Shown: positions 1 to 64,000 of the stretch, in pieces
How the letters are laid out: the number at the start of each line of letters is the position of its first letter
Numbering within the stretch: position 1 is the first letter of the stretch
Source: Alphaproteobacteria bacterium
GTDB lineage: Bacteria; Pseudomonadota; Alphaproteobacteria; MPNO01; UBA830
Direction of reading: 5' to 3'
Length of the DNA stretch: 64,000 bases
Assembly (NCBI GenBank): GCA_964291215.2
Contig: OZ219791.1
Coordinates: forward strand, 544,001-608,000
Position numbers and translations under genes: made by a program
The notes under the pieces: generated by a model
Seen by the model: the letters and a program-made list of their open reading frames with translations, nothing else
Database searches by the model: none
What the model was told of the DNA's origin: nothing

Positions 1-89
1 TCGTACTTGGTGCCGGTTTTTCCCATTCCGACGCCATCCACAATGCCGCGCATGACAGCCGCCATGCCTTTGCCTTTCCCTGCCACTAG
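1..89 (+). CDS. cbtB: Cobalt transporter subunit CbtB, 3' end (partial)
   Basis: Frame from nt 3 reads VLGAGFSHSDAIHNAAHDSRHAFAFPCH*, the HNAAHDxRH...FPCH CbtB C-terminus; lies directly upstream of cbtA. Confidence 0.9.
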   Translation, partial: VLGAGFSHSDAIHNAAHDSRHAFAFPCH

Positions 90-101
90 GACCCACGAGC
101 C

Positions 102-989
102 GTGTATCGCAGGATTTTCGCAACGGCCTTGATCGCCGGCCTTCTGGCAGGCCTCGGCATCACGGCAATCCAGGAAGTAACGACCACGCCCCTCATCCGC
201 CACGCGGAAAAATTCGAAACCGCCGCGCCGGATTCGCCGCACCGGCACGGTGCGCTTGAACGCCGCCTCAGCCTGACGCGGGAAGCGCACGGCCACGACA
301 CCCTCTCCCCCCATGCGCATTTCACCGGCGAGGCCCAGGCCCACGAGACCCTTTCCCCTCATGCGCATTTCGCCAGCGAGGCCCGGAGCCACGAGACCGC
401 AGCGCCTCATCTGCATGCCGCCGGACGAGCCCGGGCGCATGACAGCAGCTCCGAAGCCGGCGGCAGCTATCCGGGCTCGGACACCGCAGAGTCGGGAACC
501 GGCATCGGACCCATCTTTTACACCGCGATGGCCAACGTGCTCACGGCCATCGGCTTCGCCCTGGTACTCGTCGCCTGCTTCGCTCTGGCCGGACGGCCAG
601 TAAGCGGCCGCGAAGGCGTGCTCTGGGGAATCGCGGGCTTCACCGTCGCAAGTCTCGCGCCCGCTCTCGGTCTTCCTCCGGAAGTCCCCGGTGCGATGGC
701 CGCGGAACTGGGCGCCCGGCAGGGATGGTGGCTGTTGTGCGCCGTCGCCACGGCCAGCGGGCTCTGGCTCTTGGTGTTCCGCCGGAGCCCACCTTGGATG
801 ATTGCGGGTTTGGCGCTTCTCGTGATGCCACATCTCGTCGGCGCACCGCAACCCCTGGAACTCGGCGGTTCGGCGCCGCCCGAGATCGCGGCCCATTTCG
901 TTGCCGCCTCGCTAGTCACCGCCGCGGTATTCTGGACCGGGCTCGGCTGGCTCGCCGGCACCTTCTGGAACCGCCTGGCACCACGTTAG
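102..989 (+). CDS. cbtA: Cobalt transporter subunit CbtA with expanded His-rich loop
   Basis: MYRRIF..AGLLAG N-terminus, LAPALGLPPEVPG and RQGWW motifs, multiple TM segments; follows cbtB. Confidence 0.9.
   Translation: MYRRIFATALIAGLLAGLGITAIQEVTTTPLIRHAEKFETAAPDSPHRHGALERRLSLTREAHGHDTLSPHAHFTGEAQAHETLSPHAHFASEARSHETAAPHLHAAGRARAHDSSSEAGGSYPGSDTAESGTGIGPIFYTAMANVLTAIGFALVLVACFALAGRPVSGREGVLWGIAGFTVASLAPALGLPPEVPGAMAAELGARQGWWLLCAVATASGLWLLVFRRSPPWMIAGLALLVMPHLVGAPQPLELGGSAPPEIAAHFVAASLVTAAVFWTGLGWLAGTFWNRLAPR
282..443 (+). repeat. In-frame 48-bp tandem repeat (about 3.3 copies) encoding 16-aa His-rich units
   Basis: EAHGHDTLSPHAHFTG (282-329) / EAQAHETLSPHAHFAS (330-377) / EARSHETAAPHLHAAG (378-425) / RARAHD. 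Confidence 0.9.
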
Positions 990-1025
990 CGCGTTGGCGG
1001 AGGACGGTTCAGTCCGCGTCCTAAA

Positions 1026-2764
1026 CCGAAGTTCCAGAGCCGATCAGACGTAAGTGCCTGATAGAAATCACATTCAATAAATTTCAGCGGTGTCTGTCTG
1101 GGTACACCAGGGCTTCACGCCTAGGAGCTTGAATGCCCTTCTCTGGAGCGGCGTGGGCCGTGTGGTGACCTGGAAGGGTTCGGCGCCCGCAAGGCGGGGC
1201 GCCACGGTGTTGCGGGTGGCAAGATCGCCGATGAGGGTGCGGAAGCTGTGCCCCCTCCGGGCGTCCTCTTCGTTGTTGCCTTGGCCCGGGCGCTCGCCGA
1301 GACTTCTGCCGGCGCCACGACGGACGGCCGCCTTCGGCATCCTCGTCGTCGAACAGCATGGGCTTCAGTCGCATGTGCCATGTAGTAGGCGAGCATGCAC
1401 AGGAAGATGTGGGCCCGGGGCGGTGGTAGACGGGACGGACCTTCAGGTCCTTGAGGCTGCGGAAGGCCCGTTCCACGGAGCTCAGCCGCTTGTAGGCGCG
1501 CACCGTGCCGGGACCGTCGAGCTCGCTCTGCGGCAGGCTGGTGCGGACCACGTAGAGACCGTCGAGCCTGGCCTCGGCAGCGATCGCAGCCTCATCGCGC
1601 CCATAGGTGAAGACACCGTCATCGTCGATGGACCACGTGAAGTGCTTCGCCATCCTGCCGATGACCTTCCGCTCCCCGATCTTCCCGGCGCTTGTCGCGC
1701 CGTGTCGCTGCGGCAATCGGTGCGAGCCTCGGTGGCCTCGAGCAGTTCCTGGCGCTTGCGAGCCCGATCCAGCAGGGGGTTGCGGCAGAGGCGTTCGCCG
1801 GGATACGCATTGCTGGTGATCTCCACCAGGTCTCTCTCGTCGAAGAGCGACATCTCGATGTCGCCGGCCTCCACCAGTGAACGGATGGCCGGTCCCCTCA
1901 AGGCGCTGATCCAGTCCAGACCCGCAGGCTTGACCTCCTCGCGGATCCGCGCCTCGGTCAGCATCCCCCGGTCCCCCACCAGTACCACCTTCGCAAAGGA
2001 GAACCGCTCCCGCAGCGTGGCGATCTGTGAGGACACCGTGGCCGGGTGTTGCCGGGGAACACCCGCACCGACACCCGTCCCGGTCGCACAGAAGGCCGAC
2101 TGCAGCTTGCCCTTCTTGCCATCCCGGGAATGACCCCGTTGGGCCAAGGGGCATGCCCTCCCCTCCATCCACACGGAAGTCAGGAGCACCAGGCAGCCCT
2201 CTTCGAGGTGCCGCCAGGGGATCTTCTCCTGACGTTCCAGGAGCCGTAGAGGGCATTCTCGTCCAACTCCGCATCAAGGTGCTGACCGCTGTCGCCAGCC
2301 CCCTGGCCAGCTTCGAGGCGGGCTCAAGGATGCGTGCCACGATCATGGCGAAAACCTGATCGCGCTCGGGAGAAGGCTTCGGGTCGATCCGCCGGTCCAG
2401 TTTCTTCAGGGTTCCCAGCACCGCGGCGACATGGGGAAGAGAGCGGACGAGGCGTCGTTGAGACCTGCGGTTCCTCCCTTGAGCAGAATGCGCAATCCCT
2501 CGATGAGAGCGGGCTTGGAAAGGTTGGCGAGGGTGCGCTTCTTGACCGTTCCGGCTTCGCGGTAGGACTCGCGGAGCAGGATGGCGGGCGGGGACGAGCG
2601 GTTGGGGATGGATTCGATATACATGGCTATAGGCGGCAGATCCATGGATGTCAAGCATCCAACATAATATTACATGGGTACAATATGACGCACGAAAAAT
2701 CCAATAAACCACACTGCATCAATGACTTGGCGTGCATTTCAACCGGAATTTTCTGGAACTTCGG
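1026..2764 (-). mobile_element. IS1634-family insertion sequence (decayed)
   Basis: Perfect 13-bp TIR CCGAAGTTCCAGA (1026-1038 / 2752-2764); 6-bp direct repeat CCTAAA at 1020-1025 and 2765-2770. Confidence 0.9.
1074..2624 (-). pseudogene. IS1634-family DDE transposase, multiply frameshifted
   Basis: Fragments in all three frames: MYIESIPNRSSPPAILLRESYRE, GHSRDGKKGKLQ, VVLVGDRGML, LDGLYVVRTS, YKRLSSVERAFRSLK, TRPTPLQRRAFKLL. Confidence 0.88.
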
Positions 2765-2765
2765 C

Positions 2766-3779
2766 CTAAAACCCTTCCGGCCCGCGCGAGACACCGGCTT
2801 CCGCAAATGTCGCCATGCCCCGGTGCGCGGCGACAGCGACACGCACCACCCCGAGGGCCGCGGCCGCGCCGGTTCCTTCGCCGAGACGCATCCCGAGATC
2901 CAGAATCGGCTCCTTGCCAAGCGCGCGCAGCAGGCGCCGATGGCCCGGCTCCGCCGAGACGTGCCCGGCAACGCAGTGATCAAGCGCTCCGGACCGGGAT
3001 TTTTCGAGCACCGCAGCAGCGGCCGTCGCCACAAAGCCGTCGAGGATCACGGGCACCTGTCGGCGGCGGGCGCCAAGTACGGCGCCGGCGAGCGCCGCGA
3101 TTTCGTAGCCGCCGACCCGGCAGAGCGCCTCGACCGGGTGTCCGATTTCACTGCCATGGAGGTCGGCCGCCGCAGCGACAACCCGTGTCTTGACCGCCAC
3201 CCCGACGGGATCGAGACCGGTTCCCGGACCGGTCCAGTCGGCAGCGGTGCCGCCGAACAGCGCGCAGGCAAGCGCCGCGGCTGCGGTGGTGTTGCCTATG
3301 CCCATCTCCCCGACGACAAGCATGTCCGCATTGCCGGGCACGGCGTCGAACCCGGTCCGGAAGCACGACGCGCACGCCCCCTCATCCATGGCCGGCGCCG
3401 TGGTGAAGTCCGCGGTCGGCTGTCCGCCGAGAAGCTCGACAACCTTAAGCCCGGCCGAATGCACGCCAGCCATCTGGTTGATCGCGGCACCGCCGGTGGA
3501 CAGGCAGTGCAGCATCTGCCCCGTTACCTCCGGCGGGTATGCCGAAACGCCGCGCGCGGCAACACCGTGATTTCCGGCAAACACCAAGATCCGCACATCG
3601 TCGAGGCGGGGAGGATGACGTGCCTGCCAGGCAGCGCACCATTCGGCCAGCATTTCCAGCCGGCCAAGCGCCCCCTCCGGCTTGACGAGTTCGGCTTCGC
3701 GCTCGCGCGTGCGGGCGATGGACTCCCGGTCGGAATCAGGCATATTATCGAACAGCCTGACAATATCGTCGTAATCCAA
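2766..3779 (-). CDS. cobT: Nicotinate-nucleotide--dimethylbenzimidazole phosphoribosyltransferase
   Basis: KPEGALGRLE, FAGNHGV, GEMGIGNTT, LDLGMRLGEGTGA motifs. Confidence 0.95.
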   Translation of the reverse strand: MDYDDIVRLFDNMPDSDRESIARTREREAELVKPEGALGRLEMLAEWCAAWQARHPPRLDDVRILVFAGNHGVAARGVSAYPPEVTGQMLHCLSTGGAAINQMAGVHSAGLKVVELLGGQPTADFTTAPAMDEGACASCFRTGFDAVPGNADMLVVGEMGIGNTTAAAALACALFGGTAADWTGPGTGLDPVGVAVKTRVVAAAADLHGSEIGHPVEALCRVGGYEIAALAGAVLGARRRQVPVILDGFVATAAAAVLEKSRSGALDHCVAGHVSAEPGHRRLLRALGKEPILDLGMRLGEGTGAAAALGVVRVAVAAHRGMATFAEAGVSRGPEGF

Positions 3780-3831
3780 CGAAGGCCTCCCCGCTTACAC
3801 GGATGGCAACACATAGCACGTTGGCACCGGC

Positions 3832-4620
3832 ATGACTGATTCGGAACGCGAACAGCTGATCCCTGCCATATTCGGAGACATCTATGCCAGCGTTGTCTTC
3901 CTGACCCGCCTTCCGGCGCCGCCATGGGCGGAAGCGGCTCGGCGCCCGCTGGCAGGCGCCATGTGGGCGTTTCCCCTGTCCGGCGTTCTCGTCGCCACAG
4001 TCATGGCCGCCTTCTATGCCGGCGGAGCGGGGTGCGGCCTGCCACCGGTTCTCTCGGCGCTGATCGCGATTGCGGGCGGCGCTCTCCTTACGGGAGGCCT
4101 GCATGAGGACGGGCTAGCGGACTTCGCCGATGGCCTGGGCGGCGGGACGACGCCGGAACGGCGGCTGGAGATCATGTCGGACAGCCGTATCGGAACATAC
4201 GGCGTGCTCGTGCTGGTCATTTCGGTTGGCGGCAAAGCGGCTGCGCTTGCCGCGATCGGCGATGTGTTCGCGGTATTCGGCGCCCTGGTCGCGGCGGCGG
4301 CGATCAGCCGCGGGCTTCTGCCGATCGTCGTTGCATCGATGGAACCGGCCAAGGAGGACGGACTCGGCCGGCTTGCAGATCGCCCGACTGCGCCGGTCTG
4401 GGCGGTCGCCCTCGGGCTCGGAGTTACCATCGTCATTCTCGCCGCACCAGGCGGCTGGATCGGGTGTCTGCTCGCCGCCGCGATCGCCGCCCTGGTGACT
4501 GGCTGGATCGCCCGTCAGGCTATCGGCGGCTATACCGGTGACGTTCTCGGCGCCGTCCAGCAGGCTGCAGAATTCCTTGCCCTCGTCCTGATTGCCGGGG
4601 TCATGACGCCAGACGGTTGA
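3832..4620 (+). CDS. cobS: Adenosylcobinamide-GDP ribazoletransferase (cobalamin synthase)
   Basis: FLTRLP, TGGLHEDGLADFADG, IMSDSRIGTYG, GGYTGDVLGA motifs. Confidence 0.95.
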   Translation: MTDSEREQLIPAIFGDIYASVVFLTRLPAPPWAEAARRPLAGAMWAFPLSGVLVATVMAAFYAGGAGCGLPPVLSALIAIAGGALLTGGLHEDGLADFADGLGGGTTPERRLEIMSDSRIGTYGVLVLVISVGGKAAALAAIGDVFAVFGALVAAAAISRGLLPIVVASMEPAKEDGLGRLADRPTAPVWAVALGLGVTIVILAAPGGWIGCLLAAAIAALVTGWIARQAIGGYTGDVLGAVQQAAEFLALVLIAGVMTPDG

Positions 4621-5203
4621 CGAACCGCACGCGCCACGCATCGGCATCGAAACGGTCGCAACGGGTTACCGACAGCGTGTCGATCATGAACGACGACGCG
4701 ACCTCCGGCTGCACCCCGAGAGCCGCGGCAAGAAAACCCCTGACGCTGCCGGCGTGGATCACCGCGACCACGTTCCGGCCGGAAAGGCGGCGCGACCAGG
4801 AATCGGCAGCTGCCGATACCCGGTGCGCCACCTCGGAGAACCGCTCACCGCCAGGCGGTTCCATGTCGTGCCAGGACAGTCCCGCATCGTTCAACTCGTC
4901 CCAGAGGTCGGGCCGCGACCGCCCCTCCCAGTCCCCGAAATGCTGCTCGGCGAAGTCCGGCTCCTCGAATATCTCCGCGCCATCGACGCCCCTGGCGCCA
5001 AGAATCGCATCAAGTGTGCGCCGCGTCCGCGACAGGTTCGAGACGATCCACGCGGGATTGTCGGGGAGCATCGCCGAAAGCGACCGGAAATGCGCCTCCG
5101 GCGGCAGGATGACGCCGAGATCGAGCGCCCCATAGGCCAGGTCGTCCGGATTCGCCACCGGCGCATGACGGACGAGCCACCATTGCGTGACCTGATCACT
5201 CAT
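4601..5203 (-). CDS. Histidine phosphatase, probable alpha-ribazole/adenosylcobalamin phosphatase
   Basis: LVRHA catalytic motif, EQHFGDWEG, VIHAG; cob context. Confidence 0.85.
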   Translation of the reverse strand: MSDQVTQWWLVRHAPVANPDDLAYGALDLGVILPPEAHFRSLSAMLPDNPAWIVSNLSRTRRTLDAILGARGVDGAEIFEEPDFAEQHFGDWEGRSRPDLWDELNDAGLSWHDMEPPGGERFSEVAHRVSAAADSWSRRLSGRNVVAVIHAGSVRGFLAAALGVQPEVASSFMIDTLSVTRCDRFDADAWRVRFVNRLAS

Positions 5204-6186
5204 GACGCAAGCGCCCTTTCGAGCCGGCGCCAGTGAGCCTCGGGGCCGGGAAGGCCGAAACGCAGGAATTGCTCATTCTCCGGGAATCTCCTGACATGGA
5301 TGCCGGCCCTGCCGAGCCGCGCATGAATGTGCTGCGCGTCAGCATGGAGGCAATGACGAAACAGCGAGGTACCGCCGGCAATCCGCATGCCCGCGGCACC
5401 GAGGACGGCGTCGAGTCGTTCAGTCGCAGCCGCCAGCGCGGCGCGGGTTCGCGCCTGCCATTCGGTGTCGGCCAACGCCGCCGTCCCGATCTCGGCCGCC
5501 ACCGACGACACGGGCCACGGGCCAAGCACCCGGCGGAGGTCTCCGGCGGTTTCCGGATCCGCTATCGCGAAGCCGAGCCGCAGTCCCGGCCACCCGAAGA
5601 ACTTGCCGAACGAGCGCAGGATTATCACGTTGGCCGGCGCCCCGGCAACCAGCGACAACGCCGGGTCGAGATCAGCGAACGCTTCGTCGACGACGACCTG
5701 GCCGCCACGCTTTCCCAGCGTCCGAGCCAGCGCCAGGATCCGGTCCGGGTCCACGACCCTTCCGTCGGGATTGTTGGGCCGGGTCAGCACCACGACATCC
5801 GCATCGACGGCGGCGGCGGGATCGGCAATCTCCTTGACCAGATGGCCGGCCGCGGCCCAGACGGGCGCGTGTTCGCCATAGGTCGGCGCGACCACGGCTA
5901 CGCGGCCCGCCGGTCGCAATCGGGGGAACCACTGGATCAGAGCCTGTGTTCCCGGCGCTGATACCACCCGATCCGGATCGTGACAGCCATATGATGCGGC
6001 CGCTGCAGCGCGCAGGCCTTCGAGCAGGCCGCTGTCCGGCAGGCGCCAGGCAGCCGCCATCGCGGCCGGATCGGCGGGCCACGGCCACGGATTGACGCCG
6101 GTGCTCAGATCCACCCAGCCCTCTGCCGGAGTCCCGAACTGTTTGGACGCAGCCGCCAGATCGCCACCATGCAGGATCTCGCTCAG
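5200..6186 (-). CDS. cobD: Threonine-phosphate decarboxylase (PLP-dependent; CobD/CobC)
   Basis: HGGDL..WVDLSTGVNP N-terminus extends upstream of the listed ORF; PNNPDG, VDEAF, RSFGKFFG motifs; start assigned to CTG at 6186 (uncertain). Confidence 0.9.
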   Translation of the reverse strand: MSEILHGGDLAAASKQFGTPAEGWVDLSTGVNPWPWPADPAAMAAAWRLPDSGLLEGLRAAAAASYGCHDPDRVVSAPGTQALIQWFPRLRPAGRVAVVAPTYGEHAPVWAAAGHLVKEIADPAAAVDADVVVLTRPNNPDGRVVDPDRILALARTLGKRGGQVVVDEAFADLDPALSLVAGAPANVIILRSFGKFFGWPGLRLGFAIADPETAGDLRRVLGPWPVSSVAAEIGTAALADTEWQARTRAALAAATERLDAVLGAAGMRIAGGTSLFRHCLHADAQHIHARLGRAGIHVRRFPENEQFLRFGLPGPEAHWRRLERALAS

Positions 6187-6719
6187 GACTCATCCCCCTT
6201 GAGCGCAAGCGGGAGACCCGCCGCGACGAGCACAACCCGATCGGCGACGCCGGCGACCGCCTGGTTGAGCGTGCCATGGAGATCCCGGAACCTGCGCGAA
6301 AGAGGGTTGTCGGGGACGATGCCGTAGCCGATTTCGTTCGAGATAACCACTGCTGGGCCGCGCACCGCCCCAAGCGCCGTGACCAGTGCCGCCGTCTCGG
6401 CGCCGGCATCGCGCTTGCACATGACCAGGTTCCCGAGCCATACGGTCAGGCAATCGATCAGCACTGCGTTCCCGGTCCGCGCATTGGCCTGGAGCGCCGC
6501 GGCAAGCTCGAGCGGCGCCTCGATCGTCGTCCATGCCGCGCTTCGCCGTGCGCGATGATCCGCTATTCTCGCCGCCATCTCATCGTCCGTTTCCTCTGCG
6601 GTCGCAATGTAGATTTGGCGAAGGCCGCTCTCCCCGACGAGAGACTCGGCATAGGCGCTCTTGCCCGAGGCGGCGCCCCCCACCACGAGCGTAACGGCCG
6701 GGAGCGTACCGTCGGTCAC
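6183..6719 (-). CDS. cobU: Adenosylcobinamide kinase / adenosylcobinamide-phosphate guanylyltransferase
   Basis: GGAASGKSAYAE P-loop, YIATA, IDCLTVWLGN, SNEIGYGIVP; GTG start inferred. Confidence 0.95.
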   Translation of the reverse strand: MTDGTLPAVTLVVGGAASGKSAYAESLVGESGLRQIYIATAEETDDEMAARIADHRARRSAAWTTIEAPLELAAALQANARTGNAVLIDCLTVWLGNLVMCKRDAGAETAALVTALGAVRGPAVVISNEIGYGIVPDNPLSRRFRDLHGTLNQAVAGVADRVVLVAAGLPLALKGDES

Positions 6720-6986
6720 GGAGTCATGCTCTCGCAGGAAAGCGCACGCACCGCGCAGGACCCGCAGCCGGGACGTGGGCGACATCCGCCCTCGGCAGCT
6801 GCGCGCGGGCAGCGCATACGACATCTCTGACGGAAAAGGCGATACAGGTCACTGGAACGGGTCCGCAGGTTCGGGTGACTCCATTATTCATCGACTGCGT
6901 TGCGGCGCAACCAGCGTAGTGGTGTATACATCAGGGAAGCGGCGCCGGGGAAACGGCTGCCGCACGAAACCGGGAGGAGAGCGGCC

Positions 6987-7823
6987 ATGGGCTACGCGAC
7001 GGCGCCGGACGGCGTAAGGCTTTATTTTGAGGAGGTGGGGAGCGGGGTGCCGATCCTCTTCATCCACGAGTTCGCCGGCGATCATCGTGCCTGGGAGCCG
7101 CAACTGGCCCATTTCGGGCGGCGGTGGCGCTGCATCACCTATTCCGCCCGCGGGTACCCGGGATCAGATATTCCCGAAGATCCGGAGAGCTACTCGCAGG
7201 ATATTGCCCGCGACGACGCCCTTGCCGTGCTCGATCACCTCGGCATCGAAAAAGCCCACATCGTCGGCCTGTCCATGGGCGGCTTCGCGACGGTGCATTT
7301 CGGCTTCACCTATCCCGGACGCGCGCTCTCGCTCACCATCGGCGGTTGCGGCTACGGCGCGGAACCGTCCACCCGCGAGGAATTTCAGGCGGTAGCGCTC
7401 GATGCCGCGGAGAACTTCGAAACACGCGGCGCCGCCGACTACGCAGAGGAGTACGGTATAGCCCCCGGCCGCGAGCAGTATCAGCGGAAGGATCCGCGGG
7501 GATGGCGTGCTTTTGTCGACCGGCTTGCCGAACATTCCGTTATCGGATCCGCGCTCACCATGCGTGGCGTGCAGGCGAGGCGTCCGGGCCTGTGGGACCT
7601 TGAGGAGAAAATTCGCACAATCTCGGCCCCCGCGATGATAGTTACCGGAGACGCCGACTGGCGCTGCCTCACCCCGGGCGTCTTCATGAAGGATTGCATC
7701 CGGGATGCACGGCTGTTCGTCCTGCCCGACACCGGACACCTGCTCAATCTGGAGGAGCCGGCCCTGTTCAACATGGTGCTTGACGACTTTCTCGCATACG
7801 CTGAGGCGGCCGAGAAATCCTGA
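6987..7823 (+). CDS. Alpha/beta fold hydrolase
   Basis: IHEFAGD, GLSMGG nucleophile elbow, GHLLNLEEP; RBS GGAGGAG before ATG 6987. Confidence 0.9.
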   Translation: MGYATAPDGVRLYFEEVGSGVPILFIHEFAGDHRAWEPQLAHFGRRWRCITYSARGYPGSDIPEDPESYSQDIARDDALAVLDHLGIEKAHIVGLSMGGFATVHFGFTYPGRALSLTIGGCGYGAEPSTREEFQAVALDAAENFETRGAADYAEEYGIAPGREQYQRKDPRGWRAFVDRLAEHSVIGSALTMRGVQARRPGLWDLEEKIRTISAPAMIVTGDADWRCLTPGVFMKDCIRDARLFVLPDTGHLLNLEEPALFNMVLDDFLAYAEAAEKS

Positions 7824-7892
7824 ACCCTGCTGTCACGCGGCCGCGGCGCCCTCGAAAACCCCGCCGGTACGGCAACGTTCCTCGGCACAAGC

Positions 7893-8154
7893 CTGTTCTC
7901 GCTCATCAGCCAGAACTGGCGCGGCAAGCCGCTGCGCAGCCTCGCGACCATCATCAGCCTGATCAGCGCAACCACCACCGAAGCCGGCCTCAAGGTCTAT
8001 TGCGATGTCGACGAAAACACCTATCCGAAGGGAATCAAGGTCGACGATGCCGAAATAAAGGCTCTCGACATCAAGCGCGCTAAATTTCAAGTCAAGTGGA
8101 GCTATTCGCTCTTGCCAACACCCAATACAGACGCCGTTGTTTCGTGACGGGCCC
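7893..8154 (+). mobile_element. ISAzo13-family remnant: transposase C-terminus and right end
   Basis: LFSLISQNWRGKPLRSLATIISLISATTTEAGLKVYCDVDENTYPKGIKV..KWSYSL, stop at 8147, then end-like GTTGTTTCGTGACGGGCCC. Confidence 0.8.
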
Positions 8155-8436
8155 CCAGAAGGCGCGAAAGGGCGTCCGTCGCACCTCAAGCGACAATGTG
8201 AAGAGCTCCGACTGGAACTCGACCGCCCATTTCATCGCCGGAATATGTATTTGCAGTCATATGAAGTCAAGTTCATTGCCGTGATCTCCTGGACCGGTTG
8301 TGATGAACGGAACGCGCCGCGGTGCGCGAGGAGAGGCCGGATGCGGCGGAGCGCCTCAGATCGTGAGGCGGCATTCCCGAACATGCGTTCGGGCGCCGTT
8401 TGCTGCATAATCCCGACCATCAACGCGGAGCGTGTC

Positions 8437-9346
8437 TTGCCAATTGCCGTCCTTTCCCTCCTGCTGTTGCTCCTAGCCGCCGTCTCGCCGGCATTCGCCG
8501 GCGCCGCGAAAGCATTGCGCATTGCGGCCTGGAATCTTGAGCATCTGAACGACAACGAAACCAAAGGTTGCCTGCGGCGCACGCAGGAAGATTATGACGC
8601 CATCGGCCGCGCGGTCATGGAACTCGACGCAGCGGTGATCGCGTTTCAGGAAGTGAAAAACGAGGCCGCGGCGCGTCTTTCCGCCGGCGACTTGGCATAT
8701 CGAGATATCGACCCGGCCCGATCCGGGTCCAGGCGCCCCGTGCCGGGACCGGCCGGAGAGCCGTCTCGGTCATCTGGCGACAGGTTTCGCCATCCGTAGC
8801 GATGTCTCCTATGAGCGCAATCCCGACCTGTCCGCCCTCGGAAAACTCGACTTGTTTCAACGCTGGGCAACTGACGTGACGATTACGGCGGGCGGGCGCA
8901 GCCTGCGGCTGCTCTCAGTCCATCTCAAGACGGGGTGCTGGGGTTCGCCGCAGGATCGGGATTCCCAGCGAACCCAAATCTGCGAAACGTTGCGGAGACA
9001 GATGCTGATCCTCAAAGGCTGGGCCGATGCGCGTCGCCAGGATGGAACCGTGTTCGTGATTCTGGGCGACTTCAACCGCCGCCTCGCGGTCTCCGGCGAC
9101 TGGGCATGGCAAATCCTGTCACCGCCGACCGCGCGGCTCCACTTGGCGACTGCAGGCCAGATTACCCGTTGCGACCCCCGCTACAACCAGTATATCGACC
9201 ACCTTATCCTGGATGACGGGGCGGCGGACATGGTCGTGGAGAATTCATTCCGCGAACGGCCGCGCCACGGCCGTCACCCGGATCACTGTGTGGTATCCGT
9301 CGAATTCTCGCTGGCCGCGGCCGGCATCGGGCGCGCCCGCAAGTAG
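8437..9346 (+). pseudogene. Secreted endonuclease/exonuclease/phosphatase (EEP) family protein, one frameshift near 8674
   Basis: Signal peptide, AAWNLEHL and FQEV in one frame; VFPPATWHIE..SVHLKTGC, ILGDFNR, IDH, DHC in the next frame. Confidence 0.8.
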
Positions 9347-9926
9347 TGTTGTCGGTTGGATAAAACGGCGGGATTTCGGCGATTCGCCGCACTTTTCAGG
9401 ATCGTGTTTCTTTGCTGTTGTCAGGCCCTGTTGTCGCGGTTTCAGTGTTTGTCTGTTTGTCTCTGTGAATTTCGCCCGTTTTCTTCCCTGTTGTCGTTTC
9501 GGTCCGGTTCCGGTTTTTCTGCCGGCATGTGATCCGGGCTCCTGAGGGTTGTCGGGAAGGTTCTGGTGTTTCGCGGGATCGTCTGCCTTTCCTGTCGCCC
9601 GGGTCCTGTTGTCCGGGCCCGGGGCGCCCTCGCGACGCCAGCACCAACAGATCAGCCTCGCCGCAAGGAGCCTTCCCAACGTCAGGACCATCGTCCTCGC
9701 GCAGGGCCACGACGAGGCCGGAGAACGTCAGGCCGAAACCCTGCGCACAAGGCTGAAGGTCCCCCTCGCGTCACGCTCCACAGACGCCGACCGCCAGAAA
9801 ACGAAGACCGCGCGGCCTCTCGTCAACGCCGCATGTCCTCGTACCCGTGTTCGCCCAATCCACACAGCCAACCGCTCAAAAGCGCGGTTCTCCGCCGAAA
9901 TCCCCCGTTCTGAATCGCCGCCGACA
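9347..9926. mobile_element. Non-autonomous TGT...ACA-ended element with 5-bp target duplication
   Basis: Imperfect 35-bp IR TGTTGTCGGTTGGATAAAACGGCGGGATTTCGGCG vs TGTCGGCGGCGATTCAGAACGGGGGATTTCGGCG; AGTAG at 9342-9346 and 9927-9931. Confidence 0.7.
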
Positions 9927-10185
9927 AGTAGAGCCGGAATTCTCACCGGCAAGATGACGTTTCCGGTAGATGGGCGCGCGGCACTGGTGCGCCGGCGTCG
10001 GAGAGAACGAGTTCGAGTTCGCAATTGGCGGCAGCGGCGAACATCCTGGCGTCAGGGATTGACGATACTGCGCGGGGAGGTTGCCGGCATGCCGGGCCGA
10101 TCAACCGCGAAATCAACCGGGAGGCCGCATATCGCACTTTGGGGTTCGAACCGCCACAGCAGCGGAGCGCAACCGTTCGGCAGCC

Positions 10186-11826
10186 CTACTCAACAGCTCC
10201 GGCGGTTGTTGGCAACTCGTAGCCGGAGAATGTCGCCCTGAGTTCCATCTTGAGCAGTTTCCCCGTCGCCGTGTGCGGAAGGTCGTCGACAAAGACAACA
10301 TCGTCCGGAATCCACCACTTGGCGACCTTGCCTTCGAAATACCCGAGGAGTTCGGCGCTCGATACGCTGCTGCCCTCGTTTCGCACCGCAACCAGCAGCG
10401 GGCGTTCGTCCCATTTCGGGTGGGCAACGCCGATGACCGCGGCCTCGAATATGCCGGGATGGCCGACCGCAATGTTCTCGAGGTCGATCGAGCTTATCCA
10501 TTCGCCGCCGGACTTGATCACGTCCTTTGAGCGGTCGGTGACCTGCACGTAGCCGTCGGCGTCAATCGTCGACACGTCGCCGGTGGCGAACCAGCCGCCC
10601 GCGTCATGGCTGTCGCCCTCTCCCTTGAAATAGGAACTGCATACCCAGTGGCCGCGGACCTTGAGTTCCCCGAAAGCCACATCGTCCCACTCCAGATCCC
10701 GGTTGTCGTCGTCGACGATCTTCATATCGACGCCGAAGCACGGACGCCCCTGCTTGACCTGACGGTCATAGCGTGCCTCGCGGGTCTCATCTTCCATCCC
10801 GTTCTTGGCTGTATTGACGGTGCCGATCGGGGACATTTCCGTCATCCCCCAGGCATGGAGCACCTGCACGCCGTACTTCTCCTCCAGCGCCACGCTCATG
10901 GCTCGCGGCGTCGCGGACCCACCGATAACGCAGCGCTGCAAGCTGTTGAGGCCGCCTCCGCTCCGCTCGAGATGGTCGAGCACCCCGAGCCAGACGGTGG
11001 GCACACCAGCCGACAGGCTGACCTTTTCCGCATCGACGAGTTCGCACAGGCTCGCGCCGTCAAGCTTCCGGCCCGGCATCACGAGCTTGGCGCCAACCAG
11101 AGTCGCCGAATACGGCAGGCCCCAGGCATTGACATGGAACATGGGAACGGCGGGCATCACCGAATCCCGCGCCGAGAGACTCATCAGGTCGGGCGCGGCC
11201 GTAGCAAGGGCGTGGAGAACGGTCGAGCGGTGGGTGTAGAGCACGCCTTTGGGGTTGCCGGTGGTGCCCGAGCTGTAGCACATCGACGACGCGGCCTCCT
11301 CGTCGAGAAGCGGCCATTCGTAATCATCGTCCTCGGCCGAGACCAGCGTCTCGTAGCAGTGCACGGCGGGCAGGGACGTCTCCGGCATGTGGCCGTCGTC
11401 GGTCATGACGACAACGGCGCGGACCGAGGTGAGTTCGCCCGCGATGCTCTCCAGAAGCGGAATGAAGTCCGCATCGACGAAGATGACCGAATCTTCCGCG
11501 TGGTTGGCGATGTAGGCGATCTGGCCGGGAAACAGGCGCGGATTGATGGCGTGGCATATGGCGCCCATGCCGGCAACGCCGAAATACAGCTCGTAGTGGC
11601 GGTAGCCGTTCCACGCGAGCGTCGCGACGCGGTCTCCCGTGTCGACCCCGAGGCCTGAAAGAGCTTTGGCCAGCCGCTTCGCGCGCGACCGGGCCTCGGC
11701 GTAGCCGTAGCGGTGAATCGGCCCTTCAAGAGTACGCGACACGATCTCGGTGGCGCCGTGAAACCTTGCTGCATGATCAAGAATCGAAGAGATCAGCAGC
11801 GGTTGTCTCATCATCAGGCCAAGCAT
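10186..11826 (-). CDS. Acyl-CoA ligase, 3-methylmercaptopropionyl-CoA ligase (DmdB)-like
   Basis: [22 protein letters not shown]-terminus, [33 protein letters not shown]. Confidence 0.85.
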
Positions 11827-11917
11827 GAGGGGGGGCCCTTTGCGTAATCTCCGGTTCCTCGGTAAACAGGAAACTATCCTCTGACCTTCCCCGAGACAAT
11901 GACGGACAGGAGGCATC

Positions 11918-12721
11918 TTGGCGCACGAAAAACCGGCATTCGAAACACTGGATTTTGAGGTTGCCGACGGCATTGCGCAGTTGACCCTCAACCGCCCCGA
12001 CGCCGCCAATGCATTCACCCCCGAACTTTGCCGCGACCTTCTCGGGGCCGCGATCGTCTGCGACGAGCGCAATGACATACGCGCCGTGCTCCTCACGGGG
12101 GCGGGAAGCCTCTTCTCGGCCGGGGGCGACCTCAAGTTCTTCGCGTCGGCCGGCGACAACCTCGGTGCGGCGCTCAAGGCCATGACCGCGGACCTCCATG
12201 GCGCGATCGCCCGCATCGCTCACATGGACGCCCCCGTGGTCTGCGCTGTCAACGGCATGGCGGCCGGGGCCGGCGTCAGCCTCGCCATCGCCTGCGATTT
12301 CACGATCGCCGCCGAGTCCGCGCGCTTCACGCTCGCTTACACCGCGGCGGGTCTTTCCCCCGACGGCAGCTCGACCTGGTTCCTGCCCCGCATCGTCGGG
12401 TTGCGCCGCGCCCGCGAGCTCATGCTGACAAACCGGATGCTCACGGCCGGGGACGCGCACGCCCTCGACCTGGTCGACCTCGTGGTGCCTGATGAGGCGC
12501 TCGCCGGCGAAGCCCTTTCGCGGGCCGCTGCCTTCGCCACAGGCCCGACCCGGGCATACGGTGCCGCCAAGCGCCTCCTGCAGGACAGCATGACCAGCGG
12601 GCTCGAGACCCAGATGGACCGCGAATCGCGCATGATCGCCGACCTGTCGAAGGGCGCCGATGCGAAAGAGGGCATCGCGGCCTTCGTCGGCAAGCGCAAG
12701 CCGGCGTTCACCGGAGAATGA
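11918..12721 (+). CDS. Enoyl-CoA hydratase/isomerase (PaaG-like)
   Basis: [28 protein letters not shown]; RBS AGGAGG before TTG. Confidence 0.9.
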
Positions 12722-13590
12722 CCGTGAGCGGCATCGTCAAGAACAGCGCCATGGTCAGGGGGCGGCGCATGGCCTGGATCGAGGCCGGCGCCGGCGATCC
12801 CGTCGTCTTTCTCCACGGCAATCCGACCTCGTCGTTCCTGTGGCGCAACATCATGCCCCATATCAGCCATCTCGGACGCTGCATCGCCCCCGATCTGATC
12901 GGAATGGGGGATTCCGAAAAGCTTGAGCCGGCCGGACCGGACCGTTACCGGTTCATCGAGCACCGTGATTTCCTGGATGCGCTGCTGGCGGAAACAGGTG
13001 TCGAGCGCAACGTCACGCTGGTCATACACGACTGGGGGTCCGCCCTCGGCTTCGACTGGGCCAACCGGCACCGCGATGCGGTGCGCGGGATCGTCTACAT
13101 GGAAGCAATCGTGCGCCCGGTTTCCTGGGACGAATGGCCGGAGCAGTCTCGTCCGGTGTTTTCGGGACTGCGGTCGCCGGCGGGAGAAGAGCTGGTGCTC
13201 GACCGCAACGTCTTCGTCGAGCGGATCCTCCCGGGCTCGATCATGCGCAAGCTGACCGCGGAAGAGATGGCCGAGTACCGCCGACCATACACGGACGGAG
13301 GCGAGAGCCGCCGCCCGACCCTGACCTGGCCGCGCCAGATTCCGATCGACGGCGAACCGGCCGACATCGTGGAAATCGTGCAATCCTATGCCGACTGGCT
13401 GTCCGCATCACCCGTCCCCAAGCTCTTCATCAACGCCGAGCCCGGAGCGATCCTCGTCGGCGCACAGCGCGAATTCTGCCGGTCCTGGCCGAACCAGACC
13501 GAGATAACCGTGCCGGGCATCCATTTCGTGCAGGAGGATTCCCCCGACGAGATCGGATCCGCAATCGCCGCCTGGCTGGGCGGCCTCTAG
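12718..13590 (+). CDS. Haloalkane dehalogenase (LinB/DhaA-type, HLD-II)
   Basis: [24 protein letters not shown] (Asp nucleophile), [23 protein letters not shown]. Confidence 0.92.
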
Positions 13591-13666
13591 GGAAACGTCT
13601 GGCATCGGAAGGGGCAACGGTCCGGCCACAGCTGCCGCATCCCCGTCTGCCCGTGCAGGAAGGACC

Positions 13667-14863
13667 ATGGATTTCTCACTGGCGCCTGAAATCGAGGACT
13701 ACCGTCTTCGCATACGCGACTTCGTCGACACGCAGATCATCCCGCTCGAGGCGGATCGCGGAAACTACGATGAACACGACAATATCGCGCTCGACGTGCT
13801 CGAGAAGGTCCGGGGAGAGGCGAAGGCGGCGGGGCTGTGGGCGCTCCAGATGCCGGTCGAGCGCGGCGGGCAGGGCCTCCCCATTGCCGGCCTTGCGGCC
13901 TGCTACGAGGAAATGAACCGCTCGATATTCGGCCCCGTGTGCTTCAACTCCGCAGCCCCGGATGACGGCAACATGATCGTGCTCAACCGGATCGGGACCG
14001 AGGCCCAGAAGGATCGCTGGCTGCAGCCCATCATCGACGGCGCCGTGCGCTCGTCATTCGCGATGACCGAGCCGGCGCCCGGCTCCGGATCGGACCCGTC
14101 CATGATGCTGACGACGGCCGAGAAAAAGGGCGGCAGCTGGGTGATCAACGGTCGCAAGTGGTTCATCACCGGCGCCGGCGAGGCGCGCCACTTCATCCTC
14201 GTGGCCCGAACCTCTGACAATGGCCGCAAGGGCCTAACCGCGTTCCTCTTCGACGCCGAACAGCCGGGCTGGGAGATCGTCCGCCGGGTTCCGATCATGG
14301 GGCCGGAGGAACATGGCGGGCACTGCGAAATCCTCTTCGACGGACTCGAGATTCCCGACGACAATCGCCTCCTCGGCGTCGGGGACGGTCTCAAGGTTAC
14401 CCAGATCCGGCTCGGAACGGCGCGCCTCACTCATTGCATGCGCTGGGCCGGCATGGCCAAGCGCGCGCTCGAGGAGTGTTTTGACTATGTCCGCGAGCGC
14501 AAGGCGTTCGGGGAGACGCTTGACCGTCACGAAGGCGTACAATGGCTGCTTGGGGAGGCGGCCATGCAGATCGAGATCGGCCGGCTCCTTACCATGCGCG
14601 CGGCAGTCAAGCTCGACAGCGGCGACTTCGCGCGCAAGGAAGTCTCGATGGCCAAGATCGTCGTGTCGGAAACGCTGCACAAGGCGATCGACACCGCGAT
14701 TCAGCTGCGCGGCGCCCGGGGCTATTCGAAAGACACCCCGCTCGAATGGATGTACCGCTATGCACGTCAGGCGCGGCTCGTGGACGGCTCCTCGGAAACC
14801 CACAAGATGGTGCTGTCGCGCCAGCTGCTGGACGAGGGACTTGATTTCTGGAACTGGGATTGA
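13667..14863 (+). CDS. Acyl-CoA dehydrogenase
   Basis: FAMTEP, GRKWFITGA, QIRLGTARLTHCMR, ARLVDGSSETHK. Confidence 0.92.
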   Translation: MDFSLAPEIEDYRLRIRDFVDTQIIPLEADRGNYDEHDNIALDVLEKVRGEAKAAGLWALQMPVERGGQGLPIAGLAACYEEMNRSIFGPVCFNSAAPDDGNMIVLNRIGTEAQKDRWLQPIIDGAVRSSFAMTEPAPGSGSDPSMMLTTAEKKGGSWVINGRKWFITGAGEARHFILVARTSDNGRKGLTAFLFDAEQPGWEIVRRVPIMGPEEHGGHCEILFDGLEIPDDNRLLGVGDGLKVTQIRLGTARLTHCMRWAGMAKRALEECFDYVRERKAFGETLDRHEGVQWLLGEAAMQIEIGRLLTMRAAVKLDSGDFARKEVSMAKIVVSETLHKAIDTAIQLRGARGYSKDTPLEWMYRYARQARLVDGSSETHKMVLSRQLLDEGLDFWNWD

Positions 14864-14864
14864 C

Positions 14865-15602
14865 ATGCGGCGCGGTCCGACGCATTCGCCCGCCACCGCC
14901 GGCTGCGGTGAGTTCCGGAGGCTGAAGCTTCCGGCCAGACGCGCCGCGCCCGCGGCGGCGTTCGCCGTCATCGCTTTGCTGGCGGCCGGCGTTTCGGCGG
15001 CGGCCGACTCGATCGTCCTCGGCAGATTTTCCGCCGGCGATCTTTCCGCTTGGAAGGAGAAGGGCTTCGTCGGAGAAACCGCCTATCGCCTGGTCGACGG
15101 CAGGGACGGGAAGATTCTCGAGGCGGTGAGCCGCGCCAGCGCCTCGGGGCTGATTCTCGAGCGCCGGATCGATCTTACGGCAACGCCGGTTCTCGCATGG
15201 CGCTGGCGGGTATCCGGCCCCGTCAATCCACCGGACGAAAAAACCCGTGACGGCGACGACTTCGCCGCCAGGATCTACTTCGTGACGCCGGGACAGGGCC
15301 TGTTTTCCCTGCCAAAGTCCATCTCCTATGTCTGGGCCAGCCACCAGCCGGCCGGCTCGTCCTGGCCCAACCCGTACACCGACAATGTCCGCATGGTCGC
15401 CGTGGACTCGGGAACCCGGCACGCGGGAGAATGGCGGAGCCACCGCCGCAATCTGCGCGAGGATTTTCGTACACTGTTCGGACGCGACATCACGGAAATT
15501 ACCCATGTCGCCATCATGACCGACACCGACAACAGCGGGCTCTCCGCGCACAGCTGGTACGGTGACATCCGCCTCGAGGCGGCCGGCAACGACGGCAGAT
15601 AG
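14865..15602 (+). CDS. DUF3047 domain-containing exported protein
   Basis: Signal-like segment, WRWRV, GDDFAARIY, ISYVW, NPYT, IMTDTDN motifs. Confidence 0.8.
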   Translation: MRRGPTHSPATAGCGEFRRLKLPARRAAPAAAFAVIALLAAGVSAAADSIVLGRFSAGDLSAWKEKGFVGETAYRLVDGRDGKILEAVSRASASGLILERRIDLTATPVLAWRWRVSGPVNPPDEKTRDGDDFAARIYFVTPGQGLFSLPKSISYVWASHQPAGSSWPNPYTDNVRMVAVDSGTRHAGEWRSHRRNLREDFRTLFGRDITEITHVAIMTDTDNSGLSAHSWYGDIRLEAAGNDGR

Positions 15603-15620
15603 GCAGCCGGAGGCCCGGAT

Positions 15621-16733
15621 TCAGGCGGCCAGCCGGTCGAGCTCGTCGACGACTGCCGCTCCCATCTGGGTGCAGGAGATCGGGCTGGTGCCGGCGCCCG
15701 CGATATCGATGGTGCGGCAGCCCGAATCCAGGGCGTTGCGGACCGCCTGTTCCAGAAGATCGGCGTCTTCAGCCATGTCGAAGGAGTAGCGCAGCATCAT
15801 CGCATAGGACTGGATCATCGCCAGCGGATTAGCCTTTCCCTGCCCGGCGATGTCCGGCGCCGAGCCGTGGACCGGCTCATAGAGCGCACGGCGGCGCCCC
15901 GAGTCATCGGCCGGGCCCAGCGAGGCCGACGGCAACATGCCGAGCGACCCGGTCAGCATCGACGCCACGTCGGAGAGCATGTCGCCGAACAGATTGTCGG
16001 TGACGATGAGGTCGAACTGGGCGGGATTGCGGACGAGCTGCATGCCGCAATTATCGGCCAGCATGTGGGTCAGCTCGACATCGGGGAACTCCTCGTCATG
16101 GATCCATTGCGCCTCCTGGCGCCACAACACGCCGGACTCCATGACGTTGCTCTTCTCGGTGGAACAGACGCGATTGCCGCGCTTGCGGGCGAGATCGAAG
16201 GCGACGCGGCAGACGCGGTGGATCTCGCTCGTGGTGTAGACTTGGGTGTTGACGCCACGCCGCTGGCCGTCGGGAAGATCCTCGATGCCCCGCGGCTCGC
16301 CGAAATAGACGCCGCCGGTCAGTTCGCGCACGATGAGTATGTCGAGCCCGGACACCAGATCGCGCTTGAGCGACGACGCGTCGGCAAGGGCATCGAAACA
16401 AATGGCAGGACGCAGGTTGGCGAACAGGTCGAGGTCCTTGCGCAGCCGCAGAAGGCCGGCCTCCGGACGGACATCGTAGCCGACACCGTCCCACTTGGGG
16501 CCGCCGACCGCACCGAAGAGCACGGCATCGGCACCGAGCGCGGCCTCCATTGTCGCATCGGTGATCGCAACCCCGTGCACGTCATGGGCGGCGCCGCCGA
16601 CGAGATCCTCGGTCACGTCGAACGAGACATGGCGACGCCGGTCCATCCAGTCGATCAGCCGGCGGACCTCGGCCATCACCTCAGGCCCGATGCCGTCGCC
16701 CGGCAGCATCAGCAGTTTCTTGTTGGCGACCAT
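15621..16733 (-). CDS. leuB: 3-isopropylmalate dehydrogenase
   Basis: [41 protein letters not shown]. Confidence 0.97.
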
Positions 16734-16788
16734 TACCGGAAGTCCCCCTGCCGCTCGGCGTCGACCCCGACGCAGCGCCCTGTCCCGT

Positions 16789-17409
16789 CTAGACCCGCGC
16801 CCCGGGGAGCCACGGCATCGCCTGTTTGCGCTTCTCCTCAAACGACGAGATCGCGGCTTCCGATTGCAGCGTGATCCCGATATCGTCCAGCCCTTCAAGG
16901 AGGCAGTGCTTGCGGAAGGGGTCGATCTCGAAGGAGATCTCCTCGCCGTCCGGTCGCACGATCTTCTGGTTTTCCAGGTCGACGGTCACCCGCGCGTTGC
17001 CGCCCTTGGCGGCGTCGTCGAGCAGCGCGTCGCGCTGCTCCGGCGTCACCGTGATCAGCAGCAACCCGTTCTTCGCCGAGTTGTTGAAGAAGATGTCCGC
17101 AAACGAGGTCGAGATCACGCAACTGATCCCGAAATCCTTGAGCGCCCAGGGCGCATGCTCGCGCGAGGAACCACAGCCGAAATTGTCGCCGGCAACGAGG
17201 ATCTCGGAATTCCGGTAGGCCGGGCGGTTGAGGATGAAATCGGGATCTTCCGAACCGTCACCCCGGTAGCGGATGTCGTTGAAGAGATTGGCGCCGAGTC
17301 CGGTGCGCTTGATGGTCTTGAGAAACCGCGCGGGAATGATGCGGTCGGTATCGATATTGTGGTCAGGCATCGGCACCGCGATACCGCTGAGCGTGGTGAA
17401 CTTGTCCAT
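16789..17409 (-). CDS. leuD: 3-isopropylmalate dehydratase small subunit
   Basis: [24 protein letters not shown]. Confidence 0.97.
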
Positions 17410-17418
17410 GATCCTGTC

Positions 17419-18849
17419 CTATTCGGCCGGTCCGGCCGGGGCTGCGCCCAGTTCGCGAGCGTCCGCAAGGTGGCCGGTCACGGCCGCGGCCGCCGCCATC
17501 GCCGGGCTGACCAGGTGGGTGCGCCCGCCGGGGCCCTGGCGGCCCTGAAAATTGCGGTTGGAAGTCGATGCCGAGCGTTCGCCCGGCTGCAGCATGTCGC
17601 CGTTCATGCCGAGGCACATCGAGCATCCGGGCTCGCGCCAGTCAAACCCGGCGCTGGAGAAGACCTTGTCGAGCCCCTCGGCTTCGGCCTGTTCCTTGAC
17701 CAGCCCGGACCCCGGAACGACCAGGGCATAGACGCTGTCGGCGACTGTCCTGCCCTTCGCGATTGCAGCCGCGGCGCGCAGGTCCTCGATGCGCGAGTTG
17801 GTGCACGATCCGATGAAGACCTTGTCGACATGGATGTCGGCAAGCTTCTGTCCCGGCGTCAGGGCCATGTATTCGAGCGCCGCCTCGACCGTCTTGCGTT
17901 TCGCCTCGTTCTCGATCTCGGCCGGGTCGGGCACCGTCGCGTTTATCGGCGCGACCATTTCAGGGCTGGTGCCCCACGAGACCTGGGGCTCTATGTCGGC
18001 GGCGTCGAGCGTGACCTCGATATCGTAGGCAGCGCCGGGATCCGACCCGAGGGTCTTCCAGTATGCAAGCGCCTGTTCCCAGGCTCCGCCCTTGGGCGCC
18101 ATCGGGCGCCCCTCGACATAGTCGAACACCTTCTGGTCCGGCGCCACCAGTCCGGCCCGGGCGCCGGCCTCGATCGTCATGTTGCATATGGTCATGCGGC
18201 CCTCGACCGAGAGATCCTCGATCGCCTTGCCGGCATACTCAATCACGCAACCGGTGCCGCCGGCGGTTCCGATCTTGCCGATGATGGCAAGGATGATATC
18301 CTTGGCCACGACCCCGGCGCCGGGCTCGCCGTCCACCGTTATGCGCATGTTCCGGCTTCGCTTCTGCAGCAGCGTCTGGGTCGCAAGGACATGCTCGACC
18401 TCGGAGGTGCCTATCCCGAAAGCGAGCGCGCCGAGCGCGCCGTGGGTCGCGGTGTGGGAGTCCCCGCACACCAGGGTGACGCCGGGGAGCGTGAAGCCCT
18501 GTTCGGGACCGATCACATGCACGATGCCCTGGCGGACATCGAGAAAATCGATGAAGGGCAGCCCGAACTCCCTCGCGTTCTTCTCCAGAAGTTCGATCTG
18601 GATGCGCGATTCCTCGTTCTCGATGCCGTCCGCGCGGCCGGCGGTCGGCACGTTGTGATCGGCCACCAGAAGCTGTGCGTCGGGCACGCGCACCTGGCGC
18701 CCCTCCTCGCGCAGGCCGTCAAAGGCCTGGGCGCTGGTGATCTCGTGAATGATATGACGATCGATGTAGATGATGCTGGTGCCGTCCTCCTTCTCCTCGA
18801 CGAGGTGACTGTCCCAGATCTTGTCGTAGAGGGTCTTGGGTTCTGCCAT
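17419..18849 (-). CDS. leuC: 3-isopropylmalate dehydratase large subunit
   Basis: [39 protein letters not shown]. Confidence 0.97.
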
Positions 18850-18881
18850 TTTCCGTTCTCCTCGAATGCCGCCGGCCTCGG

Positions 18882-19379
18882 TCAGGCCGCGCCCGCGGAC
18901 AGATCCTTGTCGTCGGCCTCCGCCGGTTCCGCAACCGCCGCAGGGGCTTCGTCGACCGCAGCAGCCGCCTCGGGATTGGGAAGCGCGTCCGCCTGCCGGT
19001 CCGGCTCCATGGATCCCACACGATCCGCCCTTGCCGCAATCCGCGCGCTCTTGCCGCGGCGTCCGCGAAGATAGTAGAGCTTGGCGCGTCGCACCGCGCC
19101 GCGCCGCGCCACCTCGATCTTCTCGACGCGCGGGCTGTACAGGGGGAAGACGCGTTCGACCCCCTCGCCATAGGAGATTTTGCGCACCGTGAACGAGGAA
19201 TTCAGCCCCTTGTTGGAACGTGCGATCACAACGCCCTCATAGACCTGTATCCGTTCGCGCGTGCCCTCGACGACGCGAAAATGCACCCGCACGGTGTCAC
19301 CCGGCGCGAATTCGGGTATCGGACGCTCGGCGACCAGGCGGTCCATCTCCGCCTTTTCGATCTGTTCAATGAGATTCAT
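18882..19379 (-). CDS. rplS: 50S ribosomal protein L19
   Basis: [31 protein letters not shown]; acidic Ala-rich tail. Confidence 0.97.
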
Positions 19380-20109
19380 GGCACTTTTCCTCTTCCCCGC
19401 GCGTCTTCTCCAGATAGCGGCTCCACAGATCTGGACGCCTCTCGCGCGTGATCGTTTCCGCCTGCGCCAGGCGCCAGGCCTCGATTCGTTCATGATGCCC
19501 GGACAGCAGGATGTCCGGAACCTTGCGGCCGCACCAGTCGGCTGGCCGCGTATAGTGGGGATATTCGAGAAGTCCCGAGGAGAAGCTCTCGTCGCGGAGC
19601 GACTCGGCCTCGCCGACAACCCCGGGAAGCAGCCGGACGCAGGCGTCGATCAGCGCGACGGCGGCAGGTTCACCGCCTGACAGCACGAAATCCCCAAGGC
19701 TTATCTCCTCGATCCCGCGAGCATCCAGCACCCGCTGGTCCAGGCCTTCGTAACGGCCGCAGATCAGCGTCACCCCCGTTCCGCACGCCAGCCGGGCGAT
19801 CCTGTCCTGGCACAGCTGCGCCCCCCGCGGGGTCAGGTAGATGGCCGGCGCACCATCGAGGGCATGAGCGGCAAGCGCCGCATCCACGACATCGGCACGC
19901 ATGACCATCCCCGGACCGCCGCCGAACGGAGAATCGTCGACAGTGCCGTGGCGGTCGGCCGCATGATCACGTATATCGGCCGTTTCCAGCCGCCATGCCC
20001 CATCCCGGAGCGCCCTGCCGGCGAGAGACAGCGCCAGCGGTCCCGGAAACATCCCGGGAAAGAGGGTCAACACCCTCGCCGTCCATGTCTGCCCGCCACA
20101 CGTGTGCAT
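19366..20109 (-). CDS. trmD: tRNA (guanine37-N1)-methyltransferase
   Basis: [42 protein letters not shown]; start approximate. Confidence 0.96.
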
Positions 20110-20110
20110 G

Positions 20111-20701
20111 TCAGCTACCTGTCCTGTCCGGCCCGCCACCGGTCGGCATCGCCGGCGGATCGATCACGATTCGCCGGTCCGCAATGTCCACCTCCGGCAC
20201 GGCCTCGGCGGTGAACGGCACCAGAATGCTCTCCGCACCGGGGCCCGGATCGATTTCCAGAACCTCGATCTCTCCCGCCGGGACGATCGCCGCAACCGTT
20301 CCCGCATGGCTGCCGTCTGCCAGGAACACGGAAAGCCCGAGAAGATCGGCGTGATAGAACTCGTCCTCTTCGGTGGGCGGCAGCGCCTCCCTCGAAACGT
20401 AGAGCCGTTCTCCCCTGAGCGCTTCGGCAGCCGCGCGGTCGCGCACCCCCGAGAGTTCTGCTATCGTCGCCCCCTTTCGGACCGCGCACACGCGGATGTT
20501 GAAGGACCGGCTGCCGCTCTCGTCGGCGACGGGTCCGTACGCTCCGATGTCCGCGGCGTCTGCGGTAAAGCTGCGGATCCTGACCGCGCCGCGCACACCG
20601 TGCGCCCCCGCGACCGCGCCGACACAGACGCGGCCCGCGCTCGCCGCGCCGCGAACCTGAATCGCGGACGCGATGCCGTGCTGTCCTTTTCCGCCGCCCA
20701 T
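20111..20701 (-). CDS. rimM: Ribosome maturation factor RimM
   Basis: [28 protein letters not shown]; position between rpsP and trmD; start uncertain. Confidence 0.93.
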
Positions 20702-20761
20702 CGTTCAGACGCCCTGCCAATCTTCTCTGCCGCCGTCACCGAACTCTCCGCGGCCATGCCT

Positions 20762-21124
20762 TCAGGAATCGGACGGCGCCTGTGCGGCCGCCGCTTCCTC
20801 AGCCTCCTGCAGCCGTTTCTGGGCCTTGGCCTTGGGCGCGCTCTTCTTCGGCGTTTCCCGCCATTCGGGCGTCGGTATCATCTCGGCATGGCCCAGGAAC
20901 CGGGCGACGCGGTCGGACGGTTTCGCGCCTTGGGAAAGCCAGTGGCGCACCCGGTCCTCCTTGATCACGACCCGCTCCGGATGGTCGCGCGGCAGCATGG
21001 GATTGTAGGTGCCGACGCGTTCGATGAACCGTCCGTCCCGCGGCATGCGGGAGTCGGCGATGACGATCCTGTAGTAGGGGCGCTTTTTCGCTCCGCCCCG
21101 GGAAAGTCTCATTTTCAGTGACAT
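20762..21124 (-). CDS. rpsP: 30S ribosomal protein S16
   Basis: [31 protein letters not shown]. Confidence 0.98.
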
Positions 21125-21197
21125 GCGGTTTCCATTCCTCCATCACGCCCGCCACGCCCACCGGGTCTCCGGCACCGGCGGCGGACAGCCTGTTCCT

Positions 21198-22595
21198 TCA
21201 GCGGGGCCTGACGCGCCTTCCCGGCGGCAGCATCGCGGGAACACGCTGCGCCGCCCCGCCCATGACCTGCTCTCCCAAGGAGTCGAAGCCCATTCCCATC
21301 TTCTTCGCTTTCTTCATCATCCGCGTGAGCGCCTGGTACTGCTTCAGCACCTTGTTGACGTCGTGCAGGCCGACGCCGGCGCCCGCCGCTATGCGGCGCT
21401 TGCGCGACGCCTTGATGATCTCGGGCTTGCGGCGTTCACGCAGCGTCATCGAGCTGATGATCGCCTCCTGGCGGATCAGTGTCTTCTCGTTGATATTGGC
21501 GGCGTCCATATGCTGGCGCGCCTTGCGTGCGCCCGGAAGCAGGCCCATGACGCCGCCGAGCCCTCCCATCTTGCGGAGCTGGCGGAGCTGGGCCGCCATG
21601 TCTTCAAGATCAAACCTGCCGGATTCGATCTTGCGCGCGAGGTTCCTGGCCTCCTCCTCCTTGACCAGCCCCTGCGCCTTCTCGACAAGGCTAACGACAT
21701 CGCCCATGCCGAGAATGCGCGACGCGATGCGGTCGGGATGAAATGCCTCTAGCGCGTCAAGCGTCTCGCCGGTGCCGAGAAGGCGTATCGGCGTACCGGT
21801 GGCCGCCTTCATCGACAGCGCGGCGCCGCCACGGGCATCGCCATCCACGCGCGTGAGAACGATCCCGGTCAATGCCAGCCGTTCGTTGAAGGTCCTGGCG
21901 ATATTCACCGCTTCCTGGCCGGTCATGGCATCGGCCACGAGCAGGACTTCGGCCGGATCCGTCGCCTTCCTGATGTCGGCCGCCTCGTCCATCAACGCAT
22001 CGTCGATCTGGGTGCGGCCGGCGGTGTCGAGGATGACCACGTCGTAGCCTTCCCGGCGCGCCGCATCCACGGCCCGCTCGGCGATCTTCCGGGGCGACTG
22101 TCCGAGCGCGATCGGCAGCGTTGCGACCCCGGCCTGCTCGCCGAGCACGGCAAGCTGCTGCTGGGCTGCCGGACGGTTCACGTCGAGCGACGCGAGAAGC
22201 GTCTTGCGCCCCTGATCCTCCTGTAGCCGCTTGCCGATCTTGGCTGCCGTCGTGGTCTTTCCGGAACCCTGCAGCCCGACCATCATGATCGCGGCAGGCG
22301 GCGCAGCGCGGATTTCGAGATCCTGGCTCTCTGGGCCGAGCATCTCGACGAGACCGTCATTGACGATCTTGACCACCTGCTGACCCGGTGTCACCGAGCG
22401 CATGACTTCTTCGCCGATCGCCCGTTCCGTGATGCGGTCGGTGAAGTCCTTGACCACCGGCAGCGCCACGTCAGCCTCAAGCAGGGCGACGCGGATTTCG
22501 CGCATGGCGCCCCTGACGTCATCTTCGGAAAGGGCGCCGCGTCTGGAGAGCCGATCGAAGATGTCGGCAAATCGGTCTGTCAAGCCGGCAAACAT
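21198..22595 (-). CDS. ffh: Signal recognition particle protein Ffh
   Basis: ALLEADV, GLQGSGKTT, DTAGR, DGDARGGAALS, ISSMT..ER M-domain; ATG at 22595. Confidence 0.98.
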   Translation of the reverse strand: MFAGLTDRFADIFDRLSRRGALSEDDVRGAMREIRVALLEADVALPVVKDFTDRITERAIGEEVMRSVTPGQQVVKIVNDGLVEMLGPESQDLEIRAAPPAAIMMVGLQGSGKTTTAAKIGKRLQEDQGRKTLLASLDVNRPAAQQQLAVLGEQAGVATLPIALGQSPRKIAERAVDAARREGYDVVILDTAGRTQIDDALMDEAADIRKATDPAEVLLVADAMTGQEAVNIARTFNERLALTGIVLTRVDGDARGGAALSMKAATGTPIRLLGTGETLDALEAFHPDRIASRILGMGDVVSLVEKAQGLVKEEEARNLARKIESGRFDLEDMAAQLRQLRKMGGLGGVMGLLPGARKARQHMDAANINEKTLIRQEAIISSMTLRERRKPEIIKASRKRRIAAGAGVGLHDVNKVLKQYQALTRMMKKAKKMGMGFDSLGEQVMGGAAQRVPAMLPPGRRVRPR

Positions 22596-22647
22596 GAAGC
22601 TTCGGTACTTTCTTAGAAATCGTCCGGAATCCGGTCCAAAACCGCAC

Positions 22648-22718
22648 TGCGCCAGCGAGCGCACCCGCGCCGACTGACTGACGCCGTATGGCGTTCAGAT
22701 ATCCAGATTATCCTGAGC
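22648..22718 (-). ncRNA. Putative alphaproteobacterial ffh leader RNA motif
   Basis: Lies between promoter and ffh; contains CAGTCGGCGCGGGTGCGCTCGC, resembling the ffh leader motif as I recall it, plus hairpin ACGCC-ATAC-GGCGT. Confidence 0.6.
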
Positions 22719-22724
22719 GCGTGG

Positions 22725-22753
22725 AAGCTAGATGGTTTGCTGCCAACTGTCAA
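22725..22753 (-). promoter_or_regulatory. Sigma70-type promoter of the ffh-rpsP-rimM-trmD-rplS operon
   Basis: TTGACA (22753-22748)-N17-TAGCTT (22730-22725). Confidence 0.75.
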
Positions 22754-24104
22754 CCGCATCGGGCCACGGCGATCCCACGCCAGGTTTGTTGGAAGGGTCG
22801 GTTTTGCTTGTTCAGGATGATTCGCATTTTCGCTGACTTTTTGTGAAGCGGCGTAGTATCCGTTGTCGTGGGGGCAGCGGATTTTTTTGAGACGACTCCG
22901 GAGGGTTTTGAGCTCCGGGATGTGGTTGTGCGCCTTGCGCGGCCTGATGTCGCTGGAACCGTGTTGTTGACCGTATCTTGGTTTCAAGCAGTTTGCGGTC
23001 GAGGTCTGCGTGTTCACCTGGCGCGGGCGGTGGATTGGTGCTGCGGGCTGGCAGACGGGCGCCCTCAGCTGCGCACCCGTTGGCTGGCGCCGCGAGGAAC
23101 AGTTCAGGCGGTTGCCGGGAACAACACGAGGTTTGTTGTTCCTGGTGGTCGTTTCCGAGCCTTGCCTCGTTTGCGTTGTCGCGGATGGTGCGGCGGCGAC
23201 TGGGAGGCTGCGTACGGCCATCCGTTGCTTGTTGCGGAGTCGTTTGTCTCGCCGACGAAGTTCAGCGGCACCATGTACAAGGCGGCGAGCTGGGAGTGCG
23301 TTGGCAGGAGCCATGCGCGCGCCAGCGGGCGCCATAGCGACCGGCACGGGGAGGCGAAGGCTCTTTACGTGTTTCCGCTGCGTCGTGACGCGGGATCGTT
23401 CGCCGCTTCCTGTGGCGTGGGAGTTGCGGGCGCCGCTGGTCGGCGCAGGAGTTGCGCTCGATTTATCAGCGGCGCTTTCCGGCGTGCGCAGGGGCACCGC
23501 ATCGCCTCGGTGCTGTGCGTGATTTTGCTGGCTTGCGAACCGGCACGGTGCGGTTGCGGCGGCGCACTACGACGCAGAAGGAGCTGGAGCAGCATGGAAG
23601 AACAGGGACAAGCCGGTCTCCACCGTGCACCGGGTGCTGCAGAACACCGACCCGGGATGGATCGAGGATGCGGCGCGCAGCCGCAGGTCGGCAACGCGGT
23701 CGACGGCAAGCGCGGCCGCACCGGCGAGAATCATTACGAGACGGTCTCGCTGGCCGGTTTCGATCCTCAACTATCACGACGGGGAGATCGCTGCCGTCCA
23801 CGCCGCGTCGGCCGTCTGCTCACCCTCGACGCGCTCCACACCACCCGCGAGGCTGATCATCGAGACCCATCGCGCGAACTGATGGTCAAGGGCAATGCAC
23901 CTTCGAGAGAGCATCAACTGGAAGACCGCCAGCGCTACAACGAAAAGCCCGCGCATGGCCGCCAGCGCACCATCTTCACCCCGCTGGCGAAGATGATCAA
24001 CTAGCAGATCTTCCGCGTCACCCGGCGCGTCGAATTCAAGAAATCCAGAAAACGGACAACCGAATACGCCATGACCTTATATGACTAGGTTTTGTCCCCT
24101 TGAT

Positions 24105-25545
24105 GTATCTACTCACCCCTAGTTGGGTTCTGATTGGTCGTAGTGCTCGTTGATGATGTCTGCGGCTTTTCCGTCGAGGGCGATCTGGGTGGCGACGAGT
24201 GGGTTGTAGCCGAGTGCGGCCATGGAGGTAAGGTAGCTTGAGCCCCGGCACCATGCTTTTGCGTGGAGCGGAAGCATCCGGACACCTTGAGCTTTGCCAT
24301 CCTGATCTTCTGTTCTCCGGCATTGTTGGTGAAGCTGACGTCGGGGTCGTCTGTGAAGCGCAGGTTTTCGTGTTTCATGAGACGTTCGTGCAGGTTGTGC
24401 GCGTTTGCTATGCGTTTTCCTTTCGGCGGGATGTCGGGCAGTTCCTTGGCGCCCTGATGGTGCGCTTGCGCCCGGCCTCGTTCAGGGTCCTGGATGCGCT
24501 CTTGTTGATCTTGTGGCAGACCTCGCGGAGCAGGCTCTTCATCAGTCGCGCGGTAGCCTCGACGACGAAGGTCAGTTCGCGCAGCAGGTGGCTGCCGCTG
24601 GTGGCTACACTGCCATGTACGAGGCCCAGGACGCCCTTGTAGCACGGGCCGATCTCTTGCTTGCGGTGCGGGAACTTGCACGTCCCGACGACATGGAGCC
24701 ACTTGCTGTTGATCCGAAATCGTCGACATCGGGCGTTGCAGGAGGTGCGCCACGGCGGCCTCCTCCCATGACGCATCGTGAAAGCATAGCCGAGGCCTCG
24801 GAAAGCTTGATGCCGGAGATCGCCTGCACGAGCGCGACGGCGCAGGGACAGCATCCGGGCGACCAGCAGGTTGATGACGAGGGCTTGGATGCCGTACTGC
24901 ACGGGATGTTGTCGGGGAACCGGGCCTTGCACTTCGGGCATTCCTTGATCTCGGCGCGGCGCTCGACGACCTCGAACACGATGTCGTGCGGCGCTCCCGA
25001 TCGACGGGGCCGTCGGCGCCGCAGGCGTCGCAGGCCGCGACCGTCTCCTCGACGATGGTCTTGCGCAGGTTGTCGCCCATCTGCCGGTTCGGCTTCGGGC
25101 CGTTGCTCCCGGCACACTCTTGTCCGTCTGTGACGGCGGCAGACCGGAGTTCCGGCTCGTGCGTGGTCTTCTCCAGAAGGACGACGATGAGGATGACGAA
25201 GACGCGGATCACGGCCTCTTCCGCCACCTTGCCGGCCGCACGCAGCGCCTTGGCCGCTTCGAACTCCTCGCGCGCCGCGTTGACCGTCGCCATCACCCGG
25301 CCTTGCGCTTCATCAGCGCGCCGCCTCCGAGATGCGTTTTCACATACAGATCATGCGGGGGCTGGAGCCCCGGAAGCAGCTGGCACAGCCCGCTCGTCGC
25401 CTTCGATCCAAAGTAGCCCACTGGCGGTCCCCATCGTCCTCGATTACCACCACTAAACGAATCGGCCTGCAGTGTCAAATCTTCACGAAAACCCGTTCGT
25501 TGCTCTACCCCGACATCAAGCCGGAACCAGGGGGTGAGCAGTTAC
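24105..25545 (-). mobile_element. IS66-family element (single-ORF, ISBst12-like), decayed
   Basis: TIR GTATCTACTCACCCC / GTAACTGCTCACCCC (13/15); 8-bp DR CCCTTGAT at 24097-24104 and 25546-25553; TnpC fragments HLLRELTFV, DVSFTNNAGEQKIRMAK, KVSGCFRS. Confidence 0.9.
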
Positions 25546-25553
25546 CCCTTGAT

Positions 25554-25806
25554 GATGAAATCATCCACAGCAGTTGGGGGCGGGAAAATGTGGATCTGTG
25601 GGAGAGCTATGGTTGCAGAGAGATTCCGCTCCCCTGAGCGAACACGCACAGGGGAGCGGGGTGCGGGGATCAAACGATCTCCGCGGAGGTTGCCGTTTCG
25701 ACCTTGACAGGGCCGTGTCCGAGTGTGGTCGGCCAACCTCCCTTGACGTCCCTCGCATGGATGCTTGGGTTTGAACCCGTATCATCGTAAGGCGAGGAGC
25801 AAGGGA
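25554..25806 (+). ncRNA. Putative IS110 bridge RNA with target- and donor-binding loops
   Basis: Target loop closed by GGAGGTTG/CAACCTCC (25685-25741); donor loop closed by CCTCGC/GCGAGG (25751-25797) and containing CATGGATGCTT, identical to the element's circle junction; extra 5' hairpins at 25626-25659 and 25663-25684. Confidence 0.75.
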
Positions 25807-25808
25807 CG

Positions 25809-26514
25809 ATGGTCAAGATAGTAGCAGGGGTCAGCCAGTCTGGACATCTGGCGCATTGTTTTGCGAACGACGCCACGGGCAGGTGGCTTCGCGGCCTCGG
25901 GGTGAGCCGGGTGGTGGGCGACAGGCCGCTATCACCGCAAGGTTCACCAGTGTCTTCATGACCGGGGCTTCAAGGTTATTCTCGTCAACCCGTTGCGGGC
26001 TTCGCCGAGGCGATGGGCCAACCGCGTCGACGCCAAGATCGGCTGGGCGATCTTGAGCCTGTGGCTCCGCCTTCCTCAAGAGCCTGGAGGATCTCCTGGT
26101 GCCGCGCTTGTCGACGCGTGGCAGATGAGGAGGATGGCGAGACCGTCACAAGGGCCTCAGCGGCCGATCTCGATGACCGCATTGCCGGTGCGGCGATCAA
26201 AGCGGTGATCGCCGGTGATCCCGAGCAGAGCTACGCCATCCTGACCTCGATCCGGTGACCGCCGCGGCCCTTCTGGATGCCCGAACTCGGCAGCGTCGGC
26301 AGCCTTGATCGGGGTGGCGCCAACGACCACGGTGCTCGGGACATCCGTGGCGGGCGCCGAAGGCCACGTGATCTCCTGGCCGCAACCGGCACGCTTCAAC
26401 GCGGACCTGGTGCGCCTCAAGACTGCCGGCAAGCAAGGTCGCGATTGTCGCCGTGATGCGCAAGCTCTGGCGAACACCTTGCTGCGACAGCAGCGTTGCC
26501 TGAAGCACCGGTGA
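25809..26514 (+). pseudogene. IS110-family DEDD recombinase, heavily deleted
   Basis: MVKIVAGVS, GRYHRKVHQCLHDRGFKVILVNPLR, FAEAMG, RVDAK, WMPELG, LIGVAP, AGKQ, LANTLLR fragments. Confidence 0.85.
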
Positions 26515-27411
26515 GTGAGCGAAGGAGACACGGCCCTGCCGAGAGGCAGCGCCGCGCGCCGCAAGGCCCCCACCTCCACCACCGAAAGCCCCATCGTTCC
26601 CGTGCGCAACGCTGGTGCGATGCGGTGGCTCGGTGCGGTGCAGGAGCACTATCGGGACTGTCTCGACAGTCTCCCTCTACGACACGACTTGGGGAGAATG
26701 TCTGCAGATCATCGTCGAGGTCGACATCAAGGAGATCGAACCGCCTTGGGACACCTGGAACCCGGACGGTCACGTGCCCGGGGACGGCAAGGTAGCCGCG
26801 TTCACGTGACCAATGGACGGCAACCCGCCGCCGGGACCACAAGCTTCATGTCGCCTCGCTCGCAGAGCAAACCCCACACCGCTTGTGGACAACCACAGAA
26901 AACATCACCACAGACACCCGCAAAAACCTTGCCAAGAAACATGGATGCTCGGTCGAACGCGCCTCGCCGCAACAGCTGCTCGCATGGAATCGCGGACACT
27001 GGGTAGTCGAGAGCCACCATCATGTCCGCGATGCCACCTTCCGCGAAGACGACTCCATGCTCCGAACGCGCCCGCAAACAACGCGATCACCCTCGCAATC
27101 ATCATCCGCAACAAACGCAAGCTGCCCAAACCCTTCAACAGCTTCGTCGACACCACTATGTCGACAAGCGCAAGCAGGTCCTGCACGCAATCACAAGACC
27201 AGGCTGACCGCGCCTCTCTCCCCGACAGAAACCGCAAGCTTTCGAGCCCGGCAACCAAGGCCTCTCGCTCGCCCCGGATACGCCGACCAATCGCGCCCCG
27301 CGCCGCAACAGCGCGTCAGAAAATCTCAAAATCGCAGCCTCGAACGCGTCGACCCGCGCCACGATCAGGACTCCGATCACATCACATCAACAAGCATGGG
27401 ATCACCTTGGC

Positions 27412-27605
27412 CAGGACTTTCCCACGCTGTGGTTGGTGTTTTGAATGACCGCTGAACGGGGCACAAATTTCCGCATTCTTGCCAGGTTTTCCGGCTGCGG
27501 CGACCCGTAGACGGCCCCGCGGCCAGAAAACCCGACAGGCTTGGGCCTGGGCAGCCTCTTTCCATCAGCAGTCGGCAAGATCGAATGCAGCGTGGGATAG
27601 TCCTG
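27412..27605. mobile_element. ISAs1-type MITE A (194 bp)
   Basis: TIR CAGGACTTTCCCACGCTG / CAGGACTATCCCACGCTG (17/18); followed by GCATCGGGCC. Confidence 0.8.
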
Positions 27606-27615
27606 GCATCGGGCC

Positions 27616-27803
27616 CACGACGATCCCATGCTAATTCAGAGACAGGAAATCCGAATGCGTTGGGGCTCATCACAGATCGCCTCCTTGATCGCAATTTTTG
27701 TGCCGAGAAGGCCCCATCGAGCCTTGACGGCGCGATTGCATCGCGACGCAAACTGAGAAAATCTCGCCAGTCGTCGCCGGATTAGCAGCGTGGGATCACC
27801 GTG
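27616..27803. mobile_element. ISAs1-type MITE B (188 bp)
   Basis: TIR CACGACGATCCCATGCTAAT / CACGGTGATCCCACGCTGCTAAT; flanked on both sides by GCATCGGGCC (27606-27615, 27804-27813). Confidence 0.8.
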
Positions 27804-27989
27804 GCATCGGGCCGGCTGCCGCGCAATCAACTGAAGCGGACAATTCGCATGTCACATACACCGGACACTGCAGAACGTTATCGATCGCGGCCATCAAGCG
27901 CCGCGCGGCCCGTCGCGCGACGGAGGAATGCCCGGACATGAAGCCTGGCTGTCCATAGTTGCCGCGGAGCCCTTTCCGGCTGCGCCCTA

Positions 27990-29208
27990 GTAGTCCACCG
28001 GCATTGTATTGATGGTTTTTTGTGGGTAGTATTTCCGTGTCGGCGTTCGTTGGAATCTGGACAGTACCGATATCCACACGGGCAGATGCCGAACAGGCAG
28101 GCAGCCGCAGCCCCATGCGCAGGTCCGGACAACGGGCATGCCCGCAGGTCTTCGGCGCAATGACAGGAGCGGCGCATATGGCCGACTCTCGGGGCAGGAA
28201 GCTCTACCGCGTGACCCTTTCAACGCAGGAGCGCCAGGATCTGAAGGCGATCGTCGACGGCACCGGGGCCGCCTGGCGCCGGGCACAAATCCTGATGCTG
28301 AGGGGCGCTTGTCGATGCCGACATTGCGCTGGGCATCGGCACGGCGACGGTCGAGCGTTTGCGCAAGCGCTGCGTCCTGGAGGGGCTGGACGCCGCCCGC
28401 AAGGAGCAGGTGAACCGCCGGCCAAAACGGGGGCGATGGAGGCGAAGCTGATCGCCCTGTTCGTCCCCGCCCGAGGGCTGTGGACGCTGAAGCTGCTTGC
28501 CGGCCGTCTGGTGGAGATGGAGATCGTCGAGCGCATTTCGGAAGAGACGGTCAGGAAGACGCTAAAAAAAAGAGATCAAGCCGTGGCTGAAGCAGTACTG
28601 GTGCATTCCACCGCACCGGAGCGCACAGTTCGTGGCGGCGATGGAGGATGTGCTTGACATTTATCAGCGGGACTTTGCCGGGGACGAGGTGCTGAGACCA
28701 GCCGGCAGCTGACGAAGGAACCCCCCCGGTCAGCCGGAGGTGGTCGACTATGAATATGAGCGCAACGGCACGGCCAACCTCTTCATGGCCTTTGCGCCCA
28801 ACGAGAACTGGCGCACGGTGAAAGTCACCGACCGCCGCGGGACTGGGCGCACTTCATCCGGGAGCTTGCCGACGACCATTTCCCCGACAGGAAGATCGTG
28901 CTGGACAATCTGAACACGCACAGTCGCTGTATGAAGCCTTCGAGCCCGAGGAGGCGGGTACGAAAGCGGTTCGAGTTTCGCTATACGCCGAAGCACGGAA
29001 GCTGGCTCAACATGGCCGAGATCGGTGCGCTGTCGCGGCAATGCCTTCGGCGACGCATTCCCGACCGCGACACCATGCTGCGGGAGACCGTGGCGTGGGT
29101 CGAGCGCCGCAATGCGGCCGATGTCACTGTCGACTGGCGTTTCACGACGAAGGATGCCCGGACGAAACTGAAGTCACTATATCCTTCAATCCAATAATGT
29201 CAGACTAC
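27990..29208 (+). mobile_element. IS630-family element, decayed transposase at 28178-29197
   Basis: Ends TAGTAGTC.. / ..GACTACTA at CTAG (TA duplication); WTLKLLA, ISEETVRKTLKK with A-run slippery site, DYEYERNGTANLF, LDNLNTH, YTPKHGSWLNMAEI, WRFTTKDARTKLKSLYP. Confidence 0.88.
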
Positions 29209-29273
29209 TAGCGATGCCGGACCCTGCCGGACCAGCCTACCGTTCCCGCACTTGCTCTGAGCGGTCTCTGACC

Positions 29274-29289
29274 GTTACATTTTGTCACA
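29274..29289. promoter_or_regulatory. Possible OmpR-family binding direct repeat upstream of the exporter operon
   Basis: GTTACA-TTTT-GTCACA, 10-bp period. Confidence 0.3.
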
Positions 29290-29489
29290 GAACAACGGCC
29301 CCCGGACAAATGCATGCAACATGGTTGTGCGAGGATCGCACGCAACCAGCTTGGCGGTGCACACGCCAACGGGCAGGGGCGATGAGGGCGTCAGACCCTG
29401 CCCCACCAACGCGGGGGCGAACCCGCAGGTGCATGGCCCGGTTCGGGAGCCCGGCATGAAACCGGTGGAATTCGGACGGAAGGCTTCGC

Positions 29490-31136
29490 ATGTCGAAACG
29501 TAGACTCCTTGTCCTGCTCGGCGCTGGCGTTCTGATCGCGCTTGGCAGCGCCGTCTTTGCCCTCGACAAGGAACCGGTCACCGGCAAGACCTTCCTAACC
29601 GCAAAGGTCGAACGCGGCGATGTCCTGAAATCCGTGTCGGCCTCGGGCGAACTGGGGGCCGTGATCACGGTCCAGGTGGGCTCGGAGATCTCGGGTCAGA
29701 TCTCGGAACTGCAGGCGGACTTCAACTCCAGGGTCAGGGCCGATCAGGTCATCGCGCGCATCGACCCAGAAAGCTTCGAGGCCCGGGTGAACCAGTCAAG
29801 GGCGGAACTCGCGGTTGCCGACGCCACCGTCGGCATCCGGAGCGCCGCGCTGGTCCAGGCGCGGGCAAATCTGCAGAACGCACGGGCGCAGCTTGCCGTC
29901 GGGGAAGCGAACCTCAAACGCACCAAGGTAACGGCCGCGGACCTGAAACTCGACTACGACCGCAAACGGCAGCTGCGCGGGCGTGGTGCGGTTGCCGCCA
30001 GCGCGGTCGACAAGACGCGTGCGGCATGGGAGGCAGCGGTCCAGCAGGTCTCGGCCGCCGAGGCGCAGCGGCGCGCCCATCGATCGACCATTTCCGCCCG
30101 CACGGCCCAGGTCAGGATGGCCGAGGCAGAAATTGTCCACGCCCGCGCCCAAGTGCAGCAGAAGAAGGCCTCCCTCAAGGTCGCGGAGGTCAATCTGGAC
30201 AACACGTACATCCGCTCTCCGGTCGATGGTGTCGTCATCGGGCGCAATGTCGATGTGGGCCAGACGGTCGCCGCCAGCCTGCAGGCGCCAACGCTGTTCA
30301 CCATCGCCCAGGACCTGCGGAAAATGCAGGTCGAAACCAGCATCGACGAAGCGGATATCGGGCAGGTGAGGGTCGGCCAGGTGGCGACGTTCACGGTAGA
30401 CTCCTTTCCCGGACGGCAGTTTCAGGGCAGTGTCACGCAAATCCGTCTGCAGCCGCGAAACGTCCAGAACGTCGTGACCTACACCGTGGTTCTGACCGCC
30501 GACAATGGCGACCTCCGCCTACTCCCGGGGATGACCGCAAATGTCGAAATCAAAGTGTCCAGCCGGTCCGGCGTTCTGCGCGTCCCGAATGCCGCGTTGC
30601 GCTTCAACCCTCCCGGCGCATCCCCACCGGCAGCGGCAGCCAGGAGCCCGGGCGGGCGGCCGAGTGCGGCGGCAAGGGCGGAACGGCGAGCGCAGGCTCA
30701 GGCACGCCGCAGGCGCCTTGCAGAGACCCTCGGCCTCGACGAGCAACAACAGGACCGGCTGCAGGAGATCGAGCACGCCACCTTTCAGCGCATCGCCTCG
30801 CTCAGGCGAAACGGCATCCGTGGGGAAGAGTTCCGCAATTCGGCCCGCCGGCTTCGCGAACAGGCGAGCAAGGACGTCATGACCATTCTCAATCCCGAGC
30901 AGCGGGTGAAGTACGGAACGCTCCTCGCCAAGCGGCGCACCAACCCGGTCCGGCGCGCGCGGGCCTGGGTCCTTGAAAACGGCGAGCCGAAGGCGGTCCG
31001 CGTGTTTATCGGCGTCGGCGACGGAAAGTTCACCGAAATGGTTCGTGGCGGCCTGACCGAAGGGCAGGAGGTACTGGTCGGTGTCGGCAGGCCTGTGGAG
31101 CAACGGCCACACAGGTTCTGGCGTTTCGGGCTGTAG
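29490..31136 (+). CDS. MacA-like periplasmic adaptor (efflux MFP subunit)
   Basis: TVQVGSEISG, long coiled coil, IRSPVDGVVI, GQTVAASLQAPTLF, LLPGMTA. Confidence 0.9.
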   Translation: MSKRRLLVLLGAGVLIALGSAVFALDKEPVTGKTFLTAKVERGDVLKSVSASGELGAVITVQVGSEISGQISELQADFNSRVRADQVIARIDPESFEARVNQSRAELAVADATVGIRSAALVQARANLQNARAQLAVGEANLKRTKVTAADLKLDYDRKRQLRGRGAVAASAVDKTRAAWEAAVQQVSAAEAQRRAHRSTISARTAQVRMAEAEIVHARAQVQQKKASLKVAEVNLDNTYIRSPVDGVVIGRNVDVGQTVAASLQAPTLFTIAQDLRKMQVETSIDEADIGQVRVGQVATFTVDSFPGRQFQGSVTQIRLQPRNVQNVVTYTVVLTADNGDLRLLPGMTANVEIKVSSRSGVLRVPNAALRFNPPGASPPAAAARSPGGRPSAAARAERRAQAQARRRRLAETLGLDEQQQDRLQEIEHATFQRIASLRRNGIRGEEFRNSARRLREQASKDVMTILNPEQRVKYGTLLAKRRTNPVRRARAWVLENGEPKAVRVFIGVGDGKFTEMVRGGLTEGQEVLVGVGRPVEQRPHRFWRFGL

Positions 31137-31137
31137 G

Positions 31138-31887
31138 GTGACCGAATTCCTGATCCGCACGGAGTCGCTGACTAGGAACTACGTCCTGGGCGACAACGTG
31201 GTACATGCCCTGCGCGGCGTTTCCCTCGCCATCGCACCGGGCCAATTCGTTGCCATCATGGGCCCTTCCGGCTCGGGAAAGTCCACCATGATGAACCTTC
31301 TGGGATGCCTGGATACGCCCACGGCAGGGCAGTATTTCCTCGACCGCGTGGACGTTGCCGCTCTCGACGCGGACGAGCTTGCGAGAACCCGAAACAGCAA
31401 GATCGGCTTCGTCTTCCAGAACTTCAATCTGCTGGCGCGCACTTCCGCCCTCGACAACGTCAAACTGCCGCTGCTCTACAGTTCGATGGACAAGAGCGCC
31501 CGCACCCGGTGCGCCAAACGGGTTCTCGGCGAGGTGGGGCTGGCAGACCGTCTCGACCATCACCCGTCGCAGCTCTCGGGCGGCCAGCAGCAACGGGTTG
31601 CGATCGCCCGCGCTCTGGTCAATCAGCCGGCGCTGATCCTCGCCGACGAGCCGACAGGTGCGCTCGACACCCGCACCGGCCTTGAGATCATGGGCGTCTT
31701 CCAGCGCCTGAACCGCAGCGGCATGACGGTCATCGTCGTCACCCACGAGGCCGATGTGGCGCGGTTCGCCGGTCATGTGATCCGCTTCCAGGACGGGCTC
31801 GTCGTCGAGGAGGAGCTCGTCGAGGAGCCCGCTGACGCGGAGGCGCTCCTGAGCGCAATGCCGGCGCAGGTCCGGCCGGCGGCATGA
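31138..31887 (+). CDS. MacB/LolD-type ABC transporter ATP-binding protein
   Basis: GPSGSGKST, LSGGQQQRVAIARAL, ADEPTGALD; GTG start. Confidence 0.93.
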   Translation: MTEFLIRTESLTRNYVLGDNVVHALRGVSLAIAPGQFVAIMGPSGSGKSTMMNLLGCLDTPTAGQYFLDRVDVAALDADELARTRNSKIGFVFQNFNLLARTSALDNVKLPLLYSSMDKSARTRCAKRVLGEVGLADRLDHHPSQLSGGQQQRVAIARALVNQPALILADEPTGALDTRTGLEIMGVFQRLNRSGMTVIVVTHEADVARFAGHVIRFQDGLVVEEELVEEPADAEALLSAMPAQVRPAA

Positions 31888-33119
31888 CCTGCTCGGATTC
31901 CGTCGCTGCCGCATTCCTGGCCATTCGGGTCAATTTCCTGCGAAGCGTCCTGACGGCGCTCGGGATCATCATTGGCGTCGGCGCCGTGATCGTCATGATC
32001 GCGGTAGGGGCAGGAGCGCAGAAACGCGTCGACGACCTGATCAAGACCCTCGGCTCGAACCTCGTGATCGTGGTCCCGGGCACCACGACATCCTCCGGCG
32101 CCCGGGGCGCCCGGGGATCACGGCCGACGATCACCGAAGACGATGCCATCGCGATCCAGAATGAGATACCGACGGTGGCCGTCACCGCTCCGCAGGTTCG
32201 GGGATCCGGCCAGATCATCTTCGGCAACCGCAACTGGTCCACGGTGATCTACGGCGTCACCCCGGAGTACAGCCAGGCCCGCGACTGGGAGGTCAGGGAG
32301 GGACGGTGGTTCAATCATGCCGAAGTGCGGGCCGCGGCCAAGGTTGCTCTGGTCGGCGAAACGCTGGTGAAGAACCTGTTCGAGCCCGGCGAAAACCCGG
32401 TGGGGCAGATTATCCGCGTCAAGCGCGTGCCGTTCACGGTCATCGGCATCCTGATGCCGAAGGGTGAAACACCCCGCGGCAACGACATGGACGACGCAAT
32501 CTTCGTGCCGCTGTCGACGGCAAAGAAGCGCCTGGTGGGAGGCCGGCGACTCTCGGGCCGCCTGGTCAGCATCATGTACGTGAAGTCCCGTTCGGCCGGG
32601 GAGGTCGACGACACGATCCGCGAGATGACAAACCTTCTGCGCCAGCGCCATCGCATCCGTCCCGGCGATCCCGACGATTTCTTTGTCCGGAACCTGTCCT
32701 CGATACTCGAGGCGCGCGCGGATTCGTCACGCGTGATGACCCTCCTCCTAGCTGCGGTGGCGTCGATCTCGCTCGTGGTGGGGGGAATCGGGATCATGAA
32801 CATCATGCTCGTTTCAGTGACCGAACGAACCCGCGAAATAGGTCTGCGCATGGCGGTTGGCGCCCGCCGCAGGGACATCCTGCTGCAGTTCCTGATCGAG
32901 GCGGTGACCCTCTCGCTGATCGGCGGCGCCGTCGGCGTGGCTCTGGGTCTGGCCGGCGCCGTCGGCGTCGCGTCGCTGGGCAGCTGGCCTGCAATCATCC
33001 GGCCCGAATCGATCGTTCTCGCGTTCGGATTCGCGGCCGCGGTCGGCATCTTCTTCGGTATCTATCCGGCGCGCAAAGCGGCGCAGTTCGACCCCATCGA
33101 AGCACTCAGATACGAGTGA
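31884..33119 (+). CDS. MacB-type ABC transporter permease
   Basis: RSVLTALGIIIGV, GGIGIMNIMLVSVTERTREIG, PIEALRYE. Confidence 0.93.
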   Translation: MTCSDSVAAAFLAIRVNFLRSVLTALGIIIGVGAVIVMIAVGAGAQKRVDDLIKTLGSNLVIVVPGTTTSSGARGARGSRPTITEDDAIAIQNEIPTVAVTAPQVRGSGQIIFGNRNWSTVIYGVTPEYSQARDWEVREGRWFNHAEVRAAAKVALVGETLVKNLFEPGENPVGQIIRVKRVPFTVIGILMPKGETPRGNDMDDAIFVPLSTAKKRLVGGRRLSGRLVSIMYVKSRSAGEVDDTIREMTNLLRQRHRIRPGDPDDFFVRNLSSILEARADSSRVMTLLLAAVASISLVVGGIGIMNIMLVSVTERTREIGLRMAVGARRRDILLQFLIEAVTLSLIGGAVGVALGLAGAVGVASLGSWPAIIRPESIVLAFGFAAAVGIFFGIYPARKAAQFDPIEALRYE

Positions 33120-33194
33120 CCGGGCATTCGCCCGGCGCCGGGATCCGGCGCGGCAACGGCGTCCCGGGCAGGCAGGCCGCGGGACGGAACAGCA

Positions 33195-34331
33195 TCAGCC
33201 CGTGAGATCTTCCCAGAGCTCCTTGACGCGGGAAAAGAAGCCGTCCGACTGCGGACTGATAGTCGTTTCCCCGCGGGCCGGCTTCTCTTCGGCGAATTCG
33301 GCGAGCAGTTTCTCCTGACGCTTCGACAGGTTGACCGGAGTCTCGACGAAAACGTCGACATACATGTCGCCGCGGCGGTCGCTGCGCAGGATCGACATGC
33401 CCTTCCCGCGCAAGCGGAACTGATGCCCTGACTGAACTCCCTTGGGAATCGTCAGCCTTGCGCGCTTGCCGTCTATGGACGGCACCTCGACGACGCCGCC
33501 GACCGCCGCCGTCGTCATCGGGATGGGCACCCTGACCTGAAGGTCGCTGCCATCCCTCTGGAACAGCCGGTGCGGCCTGACCGAGATGAAGATGTAGAGA
33601 TCGCCGACCCCGCCGCCGCGCTCGCCGGCCTCGCCTTCGCCCGCCAGCCGGATCCGGGTGCCGTCCTCGACGCCAGCGGGTATGGCCACCTTGAGACTCT
33701 TCTCCTGACGGCGGCGCCCGTCTCCGCCGCAATGCTGACACGGATTCCGTATGATCCTGCCGGTTCCACGGCATGTGGGACAGGCCCGCTCGATGGTGAA
33801 GAAACCCTGCTGCGCCCTGACCTTGCCGTGCCCGTGGCAGGTGTCGCAGGTCTCCGGGCTGGAGCCGCTCTCGCCGCCGGAACCGTTGCAGGAATCACAG
33901 GCGACCGCTCTCGCCACCCGGATCTGGTTCTCGCATCCCGCGAAGGCCTCTTCGAGGCCGATCTCCATGTTGTAGCGGAGGTCGGCGCCACGACTCGAGC
34001 GCTGACGCCCGCTGCGGCCGCTGCCCATGAAGTCGCCGAACATCTCGTCGAAGATGTCGGCGAAACCCGAACCGAAGTCGAAACCCGAACCGCCAGCGGC
34101 CCCGCCCTCGAACGCCGCATGTCCGAACTGGTCGTAGGCGGCGCGTTTTTCCGGGTCCTTCAGGACGTCATAGGCTTCGTTGATCTCCTTGAAGCGCGTC
34201 TCCGCCTCGCGGTCATCCGGATTGCGATCCGGGTGGAACCGCATCGCGAGCTTGCGGTAGGCCGACTTCAGGGCCGATGCATCGGCATCCCGGTTCACGC
34301 CGAGCGCTTCGTAATAGTCCTGCTTCGCCAT
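33195..34331 (-). CDS. dnaJ: Chaperone DnaJ
   Basis: J-domain HPD motif, G/F region, four CxxCxGxG motifs. Confidence 0.98.
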
Positions 34332-34421
34332 CACTCACCGTCCCCGGTCAGTCGCGACGCGGCGGGCCGCCGCCGCCGTGGGCCATCCGGCAAGGTGCTG
34401 GCGAAACACGCAGGCGCACAC

Positions 34422-36350
34422 TCAGCCGTTGCTGTCCTTCGGAGGATCGCTGTCGACTTCCTCAAAATCGGCATCGACGACAGACGGGTCGCCCGCTTCC
34501 GGACCCGCGGTCCCCGCCGCTTCGGCATCGCCGTCGGCCTGTTCCCGCTGGGCCTTGTACATCGCCTCTCCCAGTTTCTGGGAGACTTGCGCAAGCGCAT
34601 CGGCCTTGGACTCGATCGCATCCGCATCATCGCCGTCCATCGCCAGTTTGAGATCCGCGATAGCGGCTTCGATCGCCGACTTGTCATCCCCCGACACGAT
34701 CTCGCCATGATCGGCGAGCGCCTTCTCGGTGGTATATATCAGGCTGTCCGCATGGTTGCGGACATCGACAAGGCGCCGCCGCTTCTGGTCCTCCGCGGCA
34801 TGCTGTTCGGCCTCCGTCACCATCTTCTCGATGTCTTCGTCCGACAGCCCGCCCGAGGCCTGGATGCGGATTGTCTGCTCCTTGTTGGTCGCCTTGTCCT
34901 TGGCCGAGACATTGACGATGCCGTTGGCATCGATGTCGAAGGCTACCTCGACCTGCGGCCCCCCGCGCGGCGCCGGCGGAATGCCGACGAGATCGAACTG
35001 GCCGAGCAGCTTGTTGTCCGCCGCCATCTCGCGCTCGCCCTGGAACACCCGGATGGTGACGGCGCTCTGGTTGTCCTCGGCAGTCGAGAACACCTGGCTC
35101 TTCTTGGTCGGAATCGTCGTGTTGCGGTCGATCAGGCGAGTGAACACGCCGCCGAGGGTCTCAATGCCAAGCGACAGCGGCGTGACGTCGAGCAGCAGCA
35201 CATCCTTGACGTCTCCCTTGAGCACACCGGCCTGAATGGCTGCGCCGATGGCCACCACCTCGTCGGGATTGACGCCACGATGCGGCTCGCGTCCGAAGAA
35301 ATTCTTCACCGTCTCGACGACCTTGGGTATGCGGGTCATGCCGCCGACGAGGATCACCTCGTCGACCTCGCCGGCCGACAGCGATGCGTCCTTGAGGGCG
35401 GCCCGGCAGGGTCCGACGGTGCGCTCGATGAGATCGTCGACAAGGGCTTCGAACTTGGCCCGCGTCAGCTTGATGTTCAGGTGCTTGGGACCGGTCTGGT
35501 CGGCGGTGATGAACGGCAGGTTGGCTTCCGTCTGCCCCGAGGACGACAGCTCGATCTTGGCTTTTTCAGCCGCTTCCTTCAGGCGCTGAAGCGCCAGCTT
35601 GTCCTCGCGCAGGTCGATGCCGTGTTCCTTCCGGAACTCATCGGCGAGATATTCGATGATCCGGGCATCAAAATCCTCGCCGCCCAGGAACGTGTCGCCG
35701 TTGGTCGACTTGACCTCGAACACGCCGTCGCCGATCTCGAGGATGGACACGTCGAAGGTGCCGCCGCCGAGATCGTACACGGCAATCGTGCCGCTCTCCT
35801 TCTTCTCGAGCCCGTAGGCCAGGGCTGCCGCCGTCGGCTCGTTGATGATGCGGAGGACGTCAAGCCCGGCAATCCGCCCGGCATCTTTCGTTGCCTGGCG
35901 CTGCGAGTCATTGAAATAGGCGGGCACGGTCACGACCGCTTCCGTGACGTCTTCGCCAAGAAAAGCTTCGGCCGTTTCCTTCATCTTTTGAAGTATGAAG
36001 GCGGAAATCTGGCTCGGGGAATAGCTCTCCCCGCCCGCCTCGACCCAGGCATCCCCGTTGTCGGCCTTGACGATCTTGTAGGGCACCAGGTCCTGGTCCT
36101 TCCTCGTCGTCGGATCGTCGAACGGACGGCCTATGAGCCGCTTGATCGCAAACAGGGTCTTCGCGGGATTGGTCACCGCCTGCCGCTTCGCAGCCTGACC
36201 GACGAGCCGTTCGTCGCCGTCGGTGAAGGCCACCATCGACGGCGTGGTCCGTGCGCCTTCCGAATTCTCTATGACCCTGGCGTCGGTGCCGTCCATGACG
36301 GAGACGCAGGAGTTCGTCGTGCCCAGATCAATGCCTATCGCCTTGCCCAT
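34422..36350 (-). CDS. dnaK: Chaperone DnaK
   Basis: [36 protein letters not shown]. Confidence 0.99.
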
Positions 36351-36447
36351 TTCCCACCTCGCAACCCCCCGGGCCGCCACAGGCGCGGCCGATCGGGACG
36401 TGAGCCCGCTAAGAGTTCATGATACCGTGATTTCGGTGATGCAACCT

Positions 36448-36476
36448 ATATAGGGAGCCTCCGCTGGCCTTACAAG
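36448..36476 (-). promoter_or_regulatory. Sigma32 (RpoH) promoter of dnaKJ
   Basis: CTTGTA-N16-CCTATAT, matching the alphaproteobacterial RpoH consensus CTTGAA-N15/16-CCTATAT. Confidence 0.75.
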
Positions 36477-36527
36477 TGGTGCAGGGCCGCTTCCGGAGAC
36501 CAGGAACGAAGCGCTCGGATCGTCGAC

Positions 36528-37436
36528 ATGATCGTCTCCGCCAGCTATCGCACCGATATCCCGGCCTTCCACGCCGACTGGTTCAGCAGATGCCTCGCGG
36601 CCGGCTCCTGCGAGGTCGCGAACCCGTATGGCGGTCCACCCTACCGCGTCGACCTCCGACCGCAAAGTGTCGACGGCTTCGTGTTCTGGACGCGGAACGC
36701 GGCGCCCTTCGCCAGCGCGCTGGAACGCTTGTCGTCGCTTCGCGTTCCGTTCGTCGTCCAGTTCACGGCAACCGGGTATCCGCGCGCCCTCGATGCCCAT
36801 ACCATACGGCCGGAAGAGGCGGCGGCGCAGATGGCCGAGCTCGCCGCGCGTTACGGCCGGCGCTCGGTCGTGTGGCGCTACGATCCGGTCGTGGTCACGT
36901 CGCTGACCCCTGCCGACTGGCACGAACGGAATTTCTCGCGCCTCGCGGCAGCGCTGCGCGGCACCGTCGATGAGTGCGTGATCTCGTTTGCCCACATCTA
37001 CCGCAAGACCCGTCGGCGGCTCGACGATGCCGGGCGCCGGGCCGACTTCTCGTGGCGTGATCCGGAAACCGACGAAAAACGCCGCCTCTGCGCCCGCCTG
37101 GCGGAATGCGCGGCGGAGTTCGGCATGCAGCTCACGGTCTGCAGCCAGCCCGGGGTCACGGCGTCTCCCGCGCTCCCGGCCCGTTGCATTGATGCCGCGC
37201 GCATTGCCGATATCGCGGGCCGCGTCATCCCGGCGCGACGCAAGGGGAACCGTCCCGGCTGCCTGTGCGCCGAAAGCCGGGATATCGGCGCCTACGACAG
37301 CTGCGCCCACGGATGCGTCTACTGCTACGCGGTCTCCGACCACACCCGCGCAGTCAGTGCGCTGAAAGGGCTGAAAGCGGGCGATGCGGCGCCGCCCGGG
37401 ATCACTCCTGAGGCTCGTCTTCGGACGCCGCCCTAG
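36528..37436 (+). CDS. DUF1848 family protein with C-terminal radical-SAM-like Cys cluster
   Basis: MIVSASYRTDIPAF, FWTRN, WRYDP, CLCAESRDIGAYDSCAHGCVYCYA. Confidence 0.9.
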   Translation: MIVSASYRTDIPAFHADWFSRCLAAGSCEVANPYGGPPYRVDLRPQSVDGFVFWTRNAAPFASALERLSSLRVPFVVQFTATGYPRALDAHTIRPEEAAAQMAELAARYGRRSVVWRYDPVVVTSLTPADWHERNFSRLAAALRGTVDECVISFAHIYRKTRRRLDDAGRRADFSWRDPETDEKRRLCARLAECAAEFGMQLTVCSQPGVTASPALPARCIDAARIADIAGRVIPARRKGNRPGCLCAESRDIGAYDSCAHGCVYCYAVSDHTRAVSALKGLKAGDAAPPGITPEARLRTPP

Positions 37437-38067
37437 CGACGGACACCTTGGCCGGGCGCAACAGCCGGTCATAGATCACGTAGCCGGTTTCGAGAACCTG
37501 CACCACCGTGCCCGGCACCGCGTCGGCAACGGGAACTTCGAGCATTGCCTCGTGGAATTGCGGGTCGAATTTCTCGCCCTCCGGCTCCAGCTTTCGCACC
37601 CCCTGCCGTTCGAGCGCGGCATGCAGGCTCTTCTCGGTCAGCTCGACGCCCTCGACGAATCCGGCCAAGCTGCCGTCTTCTGGATCGTCGTCCGCCGGCG
37701 CCGACTCAATCGCGCGGCGCAGATTGTCCGCCACCGTCAGGATTTCGAGCGCAAAGCCGGACGCGCCGTAACGGAGCGCATCCTGGCGCTCCTTCTGGGA
37801 ACGGCGGCGCAGGTTCTCCGTTTCCGCAAGCGCGCGGAGGAGCTTGTCCTTGAGGTCCGCGACCTCGTCTTCGGGAGCCGGGTCTTCCGGCGCCTCGTCC
37901 GCCGGCGGGGCGGTTTCGCCGGCGTCGCCCCGGTCATCATCAGCATTCGCCGACACGTCTCCGCCGGTCTCGGACGGCGAAGCGGCAGCCGAATCCTCGA
38001 CATCGGAGGCTGCCGCCTCCGGCGCCTTGCCCTCGGGGTTTCCGGTCCCGTTCTCGGAAGTGATCAC
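37402..38067 (-). CDS. grpE: Nucleotide exchange factor GrpE
   Basis: LRALAETENLRRR, FDPQFHEAM, GYVIYDRLLRPAKV. Confidence 0.96.
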   Translation of the reverse strand: MITSENGTGNPEGKAPEAAASDVEDSAAASPSETGGDVSANADDDRGDAGETAPPADEAPEDPAPEDEVADLKDKLLRALAETENLRRRSQKERQDALRYGASGFALEILTVADNLRRAIESAPADDDPEDGSLAGFVEGVELTEKSLHAALERQGVRKLEPEGEKFDPQFHEAMLEVPVADAVPGTVVQVLETGYVIYDRLLRPAKVSVARAASEDEPQE

Positions 38068-38092
38068 GATTCTCCTTCTCTCCTTCCCTGTC

Positions 38093-39163
38093 TCAGCCTA
38101 TGAGGCGGTCGATGACTTTGGCCGTGTAGTCGACCATGGGGATTATGCGGGCGTAGTTCAGGCGCGTCGGCCCGATGACGCCGATCGCGCCGACAAGGGT
38201 CTGCTGGTCGCCCTTGAGCGGCGCCACGACAAGGGAACATCCGCTCTGGTCGAACAGCGTGTTTTCTGCGCCGATGAAGATCTGGACGCCGTCCGCGTTG
38301 TCGGTGATTTCCAGAAGCCCGGCGATGAGTTCGTCGTTCTCGAGCGATTCGAACAGGTTTCGCACGCGATCGAGGTCCTGAACGGCCGCCACCTCGTCGA
38401 GAAGCCGTGCCTGGCCCTTGACGATCAGCGCTCCGCCGGACCTCTGATCCCCCGCCCACGCGGCGAGGCCGGCCTCGACCAGCCGGGCGGTGATTTCGTC
38501 GAGTTCCGCCCGTTGCCGCTCGATATCGCGGGCAATCACCGCGCGCACCTCCTCGAAGGTGCGCCCGGCGAAGCGCGCATTGAGATAGTTTCCGGCCCGG
38601 GTCAGCGACGATAACGGCGTCCCGGGAGGTATGTCGACGATGCGATTTTCGACGAAGCCGTCATCGGTCACCAGAACTGCCAGCGCGCGGCCGTCATGGA
38701 GATTGACAAACTCCATGTGCCGGAGCGGCCGTTCCGTCTTGGGCACGGCAACCAGCCCGGCGCAGTGCGCAAGGCCCGAAAGCACCGAGGTCGCTTCGGC
38801 AAGCGCCTCCTGGAGGCTCGTGCCGTGGCTGCTGCACTGCGCCTCGATGTTCATCTGTTCCTGGGCGCTGAGGTCGCCGATTTCGAGGAGGCCGTCCACG
38901 AACAGACGCAGGCCTTTCTCGGTCGGAAGCCGTCCGGCCGAGGTATGGGGTGCGTAGAGCAGGCCCATGTCTTCCAAGTCCGCCATGACATTGCGGATGG
39001 TCGCGGCCGAAAGCGGGCTGTGAATGCGGCGCGACAAGGTGCGCGACCCTACCGGAGATCCCGAAGCCAGAAAGCTCTCCACGAGCTCCCGGAAGACTTC
39101 GCGGGATCTGTTGTCCAGGGACTCGATCAGGTCGGAATTTGTGCCGTTCATCTTGATCACCAA
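38093..39163 (-). CDS. hrcA: Heat-inducible transcription repressor HrcA
   Basis: PVGSRTL, SAATIRNVMADLE, PHTSAGRLPT, GVIGPTRLNY; start 39163 or 39151. Confidence 0.96.
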   Translation of the reverse strand: MVIKMNGTNSDLIESLDNRSREVFRELVESFLASGSPVGSRTLSRRIHSPLSAATIRNVMADLEDMGLLYAPHTSAGRLPTEKGLRLFVDGLLEIGDLSAQEQMNIEAQCSSHGTSLQEALAEATSVLSGLAHCAGLVAVPKTERPLRHMEFVNLHDGRALAVLVTDDGFVENRIVDIPPGTPLSSLTRAGNYLNARFAGRTFEEVRAVIARDIERQRAELDEITARLVEAGLAAWAGDQRSGGALIVKGQARLLDEVAAVQDLDRVRNLFESLENDELIAGLLEITDNADGVQIFIGAENTLFDQSGCSLVVAPLKGDQQTLVGAIGVIGPTRLNYARIIPMVDYTAKVIDRLIG

Positions 39164-39173
39164 CCGGTCGCGG

Positions 39174-39201
39174 AATATAGTCGCCGATCATTTGTTGTCA
39201 A
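39174..39201 (-). promoter_or_regulatory. Putative hrcA-grpE promoter
   Basis: TTGACA-N16-TATATT immediately upstream of hrcA. Confidence 0.55.
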
Positions 39202-39384
39202 CGATGTTGCGCCTCTCCCGGGGTGTACGCCACAGGATCAAGGTGCTTTCGGCCGTGTCGCGGCCCTGCCCGATTTCAGAAAACGGACAGCCCACTGCAC
39301 CAGCCCGCGATCCGATGGGCGTGTTGCGGCTGTGTTCACAGCGGCCCCATGCGGCAACGCCGCGATCAAGCGAAGGAGGAAAAC

Positions 39385-40110
39385 ATGCGCCCATCCGGCC
39401 GCGCTTCGGACGAAATGCGACAGGTAACGCTAGAGACCGGGTTCACGCCGTACGCCGAGGGGTCCTGTCTGGCGCGTTTCGGGGGGACCATCGTGCTGTG
39501 CAATGCCAGCGTCGAGAATCGTGTCCCGCCCTTTCTCCGCAATACCGGGTCGGGCTGGGTCACCGCGGAGTACGGCATGCTTCCGCGCTCAACGCATGAG
39601 CGGACGGACCGCGAGGCGGCGCGGGGGCGGCAGTCGGGCCGCACCCTCGAGATTCAGCGCCTCATCGGCCGGGCCCTCCGGGCGGTGACCGATCTCCGGG
39701 CGCTCGGCGAACGCCAGATCCGGATCGACTGCGACGTTATCCAGGCGGATGGCGGAACCCGGACGGCGGCGGTGACCGGCGCCTGGGTCGCCCTCAGGAT
39801 CGCCGTCGACGGCCTGTCGAAGTCGGGCGCCGTCGCCCGCGACCCGCTCGCGATCTCCGTTGCGGCCGTCTCCTGCGGCATCTATCGCGGCACCCCGGTG
39901 CTCGATCTCGACTACGCCGAGGATTCGACTGCCGACGCCGACGCCAATTTCGTGCTGACCGGCGACGGCAACATCGTCGAAATCCAGGGCACCGCCGAAA
40001 AGGCCGCCTTCGGCGAAGCGGCGTTCCTGCAACTCCTGGAACTCGCGAAGGGGGGCGCGAACGAACTGACGACAATCCAGCGTAAGGCCCTTGCCGGCGA
40101 CGGCGCGTGA
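39385..40110 (+). CDS. rph: Ribonuclease PH
   Basis: [34 protein letters not shown]; RBS AAGGAGG. Confidence 0.98.
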
Positions 40111-40114
40111 CGAA

Positions 40115-40723
40115 ATGCCCAGGCGCCTAGCCAGCGGTTGTCTCGTGGTTGCGAGCCACAACGCGGGGAAGGTTCGCGAAATATCCGAGCTTCTTGCGCC
40201 GTGGCCGATCAAGATCGCAAGCGCCGGGGATCTCGGGCTCCCCGAGCCCGAGGAAACCGGCGACAGCTTTGCCGCCAACGCGCTCCTGAAGGCCGCGGCC
40301 GCGGCGGCCGCGGCCGGGCAGCCGGCGCTGGCAGACGATTCCGGCCTCGCTGTCGAGGTCCTCGACGGCGCGCCGGGAATCCATTCAGCGCGATGGGCCG
40401 GTCCGGAAAGGGACTTCGCGGCCGCAATGGTACGGGTTCACGAGGCGATGGGATCGTCGCCCGACCGGCAAGCGCAGTTCGTCTGCGCCCTGGCGCTGGC
40501 CTGGCCGGAGGGACATGCCGAGATCTTCGAGGGCACCGTGTCGGGCAGCATCGTATGGCCACCCCGCGGCACGCGGGGTTTCGGATACGATCCGATATTC
40601 GTCGCGGCCGGCGACACCGCGACCTTCGGCGAGATCGCGCCGGCAGACAAGCATTCGAAAAGCCATCGCGCAGACGCCTTTCGCCAGCTTGTCGCCGCCT
40701 GCCTGCCCCCCGCTCCACGATGA
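40115..40723 (+). CDS. rdgB: dITP/XTP pyrophosphatase
   Basis: [35 protein letters not shown]. Confidence 0.96.
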
Positions 40724-41949
40724 CCCTGCCGCCCGCGCCCCGCCACAGCGCCGTGCCGGAGGAACGGAGCATCTCGCTCTATGTCCATTGGCCTTTCTGC
40801 GTGGCGAAATGCCCGTACTGCGATTTCAACAGCCATGTCGAGAACTTCGTCGACGAGTCCGCGTGGCAGGCTGCGCTGCTCGATGAATTCGATCACTACG
40901 CCGCGGTCGCCGGCGCCCGTACACTCAGGACCGTCTTCTTCGGCGGCGGCACGCCGTCCCTCATGCCGCCGCGCATCGTCGGCAGCCTTCTCGAGCGGGC
41001 CGCCCGCCACTGGACTGTCGCAGACGATCTCGAAACGACCCTGGAGGCCAACCCCTCTTCGGCAGAAACCTCGAAGCTCGCAGACTTCAGGGCGGCCGGC
41101 ATCAATCGCCTGTCGATCGGCGTGCAGTCCTTCAGCGGCGCCGAACTTGCCTTCCTCGGACGGGCTCATGATGCCGCCGAGGGCCGGTGCGCCATCGAGG
41201 CGGCAGCGCGCCTTTTCGATCGCTATTCGTTCGACATGATCTACGCTCTTCCCGGCCAGCGGCCGGAACAGTGGCGGGAACAGCTGCGGACAGCCCTGAA
41301 CCTGGCCGGTGACCACCTGTCGCTCTACCAGCTTGCTGTCGAGAAGGGGACCGCGTTCTTCGCCGCGCATCGCGAGGGCGCCTTCGAGCTTCCCGATGAC
41401 GACACAGCGCTCGAGCTGATGGACGCCACCCACGCCGCCACCGACGCCGCCGGTTATCCGTTCTACGAGGTCGCCAACCATGCCGTCCCCGGCGGAGAGT
41501 GCCGGCACAACATGCTCTGCTGGCAGGGCGAGGACTATGCCGGCATCGGCCCCGGCGCCCACGGCCGGATTGAAGTGGCGGGAGCGCGCCACGCCACGGA
41601 ACAGATTCCGGGGCCGGCGGCGTGGCTGGCGGCCGTCCGCGCCAACGGTCACGGCACCCGGATGCGCGCACCGGTCGATCGGGCGCGCCGGCTAGACGAA
41701 CTCCTGATCACGGGCCTTCGCCTTGTCTCGGGCGTGAGTCGGGACGCGTTTTTTAGGGCGGCCGGAGAAGCGCTCGAGGCGCGGCTCGACATGGAGACCG
41801 TGGCCGCCCTCGAACAGGAGGGGCTGGTCCGTCTCGACGACGACGCGCTCAGGGCCACCCGGGCCGGCATGCGGTGCCTGGATTCCCTGATCGCCGCTCT
41901 TGCGGCGTGCGCGGCCCCCGAAGCCGACGCGGTGCAAACAGCGGGCTGA
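40720..41949 (+). CDS. hemW: Radical SAM heme chaperone HemW
   Basis: [27 protein letters not shown]; rph-rdgB-hemW synteny. Confidence 0.93.
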
Positions 41950-41975
41950 AATCCGCGCCGGCCGTCGGCCCGGAC

Positions 41976-43208
41976 TCATTTGCCGCCGGAACCGAAGGTG
42001 CGGCGGGCGGGTTCCAGGACACGGCTGGCGCGGGAGTCCACCTCGCGAACTTCGAGGAGATATTGCGACATTCCGTTCGCGAGGAACCGAAACACGCCGC
42101 CTGCACCCGCAAATCCGGAGGCACCGGTCAGCATGGCCCGATCGAACGGCGCCTGTCCCGCCGCCGGCGCTCCGATCGCGGCCAGCGCTGCCATGTCGTA
42201 GGCCGCTGCCGCCAGCGGGGGCGGCAGCGTACCGAACGCCTGTTCGAAGGATTTCCGGAATTCGGCGCCGCGCGCATCCGGCACGGAAGCAAACCAGCTG
42301 CCGACCAGGGCCGGCTCCTGCCCGGTCCGTGGCGACGACCAGCTGGCCAGACCGAGAAACCGGACCCTGTCCGCGTCCAGATCGAAATATCCGAGTTGCG
42401 CGGCCAACTCCGAAAGCCGGTCGCCGCTGGCGGCAACGACAAGCGCGTCGAAGCGCAGGTTGCCGTCGCGCGCAACCTTCAGGGCCCGAACCGCCTCGCG
42501 CGCGTCGCCGGCGCCGAAACCGCGCGTGACGACGAGCCGCCCGCCCGTGCCCGCCAGAGCGGCGCGGAGCGCCTCGCCGACCCGCTGGCCGAAGGGCTCG
42601 ACCGGCAGCAACGCCGCGAATCTCCGCAGCCCCTGGCGCAAGGAGTAGTTGACGACCCGCGCGACCTGCATTTCCGGCAGCAGCCCGGCGAGATAGACTC
42701 CCGGCCGGGCGGCCGCGCTGTCGTTCGAGAAGGCGAGCATGTTGACGCTGGCGGCGAGGGCGGCCGGGGCGGCCGCTGTCACGACTTCGGAAAAAACCGG
42801 CCCAATAATCAGACCGGCTCCCGCCGCAATGGCATCCCGGGCGGCAAGGGCGCCGCCGGCCGCCGATCCCGCGGTGTCGAACGGCATCAGCACGAGGTTG
42901 TCATCGGCGAAGCTGAACTGAGCGAGCAACGCCGCGTCGAGGAGGCTCCTGCCGATTTCCGCGTGCCGGCCGCTCAGCGGCAGCAGAAGTGCGACGCGAA
43001 CGCGGCCGTCGACACCCACCCGCGCCTGCCGCTTCGACGCCCTGACAACCGCCGCGACCGGACGATCGACGGCCGCAGCCGTTGCGGCCCGCTCCTTGCC
43101 TGACGCGGCGGCTCCCCTATTGTGGCAAACAGCCGCCGCGAGCGCGATCATGGCCGCCAGGGCGATCATCCGCGCCACGTTGAGCCGGCTGTCGAGCGAG
43201 GCCCTCAT
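41976..43208 (-). CDS. Penicillin-binding protein activator LpoA-like periplasmic binding-fold protein
   Basis: VALLLPLSG, IIGPVFS, AFSND, AYD, GFAGAGGVFRF; divergent from rsmI; start uncertain. Confidence 0.8.
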   Translation of the reverse strand: MRASLDSRLNVARMIALAAMIALAAAVCHNRGAAASGKERAATAAAVDRPVAAVVRASKRQARVGVDGRVRVALLLPLSGRHAEIGRSLLDAALLAQFSFADDNLVLMPFDTAGSAAGGALAARDAIAAGAGLIIGPVFSEVVTAAAPAALAASVNMLAFSNDSAAARPGVYLAGLLPEMQVARVVNYSLRQGLRRFAALLPVEPFGQRVGEALRAALAGTGGRLVVTRGFGAGDAREAVRALKVARDGNLRFDALVVAASGDRLSELAAQLGYFDLDADRVRFLGLASWSSPRTGQEPALVGSWFASVPDARGAEFRKSFEQAFGTLPPPLAAAAYDMAALAAIGAPAAGQAPFDRAMLTGASGFAGAGGVFRFLANGMSQYLLEVREVDSRASRVLEPARRTFGSGGK

Positions 43209-44158
43209 TGTCAGTTCCCGATCCCCAAGATCCCGGCACTGCGCACCCTACAGGCGCCCTCCCGAGCGGTAAACCGGAGACCTTCGCGCCCGGCCTCTGG
43301 ATCGTCGCCACGCCGATAGGAAATCTCGGCGATCTCAGCGCCCGGGCGGCAGGCGTCCTTGAGGCCGCCGATCTCGTCGCGTGCGAGGACACGCGCCGCA
43401 CCGGCCGTATGCTGAAGGCGTTCGGCCTGGAGGCGAAGCTGACGTCCTATCACGACCACAGCCCCGTCGGTGTCCGCGCCGGCCTCGTCCGGCGTCTCAG
43501 GGAGGGCGCGCTGGTGGCTCTGGTATCGGACGCGGGAACGCCGCTGGTGTCGGATCCCGGATACAAGCTGGTCCGCGAGGCCGTCGAGGCCGGGATCATG
43601 GTGACCTGCGCGCCGGGGCCGTCGTCGCCGCTGGCGGCGCTCGTCGTCTCCGGCCTTCCCAGCGATCGCTTCCTGGTCGCCGGTTATCCGCCGGCGCGGC
43701 CGGGAGCGCGCCGGGATTTCCTGACGGAATTCGCCGATCTCCGCGCCACCCTGATATTTCTCGAATCTCCGCGCCGCCTGGCGTCCGCACTCGGGGACAT
43801 GCGCGAGGTGTTCGGCGAGCGCCGCGCCGCAATCGTACGGGAGCTGACAAAGCTGCATGAGGAGATCCGCCGCGGTGACCTCTCGGCGCTCGCGGAACAG
43901 TACGGCGGAGAACCGCCAAGGGGAGAAATCGTCATTGTCGTGGAGGGGCGGGCGCCGAGGACGGTTGCCGACGCCGAAGTCGACGCCCTGCTCGACAAAG
44001 CGCTCTCGACCCAGTCAGTGCGCGACGCCGCTGCGGACATTGCCGCGGCAACCGGGCGTCCGCGGACGGACATCTACGCCCGCGCTTTGCGCCTGAAGCG
44101 GGGCGCCGAGGCAGTGACCGGCCGGCCCGAATCACCCGGCGCCGGCGGAATGCTATAA
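43208..44158 (+). CDS. rsmI: 16S rRNA C1402 2'-O-methyltransferase
   Basis: VATPIGNLGD, ACEDTRRT, SDAGTPLVSDPG, RELTKLHEE. Confidence 0.96.
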   Translation: MSVPDPQDPGTAHPTGALPSGKPETFAPGLWIVATPIGNLGDLSARAAGVLEAADLVACEDTRRTGRMLKAFGLEAKLTSYHDHSPVGVRAGLVRRLREGALVALVSDAGTPLVSDPGYKLVREAVEAGIMVTCAPGPSSPLAALVVSGLPSDRFLVAGYPPARPGARRDFLTEFADLRATLIFLESPRRLASALGDMREVFGERRAAIVRELTKLHEEIRRGDLSALAEQYGGEPPRGEIVIVVEGRAPRTVADAEVDALLDKALSTQSVRDAAADIAAATGRPRTDIYARALRLKRGAEAVTGRPESPGAGGML

Positions 44159-44276
44159 GTCGGCCCATTCCGCTGTCCGGTCGGCGAACCGGACAGGTCA
44201 ATGCTCCGGGACGGGCCCGGCCATTCGACCGAAATCTCGAATCCGGTGCCTGCCCGTCGAGACGGGGTACGCGAAA

Positions 44277-44888
44277 ATGAAACATGCCAGTTTCCGGATG
44301 GCCGCAATTGCGGTTGCAGCGGCGAGCCTTCTGGGACCGCTGCTCCAGGGCTGCGCGGTCGCGACGATCAGCACCGCCACGACTGCCGGCGCCACAGCCA
44401 CCGAGGAGCGCGGGCTCGGAGGCGCGATATCCGATACCGAGATCAGGGCCAGAATCAATTCGCTCTGGTTCGACAAGGATGAGCGCATGTGGCGCAAGCT
44501 CGAACTGCAGGTTCACAAGGGCCGGGCGCTTCTGACGGGCGTTCTCGACAGCCAGGAGATGAGCGACGAAGCAGCACGGCTGGCCTGGCGAGCGAAAGAG
44601 GTGCGCGAAGTCATCAACGAGATACAGATAGGCGAAAGCGGCGGCGTGACCGGCTATGCAAAGGACACCAAGATTTCGGCTGAACTCAAATCAAGGCTTT
44701 TGCTGGACACCAAGGTGGCGTCCCTGAACTATTCGGTCACGACGACGAAGGGGGTCGTCTACATCATCGGCAGCGCCCGGACCCAGAAGGAACTCGACAC
44801 CGTCAACTGGTACGCGCGCAACATAGGCGGTGTCCAAAAGGTTGTCTCCTACGTTCAGGTCGCTGGCGACGGGGCCGGGAATCGGTGA
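44277..44888 (+). CDS. Dual BON-domain lipoprotein (DolP/OsmY-like)
   Basis: Lipobox LQGC, two BON repeats (GRALLTG..VINEI; GVVYIIG..VVSYV). Confidence 0.88.
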   Translation: MKHASFRMAAIAVAAASLLGPLLQGCAVATISTATTAGATATEERGLGGAISDTEIRARINSLWFDKDERMWRKLELQVHKGRALLTGVLDSQEMSDEAARLAWRAKEVREVINEIQIGESGGVTGYAKDTKISAELKSRLLLDTKVASLNYSVTTTKGVVYIIGSARTQKELDTVNWYARNIGGVQKVVSYVQVAGDGAGNR

Positions 44889-45691
44889 AGGCGCGCACCG
44901 ACGCGAAAACCCTGCTGCGAGCAGCCGCGCGGCACAGCCCGACCGCGAAATCGATCTCGCAGGCACTGCCCTCGCGCTGGCCGTGCTCGAGGTGCCGTCC
45001 GTGGCGATCGAAGACTGCAGCGAACATGTCGAGCGCCTTGCAGAGGAAAGCGCAGCGCTGGCCGAGCCTGGGCAGGATCCGCTCGCCGCCCCGCAGTCGG
45101 TGCTGCACGACACCTACGGATACCGCGGCGACACCGCGACTTACGACGATCTGGAAAACGCCAATCTGGCGCTGGTCATCGAGCGGCGGAAGGGCCTGCC
45201 CGTGGCGCTGGGGATTCTCTACCTCCATGCGCTGCGCGCCTGCGGGTGCGCGGCCGAAGGGCTGAATTTCCCGGAACATTTCCTCATACGCCTCGACCAT
45301 GAGGGAGACCGCCGGATCGTTGATCCCTTCGACGGCGGCAGCGTCCGTTCGGCACCGGAACTCCGCGCCCTTCTCAAGGCCTCCGCCGGCGCCGAGCTCA
45401 AGCCGCATCACCTCTCGGCCGTCGGCAATCGTTATATTCTCATACGCCTCCACAACAACATCAGGATCCGGCATCTGCAGGCGGGAAGGATTGCCGAGGC
45501 GCTTGAGTGCACCAGCCGCATGCTGCTGTTCGCGCCGAAAGCGGCATTCCTGTGGCGCGATGTCGGCGTCCTTCATATGCAGCTCGGCAATCTTGCTGCC
45601 GCCATCTCGGCCTTCGAGGATTTCGCGATCCGGACCGGCGGTCGAGGAGGCCGCCGCAATCCTGAAGAAGCTCAAGGCGAAGCTGAACTGA
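44885..45691 (+). pseudogene. SirB1/transglutaminase-like plus TPR protein, two frameshifts (near 44930 and 45638)
   Basis: MKARTDAKTLLRAAA in one frame; AQPDREIDLA..GYRGD..RRKGLPVALGILY..NFPEHFL..DPF in a second; AVEEAAAILKKLKAKLN* in a third. Confidence 0.78.
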
Positions 45692-45898
45692 CAGCCGCTG
45701 ACGGGTTGCAGGCGCCTGCTTGAAAGCGGTTGCGGCAGATGGATAATGGTCGGCGCCGGAGCCGCTCCCGGTGCGTCTGCAGTCGCCGCAGCAAGGATCG
45801 ACGCGGTCTCCCGCCGCGATGCCCGGAACCTTCCCGTGCGCGACCGGGCAGGCAACCCCGGAATACACGCCCCAAGAGACCGGAGCCGATCATTCGCC

Positions 45899-46849
45899 AT
45901 GAGCCTGGACGTCGCCATACAGATGGACCACATCTCGTCGATCGATATCGACGCCGATTCCACCTTCATGCTGGCACTCGAAGCCCAGGCCCGCGGCCAC
46001 GCGCTGTTCCACTACGAGCCCTCCGATCTGGCCTTCCGCGACGGAACCCTTCACGCCCGGATCCAGCCTCTCGAGGTGCGGCGGCAGACCGGCGATCACT
46101 TCTCCCTCGGCCCGGCCCGGGACATCGATCTCGCCGATGTCGACATCGTGCTGATGCGCCAGGACCCGCCTTTCGATCTGGCCTATGTCACTGCGACCCA
46201 TCTCCTGGAACACATCCACCCCGCCACCCTGGTCGTGAACGACCCGGCAGAAGTCCGCAACGCCCCCGAGAAACTGTTCGTCACCAGGTTTCCGGGCGTC
46301 CTGCCGGAAACGCTGATTACCGCTGATCGCACGCGGATCGCCGCGTTTCGCCGTGAATTCGGGGACATCATCCTCAAGCCGCTGTTCGGCAACGGCGGCG
46401 CAGACGTGTTCCACATCAGGCCCGACGACGACAACTTCAATGCGCTCCTGGACATGTTTACCGACAAGTACCGGGAGCCCGTGATCGCCCAGCGCTACCT
46501 TCCGGAAATTCGCTCGGGCGACAAGCGCATCATCCTCGTCGACGGCGAGCCCGCCGGAGCCGTCGCGCGCATACCCGCCGACGGCGATGCCCGTGCCAAT
46601 TTCCATGCCGGCGGGCAAGCAAGAAAGACGAAACTGACCGAACGCGAGCGCGAGATCTGCACCACCATCGGCCCGGAACTGCGCGAACGGGGGCTGATCT
46701 TCGTCGGCATCGACGTGATCGGCGACTATCTGACCGAAATCAACGTCACGTCTCCGACGGGGATCCAGGAGATCAACCGCTTCGACGGTATCGCGATAGA
46801 GGGCCGTATCTGGGACACGATAGAGGAACGGTTCGCGAACCGGGCCTGA
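45899..46849 (+). CDS. gshB: Glutathione synthetase
   Basis: [38 protein letters not shown]. Confidence 0.97.
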
Positions 46850-46911
46850 ACGGCCGCAGCAAGCCCGCGCGACCCGCGGCTCTCACGGCGCGGGCGGCGG
46901 ATCCGGCCGGG

Positions 46912-47805
46912 TCAATGCGCACCCGGCAAACCGCCACGGCGCGCCTCCTCGCGGACGGCGTACCAGTTGGCGCCGAAGATCGCCACACCGCCGAGAAGCG
47001 TCCACAGACTCAGGGTTTCGGAATAGATCAGGAAGCCGAACAGCGCCATCAGCGGCAGGCGCAGGAAATCCAGGGGAAAGATGATCGTGATGTCTGCCAG
47101 CTTGAGGGCGCGCGCCATCGTGTAGTGCGCCGCAAACCCCGACAGGCCCCAAATCGCTATCCACGGAATGTCGGAAAGCGCGGGCGTCACCCAGCCGAAG
47201 ATGAACACGGCCGGGATCAGGCCAAGCGGCAGCTGGAGCATGTTCATGTAGAAGATGATCGCAGCCGGCGAGTCGGTCCGGGTCAGGTATTTCACCAGAA
47301 CCCCCGAGCCGGCGTAGAAGGCGGAGCCCGCGAGCATGACGCCGCCGGCGATGTTGAAGGCCGATCCCTCGGGCTGCAGGATGATCAGGACCCCGGCAAA
47401 TCCGAGGATCGTAGCTATCCATTTGTGCCGCCACATGCGCTCGCCGAGAAACGCCGCGGCGAGCAGTGCCGTGAACACCGGAACCGAGAATTCGATCGCG
47501 GTAAGGTCTGAAAGCGTCAGGTAGGCGATACCGTACATCCAGCAGAGCTGGCCCGAGAACTGCACGAGAGCGCGAATTCCGTGGAACCGGAAACGCCCCG
47601 TGCGCAGGTCCGCGAAACGGTTGCAGACGATGAAGGGAGAGACGATCAGGACCCCGATCAGGCTGCGGAAGAAGAGAATCTCGAAGGTCGACATCGTCGT
47701 CTGCAGCTCGCGGGCGGAGATCGCCATCCCCGCGAAACCGGCCATGGTGCCGCAGAACCACAGCACTGCCGCCAGCAGCGCCGGCGCAGCGACCCGCGAT
47801 GTCAC
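46912..47805 (-). CDS. EamA/DMT family transporter (copy 4)
   Basis: About 10 TM segments, RELQTTMSTFEILFFR, LGER, DFLRLP; GTG start overlaps upstream TGA. Confidence 0.88.
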   Translation of the reverse strand: MTSRVAAPALLAAVLWFCGTMAGFAGMAISARELQTTMSTFEILFFRSLIGVLIVSPFIVCNRFADLRTGRFRFHGIRALVQFSGQLCWMYGIAYLTLSDLTAIEFSVPVFTALLAAAFLGERMWRHKWIATILGFAGVLIILQPEGSAFNIAGGVMLAGSAFYAGSGVLVKYLTRTDSPAAIIFYMNMLQLPLGLIPAVFIFGWVTPALSDIPWIAIWGLSGFAAHYTMARALKLADITIIFPLDFLRLPLMALFGFLIYSETLSLWTLLGGVAIFGANWYAVREEARRGGLPGAH

Positions 47806-48716
47806 GGTCTCGAACCAGCGGGGCGCGCCTCGCGCCACACGGAGTAGTAGTTCCCGCCAAAGATCAGAAGTGCGCCGAGGATGATCCACGCACCGACGGT
47901 TTCCGAGTAGGCCAGCCACCCCATGAATGCCGCCAGCGGCAGGCGAACGAAGTCTATGGGAATGCATACCGTGGCATCGGCGAGGCGGAACGCCCGTGCC
48001 ATGCAGAAATGGGCGGACATGGCCGTGAATCCGATGACCAGGAGCCAGGGAAGGTCGATCCAGCCCGGCCACACCCAGTCGAACACGAATATCGCCGGAA
48101 CCAGCGCCAGCGGCAGCTGGATGAACTGCATCCAGAACACGATCACCCAGGGCGGATCGGTGGCGGTCAGGGACTTTACCATCACGTTCGAGACGCTGTA
48201 GAGCAGCGAGCCCAGCAACACGATGAGCGCCGCGTCGGTCACGATCTCGAGCCCCGGCCGCAGAATAACCAGCGTGCCCGCGAGGCCGGCGCCGACCGCC
48301 AGCACCCGGTGGCGCCGGACCGGTTCGCCGAGGGCCAGGATGGCGATGATCGCCGTCCACATAGGCATCGTGAATTCGAGCGCGATAACATGGGCAAGCG
48401 GCAGGAGGGTGACGCCGATGACCCAGCACCACTGGCCGCCAAAATGGAAGCCGTTGCGGATGACATGAAACCCGATTCGGCGCGTCAGCACGTTCGCGAA
48501 TCCAAGGCGCCAGGCAATCAGGCACATGACGGGAATGCCGACGATCGACCGGAAGGAGAGAAGCTCGAAACTCGACATGGTCGCCGACAACTCGCGCACT
48601 GCCGCCATCATGAGCAGGAAAGACGCGGCGACGCCAAGCATCCACAATGCCGCCGGTGCGGCCCTGTTGGCGGACGGCGGGCCGGTGTCTGGACCCGCCG
48701 GATCAGCCCGCGTCAC
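47802..48716 (-). CDS. EamA/DMT family transporter (copy 3)
   Basis: RELSATMSSFELLSFR, LGEP, ILRPG, DFVRLP. Confidence 0.88.
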   Translation of the reverse strand: MTRADPAGPDTGPPSANRAAPAALWMLGVAASFLLMMAAVRELSATMSSFELLSFRSIVGIPVMCLIAWRLGFANVLTRRIGFHVIRNGFHFGGQWCWVIGVTLLPLAHVIALEFTMPMWTAIIAILALGEPVRRHRVLAVGAGLAGTLVILRPGLEIVTDAALIVLLGSLLYSVSNVMVKSLTATDPPWVIVFWMQFIQLPLALVPAIFVFDWVWPGWIDLPWLLVIGFTAMSAHFCMARAFRLADATVCIPIDFVRLPLAAFMGWLAYSETVGAWIILGALLIFGGNYYSVWREARPAGSRP

Positions 48717-49623
48717 CGCGGCCTCCCGGCGGCTCCGCTCGCGCGAGGCGGCTCTCGCGCGCCGTGATATAGGATGTGCTGACCACGATGACCGCGGCGC
48801 CGATCCACACCCAGATCTCGGGAATCTCGCCGAATAGCGCAAAGGCAAGCGCGGCGGTGAAGGGAAGGCGGAGAAAATCCAGGGCCGCCATCACGCTTGC
48901 GTCCGCCGACCTCAGTGCGGTGGTGTAGAAAAACGGCGCCAGCGTGCCCATGACGCCGATGATCAAGATGGGCAGCAAATCGGGCCATGCCGGCACAACC
49001 CAGAAGACGATGGCCGGCGGCACGCAGAAGATGCCGATCAGGATGTTGGTATAGAAGGTCAGCGCCAGCGGTTTTTCGGTTGCTACCATGGCCTTGAGAT
49101 AGATCACTGTCGCCGCGTAGAGGACGGCGGATACTAGGATCATGATCTCGGGCCATCCGATGTCGGCTGAGCCCGGGCGAAGAATGACCAGCATGCCGAC
49201 GAAGCCGACGACGACGGCCGCAATGCGCCGGGGCCCAACCCGCTCGCCCAGGATGAGCACGGCAAGGAGGATGACGAAAAGCGGCAGCGTGAAGTGGATC
49301 GCGACGGCCTTGCCCAGCGGCACGACGGCAATGGCGCTGAACCACAACACCATGCCGGCGAAGTTGATTGCGGCGCGCTGGGCGTGAAGGCCGAAACGGC
49401 GCGTCCGCAGCTGGTGAAACCCCTTCCACGCGTACCAGGGCATCAGCAGGAGGATGCTGATGGCCATGCGCCAGAACACGATCTGGAACGCGGACATCGT
49501 ATCCGAGAGCTCGCGCACTGCGGAGTGCAGTACCGCGAACAGGGCCATCGACACGATGCCGATGCCGATCCCCCTGAGCACTGCCGGCGCCGGGGAAGAC
49601 ATCAACGGTTTGCCGGCGGTCAT
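48703..49623 (-). CDS. EamA/DMT family transporter (copy 2)
   Basis: RELSDTMSAFQIVFWR, LGERVG, ILRPG, DFLRLP; ATG overlaps upstream TGA. Confidence 0.88.
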   Translation of the reverse strand: MTAGKPLMSSPAPAVLRGIGIGIVSMALFAVLHSAVRELSDTMSAFQIVFWRMAISILLLMPWYAWKGFHQLRTRRFGLHAQRAAINFAGMVLWFSAIAVVPLGKAVAIHFTLPLFVILLAVLILGERVGPRRIAAVVVGFVGMLVILRPGSADIGWPEIMILVSAVLYAATVIYLKAMVATEKPLALTFYTNILIGIFCVPPAIVFWVVPAWPDLLPILIIGVMGTLAPFFYTTALRSADASVMAALDFLRLPFTAALAFALFGEIPEIWVWIGAAVIVVSTSYITARESRLARAEPPGGRGDAG

Positions 49624-50549
49624 GCGGCACCGTTTTCCGGACCCGCGGAAAGTCTGCGGCCCTCTTTTGCCTCGTGCGCGGTAATGTACCAGGCGCTGGC
49701 GAAGATGATCGCCGCACCGGCCCAGACGAATATGTCGGGCACTTCGCCAAAGAGGAGAAATGCAAACAGCGCGGTGAACGGCAGACGCAGGAAGTCGAAG
49801 GCACTGACGACACTGGCGTCGACGGTCCGGAGCGCCGTCGCCACCAGCACCGGCGCAATCAAGCCGCACACTCCGAGTCCGAGGATCGGTAGGATGTCGG
49901 CGGCAACGAGCGGCGCCCAGTCCAGCGCCGTCGGACCAACGCACCACAGCGCCATGAAAAGCGACGTATAGAACGTGATCGCCAGCGGCGTTTCCTCGCG
50001 CACCATGACCTTGATGAAGATGAACGCGACACCGTAGAGCGCCGCCGAGGCGACGATAGCGGCCTCGGGCCACCCGAACGAGATCACCCCCGGCCGGAGA
50101 ATGACCAGCGCGCCGACAAAGCCCGCGAGGACGGCAGCGCAGCGTCGCAGGCCGAGACGTTCGCCAAGAAAAATGACCGCGAAGAGCACGATGAACAGCG
50201 GCATGGTGAAGTGAATCGCGACGCTCTTGGCCAGAACGACATGCTTCAGGGCCCAGAACCATATGACCATGCCGATGAGGTTCACCGTCGCGCGCGCGAA
50301 ATGCAGCCCGGGGCGCCGCGTCCTGAGGCGGTGAACACCGGCCCAGACGAAATACCCGCCGATCAGGACGATGCCGAACAGGCCGCGGATGAACACGATC
50401 TGGAACGGCGACATCGTATCCGAGAGGAGCCGGACCGACGGCGGTACGACACCGAACAGGAGCATTCCCGCCATGATCAGCAGGGCGCTCTGCACGACGC
50501 GACCCGGAGCAGGATCGCCAGCGACCGGCGGCATTGCCCGGATGTTCAC
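49620..50549 (-). CDS. EamA/DMT family transporter (copy 1)
   Basis: RLLSDTMSPFQIVFIR, LGERLG, ILRPG, DFLRLP; start 50549 or 50534. Confidence 0.88.
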   Translation of the reverse strand: MNIRAMPPVAGDPAPGRVVQSALLIMAGMLLFGVVPPSVRLLSDTMSPFQIVFIRGLFGIVLIGGYFVWAGVHRLRTRRPGLHFARATVNLIGMVIWFWALKHVVLAKSVAIHFTMPLFIVLFAVIFLGERLGLRRCAAVLAGFVGALVILRPGVISFGWPEAAIVASAALYGVAFIFIKVMVREETPLAITFYTSLFMALWCVGPTALDWAPLVAADILPILGLGVCGLIAPVLVATALRTVDASVVSAFDFLRLPFTALFAFLLFGEVPDIFVWAGAAIIFASAWYITAHEAKEGRRLSAGPENGAA

Positions 50550-50595
50550 AGCGCGCCTCCCGCCGGGGTCCGGGACACGGTTGCTGCATGCAATG

Positions 50596-52167
50596 TCACC
50601 GCCGGCTTTCCCAGAGCCGGGAAAGCGCGGTTCGATCGACCTTGCCGCGATCGTTCTTGGGGATCTCGTCGAGGACAACGATGTGTCCGGGCACCTTGAA
50701 CTCGGGGAGGCGCGCCGCGCATCGCGCCCGTATCTCCCCGGGCACGAGCCGGGTTCCCGGCGCCGCCGCGACGAAGCTCGCGATTTCCTCGCCGTAGACG
50801 GCGTCGGGCACCCCGATGGTGGCCGCCTCGCGCAGTTCGGAAAACGAGACCAGCACGTTGTCGATCTCCGAAGGCGAGATATTGACGCCGCCGCGGATGA
50901 TCACGTCGCGGGTGCGCCCGGAGATGATCAGGAATCCGTCCTCGTCGAGATATCCGAGATCACCGGTCTTGAGCCGCGTGCCGCGGATCTTCTCGGTGGC
51001 AGCGCCCTCATGCAGGAAACCCCACCCGATCTGGGCGCCGCCGATCTCGATCTCGCCGATATCGCCCGCCGGCAAGGGCGCGCCGTCCGCATTCACGATG
51101 CGCAGATTCTGGTACAGGCCGGGCCTGCCGACGCTTCCGATACGCCGCGCGCCGACGTGATTGCCGGCAACCACCCCGCCCTCGCTCATGCCGTAAATCT
51201 GGACGAGTTCGACACCATAGGTTTCCTCGAAACGCCGGTGCTGTTCGACCATCAGCGGCGCCGTCGAGGATGACATGAAACGCAAACTGCCCATGGCTTC
51301 GCAGTCGACCGGCCGCGTGTCGCGGCCGAGAAGCATGTTGATGACCGTTGGAATACCGATGGCCATGGTCGGCCGCCAGCGCCGGATCCAGTCGAAGAAG
51401 CGCGACTGCGAGAATCGCCGCGCGAATATCAGGGTCGCGCCGACCACCAGCGCCGGCTGCAGGCACAGCATGTGGGACGAAGCCCAGCCGAAGGACCGGT
51501 ATTCCAGCATGCGGTCGGCATCGGTGAGCTTCCACATATCGATGGTCTGGTCGGCGATCCAGAAATAGTTTCCGAACGTATGCAGCACGCCCTTGGGCGC
51601 CGCCGCCGTCCCCGACGTGAAGCTCATGACGCAGAGGTCGTCCGGGCCGGCGCCGGCAACCGGCGGGTCGTCGCCATCGCTGTAGCCGTCGAGCAGTTCG
51701 AACAGCCCGCCTTCGCCGGCATTCCCGGCCGGCAACCAACGGCCGAAACGAAGCCAGTCCGCGTCCGGTTCCAGTCCGGAGGTGTCGAGATCCCGGTGCC
51801 ACAGAACGAGCTCCGGGTCCATCCGCTGCAGCATTTCACGGATATGCCGCGCGTTGACCTCAACATCGATGGTGCAGAACGCTGCCCCGTATCGCTGGAT
51901 GGCGAAATACAGCGCCAGCATTTCCAGCCGGTTGCCGGTGAGCACGGCAACCCGCCCGCCGGCGCCGACGCCGCGGTCGTGAAGCAGGCGGGCGAACCGG
52001 TTCGAGAAACGCCACAATGCGCCGAAGCTCATCGAGCGGCCGTCCTCGTCGATCGAGATCAGGAACGGCTTGTCCGGACGAAGCGCGGCCTGCTCGCGGA
52101 GGATGTCGCCCACCGCGCGGTAGCGCGACCAGTCCGGTTCGCTCGCGATATCCGAAGCCAATGCCAC
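50596..52167 (-). CDS. Class I adenylate-forming enzyme (acyl/aryl-CoA ligase)
   Basis: FTSGTAAAPKGV, YGMSE, TGDLG, GRTRDVIIRGG, PKNDRGK. Confidence 0.9.
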   Translation of the reverse strand: MALASDIASEPDWSRYRAVGDILREQAALRPDKPFLISIDEDGRSMSFGALWRFSNRFARLLHDRGVGAGGRVAVLTGNRLEMLALYFAIQRYGAAFCTIDVEVNARHIREMLQRMDPELVLWHRDLDTSGLEPDADWLRFGRWLPAGNAGEGGLFELLDGYSDGDDPPVAGAGPDDLCVMSFTSGTAAAPKGVLHTFGNYFWIADQTIDMWKLTDADRMLEYRSFGWASSHMLCLQPALVVGATLIFARRFSQSRFFDWIRRWRPTMAIGIPTVINMLLGRDTRPVDCEAMGSLRFMSSSTAPLMVEQHRRFEETYGVELVQIYGMSEGGVVAGNHVGARRIGSVGRPGLYQNLRIVNADGAPLPAGDIGEIEIGGAQIGWGFLHEGAATEKIRGTRLKTGDLGYLDEDGFLIISGRTRDVIIRGGVNISPSEIDNVLVSFSELREAATIGVPDAVYGEEIASFVAAAPGTRLVPGEIRARCAARLPEFKVPGHIVVLDEIPKNDRGKVDRTALSRLWESRR

Positions 52168-52178
52168 CGGCGCGCTTC

Positions 52179-53704
52179 CTATGCCAGCCCGCTGTTGCCC
52201 ATGAAGCGCAGATATTCGGACTGGCCCGCCTTCATCTCCCGGATCTCCGGTTCGCTGAACCAGCGCGTGAAGTCGAACTTCTCGACCGGATAGCGCGCCC
52301 GCCGGAAATGCTCCCGCGCCGCAAGCGGCACCGTGGCGTCAATTCCGAGTCCGCCCTCGAACATCGAGACCTGTTCGTTCACGCCCATGCGTTCGGCCGG
52401 CATGTAGGCATGCCCCTTCGACTGCGCAGCGCCGGTGAACAGGTCGGTATGCGGATTGACGCGGGTGGCGATGGCCCACATGATGTCTTCCGGCTGGTTG
52501 ATGTCTATGTCATCATCAACGACGACGACAAGGCGCATGCCGCAGGCGATCCCCATGACCGCTTCGAGGATGTTGCGCTGGAGCCCTTCATCCGAACGGC
52601 GGCGCTTCCTGACCTGGATCACGATGCCGCCCCACATCATCAACGCCGTGCTGGCGGTGACATCGACGACCAGACCCGGGGCGATGCGTTCCGCAAGTTC
52701 GTAGTAGTTGGCCGCCGCGAACGGAATCCATTGCCAGACCGAGCCGAGATGGGGGACATAGTATATCGGCTTGTCCGCCCGATGGGTGATGGCGCTGACC
52801 TCGAAACGCCGCGCCCGGTAGGCGCGGCCCATGTAGCGCGCCGATTCCGGATGGAACATCGCGACGCCCTGTTCACCGAGCGCCTCCGCCTCCTCGGTCT
52901 CCCAGACCCGCTGATTGGGAACGATATGCCCCTCGATGACGTACTCGGCATCGCCCACGCATCGACAGTTCTCGCGCGCACGATGCGGACCGGCGACCCC
53001 TGCAGAGTTCCGGCGGCGCCGATTTCGTCCTGAGGGATCGGGTAGATCGCCGAGTTGAGGAAACCGAGGCCCATGAACTCGACCATCGGCGGCGGCGAGA
53101 CATTGACGGTTACCGGTATGCGGTACTCGTGATGGCCGGCGGCGATCTGATCGCCATGTCCGCCCGGAACCATGTTGATCGACGCAACCGTCCGCTCCCT
53201 GAAGCTCATGCGGTAGAAGGAGAGCTGGCTCTTGCCGCCAGCCCACTCGCCGAAGATGCAGTGCACCCCGGATCCGAAGAAGCGCCCGCCATCCTCTTCG
53301 GTGTGGCGCACCATTGGCAGGAGCCGGAACGGATCGACCTCGGCGGCCGGCAGAACCACTTCCTGGACCGGAGCGTCTTCGGTCTCGACCGGCGGAAGCG
53401 GGTTGGCCACGGCGTGGCGGATCCGGTTCTTGATCTCGCCGAGCTCGTCAACGCCGAGGAGCCGGCATATGCGCTCGCGCCGCCCCCACAGGCTCGCAAT
53501 CAGGCGCGCATTGGGATAGCCGGCCACGTTTTCCACCAGAAAGGCGGGGCCGTCATCGAAGGCCTTGTTGATCGCCGTCGCCTCGAGGTCGGGATCCACC
53601 GGCGCCGCGATGCGCCTGACGTCGTCGCCGAGCCATTCGAGGGTGCCGCGGAGCGTAGGAAGCGCCTGCTCCCTGGCGTCCGGCGTGTGGTCGGGTGCCG
53701 CCAT
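52179..53704 (-). pseudogene. UbiD-family (de)carboxylase, single frameshift near 52952
   Basis: LPMVRHTEEDGGRFFGSG, SFYRM, DEIGAAG, ARTVDAWA | DAEYVIEG, VVVVDDDIDI..DIMWAIATR, GIDATVP. Confidence 0.82.
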
Positions 53705-53798
53705 CACAGTGTCCTTCCGGTCGTTTCGACAGTATTAGCCCGCTGCCGAGACATATCAAAATGCGCGTCGGGAACATGCTATTGTTCCGCAACCTTCC

Positions 53799-55178
53799 AT
53801 GAACCCTGCAGGGAGAATTGCCGTGACCTACGACGGACCACCTGTCGACCTGTCGGCGAGGATCGACGACCGTGCCGATACGGATGGCGAGTTCCGGGTG
53901 CACCGTTCCGTGTTCGAGGATCCGGCGCTGTTCGAGGCCGAGATGGAGTTCTGCTTCGAGCGCGTGTGGAATTTCCTGTGCCACGAGAGCCAGGTGCCGG
54001 AACCCGGCGATTACCGGGCCGCCCATATCGGCACGCAACCGGTTTTCGTGCACCGCCAGGAAGACGGATCGCTCAAGGCCTTTATCAATGCCTGCTCGCA
54101 CCGGGGTGCTCTGCTCACGCCCTTGCAGGAGGGCAACGCGGCCACTCTGACATGCCGTTTTCATGGCTGGAGCTACCGCTGCGACGGCAGCTGCATCGGG
54201 ATCAAGAACGAGGAAGGCGGGTACGGCCCCGGCTTTGACCGCTCGCGCTACAACCTGACCGAACTGCCCCGGCTGGCGTCCTACAGGGGTTTCGTCTTTG
54301 GCGCGCTCACCGCCGACGTCCCGCCGCTCGACCAACATCTTGGAGACGCCCGTTTCTTCATCGACCTGTTCGCCGACCAGTCGCCCGACGGCCTCGAGAT
54401 CGTCCCGGGCTCGCAGACCTACGTCTGCGACCACGACTGGAAGTTGCAGGCCGACAACGTTACCGACGGCTACCACGTCTCGACCGTGCATCGGAACTTC
54501 ATGAACACCATTCTTGTCCGTGAGGATCGGGAGCAAACCTCGGGCCTCCTGAAAACCGAGGTCGGGCGGATCAAGGGCGGCGTCCGGAACGGGCAGTACT
54601 ACCTGGGCAACGGCCACATGTGCATCTGGGCCGAGCGGACGAGCCCCGAAGGCGCACCGCTGGCTCCGGCGACGGAGCGCATCGATAGCGAGTTCGGGCC
54701 CGTCAAGGCGGAATGGATGCTGCGGCGGGGACGCAATATCCTGATCTTCCCCAATCTTGTCCTCAACGACCTCGCCTCGACTCACCTGCGCACCCACCGG
54801 CCGCTGGGCCCGGGACGGTGCGAGATCACGATCTGGTGCATCGCGCCAAGAAACGAGCCCCGCGAAGCGCGTTTCGCGCGCCTCCGAAAGTTCGAGGACT
54901 TCTTTCTCGTATCCGGCCTGTCGACGTCAGACGACATCGTCTCCCTCGACACCGCGCAGAAGGGCCTGCGCGGCCCGGATTCCGGCTGGAACGTCTATGA
55001 CCGCGGTCTCGGCGCCATGGTCGCGGGACCCGACGAGACGGCCGGTGAAGCCGGGCTGTCTCCTGTCTCGAGCGGCGAAAGCTGGGACCACGAAGCCTGC
55101 TATGTCGGCTGGTACCGCTACTGGCGCGATCTCCTCGAGAACGGCGCGCGCGCGGATGTGTCGATGGCGGCCGAGTAA
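53799..55178 (+). CDS. Rieske ring-hydroxylating oxygenase alpha subunit (BenA/AntA-like)
   Basis: CSHRG..CRFHGW Rieske motif, DGYHVSTVH mononuclear Fe site, FPN, FEDFF..SDD. Confidence 0.9.
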   Translation: MNPAGRIAVTYDGPPVDLSARIDDRADTDGEFRVHRSVFEDPALFEAEMEFCFERVWNFLCHESQVPEPGDYRAAHIGTQPVFVHRQEDGSLKAFINACSHRGALLTPLQEGNAATLTCRFHGWSYRCDGSCIGIKNEEGGYGPGFDRSRYNLTELPRLASYRGFVFGALTADVPPLDQHLGDARFFIDLFADQSPDGLEIVPGSQTYVCDHDWKLQADNVTDGYHVSTVHRNFMNTILVREDREQTSGLLKTEVGRIKGGVRNGQYYLGNGHMCIWAERTSPEGAPLAPATERIDSEFGPVKAEWMLRRGRNILIFPNLVLNDLASTHLRTHRPLGPGRCEITIWCIAPRNEPREARFARLRKFEDFFLVSGLSTSDDIVSLDTAQKGLRGPDSGWNVYDRGLGAMVAGPDETAGEAGLSPVSSGESWDHEACYVGWYRYWRDLLENGARADVSMAAE

Positions 55179-55274
55179 CGATCTCCGGGAATGACGGGGC
55201 CGGGACAGTTTCGCGAAGTCGCGAACGCAGCGCAGGGCGGCCTGACCCGCCTTGGCCGGGCGCCGCAGTCCGGT

Positions 55275-56117
55275 TCAGCCCGTACAGCCGGTCTCGCGTA
55301 GCGGCGCCAGGCGTTCGAGAAACCGCTCCAGCGCAGCATTGAACCGGGGCGGATCCTCCATGCAGCCATAGTGACCTGCGCCTTCGATCATCTCGATCGA
55401 GTTCCCCGGGAGCGCAGCCCGCGCTGCCGTTCCGACCTCCGGCGGCGATACCGGGTCATCGCTGCCGGCAACGACCAGCGTGGGCGCAACGACCGCCAGC
55501 GCCAGTTCCGCAATGTCCGACCGCGCCATCATCTCGACCGCCTGGCAGTAACCGCGCTGCGGAATCAGCTTCATCACACCGATCACGAGATCGGCAACCG
55601 CGTCCGAGGCGTCCGGCCCGAGCATGCGCCGGCCGCGCTCCTCTGCGAGAGCTTCGGCGCCGCCGGAAAGATACGCGTCGAGCCTGGCCTTGCGCTGTCG
55701 CTCGCGTTCCGCGGGCGGAAGTCCTGCAAGTCCGGGAAGTCCCTGGCAAAACGTGTAGGAAAGCGTACGTCCGGGATGTCTTCCGGCAAACGCCGCTCCG
55801 ATCAGTGCGGCGACGGACTGCCCGACGACATGCGCCCTGTCCACGTCCAGGCCGTCGAGGACCCCGGCCAGCACATCCGCGTAATCGAACGCGGACGGAG
55901 TCCGCCGGGCGAGATCTTGCGAGAATCCGTAACCGGGCATGTCCCAGGCAATAACGCGATACCTCGTCTGCAGCGCGCGAAACTGGAAGGCCCAGCTTTC
56001 CGAGGCCCCTCCGAGGCCGTGGAGCAGCACCAGGGCCGGCCCGACATCGCCCGAATCCCGGACCGCAACGCCGACGCCGTTTCCGCGAACGGTCCGCGGT
56101 TCCGGCAAGGGCGTCAC
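55275..56117 (-). CDS. Alpha/beta hydrolase (enol-lactonase-like)
   Basis: LLHGLGG, WDMPGYG, GQSVA nucleophile elbow, GSDD, GAGH. Confidence 0.85.
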   Translation of the reverse strand: MTPLPEPRTVRGNGVGVAVRDSGDVGPALVLLHGLGGASESWAFQFRALQTRYRVIAWDMPGYGFSQDLARRTPSAFDYADVLAGVLDGLDVDRAHVVGQSVAALIGAAFAGRHPGRTLSYTFCQGLPGLAGLPPAERERQRKARLDAYLSGGAEALAEERGRRMLGPDASDAVADLVIGVMKLIPQRGYCQAVEMMARSDIAELALAVVAPTLVVAGSDDPVSPPEVGTAARAALPGNSIEMIEGAGHYGCMEDPPRFNAALERFLERLAPLRETGCTG

Positions 56118-56212
56118 GGCGCGTCCCCCGCCCGTACAGGACGGAACATCTTGATCCTTCCCGCGATTGCGCTACGGTTGACTACCCCGCACGGGACAAG
56201 GGAGCAGGCACC

Positions 56213-56794
56213 ATGTCGGCTGTCAGGATAAGGAAAGTCGTCACCGTCATCAGCGAGATCCGAACCGAGGCTAACCAACCCGTCGACCCCGCAACGCGGC
56301 AATGCGCCGCGATCGCCGTCATCGCCAATCCCTATGCCGGGCGCTATTCGGCGGACCTTTCCGAACTCGAGGCCGCGGGCGCCGAGCTCGGAGATCTTCT
56401 CGGCCGCCGCGCGATGGCGGCGCTCGGCGTCGGACCCGAGGACATAGAGAGCTTCGGCAAGGCTGCAATCATCGGCGAGAACGGAGAGCGGGAACATGGC
56501 GCTGCTGTCATGCATCCTACTCTTGGCAAGCCCTTGCGCGCCGTTGTCGGACCGGCTCCCTCGGTCATCCCGTCGACCAAGAAGATCGGCGGGCCAGGCA
56601 CCACGATCGACTGCCCGTTGCATCACAAGGAGGAACTTTGGACCTTCTCGCATTTCGACGCGATGGAGGTCTCGCTGCCTGACGCGCCGGGAGCCGATGA
56701 AATCGTGGTCATTGTCGCACTCGCCGATTCCGGCCGGCCGCTTCATCGCGTCGGAGAAGGCCCCGACGCCCCTGAAGTCATGCCAGACGACTGA
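56213..56794 (+). CDS. Amino acid synthesis family protein (DUF1185)
   Basis: AVIANPYAGRY, FGKAAIIGENGEREH, SHFD, DAP..DEIVV, GRPLHR. Confidence 0.85.
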   Translation: MSAVRIRKVVTVISEIRTEANQPVDPATRQCAAIAVIANPYAGRYSADLSELEAAGAELGDLLGRRAMAALGVGPEDIESFGKAAIIGENGEREHGAAVMHPTLGKPLRAVVGPAPSVIPSTKKIGGPGTTIDCPLHHKEELWTFSHFDAMEVSLPDAPGADEIVVIVALADSGRPLHRVGEGPDAPEVMPDD

Positions 56795-57159
56795 TCCCCG
56801 CCGTCACGGATCTCGACGATCCGGCCGGGAGAGACGTGAACGCCGTAGGTAATCAGCGGCGCATCGCCCGTCACCCGGAAACCGTGGGCTTGGCCGGCAC
56901 GAAAAACCAGCGTGATGCCGGGCGTGAGATCGATGGGACCAGGACGGTCCTCGGCCCAGGCCTCGCCGGTTCCCGACAGCACTGTCAGCACTTCCATGTA
57001 GGGATGAGCATGCTCGGGCGTCGCGTAACCCGGCGGCGAGGTCTGGATGCCGCAGCGCACGGGCGTCGAGCCCTCGTCGTCGCCGACCAGGGTCTGATAT
57101 GTCGCGCCTCCCGGAAAGATGTCCTTCCGGCAGGCGTCGTGGCGAACTATTTCCGTCAT
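56743..57159 (-). CDS. Cupin domain protein
   Basis: PPGYATPEHAHPYMEVLTVLSG..AGQAHGF cupin metal motifs. Confidence 0.8.
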   Translation of the reverse strand: MTEIVRHDACRKDIFPGGATYQTLVGDDEGSTPVRCGIQTSPPGYATPEHAHPYMEVLTVLSGTGEAWAEDRPGPIDLTPGITLVFRAGQAHGFRVTGDAPLITYGVHVSPGRIVEIRDGGDQSSGMTSGASGPSPTR

Positions 57160-57250
57160 GTCCCGTTCCCCCACATCAAGGCCGCACGCCCGGCCTCCGT
57201 CAGGATTTCTGGCCAGCCATTGGGCGCGACGGCAACGGCGGCCGCCCGTC

Positions 57251-59128
57251 TCATGCCTCCGCGGCGGACGTGAAGCGCAGGATGGCATGGACAATCGCAC
57301 AGCCCGCAGCAGCCACGACAAGGGTCAGCGGAGAATCGGGGCCGAGCCATATGGTCGATGACCCGACGACCAGGCAGGCGGCGTACATGGCGGCGCCGAA
57401 TAGCCAGCCGAATCTGCCGCCGCGCGCGAACACGGTTACCGAATGCGCCAGCAGGAGGCCCGCCCCCCCGGCGCTGACGACGGCGTAGACCACCTGGACC
57501 AGGCTACCCTCGAGAAGCAGGGCCGGGTTGAAGACCCACAGGTATGGCAGCAGATACGCTGTCGCAGCGAGCTGGACACCGATCAGGCCGGTCTTCCACA
57601 TGTCCCCGCCGGCCATTTCGGCAGCCACCATGGAAGCGATCGCGACCGGCGGCGTGAGCATGCTGATCAGCCCGAAATAGAACAGGAAGAGGTGCGCGCC
57701 GATCGGGACCAGCCCCATGTTGACGAGCGCCGGGCCGATGACCGAGACAAGGACGATATAGACCGTGGCCGTCGGCATCCCCATACCAAGCACGATGCAT
57801 ATCAGCGAGGTCAGGAACAGCATGACGAGTATGCCGTTGCTCTTTCCGATCGCGGTCAGGATGAGGCTGAGCTGGAATGCGAGACCGGTCGAGTTCAGGA
57901 CGCCAAGAATGATGCCGGCAGCGCCGGCGATCAGCAGCAGCGGCACCAGTATCTCGCCGCTGCCGAAGATGAAATTGCGCCAGTGCTCCAATGTCGGCGG
58001 CCGGCGATCACGCACGATCATCAGAACGACCAGGCTCGCGCCGGAATAGAGCGCCGAAAGGCCCGGGTTGTAGCCAAGCCAGAACAGGAAATAGAGAAGG
58101 ATGACGATGGGCAGGATGAAGACCCAGCCGCTTCGAAGAACGGTCCGGACCACCGGCAGCTCCTCGCGCGGCAAACCCATGATCCGGAACCGCCTGGCAA
58201 CCGCGTCGACCTGAAGAAAGAGCACGAAGAAATAGATGGCCGCGGGAGCCGCGGCGGCAATGACAACATCCTGGTACGGGATCTCGAGGAATTCGGCGAT
58301 GATGAACGCGGTTGCACCCATGACCGGCGGCGCGATCTGGCCGCCGTTCGAGGCGACTGCCTCGATCGCGCCCGCATATTCGTTTCGGAAACCGGTGCGT
58401 TTCATCAGCGGGATGGTGACGATGCCCGTCGACATGATGTTCGCCACCGTCGATCCCGAAATCGTCCCGAAGGCGCTCGAGGCAATGACGGCGACCTTCG
58501 CCGGCCCGCCGCGGCGATGCCCCATGAAGCCCATCGCCAGATCGTTGAGAAAAGCGGTGCCGCCGCTTACTTCCATGAGCTTGCCGAAGATGATGAAGGC
58601 AAGCACCAGATTGACCACGACCTGAAGAACCAGGCCGGGCACGCCGTTGTTGTCGGCGTAGTAGTAGGTCAGGGTCTTGGTCGGCGGGAAAACTTCGGCT
58701 TCGAAAACGCCCGGCAGGTGATTACCGAAAAAGGCGTAGAGGATCAGGACCCAGACCAGCCCGGCGATGATCTTTCCCGCCGCCTTGCGCAGCCCCTCCA
58801 TGAGAAGGAACAGCGCGATCGCGCCGGGGACCCACTTATCGGGCGTGCGTTCGTGCGCAGTGACGATCCAGTCCTCGAAATTGTAGGACATCCAGAACCA
58901 TACGAGGAAACCGGCGACAGCAAGCACGGCCTCGAAAATGCCCGGCCTGGAGAAATAGGGATATCTGAGGAGGGCGGCGGCGCAGGCAAGCCCCAAAATG
59001 ACCCCGAGAATCTGCTGGAACGTCAGCGCGACCCCGAAATAGTCGGTGACGGCCAGGATCCAGCCTATGCCGACGATCGGAATGGCGCCGAGGCAGGCGC
59101 GCAGGAGAGCCCTGTTGAAAGTCTCCAT
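57251..59128 (-). CDS. TRAP transporter fused 4TM/12TM permease (TAXI-type)
   Basis: GGPAKVAV, GTISGS, EAVASNGGQIAPPVMGA, LGMGMPT, TPPVA. Confidence 0.93.
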   Translation of the reverse strand: METFNRALLRACLGAIPIVGIGWILAVTDYFGVALTFQQILGVILGLACAAALLRYPYFSRPGIFEAVLAVAGFLVWFWMSYNFEDWIVTAHERTPDKWVPGAIALFLLMEGLRKAAGKIIAGLVWVLILYAFFGNHLPGVFEAEVFPPTKTLTYYYADNNGVPGLVLQVVVNLVLAFIIFGKLMEVSGGTAFLNDLAMGFMGHRRGGPAKVAVIASSAFGTISGSTVANIMSTGIVTIPLMKRTGFRNEYAGAIEAVASNGGQIAPPVMGATAFIIAEFLEIPYQDVVIAAAAPAAIYFFVLFLQVDAVARRFRIMGLPREELPVVRTVLRSGWVFILPIVILLYFLFWLGYNPGLSALYSGASLVVLMIVRDRRPPTLEHWRNFIFGSGEILVPLLLIAGAAGIILGVLNSTGLAFQLSLILTAIGKSNGILVMLFLTSLICIVLGMGMPTATVYIVLVSVIGPALVNMGLVPIGAHLFLFYFGLISMLTPPVAIASMVAAEMAGGDMWKTGLIGVQLAATAYLLPYLWVFNPALLLEGSLVQVVYAVVSAGGAGLLLAHSVTVFARGGRFGWLFGAAMYAACLVVGSSTIWLGPDSPLTLVVAAAGCAIVHAILRFTSAAEA

Positions 59129-59168
59129 CGGGCCGTCTCCTGCGCGCGCGCTCGACTGGCGCGATACT

Positions 59169-60182
59169 CTACTTCAACAGCATCGCGTCGTTCTTGGCGT
59201 TCGCATCCGTGTAGATGCCGACCTCCTTGTAGTACTTGGCAGCACCAGGATGGAAGGGGATCGGATTGCTCGACGGAGATAACCCGTTCTGCTTGGTGCC
59301 CCGGAGCGGCGGATAATCCTTCTGCATCTGCTTCCAGTTCTCGTAGATCGCCTTCGCCATCTTGTAGGCATCCTCATCGCCGACCTTGCTTCCGGCATTG
59401 AGGTAGGAATCGAACGCGGCGATCTTGGTTTCGCCCCGTACGAACGCCTTGGTCTTGCTCGGCTTCTCGACATGCGAATAGAGCCCGGCCATGCCCTTGC
59501 CGAGGAACTCGTCAGTCCCCTTGGGCCCCACGGGGAGCAGCCGCAAACCGCCGGGGACCGTGGCATGCGCCTTGCGCAGCGCCGGCATCCCCGTCGCGAC
59601 AGGCGCAGCGTCAACTCGCCCCTGAACGACCATGCCGATGCTCGCGACGACCCCTCCCGAATCAACCGCCGTTATATCGTCAGTCGTGAGACCGGCGGTC
59701 GCAAGGATGGTGCGATTGGTCTGGGCCAGCGACACGTTGGTCTTGTACTTGACGACGACGCGCTTGCCCTTGAGGTCGGTCAGCGACTTGATGCCAGAGC
59801 TTTCCTTGACCATATAGGCGTAGGGAAGGATCCACACCCGCGCGAGCGCCCGCACGTTTTTCGTCGCCTGCTTGTAGGGTTGGCGACCGTTCCACGCAAG
59901 ACCGCCGTCAAGCGAGGAGTTCATGCCGAGCGTGATCTCGCCCGCGTTCTGAAGCGGAAGGTAGACGGACGAACCGGCATGGGGCTGGGCCGTGGCGCGG
60001 ATGCCGATCTTCTCCTGGAAGAGCTTGGCAAACCCGCTTCCGAGCAGGAAATAGGTCGAGCCCTGCGGATTGGTTCCGATGGTGATGCGTTTCAACTGTG
60101 CGTCGGCAGCCGACGGCAGGCAGGCCGAGAGCAGTGCCGCGCACAGCGCCGGCGCGAGGTATCGTGACACGCGAATCGTCAT
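59169..60182 (-). CDS. TAXI family TRAP solute-binding protein
   Basis: Signal peptide, IGTNPQGSTY, DLKGKRV, IPFHPGAAKYYKE. Confidence 0.92.
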   Translation of the reverse strand: MTIRVSRYLAPALCAALLSACLPSAADAQLKRITIGTNPQGSTYFLLGSGFAKLFQEKIGIRATAQPHAGSSVYLPLQNAGEITLGMNSSLDGGLAWNGRQPYKQATKNVRALARVWILPYAYMVKESSGIKSLTDLKGKRVVVKYKTNVSLAQTNRTILATAGLTTDDITAVDSGGVVASIGMVVQGRVDAAPVATGMPALRKAHATVPGGLRLLPVGPKGTDEFLGKGMAGLYSHVEKPSKTKAFVRGETKIAAFDSYLNAGSKVGDEDAYKMAKAIYENWKQMQKDYPPLRGTKQNGLSPSSNPIPFHPGAAKYYKEVGIYTDANAKNDAMLLK

Positions 60183-60353
60183 GGGTTTCCTCCTCGGTTC
60201 CCTTGTCTCGACGAGCGCGTCCCGGCGAGGGGCGCGTCGCCCGCGGCCATAGTATAGAAAATATCGCCGGGATCAGAAACCGGCGCGCGCAGGGAAGCGC
60301 CGTTGTCGCGGCGGGGGTTCCCATGCGGGCGACGCCACGCTAAAAGGGAACGC

Positions 60354-61001
60354 ATGAGCGCAACCATGCCCGTCGGCGACGTGGACCGGTTCTTTCAGCT
60401 CCTGTCGTCCCTCAACCCCACGCCGAGAGGCGAGCTCGACTATGTCAACGAGTTCACCCTGCTTGTCGCGGTCGTCCTCTCCGCGCAAGCCACCGACACC
60501 GGCGTCAACAGGGCAACCAGCCCGCTGTTCGCAATCGCCGACACGCCTGAGAAAATGGTGGAGCTCGGCGAGGAGGCGCTGCGCGGCCATATCCGCACGA
60601 TCGGCCTCTACCGCAACAAGGCGAAGAATGTCATTGCCCTTTCCGAGACGCTGCTGTCGGATTTCGGTGGCAAGGTCCCCGACAACCGGAACGATCTGAT
60701 GAAGCTTCCCGGGGTCGGCCGCAAGACGGCCAACGTCGTGCTCAACATCGCCTTCGGACAGCCGACGATGGCCGTCGACACACATATATTCCGTATTGGC
60801 AACCGCACCGGCATGGCCCCCGGAAAGACGCCGGAAGATGTCGAAAAGAAACTCGTCCGGCGCATTCCGGGGAAGTGGCTGCAGCATGCCCATCACTGGC
60901 TGATCCTTCACGGACGTTATGTCTGCAAGGCGCGCAAACCGGATTGCCCGGACTGCGCCGTGCGCGACCTTTGCCGCTTCGGCGAGAAGACTGTAGCCTG
61001 A
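60354..61001 (+). CDS. nth: Endonuclease III
   Basis: LSAQATD, LPGVGRKTANVV (HhH), VDTH, C-x6-C-x2-C-x5-C Fe-S motif. Confidence 0.97.
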   Translation: MSATMPVGDVDRFFQLLSSLNPTPRGELDYVNEFTLLVAVVLSAQATDTGVNRATSPLFAIADTPEKMVELGEEALRGHIRTIGLYRNKAKNVIALSETLLSDFGGKVPDNRNDLMKLPGVGRKTANVVLNIAFGQPTMAVDTHIFRIGNRTGMAPGKTPEDVEKKLVRRIPGKWLQHAHHWLILHGRYVCKARKPDCPDCAVRDLCRFGEKTVA

Positions 61002-61097
61002 CGGCCGATTTCCGATCACGATATCCGCACCGGCACCACCGACTCTGCTGGAAGGCGAATCCGGCGCGGACGGTCATGAAACCGCAGGGAGCATGTC

Positions 61098-61589
61098 ATG
61101 AACGATCAGCCGGGCGCCAGCACGGGCAACGGCGCCGATACCGGGGAGCAGGCGGAAAGCCCGCAGCTTGTCGTGGGGCCGCAATATATCTGCGACCTCT
61201 CCTTCGAGAACCCGCTCGGGCTCGAGGGCATGATCAACCTGCAGGAGGGGCCGGAAATCGGCTTCGACGTCAACACCGCGGCGCGGGCCGTGAGTGAGGA
61301 TACCTACGAGATCACGCTTTCCATTCGCGCCGAGGCGCGGGTGGAGGACAAGACCGCATTCATCGTCGAACTGACATATGCCGGCGCTTTCCAGCTTGCC
61401 GGCGTGGCGCCGGAAGATGCCCGTCCGGTGATGCTCATCGAGGGGCCGCGCCATCTGTTTCCGTTCGCGCGGGCGATCATTGCCGATGTAGTGCGCGACG
61501 GCGGGTTTCCGCCGCTCCTCATCAATCCGATAGACTTTGCCTCCATGTATGCCAGCCAGATCGGCAACGAAGATCCAGACGAAACCTGA
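61098..61589 (+). CDS. secB: Protein-export chaperone SecB
   Basis: QYICDLSFENP, LFPFARAII, GGFPPLLINPIDF. Confidence 0.96.
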   Translation: MNDQPGASTGNGADTGEQAESPQLVVGPQYICDLSFENPLGLEGMINLQEGPEIGFDVNTAARAVSEDTYEITLSIRAEARVEDKTAFIVELTYAGAFQLAGVAPEDARPVMLIEGPRHLFPFARAIIADVVRDGGFPPLLINPIDFASMYASQIGNEDPDET

Positions 61590-61604
61590 CGGCGCGACGG
61601 CGGA

Positions 61605-62342
61605 TCAGGTTTCGGAACGCACGGCGTCGCCTCCGGTGGCAGTGTTGTGAAGCCACAGCGGATCCTTCAACTGCGCGACGAAGGCCTCGTGCGCAGCGAT
61701 CTCGGCAGCTGTCGGAGCGTGCTGCCTGGGCGGGCGAAACGGCGCCGCGTTCTTTTCCCGGGCTGGTCGCAGCCCGTCATCCTGCGCCCGCGCGGCCGGC
61801 CGCGCGGCGGGTCCGAGCCCGAGATCCGGCTGTCTGCCGCCGCGAAACTCCAGATAGACTTCCGCCAGAAGCTCCGCATCGAGGAGCGCTCCGTGCCTGA
61901 CGCGGGCCGAATTGTCGACACCGAAACGCCGGCACAGCGCGTCAAGGGAATTCGGCATTCCCGGAAACTTCTTGCGCGCCATCGCGAGAGTGTCGATGGA
62001 TCGCTGCATGGGAATGGCTGGAAACCCGGTTTTTCTCAGCTCCTCGTTGATAAATCCCATGTCGAACGGCGCATTGTGAATGACCAGCTTCGCGTCGCCG
62101 AGAAACTCCATCAGTTCGGACGCGATGTCCTCGAACCCCGGATGTCCGGCGAGAAAGTCAGCGCTCAGCCCGTGTATGCGATAGGCGGCTTCGGGCACAT
62201 CGCGCCGCGGATTGACGTAGCGGTGGAGATCGCGGCCAGTCGGAACATGATGCGTCAGCTCGATGCAGGCGATCTCGACAATGCGGTCGCCCTCGAGAGG
62301 ATTCAGCCCGGTGGTTTCCGTGTCAACGACGATCTCGCGCAT
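61605..62342 (-). CDS. dnaQ: DNA polymerase III epsilon subunit
   Basis: MREIVVDTETTG, HNAPFD, HGALLDAELL. Confidence 0.97.
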   Translation of the reverse strand: MREIVVDTETTGLNPLEGDRIVEIACIELTHHVPTGRDLHRYVNPRRDVPEAAYRIHGLSADFLAGHPGFEDIASELMEFLGDAKLVIHNAPFDMGFINEELRKTGFPAIPMQRSIDTLAMARKKFPGMPNSLDALCRRFGVDNSARVRHGALLDAELLAEVYLEFRGGRQPDLGLGPAARPAARAQDDGLRPAREKNAAPFRPPRQHAPTAAEIAAHEAFVAQLKDPLWLHNTATGGDAVRSET

Positions 62343-62991
62343 CGCTGCTCCGTTTCCGGATCCTGCGTTCGACATATGGAACGGGCGGCCAGCAACTGCT
62401 TCCGCAATCCCGCATCGCACGCATGACTTTTCCGAGTTCGCGCCATGTTCTGCGCTTGCCGGCTCCGCTCGGCACCACGAAATCGGCGCGCCGCCTCTTT
62501 TCGCTGTCCGGCATCTGGTTGGCTAGAATACCATCGAACTTCTCGCGGGTCATGCCCGGACGGGACAACACCCGCTGGGCCTGGACGAACCGGGGCGCCG
62601 AGACAACGATCGTCGCGTCGCAGCGGCTATTCAGCCCGAGCTCGAACAGCAACGGTATGTCGAGCAGGGCCAGCGTTGCCCGCCGCCTCGCGCAGGCCCT
62701 CAGGAATTCGTCCTGGACGCGGCGCACCAGCGGATGGATTATCCGCTCCAGCCGCGCCAGCGCGTCGTCGTCGCCGAAAACCCGGTCGCCGAGCCGGCGG
62801 CGATCGACGGCACCGTTGACCACGACCTCGGGAAAGGCGGATTGGATCGCAGTAATCGCCGCGCCGCCGCGGCTTATGATCACGTGCACCGCCGCATCGG
62901 AATCGTAGACCGGTATGTTCATGCACCGCACCATTGCCGCCGCCGTGGACTTTCCCATCCCGATCGAACCCGTGAGGCCAAGAATGATCAC
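62323..62991 (-). CDS. coaE: Dephospho-CoA kinase
   Basis: GLTGSIGMGKST, IIHPLV, DIPLLFE; GTG overlaps aroE stop. Confidence 0.96.
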   Translation of the reverse strand: MIILGLTGSIGMGKSTAAAMVRCMNIPVYDSDAAVHVIISRGGAAITAIQSAFPEVVVNGAVDRRRLGDRVFGDDDALARLERIIHPLVRRVQDEFLRACARRRATLALLDIPLLFELGLNSRCDATIVVSAPRFVQAQRVLSRPGMTREKFDGILANQMPDSEKRRRADFVVPSGAGKRRTWRELGKVMRAMRDCGSSCWPPVPYVERRIRKRSSDARDRR

Positions 62992-63845
62992 GACGGTTCC
63001 GACTCGAGACCGGCTGCGAGAAGATCCCTCAAGGCCCGGTCCGGCAGGGGATCGCGTCCAAACCACGCGTCAAAGCCCGGCCTCGCCTGATGCAACAGCA
63101 TGCCCAGCCCGTCCACCGTCCGGTTTCCGCGGCTTTCGGCATTACGCAGCAGGTCGGTCCTGAACGGCGTGTACACGATATCACAGACGACAGCCGCCGT
63201 GGGAAGCGCGTCGAGGCGAACTTCGAGATCGTCCTTTCCCGCCATTCCGAGTGACGTGGCATTGACCAGCAGTGCGCTGCCGGCAAGAGCATCTTCCCTT
63301 TCCGTCCACCGCACTGCCCGCATCGGAGGACCAAACTCCCTGGCCAACGCCTCCGCCCGGGCAGATGTCCGGTTGGCGATGCGGATATCGGGAACACCAG
63401 CGTCCTGGAGTCCGACGGCGAGGGCGCGGGCGGCGCCTCCGGCACCGAGGATCACAGCCGGCCCGGCATCGCCGCGCCAGTCGGGACAGCCTTCTTTCAG
63501 GGCTTCCAGAAAGCCGAACGCATCCGTGTTCTGGCCATAGAGTAAACCATCCTCACGCACAGTCACCGTATTCACCGCCTTCATCCGCGCCGCCACGCTG
63601 TTGGCCTCGTCTACTGCATCGAATGCAGCTTCCTTGTGCGGAAGGGTCACGTTGGTTCCCCGAATGCCGAGCGAGGGCAGGGCGCGAAGCGCCTCGCATA
63701 TACGTTCAGGCCGGACCGCAAACGGAATGTAGACGCCATCGATGTCGAACTTGCGAAGCCAGTAATTGTGAATCGCCGGCGACCGAGAATGGCCGACCGG
63801 CCATCCCATGACTCCCGCAACTGCTGCCGCGCCGGTAAAGTTCAT
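62988..63845 (-). CDS. aroE: Shikimate dehydrogenase
   Basis: [36 protein letters not shown]. Confidence 0.97.
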
Positions 63846-64000
63846 GTCATCAGTATCCGGTTTTCGCGCAGGAAATCGAGCAACGGCAGAAGCGACAGCC
63901 CCAGGATCGTGAAATGATCGCCCCTGATGCGCCGAAAAAGCTGTACGCCGAACTCTTCCACGCGGTAGGCACCCGGGCCGTTCAGGATCTCGCCGCCTGC
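63842..64000 (-). CDS. Maf-family nucleoside triphosphate pyrophosphatase, 3' end (partial)
   Basis: [36 protein letters not shown]; maf-aroE-coaE-dnaQ synteny. Confidence 0.9.

Follow-up and report, generated by a model that had tools for sequence, protein, structure and literature searches.

This work suggests that the three related mobile elements stacked at one locus upstream of ffh, an observation confirmed here for the window (the whole stretch of 64,000 nucleotides that was analysed), probably record repeated transposition to one promoter, with insertion at a fixed distance that is likely set by RNA polymerase holoenzyme on the -35 box. These ISAs1-type elements, together with their MITEs, appear to land a set distance upstream of sigma-70 promoters, and the three-element stack would have arisen because the family lands just upstream of ordinary promoters. 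If insertion is guided by the promoter-bound polymerase, as is likely, the same promoter can be targeted repeatedly while its core remains intact.

The ffh gene (SRP54; 21198..22595, minus strand; Pfam SRP54, SRP54_N and SRP_SPB) is the first of the run ffh-rpsP-rimM-trmD-rplS, whose downstream members we take to be rpsP, rimM, trmD and rplS from their translations. Its likely start is the ATG at 22595, and the longest ORF begins at 22664. The predicted ffh promoter is directed into the gene and consists of a -10 box, TAGCTT (22725..22730, minus strand), which is also found in the congener G001, and, 17 bp from it, a -35 box, TTGACA (22748..22753, minus strand; 13.6 bits), which is conserved in G001. 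The first copy of the target duplication (22756..22764, plus strand; GCATCGGGC, 9 bp) starts 2 bp outside the -35 box, and TTGACA is 11 bp from unit 1 (22765..27409, plus strand). There follow the junction GC (27410..27411, plus strand), the sole 2-bp junction among 19 in the genome, MITE A (27412..27605, strand not applicable; 194 bp, ~40 copies), a second duplication copy (27606..27615, plus strand; GCATCGGGCC, 10 bp), MITE B (27616..27803, strand not applicable; 188 bp, ~105 copies) and the outer duplication copy (27804..27813, plus strand; GCATCGGGCC, 10 bp). The six terminal inverted repeats have their boundaries at 22765, 27409, 27412, 27605, 27616 and 27803, with those of unit 1 at 22765-22780 and 27394-27409, and the duplication and GC coordinates of the earlier note were all confirmed on re-check. 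Two more triple stacks were found in the genome.

Unit 1 is a decayed DUF4338(DruA)-ISAs1 element of family U (~50 copies). Two of its parts, 22765-24077 (78% identity) and 26951-27409 (91% identity), align in order with a full family-U copy (C2:356440-358496), and this one element is split by two other high-copy stretches: an IS66-like remnant (24105..25546, minus strand; ~190 related copies by copy depth), whose match to DDE_Tnp_IS66 (E=4e-4) was below the cut-off, and a second nested repeated element (25545..26950, strand not applicable; ~65 copies). Because unit 1 is decayed, a scan of 18 ORFs in this part of the window yielded no ISAs1 match. The ORF of the full copy, however, matches DruA, DDE_Tnp_1_assoc, DDE_Tnp_1, PF13808 and NF033564 (102.7 bits; cut-off 70), and in two long ORFs transposase and DruA domain form a single fusion protein; in the Druantia defence system, druA lies in an operon together with other dru genes. 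ISAs1 elements are defined by short terminal inverted repeats starting with CA(G)G and by a target duplication of 8-10 bp. The elements studied here have short terminal inverted repeats and duplications of that length, and the full family-U copy encodes an ISAs1-type DDE transposase. MITEs A and B are short and non-coding, have ends that match those of longer elements, and occur as dispersed copies with their own duplications (27 paired copies of MITE size for A and 91 for B); the end of MITE A at 27605 is similar to the right end of longer DUF4338-ISAs1 elements.

The genome contains ~519 ends of this ISAs1-type family, which are 16-bp terminal inverted repeats, corresponding to ~260 insertions, and 19 tandem junctions. 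With uniform insertion, only 0.016-0.026 same-site pairs would be expected across the genome, so that chance does not account for the 19 junctions observed. The earlier proposal that one site was reused by independent insertions proved right. Exact duplications of 8, 9 or 10 bp flanked 83 of the 190 paired elements; all 83 differ from one another, and no sequence motif was found within them. The earlier note had argued for strict site-specific or end-adjacent targeting. Targeting as such was upheld, as was growth of the stack with the target duplication as its repeat, but strict dependence on the duplicated sequence, or a motif shared within it, was not.

Instead, judging by promoters predicted from sequence, what determines the target is a sigma-70 promoter of the host lying a set distance away. 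Such a promoter (TTG[AC]-17 bp-TAnnnT), directed away from the element, is present at about one third of the ends. When the flanks of 464 unique ends were compared, CAA was found at -21 (74 ends) or -22 (39 ends), and TA at -43 (63 ends), with counts mostly of 2-15 at other positions. When ends were selected on the -35 part alone, the -10 part emerged unselected (T in 94/145), and the fitted model, sTTG[AC]-17-(G)nTAnnnT, reached a log-likelihood of 587 as compared with 88-170 in five controls. Scores of at least 8 bits occurred at a distance d of 18 in 67 ends and of 19 in 31, and at any d above 20 in 0-2; training on one contig and testing on the other recovered 76/289 and 41/192 at d=18/19. 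Furthermore, duplications of 8, 9 and 10 bp paired with d=17, 18 and 19 in 43 of 45 scored cases, which amounts to a 9-bp gap, counted to the first T of the -35 box from the edge of the duplication that faces the promoter, and this gap was kept in 35/39 across -35/-10 spacers of 15-18. The promoter lay on one side of 57 of 108 duplication-bearing elements and on both sides of none, with the other 51 having no 6-bit promoter at the register on either side. A gene starting in the same direction 40-300 bp away was found for 71/106 promoter ends, as against 8/49 opposite ends and 81/767 random intergenic points. On untargeted upstream regions (n=1142), the promoter matrix gave 141 sense, 36 antisense and 26 shuffled matches. 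The duplicated sequence is free. Insertion leaves the promoter, which is not part of the duplication, in place, so that the site can be reused; the earlier claim that the ffh promoter core was spared also proved right.

The empty site that had been reconstructed upstream of ffh was found in G001, a genome of the same genus, which carries a single GCATCGGGCC at the ffh site and no element. The ffh stack lies 7 bp closer to the promoter than usual (a gap of 2 rather than 9 bp), a minor register that was otherwise seen in just 2 of 41 elements having both an exact duplication and a strong promoter. Loss of 8 bp between the stack and the promoter was considered as the cause of this position and rejected because the spacing in G001 is nearly equal (3 bp as compared with 2 bp). 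The insertions at ffh probably used the minor register. Once unit 1 is removed, the start of the GC junction is exactly 9 bp from TTGACA. To account for the GC junction, a single subsequent loss of 7 bp would be required. The lost bases could have belonged to the duplication, or to the left side once unit 1 had landed at the usual register inside the MITE A end, and these two routes are indistinguishable at this stack.

Stacks might grow from the promoter side, each new element landing between the promoter and the previous unit and copying the same duplication; in that case MITE B would be the oldest at ffh, followed by MITE A and then unit 1. The polarity is weak: the promoter-proximal unit was the younger in nine cases and the distal one in three, with one tie (p=0.07; the age proxy is confounded by copy number), and in several stacks the distal unit has no matching outer duplication. 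All 19 junctions pair different families (P ~0.001), perhaps because same-family neighbours collapse through recombination or hairpin loss.

Among relatives in 11 other genomes, the promoter register was present at 23/39 left ends and 1/40 right ends, 27 of the 47 related loci being from a single genome. An ISAs1 group free of DUF4338 had the same peak (14/76, versus 1-5/76 in six control windows), and a role of DUF4338 as the necessary targeting domain was rejected: L142, L148 and L169, in which a DUF4338-free transposase gene begins directly at the left end, carry the promoter at the register there. DUF4338 may still have a modulating role. One ISAs1 element in another genome, G129, had 0/15 ends at the promoter register, and a third terminal-repeat group gave only seven matches in 401 genomes. 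A sequence comparison of the ISAs1 profile with solved structures gave no match; the predicted model of a DUF4338-free ISAs1 transposase matched Tn5 best (TM 0.50-0.54, as compared with 0.25 for ISCth4).

The transposase may contact RNA polymerase, perhaps at the alpha C-terminal domain or at region 4 of sigma, since the cut is at about -45 to -54. Alternatively, insertion could be anchored on the promoter without protein contact, with the transposase capturing DNA along the upstream edge of the promoter-bound polymerase, where it is bent or exposed. This would account equally well for the need for both boxes and for the free duplicated sequence, it is consistent with the minor register 7 bp closer, and Tn5-like enzymes prefer bendable targets. 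However, one-base precision anchored on the -35 box and the left-end orientation of the autonomous relatives (23/39 versus 1/40) fit docking better, and the ISAs1 element lacking the habit suggests a specific determinant in the enzyme, which makes capture of bent DNA unlikely.

It is less likely still that the transposase itself recognizes a TTG-type motif at 9 bp from the duplication and that the link to promoters merely reflects which insertions survive. The register does follow the -35 part, which gives the strongest signal, and at ffh a second hexamer, TTGGCA (22741..22746, minus strand; absent in G001), stands at the usual 9-bp gap from the duplication with no good -10 partner (-1.2 bits). 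However, TTGGCA fits the matrix poorly, and a -10 box at 17-bp spacing, 41-47 bp from the cut, appears in ends picked on the -35 part only, a spacing that survival cannot produce.

That an existing element end draws the next insertion, as the earlier note had also proposed, is very improbable as the main cause. The 19 junctions, of which one has a 2-bp spacer like the end joints of the IS30/IS21 type, favor this idea, as does one stack for which both outer ends were found with no promoter at the register. In contrast, most copies are solitary (the junctions hold 38 of 519 ends), and the number of stacks is what reuse of promoters would by itself produce, with 9-34 reuses expected in a promoter-weighted model that depends on the effective pool taken (~1600, or 583 and 306 per held-out contig). 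Full duplications make up 16 of the 19 spacers, promoters of at least 9 bits at the outer end are commoner in stacks (11/17) than in solitary elements (66/161), the element end sequence puts no TTG at the required position, and no junction joins a same-family pair. Finally, it is scarcely credible that the three units came in together as a composite or that the stack reflects an error of assembly: unit 1 and MITE A are flanked by a single 9-bp duplication, the GC and A-B junctions are known from the assembly alone, and no allele with one or two units was seen in four runs, which carries no weight because their contigs break within these repeats, but none of the other junctions among the 19 is a U-A junction with GC, MITE B has its own 10-bp duplication, the nearest relatives of the units elsewhere differ, and the junction between promoter and unit 1 is bridged by contigs from three runs.

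Repeated insertion at a promoter thus remains our preferred reading, with the stack itself probably a by-product without function. The promoter rule would explain how the genome carries ~260 insertions beside genes such as ffh, and under it one would expect insertions to affect UP elements and upstream activator sites, not to knock genes out; in uncultured bacteria, promoters could also be located from the insertion sites. We regard it as evenly balanced whether, in a large ISAs1 branch, a small Tn5-like transposase arose independently that docks onto the sigma-70 RNA polymerase and places its insertions exactly 9 bp upstream of the -35 box. Every strong promoter would then be a reusable, leader-like site that builds polar, time-ordered stacks of mobile DNA while its core stays intact. 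Since targeting and non-targeting ISAs1 enzymes both exist, the docking surface, if docking is true, should be mappable, and it could perhaps be used as a promoter-finding or gene-sparing insertion tool.

CRISPR arrays grow with polarity from a leader and have one conserved repeat of ~23-50 bp, short spacers and cas genes. The stacks resemble them in that each insertion spares an anchor outside the array and copies the target to form the repeat, and in that growth is probably one-sided, but ffh-type stacks have a repeat of 9-10 bp that differs at every locus, transposon units, a length of two to three and no apparent function; no Rfam match was found in the window. With regard to the ISAs1 family, to which IS1548 presumably belongs, conserved motifs near IS1548 target sites were reportedly described by Flechard et al. 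in 2013, which may anticipate part of the promoter rule. In the accessible text on IS1548 in Streptococcus, one site is placed "9-bp upstream" of a promoter, as a remark on a single site not stated as a rule (PMC2875397), and a literature search that covered mostly open-access papers found no general promoter-targeting rule for ISAs1. The yeast retrotransposon Ty3 is cited in the portions seen of PMC3942029 as integrating where the transcription initiation machinery positions it, through contact with TFIIIB and TFIIIC; this is a eukaryotic element with a described contact, whereas the contact proposed here is inferred. The closest likeness is to the Mutator-like TnGBS, ISLre2 (p-MULT 3) and ISKra4 group (p-MULT 4), for which, in the parts of PMC3942029 and PMC4701971 available, insertion at a fixed distance upstream of the housekeeping -35 box, dissimilar duplicated sequences and an orientation tied to end asymmetry have been reported, and for which contact with RNA polymerase or, for TnGBS, the initiation complex was suggested but is unproven (PMC3942029). 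According to the same portions, those enzymes insert 15-17 bp from the -35 box with an 8-bp duplication and mixed MITE stacks are not described, whereas the ISAs1 elements here, assigned to ISAs1 by NCBIfam and with a predicted fold closest to Tn5 rather than a Mutator-like transposase, lie 17-19 bp away with an 8-10 bp duplication and a fixed 9-bp gap, and form such stacks. A circular transposition intermediate is a further trait of the p-MULT 3/4 elements. That an enzyme of ~370 residues with an unrelated structure shares their habit, is precise to one base and has relatives that do not target promoters would make the question of contact testable by swaps and binding. Promoter-upstream targeting is therefore known in Mutator-like enzymes, as far as these sources go, and the pattern described here extends it to part of the ISAs1 family, with a 9-bp gap.

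The stack of three ISAs1-type units upstream of the ffh promoter, on the minus strand, is a real feature: these elements target positions upstream of promoters, and tandem stacks are a by-product. The layout claimed by the earlier note was borne out, as all parts were found: the target duplication GCATCGGGC at 22756-22764, unit 1 at 22765-27409, a GC junction between unit 1 and MITE A, MITE A at 27412-27605 followed by GCATCGGGCC, and MITE B at 27616-27803 followed by a second GCATCGGGCC. The ffh start was matched in 23 of 30 relatives searched, and the closest, a same-genus genome, carries the empty allele that the note had reconstructed, without any element and with a single GCATCGGGCC that lies 3 bp away from TTGACA. 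Unit 1 is decayed and has two further repeated elements nested within it; it belongs to a family (U) of about 50 members, and both of its arms align collinearly with a copy of 2057 bp (C2:356440-358496), whose 579-residue ORF has a DruA/DUF4338 domain fused to the ISAs1 transposase. About 170 bp past the stack, at 27980-29200, lies a decayed IS630-like element (HTH_32, DDE_3) with about 67 copies.

In the source genome (contigs C1 and C2), the terminal consensus of the earlier note has 294 exact and 415 one-mismatch matches. Cataloguing by end class retained 519 of 543 candidate ends, 24 with a poor terminal repeat being left out, and the catalogued ends fall into families A, B, C, D, and U. 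Pairing gave 190 elements and left 139 ends unpaired; an exact duplication of 8-10 bp flanks 83 of these elements, each with a different sequence. Tandem junctions number 19 (spacers of 8-11 bp in 16, and of 2, 17, and 21 bp in one each) and make up 17 stacks, including two further triple stacks, B-C-A at C1:2024867-2026988 and C-A-U near C2:2656412-2658472. Solitary copies predominate, with MITEs touching a junction in 8 of 27 cases for A and 13 of 91 for B. About 70 of the 190 paired elements are without a matching duplication, which suggests either inter-copy recombination that swapped flanks or decay. Decayed insertion sequences, including about 190 IS66-like copies, are very abundant across this genome, with many small deletions, and several of its 41 DruA-domain matches lie outside catalogued ISAs1 ends. 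One promoter-bearing flank occurs in eight copies (C1: 1247299, 2140120, and 2452546; C2: 160776, 1144096, 1237968, 1844922, and 2056616), each followed by a family-U left end truncated by another element, and in some of them the truncating sequence also occurs at window position 27987; it appears that one targeted promoter was copied around within a larger mobile unit.

Among 464 unique non-junction ends in this genome, CAA was found outside the end at -21 in 74 and at -22 in 39, and TA at -43 in 63, -44 in 40, and -45 in 27. Read outward, the flank is TTG, 17 bp, TAnnnT, which by its motif is a predicted sigma-70 promoter facing away from the element. The fitted promoter model takes in 33% of ends, with a log-likelihood of 587 versus 88-170 in five controls, and holds when training and testing are on separate contigs. 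Duplications of 8, 9, and 10 bp pair with distances of 17, 18, and 19 bp between element end and -35 box in 43 of 45 cases, and therefore the duplication's promoter-side edge keeps a constant distance of 9 bp to the -35 box. Since this gap is 9 bp in 35 of 39 cases over -35/-10 spacers of 15-18 bp, the register is anchored on the -35 and not on the -10 box. Of the 108 elements that carry a duplication, 57 have the promoter on a single side, none has it on both, and 51 have it on neither. By rough gene calls, a same-direction gene starts 40-300 bp away at 71 of 106 promoter-positive ends; among opposite ends the count is 8 of 49, and among random intergenic points 81 of 767. The matrix also marks untargeted upstream regions (n = 1142; 141 sense-strand matches vs 36 antisense and 26 shuffled), and thus represents the host's general promoter signal.

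At ffh itself, the strong promoter TTGACA-17-TAGCTT scores 13.6 bits against this matrix at a distance of 11, that is, with a 2-bp gap, while the main register (gap 9) scores -1.2. A minor excess of ends at distances 7-13 is present in the source genome (22 ends at 8 bits), and two of the 41 other elements with exact duplications likewise have a gap of 2. When unit 1 is taken out, the distance from TTGACA to the start of the GC junction is exactly 9 bp. One possible history is that unit 1 inserted in the main register inside the MITE A end and that 7 bp on its left were deleted afterwards; the other is insertion at gap 2 followed by loss of 7 bp on its right. Either history requires one deletion at a 2-bp microhomology.

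Because the -35 anchor lies outside the duplication and stays intact, the same bases are available for copying by a later insertion. Expected same-site pairs number 0.016-0.026 under uniform insertion and, depending on assumptions, 9-34 under promoter weighting. A promoter of at least 9 bits was found at an outer end of 11 of 17 stacks (8 in the main register, 3 closer) and at 66 of 161 solitary elements; for the other six stacks, one outer end was not located in five, and one has no promoter. At 13 junctions whose promoter side was assigned by hand, the proximal unit seems the younger one in 9 and the older one in 3, with one tie (p = 0.07), which is only suggestive of newer units being added on the promoter side. 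Different families are joined at all 19 junctions, where about 30% same-family junctions would be expected (P about 0.001), and this mixing accounts for the differing interiors of the three units pointed out in the earlier note. Mixed stacks probably arise through loss of same-family pairs. One same-family pair may have left a scar on collapsing at C2:1577881-1578090, where a MITE B precedes an incomplete second B-type end and the duplication.

Close DUF4338-ISAs1 relatives are encoded at 47 loci in 11 genomes, 27 of them in one genome. Over their 79 unique ends, a promoter was found at 23 of 39 left and 1 of 40 right ends, and 15 of 18 duplication-distance pairs were 9-18 or 10-19. These autonomous elements are oriented; the MITEs and family U of the source genome lie in either direction. 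Two loci of one related genome (L035 and L044) share an identical 9-bp duplication and a near-identical promoter, so that either the region has been duplicated or one site within a repeated unit was used in both. For ISAs1 elements lacking DUF4338, the terminal repeat common to three 1.2-1.4 kb elements was scanned in metagenomes, and 80 of at least 120 stretches were analysed. Among ends with enough flank in these 80 listed stretches, 14 of 76 score 6 bits at distances 17-20, versus 1-5 in six other windows; blastx tied only 22 of the group's ends to a transposase end. In this group, TTG has a further, small peak at distance 13 (6 of 74 ends), which echoes the minor register at the ffh site. 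The predicted structure of one DUF4338-free transposase is Tn5-like (pLDDT 95). An ISAs1 element of another genome (G129) had a promoter at the register in none of 15 ends, which counts against generality.

The geometry is fixed to the two-part promoter motif and one-sided, the site is reused, and DUF4338 is not needed. The promoter would be read by RNA polymerase holoenzyme, since the cut is 41-47 bp away from the -10 box, which keeps its 17-bp spacing, and the transposase would presumably dock close to sigma region 4 or to the alpha C-terminal domain. A general statement of promoter targeting for ISAs1 was not found in the mostly non-subscription literature searched, and the accessible portions of PMC5005324, PMC8744998, PMC7780238, and PMC10433421 contain no ISAs1 rule. 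IS1548 is located upstream of the putative lmb promoter, at a distance of 9 bp (PMC2875397), and the Mutator-like TnGBS, ISLre2, and ISKra4 insert 15-17 bp upstream of sigma-A promoters (PMC3942029, PMC4701971). Polymerase contact has been proposed for Mutator-like elements in the accessible part of PMC3942029, which does not mention ISAs1. The ISAs1 transposase family is unrelated to the families for which promoter-upstream targeting has been published.

Follow-up and report, generated by a model that had tools for sequence, protein, structure and literature searches.

A transposase gene in the window, a 64,000-nt stretch of alphaproteobacterial DNA, is split by a decayed insertion sequence of the IS110 type, which raises the question of whether the guides of an RNA-directed recombinase can be read from a dead copy and whether they belong to the site in which that copy now lies. 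Our analysis indicates that the element is a dead IS621-group IS110 copy with a predicted bridge RNA in its left end. The family likely spread by RNA-guided insertion and was likely redirected to new sites by point changes in its target guides, a reading to which we give a probability of roughly 0.85. All strings quoted in a first-pass annotation of this DNA were located at the positions it gave, and the relevant features are as follows (window positions; L127 is an intact relative).

22765..24077 (+): decayed DruA-domain/ISAs1-family transposase gene, 5' part of the host; multi-copy
24069..24075 (+): left target arm CCATGAC at the host codons E-Y-A-M-T^S, from empty sites and translation
24076..24077 (+): CT core, left copy, from left tips and empty sites
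24078..24104 (+): left-end tip, holding the right donor arm TATATGA and, at 24080-24085, a predicted -10 box (TATGAC)
24105..25545 (-): nested decayed IS66-family element, from terminal repeats (NF033517 E=6e-7, below cut-off)
25561..25569 (+): DnaA-box-like 9-mer, one-mismatch form in 47/50 sequences; perfect TTATCCACA in L127
25623..25662 (+): long 5' hairpin H1, from folding of the predicted RNA; 96% of cells paired, one compensatory pair
25663..25684 (+): hairpin H2, from folding
25685..25741 (+): target-binding loop, here shortened by 6 nt in the outer stem and by 5-6 nt in the inner hairpin
25696..25704 (+): left target guide TTTCGAC-CT, covarying with left flanks
25717..25725 (+): right target guide GTCCGAG, read as CT-CGGAC and covarying with right flanks, plus handshake dinucleotide TG
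25757..25765 (+): left donor guide ATGGATG-CT, with a 7-nt deletion immediately 5'
25782..25793 (+): right donor guide TCATCGTAAG, predicted to pair with a bulge, plus handshake dinucleotide GC
25809..26512 (+): recombinase pseudogene with 20 frameshifting deletions
26530..26753 (+): remnant of the 96-aa passenger gene ORF2, downstream of the recombinase
26884..26892 (-): second DnaA-box-like 9-mer, right end, in 48/50 sequences
26929..26934 (+): predicted -35 box TTGCCA of a circle-junction promoter
26941..26949 (+): right copy of the CT core, with left donor arm ATGGATG
26950..27409 (+): 3' part of the host ISAs1-family gene (NF033564 E=3e-5, under the cut-off), including right target arm CGGTC

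The copy set comes from one genome and comprises about 65 element copies, with 70 right ends listed, 62 bridge-RNA regions and 50 full-length copies. The flank is present at 69 of the right ends and interrupted by IS66 at one; CT precedes 42 of 56 left tips, nine share one common 8-nt junction deletion and five have other sequence. The ends and CT core proposed earlier are boundaries common to the copies (70 right ends, 56 left tips), and empty host sites carry a single CT, the same joint being present in public contigs. As in the IS110/IS621 group, long terminal inverted repeats are absent and a short core is repeated at both junctions. Among the 25 longest inverted pairs of 624, none was an IS1111-type sub-terminal repeat, and assignment to the IS1111 group, which is marked by a right-end guide RNA, was rejected because the guides lie in the left end. 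By analogy with IS621, the element would excise as a circle, joining TTGCCA to TATGAC and thereby driving the RNA. The junction TTGCCA-N17-TATGAC noted in the first-pass annotation recurs across the family (TTGCCA in 65/70 right ends, TATGAC in 36/40 intact left ends), with conserved 17-nt spacing and a -10 box that lacks its last T. No end-to-start circle joint was among those listed from contigs of three public runs, a source that cannot show absence, and a promoter scan of the interior of L127, as distinct from its junction, found none. The 9-mers near the two ends are presumably DnaA-box-like.

The recombinase of the window copy is dead, as had been claimed, and its deletions affect the codons equivalent to D9, E51, D93 and S232 of L127. 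The window copy shares ~86% nucleotide identity with L127 over 1421 bases. The L127 recombinase (315 aa) passes PF01548 and PF02371 (DEDD RuvC-like and Tnp domains), aligns at D9, E51, D93, D96 and S232 with the DEDD and serine residues kept, and matches IS621 (E=2.4e-29) and ISCro4 (E=5.2e-26) in the PDB. Two intact 429/431-aa IS110 genes were rejected as helper recombinases, since they belong to another subfamily. ORF2 has no Pfam or NCBIfam family and no fold match in the PDB or the viral library, and its Atlas matches are unnamed clusters only. It was rejected as a dedicated IS110 partner because its neighbours vary (66 frames scanned of 92 listed: IS110 18, IS21 16, IS66 5, IS3 2, other 7, none 18); a tblastn search with the L127 recombinase alone recovered only 4/79. 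The IS66 element that has entered the left end lies at 24105-25545 with an 8-bp duplication (24097-24104 and 25546-25553), and its exact end motifs occur 178 and 208 times in the genome.

Upstream of the recombinase, a structured non-coding region is indicated by folding (z=-3.6 in the window, -7.4 in L127). No Rfam family matched the window at gathering score. The stems are 94% paired with three compensatory pairs, a covariation short of significance in a set of 10 close sequences (reached by 80 of 500 shuffles). The IS621-type layout and the position of all four guides were upheld, with pairing by the putative bridge RNA predicted from the match between guide and flank sequence. Of the features drawn earlier, the extra 5' hairpins are conserved in L127, and the extended RNA that they would form is a prediction from sequence; we infer that H2 is the positional equivalent of the IS621 5' stem-loop. 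The donor loop would read ATGGATG-CT-TATATGA. Its 9-nt left guide is real, with 0.001 such matches expected by chance in 285 nt; the 11/11 match first reported is inflated in its extra length, because the C at 25756 stems from the 7-nt deletion; the sequence in copies that lack this deletion is GA-ATGGATGCT. The right donor guide, originally read as GTAAG, is longer, as 25782-25791 can pair with nine donor bases if a single bulge and a single wobble are allowed. The donor loop as first drawn is an alternative pairing, the TCCT/AGGA stem that closes the loop in undeleted copies having been lost with the 7-nt deletion; in all, the left end of this copy has five deletions. Where the donor starts with TGT, the guide is ACAAG (3/3 copies), a guide also found in L127 and in two further copies with the common donor.

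The target loop would read about five informative bases, CT and about five more. Among 61 copies we find 17 target-guide pairs, and these track the flanks. The covariation of target sites with the two guide segments, on which the first-pass annotation had made its reading depend, is present, at 25696-25704 and 25717-25723. On the right flank (+1..+5), 260/290 positions match against a shuffle mean of 203, and on the left (-5..-1) 164/200 against 118, neither being reached in 20,000 shuffles; for 13 site classes the figures are 90/104 and 69 (0/100,000). These permutation p-values overstate the case because the copies are related, and in a single clade taken alone p is ~0.005 for the right flank (n=33) and ~0.013 for the left (n=19). 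Guide positions -7 and -6 match just 15% of flanks, and three site classes score only 5/8. The minor-allele fraction is 0.16 and 0.27 in the target guides vs 0.046 in the rest of the RNA and 0.04 in the donor guide. The predicted handshake positions appear to follow the rule reported for IS621 (PMC11208158): target -1 is C in 40/40, and the right target guide is directly followed by C or T in 60/61. The copies are likely a record of natural retargeting.

Most of the surviving insertions lie inside other insertion sequences (among them ISAs1, IS1634, ISNCY, IS630 and another IS110), and the host of the window element is a transposase gene, as first annotated: its site occurs in 44 copies in the genome, and empty copies are alignable to a DruA + ISAs1 protein passing NF033564. 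We consider the odds slightly better than even that this bias is survivorship only, insertions into needed genes having been purged without special adaptation against transposons. Repeats make up ~23% of the genome, the unguided IS66 sits between repeated flanks in 51/97 cases, and unique DNA holds many 4+4 guide matches without an insertion. The IS110 right flanks, however, are repeated in 62/70, a one-flank measure not strictly comparable with the IS66 figure; 13/17 flank classes are multi-copy, and two guide variants target the same codon motif in two different ISAs1 families. L127 likewise lies inside a transposase gene: it has the same donor and different guides, matching a different site in an rve-type gene whose reading frame is continuous through the empty site. 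CoA-transferase and ATPase genes lie some hundred bases from two insertions, and neither is broken.

The guides of the window copy match its own site at 7/10 informative positions and the host-B site (TCGAC-CT-CGGAC) at 10/10, and the sister guides TTTTGAC/CGGTC fit the window site better. The first ~830 nt of the copy are closest to copies at host-B sites and the 3' part to copies at ISAs1 sites, and the IS66 junction is common to the window copy and one host-B copy. The partly mismatched insertion originally proposed is thus not the best reading, and it is not needed because the copy is mosaic: recombination or gene conversion between copies may have moved guides between sites and given this copy the guides of a host-B site. 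That it nevertheless inserted with its present guides, or as a circle in trans through a sister bridge RNA, strikes us as rather unlikely. The non-matching CGGAC guide occurs in 10 of the 18 copies at the window site (a matching guide in seven), one donor is common to all copies, the IS621 RNA is reported to act in trans (PMC11208160), and a single matching arm can reportedly be enough for insertion (10.64898/2026.08.31.748434). Against this, there are three mismatches within ten informative positions, and IS621 is described as tolerating double mismatches poorly (PMC11208160); the change of nearest neighbour along the copy and the shared IS66 junction also argue for a mosaic. The window site matches neither donor arm, and a donor half-match there was rejected on that ground. 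Guides read from one decayed copy can therefore belong to a different site.

A further alternative, which we regard as improbable, attributes the covariation to shared descent, with a few founders that already differed and composite host+IS110 units copied without retargeting in this genome. Three clades do carry clade-typical guides, conversion scrambles the record, and neither the element nor ORF2 turned up in 25 same-family genomes, so that the element entered from elsewhere, perhaps on more than one occasion. A DNA search of 60 related genomes gave a single 31-base match only, relatives at 44-46% occur in 3/400 same-class genomes, and neither the plasmid collection (distant mode) nor the viral contigs yielded a match. 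Covariation holds, however, inside one clade with guides differing by single bases; both carriers of the CGCTC guide sit at a CGCTC site, and the pair TTCCGTC/CGGGA is found at several unrelated sites. Filled hosts are scattered over the host tree rather than forming one clade (10, 9 and 4 changes vs 13.8, 8.9 and 3.9 shuffled). The guide-matching allele is present in 18/19 filled vs 7/22 empty hosts and in 13/13 vs 5/13, host D being without bias (4/4 vs 20/32, p=0.28); alternatively, filled alleles could have spread by conversion of empty hosts, carrying adjacent bases along.

All 50 full-length copies are dead, their genes destroyed by 5-7-nt deletions of a kind also found in other repeats of the genome. 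Among distinct indels, 1183/1858 measure 5-7 nt, lengths of 4 or 8 being uncommon, and many of the deletions likely arose after the copies diverged. The view that microhomology is lacking was rejected, as 589/1118 deletions with clean flanks have at least two bases vs ~258 expected; a strict ATC start was also rejected (26/211 unambiguous events vs 7 expected), and an R-Y-C start is found in 83 of the 211 vs 35 expected. Flank hairpins are in no excess, Ku was not found in five genomes of the genus, nor was Piwi, and MutS is intact. An indel test in single-copy pseudogenes kept 1/97 IS66 insertions after filters, with relatives only 72-77% identical. That the shredded look is an assembly or polishing artefact is very hard to credit: the deletions do cluster in repeats, a setting in which assemblers fail, and the three public runs come from one study and may include the source sample, yet four gap-free contigs from those runs cover 19 window-copy deletions, their contigs also hold the guide variants, and in two genomes of the same genus (G002, G004) the older IS66 copies have gaps of 5-7 and 9 nt. 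A bolder synthesis, which we hold to be doubtful, would make the family a transposon parasite retargeted by single-base guide steps along conserved transposase codons, while the cell erodes high-copy DNA by homology-driven 5-7-base removal, a bacterial counterpart of repeat-induced mutation.

The mechanism is known from published work, and the family likely dispersed by retargeted insertion is an unusually rich natural example of it: one chromosome holds ~60 readable bridge RNAs and 17 target-guide pairs beside the sites chosen, a natural experiment in which the intact 315-aa relative allows tests of natural retargeting, of mismatch tolerance and of the handshake rules. More unusual are the deletions, whose presence in contigs of the public runs places them in the DNA itself. 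Our literature search, which covered few subscription papers, found no paper on a within-genome guide radiation or a 5-7-nt deletion spectrum. Bacterial pseudogene deletions, as described in PMC6054270, are alike in deletion bias, frequent microhomology and lack of Ku; their reported sizes follow a power law biased to multiples of three, whereas this genome has a 5-7-nt peak.

Among known systems, IS621 of E. coli as described (PMC11208160, PMC11208158; PDB 8WT6-9) resembles L127 in its DEDD + serine recombinase, and the window family in its predicted left-end RNA and CT core; also alike are the target loop preceding the donor loop, the predicted -35 box in the right end and -10 box in the left, the handshake positions and the bulged right donor guide. 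The reported IS621 RNA has 177 nt and one hairpin, whereas the left end here has ~315 nt and two hairpins before the target loop, and the 7+2+2 target given for IS621 compares with an informative ~5+2+5. Unlike IS621 in these accounts, the window family has a long right end that includes a passenger gene, carries DnaA-box-like motifs at each end and shows many guide variants in one genome. ISCro4 (PDB 9T56) has a homologous recombinase (E=5.2e-26), a likeness drawn from protein comparison. ISEc21/ISMch6 (PMC11187229) are IS110 elements with an upstream non-coding region, reported to target conserved codons in IS3-family transposase genes; ISEc21 is described with one host family and no duplication, whereas the CT core is repeated here and several host families are used. 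Natural redirection by few guide changes is reported there for one relative; in the window family, redirection would have taken place among copies of one chromosome.

The interrupted IS110 element of the window is one of many copies in a 6.15 Mb alphaproteobacterial genome (64% G+C), in which about 27% of positions are repeated and whose nearest Ffh relatives, among the matches listed, are uncultured and 71–75% identical. Across the genome the element is represented by 70 right ends, by 56 left tips and by bridge-RNA regions in 62 places. Right ends terminate at ATGGATG-CT and left ends begin CT-TATATGA; CT precedes 42 of the 56 left tips, a junction-spanning deletion is common to nine and other sequence occurs in five. 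Empty host sites carry a single CT, and one sister copy is missing from public contigs, which run straight from one of these boundaries to the other. The strings quoted in the first-pass annotation were all found at their coordinates. The features discussed are as follows.

19366-22664, intact ffh-rpsP-rimM-trmD-like genes
22765-27409, host ISAs1-family transposase gene
24071-26955, IS110 element
24105-25545, IS66 nested in it, with terminal repeats and an 8-bp duplication
25561-25569 and 26884-26892, 9-mers at the two element ends, which we label DnaA-box-like
26530-26753, remnant of ORF2, the gene after the recombinase
27410-27429 with 27588-27607, 20-nt inverted repeat right of the host
27587-27615 with 27785-27813, 29-nt direct repeat on the same side; like the previous pair, probably ends of further small elements
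~28200-29200, possibly an IS630-like remnant, judged by a motif
29490-31136, efflux adaptor gene, intact; it matches RND_mfp and scores under the MacA cut-off

The target guides, both parsed in 61 copies, form 17 pairs, and they match the flanks of their insertion sites far above shuffles, both per copy (58 copies on the right and 40 on the left, the remainder having no parsed guide, flank or CT) and per site class (left flank present in 13 of 15). The signal persists, more weakly, inside one clade (p ~0.005 and 0.013). The informative stretch is confined to -5 to +5; positions -7 and -6 match in 15%. TTCCGTC/CGGGA guides sit at CCGTC-CT-CGGGA in 14/14 copies, TTTCGAC/CGGAC guides are found at TCGAC-CT-CGGAC, CGCTC guides are restricted to the CGCTC site, and the CATGA guide is paired with a CATGA flank. 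Against this fit, three site classes score 5/8, and at the window's own site class the CGGAC guide occurs in 10 of 18 copies. The handshake positions obey the IS621 rule as a sequence pattern.

None of the 50 full-length sequences in the genome is intact, each having at least eight frameshifting deletions (20 in the window copy), and copies were compared with L127, a metagenome contig with an intact, ~85% identical relative, in place of a consensus. Its 315-aa recombinase, followed by a 96-aa gene, aligns D9, E51, D93, D96 and S232 with the IS621 catalytic residues given in PMC11208158. The donor is that of the genome copies, the target guides are TTTGACC-CT and GGTTGAG, and the element lies at GAGACC-CT-CAATC inside an rve-type transposase gene whose frame reads on through the empty site; L127 supplies an independent guide–site pair. 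This transposase gene contains, 250 bases further downstream and at another CT, one more left end of that IS110 (L127:2613-2739). ORF2 (L127:1822-2112) encodes a 96-aa all-helical protein without a family; in metagenome loci such genes directly follow transposases of IS110, IS21, IS66 and IS3, and ORF2 is an uncharacterised passenger common to several IS families.

The predicted RNA region has a more stable fold than its shuffled versions (z -3.6 in the window, -7.4 in L127), and the structure predicted for undeleted copies has a pair of 5' hairpins followed by the target and donor loops; 94% of cells in the predicted stems pair, with compensatory changes too few to prove them. This layout agrees with the initial decoding, the donor detail does not. 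In this region the window copy lacks 8, 9, 6, 5 and 7 nt at five places relative to L127, and the last of these deletions, just 5' of the donor guide, removed a closing stem and supplied an extra C, so the reported 11/11 donor match was inflated. The actual left donor guide, like that of IS621, spans 9 nt, and the right one could form pairs with 9 bases if one base is bulged, resembling the discontiguous IS621 pattern (PMC11208160 for both).

At the circle junction, predicted promoter boxes are conserved among copies; the -10 box lacks its final T, which is common in Alphaproteobacteria. The DnaA-box-like 9-mers (L127 element positions 35, 62 and -66) would flank this promoter once the element is circular; a literature search listed no paper on such motifs in IS110.

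The target guides of the window copy fit host B (TCGAC-CT-CGGAC) at 10/10 informative positions and their own site at 7/10. A copy in host B has an IS66 junction identical to the window copy's and differs from it at two places in the RNA region, and the nearest neighbours of the window copy switch from mostly B-site copies over the first ~830 nt to ISAs1-site copies at the 3' end. On these observations, recombination or conversion between copies is the simplest account of its guides, and the partly mismatched insertion proposed in the first-pass annotation is probably wrong for this mosaic. Alternatively, the RNA of a sister copy may have inserted it in trans, or a mismatch may have been tolerated (compare 10.64898/2026.08.31.748434).

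Thirteen of 17 flank classes are multi-copy. The hosts comprise DruA-ISAs1 fusions, IS1634-, ISNCY- and IS630-like elements (host A being assigned through sequence shared with an IS1634 match) and DruA-domain elements, most scoring below curated cut-offs because they are decayed. The DruA (Druantia, PF14236) domain is fused to the ISAs1 transposase in several hosts (L111:789-2798 and the window's own), and hosts E and F are other DruA-domain elements. The codon motif E-Y-x-(M/I)-T^S is the insertion point both at the window site and at site D, which belong to two different ISAs1 families. One copy (L120, G000:C1:2111547-2111783) lies within a remnant of a different IS110-family gene, close to where the catalytic glutamate motif of that gene is encoded. 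Filled hosts are interspersed with empty ones, and the guide-matching allele was carried in two of three hosts tested. Nesting is frequent for the unguided IS66 as well (51/97 cases), so survivorship explains part of the nesting in transposase genes.

The window copy differs from L127 by 51 deletions and 2 insertions, and in the closest copy pairs deletion differences are as numerous as substitutions. Mapped on a tree built from substitutions, the 54 shared deletions require 287 changes, or 5.3 apiece, against 3.0 apiece for 62 SNPs and 486 changes when shuffled, and several are scattered as much as shuffles; many deletions therefore probably appeared, or spread, once the clades had separated. 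Among repeat copies genome-wide, those at 22765-29300 of the window included, deletions peak at 5–7 nt (1183 of 1858 distinct indels), with a moderate excess of microhomology, a weak R-Y-C start bias and a weakly seen ATC start. The peak is visible in older IS66 copies of two same-genus genomes (G002, G004), and such deletions are present in gap-free contigs of three public runs from one study; none was seen in the genes on both sides of the element nest. The more copies a repeat has, the higher the deletion rate between them (0.79, 1.78, 3.50, 6.28 and 7.63 per kb), yet against copy number as the sole trigger stand eight identical intact IS66 copies in G002 and working genes among low-copy repeats. 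Our leading idea is that rare deletions may propagate through gene conversion biased towards deletion, acting on loops whose length is beyond the reach of MutS. The spectrum is unlike those of bacterial pseudogenes in PMC6054270.

In runs X2 and X3, loose ends (L105:1290 and 1322) read undeleted where nearly all copies in this genome are deleted, so less damaged copies occur in those samples. In one X3 contig the right end of the IS66 is followed, after 6 letters, by its left end, the arrangement expected of a circle or tandem.

For ISEc21 and ISMch6, earlier work has described both the targeting of codons in transposase genes and redirection in nature (PMC11187229). The present element is an IS621-group bridge system of known kind, dead in this genome, and what its family adds is the within-genome radiation of guides and the deletion pattern.
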